Assembly: GCA_007123335.1 (NCBI GenBank)
Contig: SKLG01000440.1
Span: 1 to 14,196 of the forward strand
DNA from: Anaerolineae bacterium
Lineage (GTDB): Bacteria > Chloroflexota > Anaerolineae > UBA1429
Direction: 5' to 3'
Length of the DNA stretch: 14,196 nt
In this document: one piece after another, positions 1-14,196 of the stretch
Numbering within the stretch: the stretch's first letter is position 1
Layout of the letters: each line of letters begins with the position of its first letter
The notes under the pieces: generated by a model
The model's input: only the letters and a program-made list of their open reading frames with translations
What the model was told of the DNA's origin: nothing
Database searches by the model: none
Made by a program: the position numbers and the translations under genes

Positions 1-143
1 CGCCACTGGGCGAGGTGGATATTCGCTACGACCGGGGGCTGCTGCTACGCTTTACCCTGCCCGCCGGCGCCTATGCCAGCAACGTGCTCGACGAGCTGAT
101 CAAGGCCGACCAGCACCATGAAAAAGATGCCGACCCCGCTTGA
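1..143 (+). CDS. 3' end of an upstream gene (partial, start outside window). C-terminal peptide ...RFTLPAGAYASNVLDELIKADQHHEKDADPA*, stop TGA at 141-143. Resembles the C-terminal F-x-LP-x-G-x-YA(T/S)-x-v-L-(R/D)-EL motif of tRNA pseudouridine synthase TruD.
   Basis: In-frame translation of 3..143 with no stops. The motif match rests on remembered family features only. The stop lies in the loop of the terminator hairpin. Confidence 0.4.
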   Translation, partial: PLGEVDIRYDRGLLLRFTLPAGAYASNVLDELIKADQHHEKDADPA

Positions 144-164
144 TATCCACAAGCGGGGGTCGGC
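121..164 (-). terminator. Rho-independent terminator downstream of tatC. Stem gccgaccccgcttg (129-142) pairs with caagcgggggtcggc (150-164) with one bulge. On the minus-strand RNA it is followed by AUCUUUUU (plus 121-128).
   Basis: A ~14-bp GC-rich inverted repeat with a 7-nt loop and a U-tract, seen directly. It lies 19 nt past the tatC stop. On the plus strand the tail (AUUCUC) is only weakly U-rich, so bidirectional function for the upstream plus-strand gene is uncertain. Confidence 0.5.
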
Positions 165-182
165 ATTCTCACGCGAGACCGG

Positions 183-959
183 TTACTGCTGTATGACGTT
201 GTCGGGCAACTGGCCGGTCTCGTCAGACATCCCCGAGCGAGCCACGCGAGCCAGCACCACGCCCAGCTCGTAGAGCAAATAGAGCGGGATCATGACGATG
301 AACATGTTGATCGGGTCGGGCGTGGGCGTGACAAAGGCGGCGATGATAGAGGTCGCCACGATGGCATATCTGCGCGCTTTGGCCAGCATTTCGGCGGTGA
401 CGATATTCAGCTTGGCCAGGAAGAACATGAGCAAGGGCGTCTGGAAGACGATGCCCATCCAGAATAGGACGCGGGTAACAAAGTCGATATAGTTATCCAA
501 CGTCCACTGGTTCTGGACGATATGGCTCAAAAATCCTTGCATGAAGGTGATGGCCACCGGCAGCATGATGAGCGCGGCAAAGGCTACACCCCCTGAAAAA
601 CAGATCGTCACGCCAGGCAAGAGAAAATAGAGATACTTTTTCTCATGGGGTAGCAAGCCAGGCAAGATAAAGCGAATGACCTGATACACGATGACCGGCA
701 TCGATAGCATGGTACCGCCGATGAGGGCGATGCGGAAATAGACCACAAAGGTCTCGGTCGGATAGATCGTCTGCGGAATGGATCCCCCCAGCGGCAGAAT
801 CAAGATTTGCAGTGCTTGCGGTGTAAAGGCGACACTAATCGCTGTAGCGATCACAAAGGCGATGGACGCCTTGAAGAGTCGTCCGCGCAGCTCCGCAAGG
901 TGTTCCCATATGGTCAGTTCTTGGTCGGTAGCCGTATTAGTAGCCATCTCAGTAGCCAT
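183..959 (-). CDS. tatC: Twin-arginine translocase subunit TatC
   Basis: 258-aa polytopic membrane protein. The N-terminus contains ELTIWEHLAELRGRL and the overall hydrophobic pattern fits TatC. ATG at 959 is preceded by GAGGAA 5 nt upstream, 2 nt after the tatA stop, suggesting translational coupling. Confidence 0.9.
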   Translation of the reverse strand: MATEMATNTATDQELTIWEHLAELRGRLFKASIAFVIATAISVAFTPQALQILILPLGGSIPQTIYPTETFVVYFRIALIGGTMLSMPVIVYQVIRFILPGLLPHEKKYLYFLLPGVTICFSGGVAFAALIMLPVAITFMQGFLSHIVQNQWTLDNYIDFVTRVLFWMGIVFQTPLLMFFLAKLNIVTAEMLAKARRYAIVATSIIAAFVTPTPDPINMFIVMIPLYLLYELGVVLARVARSGMSDETGQLPDNVIQQ

Positions 960-961
960 GA

Positions 962-1762
962 TTATTCCTCACTCCGAGAGACGCCGGTGCTCTCCGCCTG
1001 TGGCTCGACAGTATCATGATCTGCCGTCTCGACATCCTCAGGCTGCGCCTCGGCGCCATTACCGTCCTGTGGAATGACATTGGCACCTGCGTCCTCTTGA
1101 GCACTCGAAGCAGTATCAGTAATAGGATTATCGTCGTCCTCATCATCGTTCACCACCATGGGCCCCATGACGGTGGGCTCGATGAGTTCAATATCTACAT
1201 CCTCCGGCTCGCGATCCTCAGGCACCAGCAGAGCAGTGTGAATGAGAACCGGGGCCACATGTTCCATTTGTGCAGACGAGGGAGCAAAAGGCGATGCCTC
1301 TTGGGTCGTCTTGCTATCCAGCTCGCCCTCTAGAAGGGGAGCGCCAGCGCTCACCATAGCTCGAGCCGGGGCAGGGAATCTCGATCGTCCGGTTGTGCCC
1401 TGGACCTCGGCAGCGGCGCCTTCGATGGCCTGCCCGATCTGGCCGGCCTCCTGCTGAAGTTCGGTAGCCGTGCCTTCCAGCACATTGCCGATCTGCTGGG
1501 CTTCTTCCTGGACCTCGGTGGCCGTGCCTTGCAGCACGTCGCCGAGCTCGCCGGCTTCGCGCTTGGCCTCATCCAGAGCTTCTTGAAGCTCCTCAAGGCT
1601 CAGCGCCTCGCGAAACTCTTGAGACATGCTGTCGGTCTGCTGACGCAACTTGGCCACCATGCGCCCCAGTTGCCCGGCCAGCTCAACCATCTTTTCTGGG
1701 CCGACAACCAGTGCGGTGATCACCAAGATCGCAATGATCTCGCCAGTACCTATTCCAAACAT
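962..1762 (-). CDS. tatA: TatA/TatB-family Sec-independent translocase protein with a long atypical C-terminal extension (266 aa). The core MFGIGTGEIIAILVITALVVGPEKM is followed by three 18-aa repeats and a D/E-rich tail.
   Basis: MFGIG...GPEK is the TatA/B N-terminal TM and hinge signature. I place the start at ATG 1762 (GGGAGG 12 nt upstream), not at the TTG of the track ORF at 1786. The gene sits directly upstream of tatC. Confidence 0.8.
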   Translation of the reverse strand: MFGIGTGEIIAILVITALVVGPEKMVELAGQLGRMVAKLRQQTDSMSQEFREALSLEELQEALDEAKREAGELGDVLQGTATEVQEEAQQIGNVLEGTATELQQEAGQIGQAIEGAAAEVQGTTGRSRFPAPARAMVSAGAPLLEGELDSKTTQEASPFAPSSAQMEHVAPVLIHTALLVPEDREPEDVDIELIEPTVMGPMVVNDDEDDDNPITDTASSAQEDAGANVIPQDGNGAEAQPEDVETADHDTVEPQAESTGVSRSEE

Positions 1763-1845
1763 TAGCTGATGGGACCTCCCGATCAACTCTGATGGTTCAA
1801 CGATAAAGGTGTATCATGTGGTGCATGGCGCAGGTCCCTTGATAG

Positions 1846-2313
1846 TCAGTCGCCGCCGGGGCTCGGAGCGTGCTGAGAGGTCTTTTCGCGGTCCAAATGC
1901 GCGAGGATGCTCTGTTGATGGGTCATCAAAGTACCCAGGACACCATTCACAAAGCGCCCCGAACTCTCGCTGCCAAAAAGCTTGGCCAACTCGACGGCCT
2001 CATTGATGGCAACCTTGGACGGTGTTTCTTCACTAAAAGCGAGCTCAAAAGTCGCCAAACGCAAAATAGCCCGATCCACTGGCGCAATCTGGTCGATAGG
2101 CCATTCGGGTGCAATACGTTCCAGGATGGCATCCAGCGTTTCGAGGTGCTGCAACACGCCATCCACAAGGCGACGGCAGAACGCTTCGCCCTCGGCGGCC
2201 AATTGCTGATCCGTCAGCCGCTCGCGAAGGGCCTTGCCCGGATGATGTCCGGTCACGTCCACCTCAAAGAGCACCTGAAAGGCCATGATCCGCGCTCGTC
2301 GTCTGACCTTCAC
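1846..2313 (-). CDS. nusB: Transcription antitermination factor NusB
   Basis: N-terminal RRRARIMAFQVLFEVD matches the NusB RRxARExAlQaLy motif. The internal ATG falls inside that motif, so the start is GTG at 2313, with GGGGTGA 4-5 nt upstream. Length 155 aa. Confidence 0.85.
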   Translation of the reverse strand: MKVRRRARIMAFQVLFEVDVTGHHPGKALRERLTDQQLAAEGEAFCRRLVDGVLQHLETLDAILERIAPEWPIDQIAPVDRAILRLATFELAFSEETPSKVAINEAVELAKLFGSESSGRFVNGVLGTLMTHQQSILAHLDREKTSQHAPSPGGD

Positions 2314-2334
2314 CGATTCACCCCGCTCGCCACG

Positions 2335-2688
2335 CTATTCTTCGTTCTCAATCAAGGTTTCAACATCCTCGATGTGAACATTCACGGCGAGCACCGGCAT
2401 GCCGATCATATCTTGAATGGCCCGTGATACCCTCGCCTGGATCTCACGCCCCAGCTCATAGAGGTTGACGTTCTTGGCGGCGGTGATGTGCAGATCCACC
2501 GAGACGGCATCATCCACGACCTGGATGCGCACGCCATCTCCGGCGCTCTTGCCTTTGAGCCAACGATTCACATCGCTGGGCAGGGCACGGTGCATGGCCA
2601 CAACTCCTGACACGGCCAGAGTCGCCAAACGGGCGCTGGTGGCCAGCACCTGAGGCGAAATGCGCACGGCTCCCAGTCTGTTTGCCAT
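2335..2688 (-). CDS. Asp23/Gls24 family (alkaline shock protein 23-like) protein
   Basis: MANRLGAVRISPQVLATSARLATLAVSGVV... is typical of the Asp23/DUF322 family. ATG at 2688 has GGGAGG 6 nt upstream. The Asp23-nusB adjacency is conserved in Firmicutes and Chloroflexi. Confidence 0.8.
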   Translation of the reverse strand: MANRLGAVRISPQVLATSARLATLAVSGVVAMHRALPSDVNRWLKGKSAGDGVRIQVVDDAVSVDLHITAAKNVNLYELGREIQARVSRAIQDMIGMPVLAVNVHIEDVETLIENEE

Positions 2689-2763
2689 GTTGTGCCTCCC
2701 GCTTATGCTGGCAACGCGCACAAGGCCCGATGCCGGGCCTGTGGCCTCGTCGCCGGGAAATGA

Positions 2764-2794
2764 CAAGGGCCGCGTCGAGCATCAGACGCCCTTG
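2764..2794 (-). terminator. Possible attenuator or weak terminator hairpin between rpmF and the Asp23 gene. The 7-bp stem CAAGGGC/GCCCTTG has a 17-nt loop and is followed on the minus RNA by UCAUUUCCC.
   Basis: Inverted repeat seen directly. The U-tract is weak and the loop is long, so this is low confidence. Confidence 0.25.
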
Positions 2795-2817
2795 CACGAG
2801 CCATCTGTATCGCGACC

Positions 2818-3003
2818 CTATTCGTTCTCGACCTCAAGCACCTGCACGCCAGCATAGCTGCCACAGGAGGGGCATACATGATGGGGCATATGCATCTCGC
2901 GGCATGACTGGCACACGACCAACTTGGTCGGCTTGAGGGCGTGATGGGCACGTCGGCGCCGCGTACGACCCCTGGACTGTTTTCTTTTAGGTAGAGGTGT
3001 CAT
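2818..3003 (-). CDS. rpmF: 50S ribosomal protein L32
   Basis: 61 aa with MTPLPKRKQSRGRTRRRRAHHAL and a CxxC...CxxC zinc-ribbon remnant (CQSC...CPSC). AAAGGAA lies 9 nt upstream of ATG 3003. It sits immediately downstream of yceD, as in the conserved yceD-rpmF unit. Confidence 0.9.
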   Translation of the reverse strand: MTPLPKRKQSRGRTRRRRAHHALKPTKLVVCQSCREMHMPHHVCPSCGSYAGVQVLEVENE

Positions 3004-3046
3004 GGTTCAGTTCCTTTCAATGAGCATTCCCCTCAAAGGGGTTGAT

Positions 3047-3583
3047 TTATTCTTGATCTGGCTGGTCCAACAACTGGGCCAGGGCCGAGAGCCGAGGGTC
3101 GATCACATCCCTTTGGCAACCACAAGGTTCAAGGTTCAAGTTCTTGCCGCAAATAGGACAAAGCCCTTCGCAATCCGAACGGCACAAACCTGGCGAAGTG
3201 CCAGCCACAATGACATACTGACGCAAGACTTCGCTCATATCCAGCATATGGTGCTCGTCGATGATCAGCTCGGGCTCATCCTCGTCGGTAATGGGCAACG
3301 TGGCGCCGGTATCAATATCGATGGAAGGGATAAACTCTTCTTCGATCTCAAACTCGACCTCTGTAGCCATCGGCTCCAGGCAACGCCGGCATATCTGCTG
3401 GATGTTCATTTGAGCATTGCCCGTCACCAGAATACCTTTAGGGGTGCGCACAAAGAGCAACTCGCCCTCTACATGGGTAACCCCTGGATTGAGCGCGTCG
3501 ATGTCGCGAAGGTCGCCCGATATCGTACGCCGACGCGACGCGCCAACGCCCTCTTTGAGCAATTGAGCGACATTATATATCAT
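3047..3583 (-). CDS. yceD: YceD/DUF177 family protein (large ribosomal subunit accumulation protein)
   Basis: 178 aa with an acidic middle and a C-terminal Cys cluster (CRSDCEGLCPICGKNLNLEPCGC) typical of DUF177. AGAGG lies 5 nt upstream of ATG 3583. Position upstream of rpmF is conserved. Confidence 0.85.
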   Translation of the reverse strand: MIYNVAQLLKEGVGASRRRTISGDLRDIDALNPGVTHVEGELLFVRTPKGILVTGNAQMNIQQICRRCLEPMATEVEFEIEEEFIPSIDIDTGATLPITDEDEPELIIDEHHMLDMSEVLRQYVIVAGTSPGLCRSDCEGLCPICGKNLNLEPCGCQRDVIDPRLSALAQLLDQPDQE

Positions 3584-3609
3584 GGTAACCTCTTGTTAAC
3601 GTTCTAGTT

Positions 3610-3645
3610 TCCCTACAATTATATCTGTAGGGGGCATAGATGTCA
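3610..3645 (-). promoter_or_regulatory. Consensus sigma70-type promoter for yceD-rpmF on the minus strand. TTGACA is at 3645..3640, followed by a 17-nt spacer, TATAAT at 3622..3617 and a T7 tract upstream of -35. A perfect 7-bp inverted repeat CCCTACA/TGTAGGG (plus 3610-3616 and 3626-3632) brackets the -10.
   Basis: Reverse complement of 3601-3660 reads tggctactcaTTTTTTTGACAtctatgccccctacagaTATAATtgtagggaaactagaa. Both hexamers match the consensus exactly with 17-bp spacing. The dyad overlaps the -10 and the predicted +1 region. Confidence 0.55.
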
Positions 3646-3841
3646 AAAAAATGAGTAGCCAGCCCAACGTAACGTCGCTCTCTGGCCAAAAGAGAGCACA
3701 CGGTGCCTTTCTAAGGCAATAGTGCGCACTGTTTCGGCACCCCTGCTATCTTGGTGCCTCTGGCACGGGGGCGTTCGCCCGGCTGCTCTGGTCCGAGACG
3801 GTGCCCTGGCGCCGATTCTAACCATAAAGGAGTTCTCGTCT

Positions 3842-4537
3842 GTGTCCAAACAAGAGATGTCGCCTAGCAGGTACCGTCGTCTGTGGCGCGGCCTCAAGGC
3901 CACCGCGCCGCTGGCTCTGGGCGTGGCCCCCTTTGGCGTCGCCTTTGGCGCCGTGGCCGATGGGGCCATGGCCGGCTGGCAGGCGATGTTCATGTCCTCG
4001 ACGGTCTTTAGCGGCACCGCCCAGTTCGTCTGCGCCAGCATGCTGGCGCAGGGCGCGACCGCCGTGCCCATCGTGCTCACCGGCGTGCTGATCAACATGC
4101 GCATGTTGCTGATGAGCGCCGCCATCACCCCCCACGTCAAGGATGCGCGCCCGGCGCTCTATCCGCTGCTGGCCCATCTGCTCACCGACGAGAGCTTTGC
4201 CGTGAGCATGGCCGAGTTTGAGGCGCGCTCCGGCGACCCCTGGTTTTACGTCGGCTCGGGGTTGGCCATCTGGGGCATCTGGCAGCCGGCGACACTGATC
4301 GGGCTGTTCTTTGGGGCCGCCATTCCTCAGGGCGTGGGCCTCGAGTTCGCCCTGCCGGCCAGCCTCATCGTGCTCCTCTTTTTGCTGCTGCGCGATCGCC
4401 TTCAGGTGGCCACCGCGATGGGTGCCGCGCTGCTCTGTATCGCGCTGCGCCCGCTGGTGTCAGGCACCTGGAGCGCCACCGTCGCCACACTGGCGGCGGC
4501 CACCCTGGCCATGGTCCTCAAGGGAGCGCGGCGATGA
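3842..4537 (+). CDS. azlC: AzlC-family branched-chain amino acid transport permease
   Basis: Hydrophobic protein with LALGVAPFGVAFGAVA...FMSSTVFSGTAQFV, typical of AzlC. The start is probably GTG 3842 (AAGGAG 9 nt upstream) or ATG 3857. The track ORF start at 3722 is very likely non-coding. Confidence 0.8.
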   Translation: MSKQEMSPSRYRRLWRGLKATAPLALGVAPFGVAFGAVADGAMAGWQAMFMSSTVFSGTAQFVCASMLAQGATAVPIVLTGVLINMRMLLMSAAITPHVKDARPALYPLLAHLLTDESFAVSMAEFEARSGDPWFYVGSGLAIWGIWQPATLIGLFFGAAIPQGVGLEFALPASLIVLLFLLLRDRLQVATAMGAALLCIALRPLVSGTWSATVATLAAATLAMVLKGARR

Positions 4538-4884
4538 GCGCGGCGACAAGCGCTGGCACGCACACGGTAACGTGGCTGATCGTAGCGCTGGCGGCGGGCA
4601 CGCTGATCTGGCGCCTGCTACCGCTGGCGGCGCTCAGCCGGACGAGCCTGCCGCGCTGGGCGGAGGAATGGCTGCGGCTGGTGCCGGGAGCCATCCTCGC
4701 CGCATCGCTGGCCCAGAGCCTGCTGGTGCAGGAGGAGCAACTGACCCTCACCTGGCGCAACCCTTATCTCCTCGCCGCTCTGCCGGCGTTTTTGGTGGCC
4801 TGGCGCACCCGCAACGTGCTGCTGACCATGGCGTGCGGCATGGCCGGCTTTGTGGCCTCCAACTACTTCTTGCGGCTCCTCTGA
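4534..4884 (+). CDS. azlD: AzlD-family branched-chain amino acid transport protein
   Basis: 116-aa small hydrophobic protein. Its ATG overlaps the azlC stop (ATGA at 4534-4537), and the azlC-azlD pairing is conserved. Confidence 0.75.
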   Translation: MSAATSAGTHTVTWLIVALAAGTLIWRLLPLAALSRTSLPRWAEEWLRLVPGAILAASLAQSLLVQEEQLTLTWRNPYLLAALPAFLVAWRTRNVLLTMACGMAGFVASNYFLRLL

Positions 4885-4892
4885 GCCAGCCC

Positions 4893-5792
4893 CTACTCGA
4901 TAGGCACAGCGTGCCTCTCAACATAATCCGACACGCGCCGGTCGGGGCGCCGCGTCAAGTAATAGAACGCCTCGGCGTATTCCAGCCCATGGGCCTCGCC
5001 GAGGGCGCGGTATTCGTCGAGCTGAAAGAGGCGGATATAGGCGCGGTCGGCCTCCTCATCGCTGCCGTCGAGGGCGGGCAGGCGCAAGCCACGGGCGGCC
5101 AGCTCGTCGCGCAGGCGTGAGCCCTGGGAGCCACCGGGCCCTTGCGACTTGTTGGCGCTGATGGCGGCGACCTTTTGCGCCATCCAGGGGCCGATATCGA
5201 CGACGCGGTTGTAGGGCTGCCCCTCTCTGGCCACCCAGTAGTAACGCTCGGTTACCGATTTGGGCTTGAGCCCGGCGGCCAGGTGTTCGGGATAGTCCTT
5301 GTCCATCCCCGCCATCCAACACGCCGCCTCTACCGCCTGGCCGGTGATGGTGTGGTCGGGGTTCTCCTCGTCCTGGCCCCAGGGGTTAAAGGTGAACACG
5401 GTATCCACCTGGAGCAGGCGAAATAAAAAGATCAGCCGCGCGCGCAGCTCCAGCGGTGACGCCTCATCGAGGCGATGGTTGCGGTAGCTCAGGTGAAAGA
5501 TCCCCTTGAACCCCAACGCCTGGGCCAACGTCTCTACCTCACGCTCGTTACTGAGCACCGTCTCGCCGATGCTGGGCGTGGGGCCGCACTTTTCGTCGTT
5601 GGTGGTCTGGATCAGGTAGGCGTCATAGCCCTCGGCGATGAGCTTGGCCACCGCGCCGGCGCAGAAAAAGGGGATGTCGTCGGCGTGAGCCTGCACGGCG
5701 GCCAGCACCTTGCCGCGATGGGGCTGCCCCTGGGCAGGGCGCTCGATGACCACCTGCCCCTGCGACACGCCATGGTGCTCGATACGTCCCAT
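4893..5792 (-). CDS. PIG-L/LmbE family N-acetylglucosaminyl deacetylase with N- and C-terminal extensions
   Basis: KVLAAVQAHADDIPFFCAG...DAYLIQTTNDE matches the LmbE AHPDDE-type zinc-binding N-terminal motif. ATG at 5792 has AAGGAG 9 nt upstream, embedded in the dinB 3' end with a 4-nt gap, consistent with translational coupling. Confidence 0.8.
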   Translation of the reverse strand: MGRIEHHGVSQGQVVIERPAQGQPHRGKVLAAVQAHADDIPFFCAGAVAKLIAEGYDAYLIQTTNDEKCGPTPSIGETVLSNEREVETLAQALGFKGIFHLSYRNHRLDEASPLELRARLIFLFRLLQVDTVFTFNPWGQDEENPDHTITGQAVEAACWMAGMDKDYPEHLAAGLKPKSVTERYYWVAREGQPYNRVVDIGPWMAQKVAAISANKSQGPGGSQGSRLRDELAARGLRLPALDGSDEEADRAYIRLFQLDEYRALGEAHGLEYAEAFYYLTRRPDRRVSDYVERHAVPIE

Positions 5793-5796
5793 AATC

Positions 5797-7020
5797 CTAT
5801 ACTCCTTCCGTCGGGTCCGGCTCCTCTGGCCGGTGTTGACGGCGCAACAGCGCCGCGCGGGTGATGGCCTCGTCGCCAAAGCGGTCGCGGATCTCGTCCA
5901 ACGCCTGATTCAGGCGGATGCGCCGCTGGTCGTCGCGCTCAAAGAGGGTGAGCTGGTAGCCGGCCTCGTCCAGCAGCCCATCCACCCCCACTCCCAGCAG
6001 ACGCAGCGGGCGCCCGGCCGTCCAATGGGCATCCAGGAGACGTCGGGCCGCTTCATAGATAGCCTCGGGCTGATCGGTGGGTTGCGCCAGGGTCTCCTGG
6101 CGGGTCTGGGTGACGAAATCAGGATCGCGCAGCTTGATGCGCACCGTCTGCGCCACCCAGCCGCGACGGCGCAAGCGTGCGGCCACCGCCTCGCTCATGC
6201 GCAGCATGGTGCGCTCCAAGAAGAGGCGGTCGGCGACATCGTGGGCAAAGGTCTGTTCCTGGCTGATGGACCGCCGCTCGCTACCTGGCTGGACGGGGGA
6301 ATCATCCAGCCCCTGAGCGCGACGCCACAGGCCGCGACCGTGACGCTCGCCGAGGGTGCGCACGGCGCGCTCCTCGTCCCAGGCGGCCAGATCGCCAATG
6401 GTGGCGATGCCCAACGCCCGCAGCCGGCGCCCGGTGACCTGACCCACGCCCCACAGTGTCTCAATGGGCCGTGGCGCCAAAAAGGCGGCCTCCTCCCCCT
6501 GGGGCACGAGCACCAGCCCCTGAGGTTTGCCGGCGTCGCAGGCGATCTTGGCCACCAGGCGATTGGCGGCGATGCCCACCGAGATGGGCAGCCCCTGCTC
6601 TTCGCGCACACGGCGCTGAATGAGCCGTCCGATGGCCTCGGGCGGCCCCCAGAGGCGCTCGCAGCCGGTCACATCGAGAAAGGCCTCGTCGATGGAAATC
6701 TGCTGCACCGCCGGGGTGATCTCGTAGAGGATATCCATCACGGCGTGGGAGTGCCTGCTATACTCTTGATGGCGCCCCGGGACGACGATGGCCTGAGGAC
6801 AGAGGCGCAGCGCCTGGGCCATGGGCATGGCCGAGCGCACGCCGTAGGCCCGCGCGGCATACGACGCAGAGGAGACCACGCCGCGACCCTCGGGCCGCCC
6901 ACCGACGACCAGCGGCTTGCCGCGCAGCGCCGGGTTGAGCAGTTCCTCCACCGAGGCGAAAAAGGCATCGAGGTCGACGTGCATGATCCAGCACGCAACC
7001 GCAGGCCCGCCAGTGGTCAC
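5797..7020 (-). CDS. dinB: DNA polymerase IV (Y-family translesion polymerase DinB)
   Basis: N-terminal IMHVDLDAFFASVEELL..RGKPLVVGG is the Y-family catalytic motif I, and the thumb and little-finger regions are recognisable. GTG at 7020 has GAGGTGG upstream. ATG at 6984 has no SD and sits inside the conserved I-L/M-H-V-D segment. Confidence 0.85.
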   Translation of the reverse strand: MTTGGPAVACWIMHVDLDAFFASVEELLNPALRGKPLVVGGRPEGRGVVSSASYAARAYGVRSAMPMAQALRLCPQAIVVPGRHQEYSRHSHAVMDILYEITPAVQQISIDEAFLDVTGCERLWGPPEAIGRLIQRRVREEQGLPISVGIAANRLVAKIACDAGKPQGLVLVPQGEEAAFLAPRPIETLWGVGQVTGRRLRALGIATIGDLAAWDEERAVRTLGERHGRGLWRRAQGLDDSPVQPGSERRSISQEQTFAHDVADRLFLERTMLRMSEAVAARLRRRGWVAQTVRIKLRDPDFVTQTRQETLAQPTDQPEAIYEAARRLLDAHWTAGRPLRLLGVGVDGLLDEAGYQLTLFERDDQRRIRLNQALDEIRDRFGDEAITRAALLRRQHRPEEPDPTEGV

Positions 7021-7038
7021 ACAGCCACCTCGACGTGT

Positions 7039-8286
7039 TTACCCATCCTCAGGCTCAAAGACGGTCAGCTCGACCTGTAGGAACTCAAAAACGGCGTCGG
7101 GCAGGTCGGCATCGGCGCGATAGCGATAGTCGATGATCCGCGCCTCCAAGCGCAGAGAGAGGGTCTCCAACTCGATGACCGCGCCGGGCCGGGCCACGAT
7201 CAGCTCGCCCTTTTCCTCCAACCGCTGGCGCAGTTCGTCGTCGTCCAGGACCAGATCGCTGACGATGACTTTGGAGACGGTGCGGATATCGCCCTTGTCA
7301 AAGAGCCAGACCTCAAACGCGTCGATCTGCTGCCCCCCCTCATCGACCTCGAGGATATCGGCCACGCTGAGGCCGCACTCGCCGAGAAACTCGCCGTCGC
7401 TCGACTCGATGCTATAGGATACATCGAGGTCATCGTCGCCATACTGATATTCGGCCTCGAAACGGACGACGGCATTATCTGGCAACAAAGGCGTGGGCCG
7501 ACTGGGCGAGGTCGCAACGGGGCTCACCGTCGGCCGATCCTCCTGCTGGTCCAACGCCTCCCAGGCATACTCGGCCTCGTCCTCCTCCACAGCGTGTATA
7601 ACCTGGGGAGCTGCAGGGGATGAGGACGCAGGCGGCGCCTGCTGCGGGGGAAAGGGCGGCGGCGCGTGGCGCTGCTCCTCAAAGCGATCCTCGGCAACCG
7701 GCTCGTTGGCGCGGGGCGTGGTCGCGCTGTATCCCGGCCCTCGGGTGGCGTGGTAAGGGGGACTCTGCGCCGTGGCCATGCTGCCACTGATGATCGTTAC
7801 CGCTAACCAGATGATGAGGACCAACCCGATGAAAAGGGCCAGGATCGAGCCGGCGATCAGCAAGCCATTGGACATCCCCGGCGGGATGACGCTCGCCGGC
7901 GGGCGCACCGCCACCTCCTCTCCGGTGGGCTGCGGCAAATCGAGGGACTGGGCCATGCGCCGCAGACGCAGCGCACCGGCGGTGTCCTCGGCGCGATCGC
8001 GGTTGACGGCGGCCTGCTCGATGAGGTTGGCCACCCATTGCCAATCGGTCTGCTCGTCGATCAGAGCCGAGAGCCGCTGACGGGCCACGTCTACGTCTCC
8101 GGTGACGGCGAGGGAGTCAGAGGCCATGATCACCCAGGAGAACTGGTGTTGCAGACGCATATCGGAGGGGTCGGTGTCGTACCAGGTGACGGGCCACACC
8201 CGCCAGCCCATAAAGAGGCCGACACCGATACCGACGAGGATCGATAACGCAATGATGGGCAAGACCAATCTGCGCGCACCGTTCAT
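7039..8286 (-). CDS. Hypothetical two-TM membrane protein (415 aa). It has an N-terminal TM, a ~110-aa extracytoplasmic loop, a second TM, a Pro-rich linker and a ~150-aa acidic C-terminal domain. It is the first gene of an operon with dinB.
   Basis: ATG at 8286 with AAAGGAGAGG 7 nt upstream. Predicted TM segments are LVLPIIALSILVGIGVGLFMGW and LLIAGSILALFIGLVLIIWLAVTIISG. Codon usage matches the host. No family recognised. Confidence 0.6.
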   Translation of the reverse strand: MNGARRLVLPIIALSILVGIGVGLFMGWRVWPVTWYDTDPSDMRLQHQFSWVIMASDSLAVTGDVDVARQRLSALIDEQTDWQWVANLIEQAAVNRDRAEDTAGALRLRRMAQSLDLPQPTGEEVAVRPPASVIPPGMSNGLLIAGSILALFIGLVLIIWLAVTIISGSMATAQSPPYHATRGPGYSATTPRANEPVAEDRFEEQRHAPPPFPPQQAPPASSSPAAPQVIHAVEEDEAEYAWEALDQQEDRPTVSPVATSPSRPTPLLPDNAVVRFEAEYQYGDDDLDVSYSIESSDGEFLGECGLSVADILEVDEGGQQIDAFEVWLFDKGDIRTVSKVIVSDLVLDDDELRQRLEEKGELIVARPGAVIELETLSLRLEARIIDYRYRADADLPDAVFEFLQVELTVFEPEDG

Positions 8287-8380
8287 GTAACGCCTCTCCT
8301 TTCGTCAGCCCCCTTTTGGGCGGTGGGACCAGCGGCGATCCTGGCAAGCCATGCCATCGGAGCGACCGTGTTGGCGCATT

Positions 8381-8409
8381 CTACTATTAGGGCCACGGCT
8401 TTTCAATCT
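8381..8409 (-). promoter_or_regulatory. Candidate sigma70 promoter for the hypothetical-dinB-PIG-L operon. TTGAAA is at 8409..8404, followed by a 17-nt spacer and TAGAAT at 8386..8381.
   Basis: Reverse complement reads TTGAAAagccgtggccctaatagTAGAATgcgcc. The -10 lies ~95 nt upstream of ATG 8286. Confidence 0.45.
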
Positions 8410-8433
8410 TGTTGTCACTGGAGTGTAATCGCT

Positions 8434-8461
8434 TTGAGCTTTGGGTGCAAAGTGGTATAAT
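8434..8461 (+). promoter_or_regulatory. Sigma70 promoter with extended -10 driving the small ORF, and antisense transcription into the SPFH gene. TTGAGC is at 8434-8439, followed by a 14-nt spacer, TG at 8453-8454 and TATAAT at 8456-8461.
   Basis: The sequence ...gctTTGAGCtttgggtgcaaagTGgTATAATggag gives a perfect TGnTATAAT. It is arranged back-to-back with the minus-strand operon promoter ~25 bp away. Confidence 0.5.
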
Positions 8462-8513
8462 GGAGACAGAACATATGTGCGCACGGAATCATGAGCGCAT
8501 GGGAGGATTCGCG

Positions 8514-8762
8514 ATGTATTGGAATAACGGCCCACGTAGTGAGACATACCTTCGCGCAGATCTTGCGGACATCCTCAAAGCCATCGCCCGCGCCGGGGCT
8601 GGACCGACGCGAAGCAGCATTACCCTTCGGGAGGCGGATTACGCCGACGGATTTCGGGCGGCCATTGAGGCTATGGCTGCTGCCCTTGGGTTGCCCGTCG
8701 ATCTGCCAGCGCCTAGAAAGCGGGTACAACAGAAGGATTTGAGATTGCCGTCAGGACGGTGA
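8514..8762 (+). CDS. Small hypothetical protein (82 aa; MYWNNGPRSETYLRADLADILKAIARAG...) in the low-GC island. It has no TM segment and no recognised family. An alternative start is ATG 8475 (95 aa).
   Basis: GGGAGG lies 7 nt upstream of ATG 8514, and the extended -10 promoter is ~50 nt upstream. The ORF converges on the SPFH gene, with the 3' ends overlapping by 12 nt (8751-8762). Coding status is not proven; the transcript could act mainly as an antisense RNA. Confidence 0.45.
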   Translation: MYWNNGPRSETYLRADLADILKAIARAGAGPTRSSITLREADYADGFRAAIEAMAAALGLPVDLPAPRKRVQQKDLRLPSGR

Positions 8763-9848
8763 GAGGCCCACATATCTACGCAAAGCCATCAAAGCCTGCA
8801 CTACGTCGGCAGTGAGTGGATAGCTGGCAGTCCGTGGATCATGAGCAAGGCATTCTAGGATCCGACGCAATACCTCTCGTTGCATATCGGCATCAGACAT
8901 CTTCATTTCTCGAGCGATGCGGTAGGCATCTGCGATGACAGACAGCGTGTCGCGGTAAGTGCTCGCCTTCGCTAGCTCCATGTCACTGCCAATTCTCGCC
9001 CAATTCGCAGCCTGAAGCAGCCTGTCATCCGGCTGCACATCGAGTACGGAGACGCGGCTGACTCGAATACCATAGGTATTGAGTCTGGCGTTAGCATTCG
9101 CTCGCACTTGCTGGCTCAAAGCATCGACGGATGCGGGTCCGAGGATGCCGTCGAGCCTATAGTTAACCACGGCCTGACGTAGGCTTCGCTCAATCTCCTC
9201 TTGAACAGCCTTTTTCCATTCCGGCATCTCGGTGCACATTCTGAGGATCATGTTCCGTTCAGCGGTTGCCATCGGTATCTCGCCACGAGCGGTCTTGGGC
9301 GATACCGCTATGCCATAGGTTACCGAGAGTTCCACCTGCGTGGGGATGCGTTCGGCGGTGAGAATGTGGTCGTAGGTCAGCGTCTCTTGGCAGGGCCGCA
9401 GATCGAATAGATGACGCACATATTCCCAAGCATCGGTATTGATAAAGCCCGGCCCGCTGACCCGCGTGTATCGAGCGCCCCGGTAAAAGACAGCAGCGCT
9501 ACAGCGCACAATCACAAAGCGAGGTCCAGTGATGGACGCATCGTCTACGTCATGCGGTAGGATTGTGTGGCCGTCTTCAATAATATGAACACCACGACTC
9601 AATCCGAGTAGCATCTTGATGATGGTACCAATGGCAATGGACGAACTCATTCCATAGAGCGGAGCTATGGTCGAGGCTAGAACTACAAGGCTCACAGCTG
9701 CTCCGGAGAGCAGACTTAACGTGATGATGACAAAGACATCCCGATCTGTAGGAGCCACAAGAAATATTCGCAGGAGCATATAGAGAGCTGCTAGCGCTAC
9801 TACCCCTATCAGAAGTCTTCTGATCGTCTGGAAATGAGCTTGTAGCAT
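8751..9848 (-). CDS. SPFH/band-7 (stomatin/prohibitin/HflKC-like) domain membrane protein, 365 aa. It has two N-terminal TM helices, an SPFH core and a C-terminal helical region. It is encoded in a low-GC island with foreign codon usage.
   Basis: Core segments RGARYTRVSGPGFINTDAWEYVRHLFDLRPCQETLTYDHILTAERIPTQVELSVTYGI and LDGILGPASVDALSQQVRANANARLNTYGIRVSRVSVLDVQPD match the SPFH pattern (rlG..r.l.PG.hf.iP..d.v..vDlR.q....v.T.D...v.vd..v.y.I ... ldell..R..i......l......GI.V..v.i.di.P). ATG at 9848 has GGGAGG 5 nt upstream. Codons such as CTA, ATA and AGA are frequent here, unlike in neighbouring genes. Confidence 0.75.
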   Translation of the reverse strand: MLQAHFQTIRRLLIGVVALAALYMLLRIFLVAPTDRDVFVIITLSLLSGAAVSLVVLASTIAPLYGMSSSIAIGTIIKMLLGLSRGVHIIEDGHTILPHDVDDASITGPRFVIVRCSAAVFYRGARYTRVSGPGFINTDAWEYVRHLFDLRPCQETLTYDHILTAERIPTQVELSVTYGIAVSPKTARGEIPMATAERNMILRMCTEMPEWKKAVQEEIERSLRQAVVNYRLDGILGPASVDALSQQVRANANARLNTYGIRVSRVSVLDVQPDDRLLQAANWARIGSDMELAKASTYRDTLSVIADAYRIAREMKMSDADMQREVLRRILECLAHDPRTASYPLTADVVQALMALRRYVGLSPS

Positions 9849-9915
9849 ATTGGCCTCCCGGAGTGGCTATTCGCAGACCAAAGAGGCGAGCATAGATCAG
9901 CAGTTCGATGGCAAT

Positions 9916-9944
9916 AGTATAATAGCAGCCCAGCCCGATAGCAA
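9916..9944 (-). promoter_or_regulatory. Candidate sigma70 promoter for the SPFH gene. TTGCTA is at 9944..9939, followed by a 17-nt spacer and TATACT at 9921..9916.
   Basis: Reverse complement reads gtgcTTGCTAtcgggctgggctgctatTATACTattgcc. The -10 lies ~68 nt upstream of ATG 9848. Confidence 0.4.
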
Positions 9945-9947
9945 GCA

Positions 9948-9972
9948 CTGCGTAAAGACGGCCTTTACGCAG
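9948..9972 (-). terminator. Perfect 10-bp inverted repeat CTGCGTAAAG-acggc-CTTTACGCAG overlapping the pepP stop codon (TAA, plus 9965-9967), located exactly at the island boundary. It may be a weak terminator for the pepP operon or an insertion-site scar.
   Basis: Seen directly. On the minus RNA the hairpin is followed by UGCUUGCUAUC, which is only moderately U-rich. Confidence 0.35.
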
Positions 9973-11056
9973 CGCCCGGCGTCGCCGATCCGGCCACCGG
10001 CACCTTCTCCACGGCGGTGAGCATCCGACATCCGCTCTCCTCCACCACCACCATGTCCTCGATGCGCACGCCGCCCCAGCCGGGGATATAGACGCCGGGC
10101 TCGACGGTGAGGACGCTGCCCGCCGGCAGGTCTCCCTCGGCCAAAAAGCTGGCCCGTGGCTCTTCATGGATGGCCAGGCCCACGCCGTGGCCCAGCCCGT
10201 GGCCGAACTGGCCCTCGTATCCGGCGGCATAGAGGATGCGCCGGGCGATGGCGTCGGCCTCCACGCCCGACATCCCGGCATGAATGCCCTCCTCGGCGGC
10301 GAGCTGGGCCTCGAGCACCTTGTCCCACACCTCGCGATAGCGGGCGTCGGCGCGGCCCACGCAAAAGGAGCGGGTGAGGTCCGAGCAGTAGCCGTCCACC
10401 ACGCAGCCCATGTCGATCACCACCGGATCGCCGAGCCCGATCTCGCGCCCGCCGGTGACGGCGTGGGCCATGGCGCCGTGCGGCCCCGAGGCGACGATGG
10501 TGGGGAAGGAGAGGCTCTCGGCGCCACGGGTGCGCATGGCCACCTCCAGCTCCCAGGCCACCTCGCGCTCGGTGAGGCCGGGGCGAATCCACTCCATGAT
10601 GTGGGCCATGGCCTCGTCGGCCAGGCGCACGGCGGCGTTGATGGCGGCGATCTCGTCGTCATCCTTGACCACCCGCAGCCCCTCGACGATGTTCTCGGTG
10701 GGATGCCATTCGATGGCGTCACCCAACGCCTCGCGCCAGCGATCATAGGTCTGCACCGTAACGGCGTGTCGCTCAAAGCCCAGCGTCCGGTATCCCCGCT
10801 GACGGACCAGCTCGGCCAGCGCCGCATGCGCCGCGCCGGTGACCTCGACCAGCGCGCACATGGGCGCCTGCTGGCGCACCTGCTCATAGTAGCGAAAATC
10901 GGTGAGCATCGAGGCCTGGGCCTCGTCGATGACCAACACCCCGGCCGAGCCGGTAAAGCCGCTGAGATAGCGACGGTTTTCGGGCTGGGTGATGATTAAC
11001 GCATCATAAGGCTGGGCGGCCATGATCTCGCGCAAGCGCGCCAGGCGATCGTTCAT
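9965..11056 (-). CDS. pepP: M24B family Xaa-Pro aminopeptidase (creatinase-like N-terminal domain plus pita-bread metallopeptidase domain)
   Basis: 363 aa. Metal-binding and catalytic motifs include DMGCVVDGYCSDLTRSF, GHGLGHGVGLAIHEEP and VLTVEPGVYIPGWGGVRIEDMVVV. The symbol pepP is from family resemblance only; PepQ is not excluded. Confidence 0.85.
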   Translation of the reverse strand: MNDRLARLREIMAAQPYDALIITQPENRRYLSGFTGSAGVLVIDEAQASMLTDFRYYEQVRQQAPMCALVEVTGAAHAALAELVRQRGYRTLGFERHAVTVQTYDRWREALGDAIEWHPTENIVEGLRVVKDDDEIAAINAAVRLADEAMAHIMEWIRPGLTEREVAWELEVAMRTRGAESLSFPTIVASGPHGAMAHAVTGGREIGLGDPVVIDMGCVVDGYCSDLTRSFCVGRADARYREVWDKVLEAQLAAEEGIHAGMSGVEADAIARRILYAAGYEGQFGHGLGHGVGLAIHEEPRASFLAEGDLPAGSVLTVEPGVYIPGWGGVRIEDMVVVEESGCRMLTAVEKVPVAGSATPGAA

Positions 11057-11086
11057 TGGGTTGCTCCGTTCATCGTGCTCGGCGGC

Positions 11087-11548
11087 TCACTCGCCGCGAA
11101 AGGGGACCTGAAGACGCTCCTCCTCGATCAGCGTGACGAGGATGCGCACGGTGCGCTCGACGACATCGCCACAGCGCTTCTCAGCCTCGGGCTGCGTATC
11201 GCGAAGCGGCTCGCAGATCGTCTCGCCAAACTCTTCCAGGAACTGCTCGCGGAATCGCTTGGCCAGAGCATAAACCCGCTCGTCGTCCTCTTTGGCCGAC
11301 ACACGGCCCCACAAGGCGCCGAGGAGCAACACACCCCCGGCCAGGGCGCCGCACAGCTCCAACCGACTGCCGCCCACGCCGCCGCCAAAGGTATCGCTGG
11401 CCCGCACCAGAACGTCGGGCAGAGGGTTCATATAGTGTTCGCCCACGGCGATCACCACCGACTCGGATCAATGGTGCCCGGCCAGATAGGCGTCCCTGGC
11501 CTTTGCGGACACCTCCTCGATCACGGCAACGCGCTCTTGGTCGGCCAT
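11087..11548 (-). CDS. C_GCAxxG_C_C family (putative redox-active) protein with an in-frame TGA at 11470..11468, at the position of the first conserved Cys. It is either a candidate selenoprotein (153 aa if TGA is read as Sec) or a nonsense-disrupted pseudogene.
   Basis: ATG at 11548 has AAGGAG 6 nt upstream and opens 26 codons (MADQERVAVIEEVSAKARDAYLAGHH), then TGA, then SESVVIAVGEHY...GGGVGGSRLELCGALAGG...ETICEP...KRCGDV in frame. GHH-[TGA]-SESVV.A.GE aligns with the family motif G-x-N-C-A-(Q/E)-S-V-l-x-A-f-x-E. The track ORF start, GTG 11458, has no SD. Confidence 0.6.
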
Positions 11549-11583
11549 CTTTTTCTCCTTTGATGAGATATACGGATGTACGA

Positions 11584-12975
11584 TTAGCCCATGTCGCTAC
11601 GGTAGACCAGGCCGGCTCCCGCCGCCGACTGACAGGGAAAGACGGTGGCCGTCAGCCCCGTGCGCTGCCGATAGCCTCGGGTGACCGCCTGGGCAAAGGC
11701 CGCGACCTGCTCCTGCGCCACCACGGCCACGATGCACCCGCCCCACCCGGCGCCGGTGAGCCGCGCGCCGACGGTTCCCGGCACCCCGTTGGCCAAATCC
11801 ACCAGCGCCTCGATCTCGGGGGTGCTGATCTCATAGTCGTCGCGGGCGCTGGCATGGGCTTGAGCGAGGAGCCGGCCAAAGGCGGCCATATCTCCCGCTT
11901 CTAGCGCCTCGACGCTGGCGAGAACGCGCCGGTTCTCGCTATGTACGTGGCGACAGCGACGCCGCACATAGAACCGATCGGTGTCGGGGGTGGCCGAGGT
12001 GGGTCCCGCCGGACCATCCAGAATGGTATCGGGATCGATGCCCAACCGCAACAGCTCATCGCGGTGGATCACCTCGGGCAGCAATGGCTCCAGCTCGGCC
12101 CAGGGCACCACCTGCACGTCGCGCAGGTGGGTGATCGACGCCTCCGGCTGATGCCGCTGCAACAGGCGCACGCCGATGCGCCCCTCGGCGACGCGCCGGT
12201 TAAAGAGCGGGCCGGTGTTGTGATGGCGCACACCGCTATCGACCACCAGCACCGCATAGCCCCCGGCGCCGATGGAGACATGGCGATAGTCATATGCGTT
12301 GGCGCCACCATCCGCACGCGGCCGGCAATCGAGAAAGAGGGCGTGGTCGCGGCGCGCCAGGATCGAGATGAACTGATCCATGATCCCGCCACGGGTGCCG
12401 ACATACCACTCGGCGCGCCCGCAGGCATCGGCCAGCTCTGGGCCGGCGAGATCGATATCGTTCAGCGCGACCAACGCCACGGCGGTGGCGACGGTCAGCG
12501 CCGAGGAGGAGGAGAGCCCGGCGCCGCGAGGCACCCCAAAAGGCGGCGCGCCGTCCACCAGGCCATCAAAGCCGCTCAAGCCGGGACCATATTCCTGCTC
12601 CAGCAACTGGGCCGGCCCCTGGGCATAGTTGGCCCAATCGCCGAGGCTCGCGCGGGGGATGTCCTGGGCGATATCGAAGCGCCTGTCGCCATAGCCCTCC
12701 TCGATGTTGCTCAGGCGCACCGCGCCGTCGTCGCGGGGGCGTGCCAGAAGCAGGACATCCTTGTCCAGCGCCATGGGCAGCACAAAGCCATGGTTATAAT
12801 CGGTGTGCTCGCCGATGAGATTCACCCGCCCCGGCGCATGAAAGACGCACACCTGGCCCGGCCCATAACGCTCCTTAAAGGCGTCCAGCGCCCGCCGATA
12901 GCGGGCAGCTTGCGCGGCCTCGGCAGCGGCGCCATAGGTCTGGCGCAAGGCAGAGATCATATCCATCGTCAGCAT
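11584..12975 (-). CDS. galK: Galactokinase (GHMP kinase family)
   Basis: PGRVNLIGEHTDYNHGFVLPMA is the galactokinase signature, and GAGLSSSSALTVA is the GHMP ATP-binding motif. ATG at 12975 has GGGAGG 6 nt upstream; the GTG at 12981 is too close to the SD. Confidence 0.85.
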   Translation of the reverse strand: MLTMDMISALRQTYGAAAEAAQAARYRRALDAFKERYGPGQVCVFHAPGRVNLIGEHTDYNHGFVLPMALDKDVLLLARPRDDGAVRLSNIEEGYGDRRFDIAQDIPRASLGDWANYAQGPAQLLEQEYGPGLSGFDGLVDGAPPFGVPRGAGLSSSSALTVATAVALVALNDIDLAGPELADACGRAEWYVGTRGGIMDQFISILARRDHALFLDCRPRADGGANAYDYRHVSIGAGGYAVLVVDSGVRHHNTGPLFNRRVAEGRIGVRLLQRHQPEASITHLRDVQVVPWAELEPLLPEVIHRDELLRLGIDPDTILDGPAGPTSATPDTDRFYVRRRCRHVHSENRRVLASVEALEAGDMAAFGRLLAQAHASARDDYEISTPEIEALVDLANGVPGTVGARLTGAGWGGCIVAVVAQEQVAAFAQAVTRGYRQRTGLTATVFPCQSAAGAGLVYRSDMG

Positions 12976-13012
12976 CGCCACCCTCCCTCACACGCGATCC
13001 GGGCGCTCCGCG

Positions 13013-13549
13013 CTATTCGAAAATGCCCACGCCATAGGCCTCCCCATCAGCGAGGCTATAGACCACGATGCGATCCGCCGAACCGCGCTCTAGCGAGGAG
13101 GGGATCTGAAACAAAAAGAACTCGGCGTCATAGGGGCGGTCCTCCAGCTCGATCAGGACGTGAGCAGGATCGTCCAGCTCATCGCCCTTGACGAGACGAA
13201 TGTCCGCTTGAGAACCTTTGCCGTCGTAGGTAAAGCCCTGTATAATCAGCGTTTGAAGCCCGGCGACGATCGCTTTGCCGGATACGCCATGCGCGCCGCT
13301 GAGGTGCGCGACGCTGCCCACCTGCCGAAAGGTCTCTTCCGGCGCCACCTCGTTGGGTGTGGGGAAGGGTGACGACGCGGGCCTATTGGCTTCTGCGTCC
13401 ACGGTGGCCGTCGGTGGAACGGTAGGCACCGGCGTCGCGGTGGGCTCGACGATCTGCGCCGCCGGGACGGGCGTCGGCGGAGTCGGAGGGCTGCAAGCAG
13501 ATAGCACTAGCAAGAACATGATCAGCATTAGGTGGGTGAACCGTTTCAT
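13013..13549 (-). CDS. Lipoprotein with a DM13 domain. Signal peptide MKRFTHLMLIMFLLVLSAC carries the lipobox LSAC, followed by a Pro/Thr-rich linker and a DM13-like C-terminal domain.
   Basis: ATG at 13549 has GGAG 6 nt upstream. Segment GSVAHLSGAHGVSGKAIVAGLQTLIIQGFTYDGKGSQADIRLVKGDEL resembles the DM13 domain. It is 37 nt upstream of galK, with the galK SD in the gap, so it is likely co-transcribed. Confidence 0.65.
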   Translation of the reverse strand: MKRFTHLMLIMFLLVLSACSPPTPPTPVPAAQIVEPTATPVPTVPPTATVDAEANRPASSPFPTPNEVAPEETFRQVGSVAHLSGAHGVSGKAIVAGLQTLIIQGFTYDGKGSQADIRLVKGDELDDPAHVLIELEDRPYDAEFFLFQIPSSLERGSADRIVVYSLADGEAYGVGIFE

Positions 13550-13669
13550 CCTCGGCTCCATTCGTCTATTAGGCGTCAACCGTCATCGATTATACCGGAA
13601 ACAGATCAGGCTTCCAATGAGCATAAAACGACACGCTCTTCGAGGGCGTGTGCCGAACAGGAATCGCGT

Positions 13670-14196
13670 ATGGCGCCCACGATAGCCATTCTCGGCGCAG
13701 GGCCGGCGGGGCTGGCCCTGGCGCTCAAACTGCGTCAGCGCCCCGATCCTCCGCGGGTGGTGGTGATCGAGGAGGAGCCGCAGGTCGGCGGGCTGGCGAC
13801 CAGCTTTCTCCACGAGGGCATCCCCTTTGACTATGGCAGCCGCTACCTGAGCGACGCCGTGCGCGCCGACATCCTGGCCGATGTGCAGGCGCTGCTGGGG
13901 GAGGATCTGCTCTATCGCCAGCGGCAGGCCCGCGCTCTGATAGAAGGCCGCTTCCTCGACTATCCCATCGATACGCGGGACCTGATGAAAGAGATGCCGC
14001 TCAAATTCGCGCTGCGCTTTGGGCGAGACCTGCTCTCCGCCCCGACGCGGCGTATGCAGCCCAATGCGACCTCTTATGCGGAGGTGCTGCTCAGCAGCTT
14101 GGGGCCCACGCTGTGCGAGGCCTTTTACTTTCCCTTTGCCCAAAAGCTGTGGGGCCTGCCGCCGGACGAGCTGGCGGCGGGGCAGGCGCTCCGGCG
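13670..14196 (+). CDS. FAD-dependent oxidoreductase (partial, continues beyond the window), possibly UDP-galactopyranose mutase (Glf)-like
   Basis: ATG at 13670 has AGGAA 6 nt upstream. The N-terminal Rossmann motif is IAILGAGPAGLALALKL...VVIEEEPQVGGLA. The later SYAEVLLSSLGPTLCEAFYFPFAQKLWGLPPDELAAGQA resembles the UGM segment ...[34 protein letters not shown]. The ORF is not in the supplied track because it lacks a stop within the window. Confidence 0.65.
   Translation, partial: MAPTIAILGAGPAGLALALKLRQRPDPPRVVVIEEEPQVGGLATSFLHEGIPFDYGSRYLSDAVRADILADVQALLGEDLLYRQRQARALIEGRFLDYPIDTRDLMKEMPLKFALRFGRDLLSAPTRRMQPNATSYAEVLLSSLGPTLCEAFYFPFAQKLWGLPPDELAAGQALR

Follow-up and report, generated by a model that had tools for sequence, protein, structure and literature searches.

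We analysed a 14,196-nt stretch of DNA from an Anaerolineae bacterium (the window) and conclude that a short segment of it is probably a conserved two-gene module, in which an SOS-inducible small protein would act as the partner of a membrane SPFH scaffold. The module consists of a small gene encoding an 82-aa protein (8514..8762, plus strand) and a gene encoding a 365-aa SPFH/Band-7 membrane protein (8751..9848, minus strand). They are convergent, and their 3′ ends share 12 nt (8751-8762), as stated in a preliminary description of this DNA. Outside the module lie, on the left, a gene for a 415-aa orphan membrane protein (7039..8286, minus strand) and then dinB, and on the right a gene for a pepP-like M24 Xaa-Pro peptidase (9965..11056, minus strand). 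The pair would represent a variant of the SPFH two-gene modules whose partner falls outside NfeD, defence-system and family matches.

The 365-aa protein matched the Pfam family PF01145 (Band_7) with an E value of 8.5e-12 and a score of 45.9 bits, where the cutoff is 23.6, and is hydrophobic in two N-terminal stretches (about residues 12-32 and 39-62), in agreement with the two-TM SPFH/band-7 protein proposed previously. Its AF2 model, which is of low confidence (pLDDT 56; 60-85 in the core), places helices at residues 2-29 and 36-64. The two TM helices are followed by the SPFH domain, a long helix and a C-terminal helical tail that is kept across lineages. All of the top 50 Foldseek matches of the model were stomatin, prohibitin, flotillin, HflK/C, erlin or vault structures, with E values down to 4e-8. 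Together these results show that the protein has an SPFH fold and a membrane anchor. None of the SPFH subfamily models of NCBIfam (HflK/C, QmcA, YqiK, FloA/FloT) matched it, and a PDB sequence search returned nothing below an E value of 0.29. Only three relatives were obtained in a search of 5.8 billion proteins, and a deeper profile search gave the same three; since the profile-based search missed the SPFH proteins of loci L024 and L027 (see below), the word-indexed search undercounts the family. NfeD was matched neither by the small ORF nor by any other ORF of the window. The absence of an NfeD partner had been noted before and considered unusual. The absence itself stands, but most prokaryotic SPFH subfamilies (SPFH3, 4 and 6-12) normally have no NfeD partner; such partners are known for SPFH1, 2 and 5 only (PMC2636767).

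The 82-aa protein was reported to belong to no recognisable family, and searches of Pfam, PADLOC, NCBIfam and PHROGs indeed all came out empty; no known fold matched it either. Profiles for YnzC/DUF896, DinI, SulA, LysM, HTH and RHH gave no match, scanning 18 members of the family against Pfam at E ≤ 1 yielded no consistent family, and homology to known SPFH partners was not detected. PADLOC scores stayed at noise level (Csx16, E 0.034; 2TM effector, E 0.33). With a cutoff of E ≤ 1e-3, 19 members of the family were found among 1.8 billion representatives, and scans of IMG/VR, JGI metagenome contigs, isolate phages and plasmids produced no relatives; judged from these searches, it appears to be rare and unannotated. 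The AF2 model (pLDDT 75) shows a two-helix hairpin (residues 8-28 and 38-58) and a basic disordered tail. The protein lacks a TM segment (maximum hydropathy 1.18) and is predicted to be soluble. Both ORFs are genuine genes that evolve under purifying selection, with dN/dS values of 0.08-0.18 (small ORF) and about 0.3 (SPFH gene). The idea that the small protein mimics the C-terminal tail of the SPFH protein was rejected, as the profile-profile probability was 0.9%.

A convergent small ORF and Band_7 gene recur in three unrelated contexts (L023/L024, L027 and L028). The small-ORF homologues P0011, P0013 and P0015 are each convergent to a Band_7 gene, and in L024, L027 and L028 the Band_7 gene products likewise exceed the Pfam threshold. 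The SPFH protein of L024 is 42% identical to that of the window over 314 aa (E 4e-85), C-terminal tail included, and the small proteins of different lineages are only 37-45% identical. Both the pairing and the convergent orientation are conserved, and the earlier designation of the segment as a genuine two-component cassette is upheld. In L023/L024 the composition of the pair is native, and the genes around it are ordinary metabolic ones. Spacing of the two genes differs between loci, from a 23-nt overlap in L028 to gaps of 17, 34 and 200 nt in others; therefore, an obligatory antisense mechanism based on the overlap is not indicated. The nearest relatives of the small protein outside the locus (P0008-P0010, 50-54% identity) are encoded on phage-like contigs from the same samples, where their neighbours encode a phage-type DNA polymerase, a helicase and a small terminase subunit. 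These homologues have no adjacent SPFH gene, which indicates that the small protein can act without one, and an AGAAC-N4-GTTCT palindrome was not found upstream of them.

The promoter of the small gene (8434..8461, plus strand) is composed of a -35 hexamer TTGAGC, a 16-nt spacer and a TG-extended -10 hexamer TATAAT, which confirms the extended -10 promoter described earlier; the GGGAGG RBS (8501..8506, plus strand), 7 nt before the ATG, is also present and is conserved in relatives. Both hexamers are conserved in L012, L010 and L011, and equivalent strong promoters precede the small gene in the remote lineages L023, L027 and L028. A candidate LexA-type (Cheo-box) operator, AGAACATATGTGCG (8468..8481), is located 7 nt after the -10 hexamer and covers the expected transcription start of the small gene. 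It had been overlooked in the preliminary description. In Firmicutes and Actinobacteria the LexA motif is GAAC-N4-GTTC, and variants of it occur in Chloroflexi (PMC4951493). The operator of the window allele deviates from GAAC-N4-GTTC by one mismatch (box 8469-8480; GTGC at a conserved half-site position), which may weaken its repression. A perfect AGAAC-N4-GTTCT is present at the same spot in L012, L010, L011, L013, L014, L023-L026, L027 and L028. In four independent lineages, whose promoters are otherwise unalignable, a perfect GAAC-N4-GTTC box is found 0-7 nt after the -10 hexamer, and the loci compared, 132 kb in total, contain 13 perfect boxes, 12 of them at the small-gene promoter; the chance of a box at this position is about 1e-4 per lineage. 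The number of boxes with one mismatch in the window is that predicted by chance (3 observed, 3.5 expected). As judged from these comparisons, the sequence and the position of the putative operator are conserved across divergent orthologues, and LexA would be the factor that binds it. Two other boxes were attributed to chance: one with one mismatch in the SPFH promoter region (9895-9906), which is absent from L012 and L002, and a second perfect one in L024 (3203-3214), which lies within a signal-peptide coding region.

The SPFH gene has its own promoter-like site TTGCTA-17-TATACT, which lies at 9944-9916 (9916..9944, minus strand), as described before; it is conserved in L002 and not in L012. 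The 5′ UTR (9849..9889, minus strand) contains a GGGAGG RBS at 9854-9859 and is about 90% conserved among alleles, whereas the adjoining coding sequence is only 58-62% identical. A hairpin predicted in this UTR could sequester the RBS, but it was discarded, having neither statistical (z-scores -0.6 to 0.1) nor covariation support.

In the scenario that we favour, the SPFH gene would be expressed from its own promoter to give a membrane-anchored scaffold that faces the cytoplasm and carries a coiled-coil-like helix and the conserved tail. The small gene, transcribed towards it, would depend on a sigma-70-type promoter overlapped at its start by the LexA-type operator. In undamaged cells LexA would occupy the operator and keep the small gene silent, and the SPFH protein would be made and assemble at the membrane. 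Upon DNA damage, RecA-stimulated self-cleavage of LexA would free the small-gene promoter. The small protein would then build up and act on the SPFH assembly, most plausibly via its conserved C-terminal tail, and so change the action of the scaffold at the membrane; convergent read-through transcription might in addition lower SPFH mRNA levels. The two proteins would be expected to touch physically, and the physiological output could be a damage-linked membrane, protease or division checkpoint, or a phage-related function. In the L002/L003 lineage the small gene is deleted together with the C-terminal tail of the SPFH protein. We counted this joint loss in favour of the scenario, and simple adjacency could also explain it.

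Among the closest parallels to the module are the SPFH-NfeD operons (PH1511/PH1510 stomatin-STOPP, QmcA-YbbJ, FloA/YqfA-YqeZ and FloT/YuaG-YuaF), in which an SPFH gene likewise lies beside a much smaller partner. The SPFH fold, an N-terminal membrane anchor and a C-terminal helical region are common to their SPFH proteins and that of the window. In contrast to these operons, the genes studied here are convergent rather than co-oriented, and the partner carries a LexA-type operator and is, unlike NfeD, a soluble two-helix protein without an OB-fold or TM segments. HflK/C-FtsH, an SPFH complex of the inner membrane, likewise has a link to a small helical phage protein, CIII of lambda. Structures of HflK/C-FtsH are among the Foldseek matches of the window protein, and the likeness to CIII, which has no sequence similarity to the small protein, is an analogy. 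Unlike HflK/C-FtsH, the cassette contains a single SPFH gene instead of an HflK/HflC pair and has no FtsH gene nearby, and its SPFH domain is predicted from the two TM helices to be cytoplasmic, whereas that of HflK/C is periplasmic. None of the papers searched links LexA with SPFH proteins, and the pairing of an SOS-type small gene with an SPFH gene appears not to have been described before.

SPFH scaffolds are universal, their functions and regulators in bacteria are poorly understood, and the well-defined gene partners so far are only NfeD proteins and FtsH. If the favoured scenario is correct, a damage-inducible soluble partner would offer a testable handle on the role of one SPFH subfamily, and a membrane branch would be added to the SOS response of Chloroflexi-like bacteria, whose regulon is almost unexplored. 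The value of the system is limited by the rarity of the family and by the origin of all its members from uncultured organisms.

The alleles of the module diverge strongly among close relatives. All close relatives sampled carry the pair at the same site (L001/L012, L002/L003, L010, L011, L013 and L014). Their pepP and galK genes are 93-99% identical at the nucleotide level, and the pepP-like protein of the window is 94-95% identical to their copies. An Anaerolineales MAG is the nearest species-representative relative of the flanking gene. The SPFH alleles share only 47-61% protein identity, and the very divergent block comprises the cassette with its promoters (8371..9990). Synonymous divergence (dS) is about 1 in the cassette (0.8-1.3) against 0.15-0.3 in the flanks, and even dN of the SPFH gene (0.29-0.40) exceeds dS of the flanks. 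Thus, the cassette alleles are much older than their flanks. This divergence among otherwise near-identical genomes had escaped the preliminary description. Replacement-type flexible genomic islands likewise combine a fixed site, sharp boundaries, lower GC and allele divergence far above that of the flanks, but the block studied here measures only about 1.6 kb, holds two genes and lacks glycosyltransferases and surface-polysaccharide functions.

On account of its very divergent alleles and of the phage-borne homologues, the locus is a candidate host-virus interface. The pair might be a phage-conflict module, possibly of phage origin, that functions in abortive infection, superinfection exclusion or prophage control, with the SPFH protein as membrane effector or scaffold, the small protein as trigger or inhibitor and the phage homologues as mimics or counter-measures. 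This explanation is compatible with SOS control and overlaps with the one we favour. The excess of dS in the cassette over that in its flanks is a pattern typical of diversifying or frequency-dependent selection. In addition, at least two small-gene alleles coexist in a single metagenome (ERZ27301262, the source of both L004 and L011), the nearest non-orthologous relatives of the small protein reside among genes for phage replication and packaging proteins, and the cassette has low GC3 and frequent rare codons. Nevertheless, we regard a phage-conflict role as unlikely, given that PADLOC matched neither gene, that scans of IMG/VR, isolate phages and plasmids found no relatives, that Pfam revealed no further defence genes near the pair in the window, that the L023/L024 pair looks native and has metabolic neighbours, and that the pair lacks a nuclease, protease or pore-forming effector domain. 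A more specific form of the same idea, which we consider rather improbable, is an SOS-armed conflict system in which the small protein is a trigger or adaptor that switches a membrane SPFH cage to an effector state. Damage, phage or prophage activity would lift LexA repression of the trigger gene; the effector state would consist in membrane or protease deregulation, growth arrest or abortive infection; and phage homologues of the small protein would hijack or neutralise the system. The resulting arms race would explain why alleles at one fixed site of the chromosome have diverged so extremely.

A different possibility is that the palindrome is the operator of another repressor, possibly of the small protein itself as an autoregulator, and has no link with DNA damage. 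The identity of the operator is based on its sequence motif, the small protein has two helices and a basic tail, L027 carries an extended 30-nt palindrome that exceeds a minimal LexA site, and dinB, located 1.2 kb away, has no GAAC-N4-GTTC box. Several observations make this option improbable as well. The AGAAC-N4-GTTCT core is identical in lineages whose small proteins have diverged to 37-45% identity; HTH and RHH families gave no match to the small protein; and its phage-context homologues lack such a palindrome upstream. Moreover, the core is the same as the LexA motif that experiments have defined in related phyla (PMC4951493).

If LexA is indeed the repressor, the module resembles the loci of SOS small proteins (YneA, ChiZ, SosA, SulA, YnzC and DinI), which are likewise lineage-restricted genes with a strong promoter overlapped by GAAC-N4-GTTC. 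YnzC of B. subtilis is a small helical SOS protein composed of a helical hairpin and a disordered tail, and the AF2 prediction for the small protein is similar to it. The small protein differs in having no Pfam match to DUF896 (YnzC), DinI, SulA or LysM and no TM segment. SOS division inhibitors are small, lineage-specific and fast-evolving, and the small protein could be a division or growth inhibitor analogous to SulA, YneA, ChiZ or SosA, with the SPFH protein as its membrane receptor or turnover regulator. The LexA-type control suggested by the promoter sequence is consistent with such a role, as is the regulation of the membrane protease FtsH by SPFH complexes like HflK/C, cryo-EM entries of which are among the Foldseek matches. 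In L028, the gene divergent from the small-gene promoter encodes one TM helix and a LysM domain, an architecture that we take to be that of the SOS division inhibitors YneA and ChiZ and that we also counted in favour of the SOS-inducible scenario. This neighbour argues in both directions, as it places the module next to a division-inhibitor-like gene and at the same time provides L028 with a separate YneA-like candidate. Since the small protein also lacks the TM segment of Gram-positive inhibitors, has been lost in the L002/L003 lineage and, with 19 clusters among 1.8 billion representatives, is unexpectedly rare for a core checkpoint, we find a division inhibitor quite doubtful.

With respect to the origin of the segment, the composition dip is real but not decisive by itself; the comparative evidence is. 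GC of 8410-9965 was given as 45-50%, and we computed 54.4%, with the lowest 200-nt windows at 49% and parts at 59-61%. The surrounding 65-70% GC claimed for everything around it holds for about 3750-8250 and 10000-13000, but not for the housekeeping genes tatC, tatA/B, nusB, asp23 and yceD (183-3583), with 54-60% GC and 62-73% GC3. The SPFH gene has the lowest GC3 (56%) and the most frequent rare codons of the window genes. Foreign codon usage was borne out for CTA, ATA and AGA, which make up 23 of the 449 codons in the cassette and 9 of the 1983 codons in neighbouring genes (Fisher p = 4e-11), but not for TTA, which is not enriched relative to neighbouring genes. Because the housekeeping genes of the window are equally GC-poor, composition is weakened as proof of foreign origin. 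Genomes without the insert do exist: in the distant outgroups L015 and L016, pepP directly abuts a homologue of the 415-aa gene. Since these two distant relatives show an empty site, the pair is an old insertion and not a recent island. Horizontal acquisition thus stands as an insertion relative to the outgroups, but not as a recent or strain-specific event, and the finding of the same genes at the same site in every close relative sampled speaks in part against the original interpretation. Of the marks of a recent island, none was detected at the cassette, in line with the borders described before: Pfam found no integrase, the tRNA scan and an Rfam scan of the window gave no match, and flanking direct repeats were absent.

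The preliminary description also raised cis-antisense control of the SPFH gene. LexA-controlled type I loci (tisB/istR-1, symE/symR and dinQ/agrB) similarly combine SOS-type control with an overlapping neighbour on the opposite strand, but there the small protein is hydrophobic or toxin-like and the partner is an sRNA, whereas here the partner is a 365-aa protein gene. The pair has neither a conserved transcript overlap nor a small hydrophobic toxin, features that characterise type I toxin-antitoxin systems. A recent foreign island in which the small ORF is mainly an antisense transcript, although it would fit the 12-nt overlap, the failure to detect a terminator between the genes, the deviant GC3 and codon use and the empty outgroup site, is highly improbable and largely refuted by the conservation of the small ORF at the protein level and its distant protein homologues, besides the shared site in all close relatives, the variable spacing and the absence of mobility genes. 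Finally, identity to relatives rises from 53-79% to 94-98% at about 9950-10050. A 13-nt inverted repeat spanning the pepP stop codon (9945..9975, minus strand), possibly the pepP terminator, marks this sharp right-hand edge of the divergent block.

Two genes occupy the segment at 8410-9965, one for a 365-aa product (8751-9848, minus strand) and one for an 82-aa product (8514-8762, plus strand). Their convergent order and 12-nt 3' overlap were as given in the preliminary description, and both promoter-like sites and the GGGAGG ribosome-binding site were confirmed at the genes to which they had been assigned. That description overlooked the most informative functional clue, a LexA-type operator (AGAAC-N4-GTTCT) directly after the -10 of the small-gene promoter. 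All relatives in the window's clade have a perfect copy of this operator. In the window it reads GAACATATGTGC (8469-8480), with one mismatch: the second half-site has G in place of T (GTGC). This mismatch is common to all six contigs of the allele, as none of them has a perfect box; the six contigs come from different samples, and all other alleles are perfect. Judging by the changed half-site, repression may be leaky in the window's strain. Twelve of the 13 perfect GAAC-N4-GTTC boxes present in 132 kb of fetched loci lie at the small-gene promoter spot, and the chance of such a placement is ~1e-4 per lineage. A Gram-positive LexA binding sequence in Dehalococcoides is named in the title of a paper cited in PMC4951493. 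We conclude that the small gene is very probably under SOS control.

Three remote members of the small-protein family, found in unrelated contexts, are each convergent with a Band_7 gene. The SPFH protein of loci L023-L026 is 42% identical to that of the window (E 4e-85), C-terminal tail included; that of L027 is ~30% identical, and the partner gene in L028 matches Band_7 with E 1.3e-5. The 3' ends overlap by 12 nt in the window and by 23 nt in L028, and are separated by gaps of 17, 34 and 200 nt at other loci. Thus, the orientation is conserved but the 3' overlap is not. A perfect operator is present in L023-L026 (TATACT, 6 nt, AGAACAAACGTTCT). In L027 the operator is located directly 3' of TTGACA-17-AATAAT, where a 30-nt perfect palindrome, GCAATAATAGAACAAGTGTTCTATTATTGC (L027:93-122), embeds the LexA-type box, and in L028 (L028:1685-1696) it is located 3 nt after TTGTCA-17-TAGAAT. 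The 5' UTR between the palindrome and the small gene of L027 is ~200 nt long, and the UTR in L028 ~190 nt. The L023/L024 pair has the same composition as its neighbours. Beside the high-GC SPFH pair of L024 lies a 3.6-kb lower-GC (53-56%) stretch (L024:3140-6787), preceded by a FitA-like RHH gene and encoding orphan secreted, SAP-domain and zinc-ribbon proteins; this stretch is possibly an island of its own.

Pfam places the 365-aa product among the SPFH/Band-7 proteins (E 8.5e-12). It has two N-terminal TM helices, which predict a cytoplasmic SPFH domain; after this come a long helix and a C-terminal tail that is also helical. It matched no curated SPFH subfamily and, by sequence, no solved structure. 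For the 82-aa product, which is soluble, the predicted structure (pLDDT 75) is a hairpin of two helices plus a disordered, basic tail; this protein matched no family, defence system or specific fold. The dN/dS values of ~0.3 for the SPFH gene and 0.08-0.18 for the small ORF indicate that both are functional genes. An exhaustive profile search of 1.8 billion representatives yielded 19 relatives of the small protein, of 60-95 aa. In two of the family members P0017, P0024 and P0012, the hairpin unit is duplicated in tandem inside one protein; P0012 retains no more than the first 37 residues and then diverges, suggesting that it is a frameshifted copy. The nearest relatives outside the syntenic locus (P0008-P0010, 50-54% identity) come from the same sample sets, and are themselves part of arrays of small same-strand genes that also include a phage-type DNA polymerase A, a DinG-like helicase or a small terminase subunit. 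Neither an adjoining SPFH gene nor the operator was found at the loci of P0008-P0010, and searches of IMG/VR, isolate phages and plasmids turned up no relatives.

Contigs of the NCBI MAG GCA_007128385.1 and of several metagenomes are identical to the window, and related contigs share the gene order galK, GCAxxG, pepP, SPFH, small ORF, 415-aa gene. Among close relatives, pepP and galK are 93-99% identical at the nucleotide and 93-95% at the protein level (dS 0.15-0.21), and dS over all flanking genes is 0.15-0.30. The SPFH proteins of these relatives are 47-61% identical (nucleotide identity 58-81% in 100-nt windows; dS 0.9-1.3, dN 0.29-0.40), and the small proteins 74-88% (dS 0.8-0.9). The divergent block has a sharp right edge at the pepP stop (~9950-10050) and a left edge at ~8370-8420. 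The cassette dS is 5-8 times that of the flanks and SPFH dN exceeds flank dS, which indicates that the alleles are older than the surrounding genomes. Low GC3 is not the cause, because a low-GC3 control, the 178-aa gene beside galK, is 91% identical among relatives. Nor is the divergence merely due to relaxed constraint; its source is divergent alleles, either imported by recombination or long maintained as a polymorphism. One metagenome (ERZ27301262) contains two small-gene alleles (L004 and L011). The L002/L003 lineage (L002:2170-2383) is a natural deletion variant that lacks both the small gene with its promoter and the final ~65 SPFH codons, and its truncated SPFH gene still has a dN/dS of ~0.3.

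The SPFH 5' UTR (9849-9889, minus strand) is ~90% conserved across alleles, whereas identity in the adjoining coding sequence is just 58-62%. Within this UTR, GCCUCU can pair with GGGAGGC, which would sequester the ribosome-binding site; neither statistical support for the fold nor covariation was found for this hairpin. The pepP stop codon lies within a 13-nt inverted repeat (9945-9975) that directly borders the -35 of the SPFH promoter; this repeat, although it lacks a T-run, probably serves as the terminator of pepP. The pepP-SPFH spacer of L012 (L012:3190-3250) contains 2-3 copies of a GC-rich, hairpin-forming tandem unit, GGCGTCACGCCGCGCCT, that is absent from the window.

Two species-representative genomes, one an Anaerolineales MAG and the other a MAG labelled delta proteobacterium, served as outgroups. 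In both, the 415-aa homologue comes directly after pepP, and neither an SPFH gene nor the small gene was found in the 12-21 kb examined. This adjacency indicates that the cassette was inserted between the two genes in the clade ancestor. The insertion proposed in the preliminary description is thereby upheld, but by this comparison it is an old event, whose site is now fixed, and not a recent one. As claimed, the segment lacks tRNA, integrase and direct repeats. Its GC content is 54.4%, above the 45-50% reported before, and that of its immediate neighbours 64-69%. Codons CTA, ATA and AGA are strongly enriched (Fisher p = 4e-11), but TTA is not. The cassette has a GC3 of 56-58% versus 81-88% for pepP, galK, dinB and the 415-aa gene. 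Composition by itself is however no mark of foreign origin, because the housekeeping genes at 183-3583 (tatC, tatA/B, nusB, asp23, yceD, L32) are also GC-poor (GC 54-60%, GC3 62-73%), well under the 64-69% of the window's centre; the genome is compositionally heterogeneous. The 415-aa gene (7039-8286, minus strand), which precedes dinB in the window, has a dN/dS of 0.3-0.5, above its neighbours. Its product, an orphan without a family match, carries one TM helix at the N-terminus and another elsewhere; its Pro-rich linker is variable and its C-terminal domain conserved.

The analysis shows that the two genes are a conserved convergent pair with an operator at the small one, and that one encodes a membrane SPFH protein and the other a partner predicted to be a soluble hairpin. 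We propose that LexA would repress the small gene and that DNA damage would induce it. The small protein would then act on the SPFH assembly, probably via the conserved tail, which L002 has lost together with the small gene. No terminator was detected between the two genes, so read-through transcription may also lower SPFH mRNA. The output may be a damage-linked checkpoint (membrane, protease or division) or a function in phage or prophage conflict; the existence of phage homologues and the divergence among alleles favour the conflict function.

The SPFH-plus-partner organisation resembles that of SPFH-NfeD modules, but the partner here is not NfeD; absence of NfeD is normal for SPFH3, 4 and 6-12 (PMC2636767). 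Horizontal acquisition of accessory SPFH genes has already been documented (PMC2636767; PMC13086221). No LexA-SPFH link was found in the collection of papers searched. The module is real. It consists of ordinary parts, a small ORF and an SPFH protein, in a new combination: an unannotated partner family, a conserved convergent architecture, a promoter with a LexA-type operator and very divergent alleles at a fixed site. Its value is limited by its rarity, its uncultured hosts and its inferred function. YneA, ChiZ, YnzC, DinI and type I toxins are similar in the SOS-type control of a small gene, but the small protein belongs to none of them. YneA and ChiZ are SOS division inhibitors built of one TM helix and a LysM domain. 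In L028, the small gene's LexA-box promoter is flanked by a divergent gene (L028:974-1615, minus strand) whose 213-aa product has its N-terminus in the cytoplasm and continues through one TM helix and a Pro-rich linker to a LysM domain at the C-terminus; by analogy, this product may act as the organism's SOS division inhibitor.

Follow-up and report, generated by a model that had tools for sequence, protein, structure and literature searches.

We found that a gene on the minus strand of the window (the whole stretch of 14,196 nucleotides of Anaerolineae DNA that was analysed here) is very probably intact and encodes a cytoplasmic C-GCAxxG-C-C protein of about 153 residues, with selenocysteine (Sec) in place of the first conserved Cys (probability roughly 0.9). 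What doubt remains about the Sec reading stems from the Sec machinery of the source genome and the incorporation of selenium, both of which rest on inference. The family was first reported in 2007 (Zhang & Gladyshev, PMC1976440), from the Olavius algarvensis delta-1 symbiont, as a selenoprotein family named “putative redox protein”, and it is listed in reviews of prokaryotic selenoproteomes from 2022 (PMC9312934) and 2026 (PMC13188914), the latter of which gives it as forms 1 and 2 (examples: MGD8741185.1 and WP_012158890.1). Selenoproteins in Chloroflexi were reported as early as 2006. The window gene is a new, mis-annotated member of this already catalogued selenoprotein family; the catalogue entry lowers the novelty of the gene and leaves the correctness of the Sec call unaffected.

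The reading frame comprises 153 codons, from an ATG at 11548..11546 to its own TGA stop at 11089..11087. A Shine-Dalgarno sequence (AAGGAG, 11560..11555) precedes the start codon with a spacer of 6 nt. This start, with its ribosome binding site, had been proposed in an earlier sequence-only reading of the window, which also named the TGA at 11470..11468 as the sole interruption of the frame. Direct reading of window 10900-11700 and translation confirmed both: the frame contains one internal stop, at codon 27, with the ATG 26 codons upstream of it, and the peptide around this codon reads AGHH-U-SESVVIAVGEHY. The features of the gene, all on the minus strand, are as follows:

11087..11548, minus strand: full CDS of the C-GCAxxG-C-C family selenoprotein, 153 codons (from translation, PF09719, TIGR01909 and alignments A1 and A5)
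11555..11560, minus strand: Shine-Dalgarno sequence AAGGAG (read directly)
11468..11470, minus strand: in-frame TGA read as Sec (U27), replacing the first invariant Cys (Cys column in homologs)
11432..11458, minus strand: probable SECIS-type hairpin (from the MFE fold, the register, pairing and covariation in 34 distinct sequences, and synonymous-codon constraint)
11351..11353, minus strand: codon of Cys66, in the CGAxxG motif (ELCGALAGG)
11213..11215, minus strand: codon of Cys112, the third conserved Cys
11171..11173, minus strand: codon of Cys126, the fourth conserved Cys

With Cys placed at codon 27, the translated protein matched the Pfam family PF09719 (C_GCAxxG_C_C) at 80.8 bits (cut-off 27; 1.1e-22) over profile positions 2-116 of 118, and TIGR01909, which NCBI names “C-GCAxxG-C-C family (seleno)protein”, at 69.2 bits (cut-off 47.4; 3.1e-19). 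The first protein search returned two groups of relatives: full-length Cys proteins of 148-153 residues, such as P0007 (AGHHCSEAV), and closer relatives (71-93% identity) which were all N-terminally truncated and began M/V-I-A-V-G. When aligned with full-length Cys homologs (alignments A1 and A5), the TGA stands in a column where Cys is invariant (GHH-U-SESV versus GHH-C-SEAV). The four-Cys signature is complete in the window protein, as U27, C66, C112 and C126 all stand on invariant columns. These alignments bear out the earlier placing of the TGA at the first conserved Cys of the family, for which a TGA outside that column had been named as a refutation, as well as the claim that the other three signature Cys are intact downstream. 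Two other families which include this domain were considered and rejected. The window protein scored 31.2 bits against the HUGP/GUXX-star fusion selenoprotein model NF045501 (cut-off 325), to which residues 10-116 are weakly similar, and 52.5 bits against the DVU_1555 family model NF045669 (cut-off 103), to which residues 23-143 are weakly similar. Since both scores lie far under the cut-offs and the protein is a single domain with no fusion partner, it belongs to neither.

We also compared codon 27 with the equivalent position in orthologs and in more distant homologs. The orthologs came from independent assemblies (NCBI, JGI, ENA and Logan) and represent six distinct contigs: L001/L002/L010 (Chloroflexota MAG GCA_014360745.1, 71% identity), L003, L004, L006, L008 and L009. 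All six carry TGA at the equivalent of codon 27, at 47-90% identity to the window protein, and upstream of the TGA each has an uninterrupted N-terminal extension which can be aligned and which starts at its own ATG, preceded by GGAG or AGGAG. A scan of genome contigs with the window protein alone confirmed no relative; with alignment A1 as the query, GTDB species representatives yielded 80 loci, and these together with the orthologs make up a set of 85 typed homologs. The Sec column holds TGA in 39 of the 85 and Cys in 46, and replacement of any other conserved Cys was found in none of them. With the TGA read through, every one of the 39 Sec forms gave a complete ORF of about 105-169 codons, the shortest of which (L083) ends at a contig edge.

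A hairpin follows the TGA. Its core, GUGAUCGCC-GUG-GGCGAACAC, occupies 11455..11435 (arms 11455..11447 and 11443..11435, apical loop GUG at 11446..11444), and three lower pairs lengthen the stem to 11458/11432. The stem has 8 of 9 bp and an MFE of -14.5 kcal/mol; the remaining position, at 11452/11438, is an A/A mismatch which lies in a GAA codon, at a pair that is C-G, A-U or G-C in relatives. The fold, the GUG loop and the A/A mismatch had all been described correctly from the sequence, but the hairpin had been said to begin 10 nt after the UGA; the distance is 12 nt for the core and 9 nt for the extended stem. It had also been said to have the position and shape of a bacterial SECIS element. 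The published constraints on such elements are a loop of 3-9 nt, a loop sequence that opens with G and then G or U, a distance of 16-37 nt from the UGA and an MFE of -7.5 kcal/mol or lower (PMC13188914), and the window element agrees with all four (loop GUG, C-GUG-G fitting N1-G-[G|U]-N-N2, spacing 21 nt, MFE -14.5 kcal/mol). However, the window hairpin by itself is at chance level (z = -1.46), with 17 of 200 shuffled sequences folding equally well, so that its significance lies in the comparison with other sequences only. A search of window 11300-11600 for Rfam covariance models gave no match at E values up to 10; given how short and varied bacterial SECIS elements are, this carries little weight. 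Generic scanning for a TGA followed by a hairpin was rejected as a source of evidence because it is far too unspecific: with a loose SECIS-like filter, 10 TGA sites passed in the window, and 381 did so in related GC-rich loci totalling 1.28 Mb.

The hairpin of the Chloroflexota Sec forms lies in a fixed register after the UGA (5′ arm +15..+23, loop +24..+26, 3′ arm +27..+35) with the consensus GUGCUCGCC-GUG-GGCGAGCAC. An average of 7.8 of the 9 pairs form in this register in Sec forms, compared with 4.0 of 9 in Cys forms, from which the hairpin is mostly absent (Mann-Whitney: P ~ 1e-13, a test which ignores phylogeny). Across 34 distinct sequences, 89% of cells were paired, against 36-51% when the 3′ partner was slid by 1-3 columns, and four pairs were changed on both sides (for example C-G in 25, A-U in 5 and G-C in 2 sequences at one pair, and G-C in 30 and A-U in 2 at another). 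RNAalifold independently predicted the same 7-bp core. It should be noted that these pairing statistics are inflated by shared ancestry, as many of the sequences carry the consensus CUCGCC-GUG-GGCGAG, and that protein coding accounts for part of the conservation of the hairpin, which overlaps the conserved peptide L/I-A-V-G-E/G. The choice of synonymous codons was therefore compared between proteins which have the same L/I/V-A/T-V-G residues. The Ala codon of the 5′ arm is GCC in 31 of 31 Sec forms and in 2 of 6 Cys forms, and the Leu codon, among proteins with the same residue, is CTC in 21 of 24 Sec forms and 1 of 5 Cys forms. This bias is confined to the Sec forms, indicating that the synonymous sites are held by RNA pairing only where the UGA is present. 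The hairpin is probably a SECIS-type element, to which SelB would bind. Translation would then begin at the ATG at 11548, the UGA at codon 27 would be decoded as Sec with SelB bound to the hairpin, as in the established bacterial mechanism, and after the insertion of Sec translation would continue to the normal stop at 11089..11087.

The best-surviving alternative, although very unlikely, is that the TGA is a true stop and that the product is a protein of 122-123 residues which starts at an internal GTG (11458 or 11455) and lacks the first Cys, the upstream 26 codons being a leader or untranslated. Gene callers annotate these genes in exactly this way. To describe the public record we used a profile search with 21 read-through sequences, from which 120 close members were listed and which, together with earlier hits, gave 148 database homologs. 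Residue U occurs in none of the 148 homologs listed, 55 of the approximately 140-148 close homologs listed (P0001-P0268) begin just past the Sec column, and the Chloroflexota Sec forms are annotated publicly as a truncated “C_GCAxxG_C_C family protein” without U. Against such an internal start, the GTG has no Shine-Dalgarno sequence, a signal which the orthologs all possess at the upstream start (ATG with GGAG), and the peptide encoded upstream of the TGA can be aligned to the N-terminal helix which full-length Cys homologs possess. The shortened product would moreover miss an invariant residue of the family, and the internal start codons themselves sit within the conserved hairpin.

A slightly lower probability, and thus a highly unlikely one, belongs to selenium-free read-through of the UGA, either in a reassigned code in which UGA means Trp or Gly or by insertion of a near-cognate amino acid or Cys. 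A recoded genome would likewise show an in-frame TGA at a conserved position. However, 6 of the window's 16 plausible genes use TGA as their stop, including the C_GCAxxG_C_C gene itself, whose homologs also terminate at TGA and end at the same place. On this basis a reassigned code (tables 4 or 25) was rejected, and since TGA is an ordinary stop in the window, the recoding is local. What is recoded is precisely a column of invariant Cys, which makes a classic Sec/Cys pair, and a structure with the SECIS consensus follows the UGA. Even if Cys were inserted through Cys-tRNA(Sec) when selenium is scarce, the Sec machinery would be needed.

We return to the Sec reading and to the machinery which it implies. 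With E. coli SelA, SelB and SelD as tblastn queries, no selA, selB or selD homolog was found in the window or in loci L001-L089, and ARAGORN found no tRNA-Sec in the window or in 37 loci. No sel genes were found on the conspecific contigs L090-L095 (ENA ERZ27301261-3, Logan SRR490155 and SRR7083931, and NCBI GCA_007128385.1). A protein search with E. coli SelA gave 8000 matches, of which the best 120 were all from Enterobacteriaceae. On the conspecific contigs a Sec codon was also considered for the neighbouring peroxiredoxin gene and rejected, as this gene encodes an ordinary Cys BCP. A frame-aware version of the hairpin filter was also noisy, but it revealed full-length HdrA2 homologs with an in-frame TGA in Pelolinea submarina MO-CFX1 and in an Anaerolineae MAG:

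L025:2037-4589, plus strand: HdrA2-like gene (NF040770, 1033 bits) with TGA at 2679, Pelolinea submarina MO-CFX1
L024:2966-5497, plus strand: HdrA2-like gene (NF040770) with TGA at 3587, Anaerolineae MAG

In these genes the TGA lies inside FPTMDCSI-U-ILAPK and is followed by a G-loop hairpin, UUGACGC-GGC-GCGUCA, and both are located approximately 7 kb from the Cys-type C_GCAxxG_C_C gene of the same locus. The HdrA2-like gene appears to be a second type of selenoprotein in the class Anaerolineae, and such TGA-containing homologs lend support, at the level of the class, to the use of Sec.

The sequence-only reading had left two alternatives for the interrupted frame, a selenocysteine codon or a fresh pseudogene in which a single recent TGC-to-TGA change had killed the gene with no other decay, and had asked whether orthologs have TGC or TGA at this position and whether they are decaying. 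A lone internal stop in an otherwise perfect frame does resemble a very recent nonsense mutation. However, every ortholog fetched has TGA, down to 47% identity and from independent assemblies, as do the 39 Sec forms among the 85 homologs overall, and neither a frameshift nor a second stop was found in any ortholog. Over the 20 codons before the TGA, dN/dS was 0.17-0.66 in five of the six ortholog comparisons; in the sixth, with L008, the synonymous sites were saturated and gave no ratio. Downstream of the TGA, across 100 codons, the ratio was 0.10-0.44. Values on both sides of the TGA are thus mostly below 1, and the downstream synonymous codons are constrained towards keeping the hairpin. The conservation of the TGA, the constraint on the upstream frame, which in the orthologs has its own ATG and ribosome binding site, and the maintenance of the hairpin in register favour the Sec reading over a fresh pseudogene. 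The selenocysteine alternative was in this way supported, also by a hairpin which covaries and is constrained at the level of codons, and the pseudogene alternative was not borne out and is now scarcely credible. Sequencing or assembly error, which might be suspected in a metagenome-type contig, has a negligible probability, since at least eight independent samples and assemblies yielded contigs with the same codon and the 48-nt segment containing the UGA and hairpin is identical in three independent contigs (the window, L003 and L009); this replication across orthologs and independent assemblies excludes both an error and a freshly killed gene.

We also examined the genes on either side of the selenoprotein gene, which are arranged as follows:

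11584..12981, minus strand: galactokinase gene (Pfam GalKase_gal_bdg and GHMP kinase domains), upstream with a gap of 35 nt
9965..11056, minus strand: M24 Xaa-Pro peptidase gene (Pfam Peptidase_M24 and Creatinase_N), downstream with a gap of 30 nt

The galactokinase gene is found in the same order in L001, L003, L004 and L008 and is likely to be an operon partner of the C_GCAxxG_C_C gene; the M24 peptidase gene is found in the same order in L001, L003 and L008. Neither of these conserved neighbours offers a clue to function. Two further proteins are conserved beside the locus in relatives: a 415-residue protein whose N-terminus is hydrophobic and whose middle is rich in Pro and Ala (window 7039-8286, minus strand), which has no Pfam match, and a 188-residue lipoprotein-like protein (window 13013-13579, minus strand), which has no match and whose homolog in L008 gave a weak DM13 hit. 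The longest ORFs of the PIG-L deacetylase (4893-5879, minus strand) and DinB (5797-7020, minus strand) genes overlap by 83 nt. The calls for these genes on conspecific contigs are shorter (299 and 395 residues) and free of overlap, so that their true starts are probably internal. The G+C content alternates along the contig, being approximately 0.55-0.60 in window 1-4000 and 8001-10000 and 0.65-0.69 in 4001-8000 and 10001-13000.

The structure of the family was examined through a model of P0007, a Cys homolog which is 57-60% identical to the window protein. The model (md13a314d9b6b) is all-helical and forms a compact seven-helix bundle with a pLDDT of 86. A Foldseek search of the PDB with this model gave no match at E < 1, and a sequence search of the PDB with the family gave no match, so the fold predicted for this family appears to be structurally uncharacterised. 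U27, C66 of the CGAxxG motif, C112 and C126 would presumably form a redox-active or metal-binding centre. The substitution of Sec for Cys and the invariance of the four positions suggest that U27 may be the reactive residue of this four-residue centre, and the occurrence of Sec at the first Cys would point to residue 27 as the reactive centre of the family as a whole.

The Sec and Cys forms were intermixed within Chloroflexota in a neighbour-joining tree, which should be regarded as rough, and several Cys forms were nested among Sec forms. One Cys form, L036 (Aggregatilineales MAG JARKOQ010000177.1, match 3925-4338), has TGT at the Sec column and retains the full hairpin, CUGCUCGCC-GUG-GGCGAGCAC, with 8 of 9 pairs; this has the look of a fossil SECIS that outlasted a recent change from Sec to Cys. 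The nested Cys forms and the L036 hairpin together suggest repeated conversion of Sec to Cys within Chloroflexota. A joint reading of these observations, which we put forward tentatively and at somewhat less than even odds, is that in Chloroflexota, and mainly in Anaerolineae, the Sec form is ancestral and prevailing and has one near-invariant, lineage-specific SECIS (YCGCC-GUG-GGCGR) locked to the L/I-A-V-G-E/G peptide; that the Cys forms arose by repeated Sec-to-Cys conversion, sometimes leaving a fossil SECIS as in L036; and that the clade is hidden in databases as N-terminally truncated proteins. If the Sec form is indeed ancestral, this would single out residue 27 as the catalytic centre in a family which is widespread and has no solved relative.

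Knowledge of selenocysteine recoding itself is unchanged by the window gene. Its consequences concern annotation, as this gene and dozens of Chloroflexota orthologs are recorded as fragments of 111-127 residues without the likely catalytic residue, and the modelling of SECIS elements, for which the Chloroflexota hairpin is a clean case of joint constraint by RNA pairing and peptide and could seed a lineage-specific model.

The window protein shares with the catalogued C-GCAxxG-C-C selenoproteins the same domain, the four-Cys signature with CGAxxG, the replacement of a conserved Cys by Sec and, directly after the UGA, a SECIS hairpin whose apical loop contains a G. The published accounts consulted here make no mention of the lineage of the window gene (Chloroflexota, mostly Anaerolineae MAGs). 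The comparison with the published forms 1 and 2 was made at the level of the family listing. The Clostridiales members found here do share Sec at the first-Cys column with the window protein: three Clostridial Sec forms (L078, L081 and L085, from Eubacteriales/Clostridiales MAGs) have TGA at this column, use another hairpin (GUUGCU-AGGY-GGCAAC) and branch separately from the others in the rough tree. The Chloroflexota hairpin resembles the SECIS elements of the E. coli fdhF/fdnG type and the bSECISearch consensus (Zhang & Gladyshev 2005, as given in PMC13188914, Fig. 2A) in being a stem-loop within the coding sequence directly 3′ of the UGA. It has no sequence similarity to the E. coli elements, however, and is unusually uniform, in a stretch which also encodes the conserved peptide. 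With the HdrA-type genes of Anaerolineae, which appear to be selenoprotein genes, the window gene has in common a UGA at a conserved Cys, a G-loop hairpin and the class in which it occurs, but HdrA is an unrelated family with a different hairpin, and the genomes which carry it hold the Cys form of the C-GCAxxG-C-C protein.
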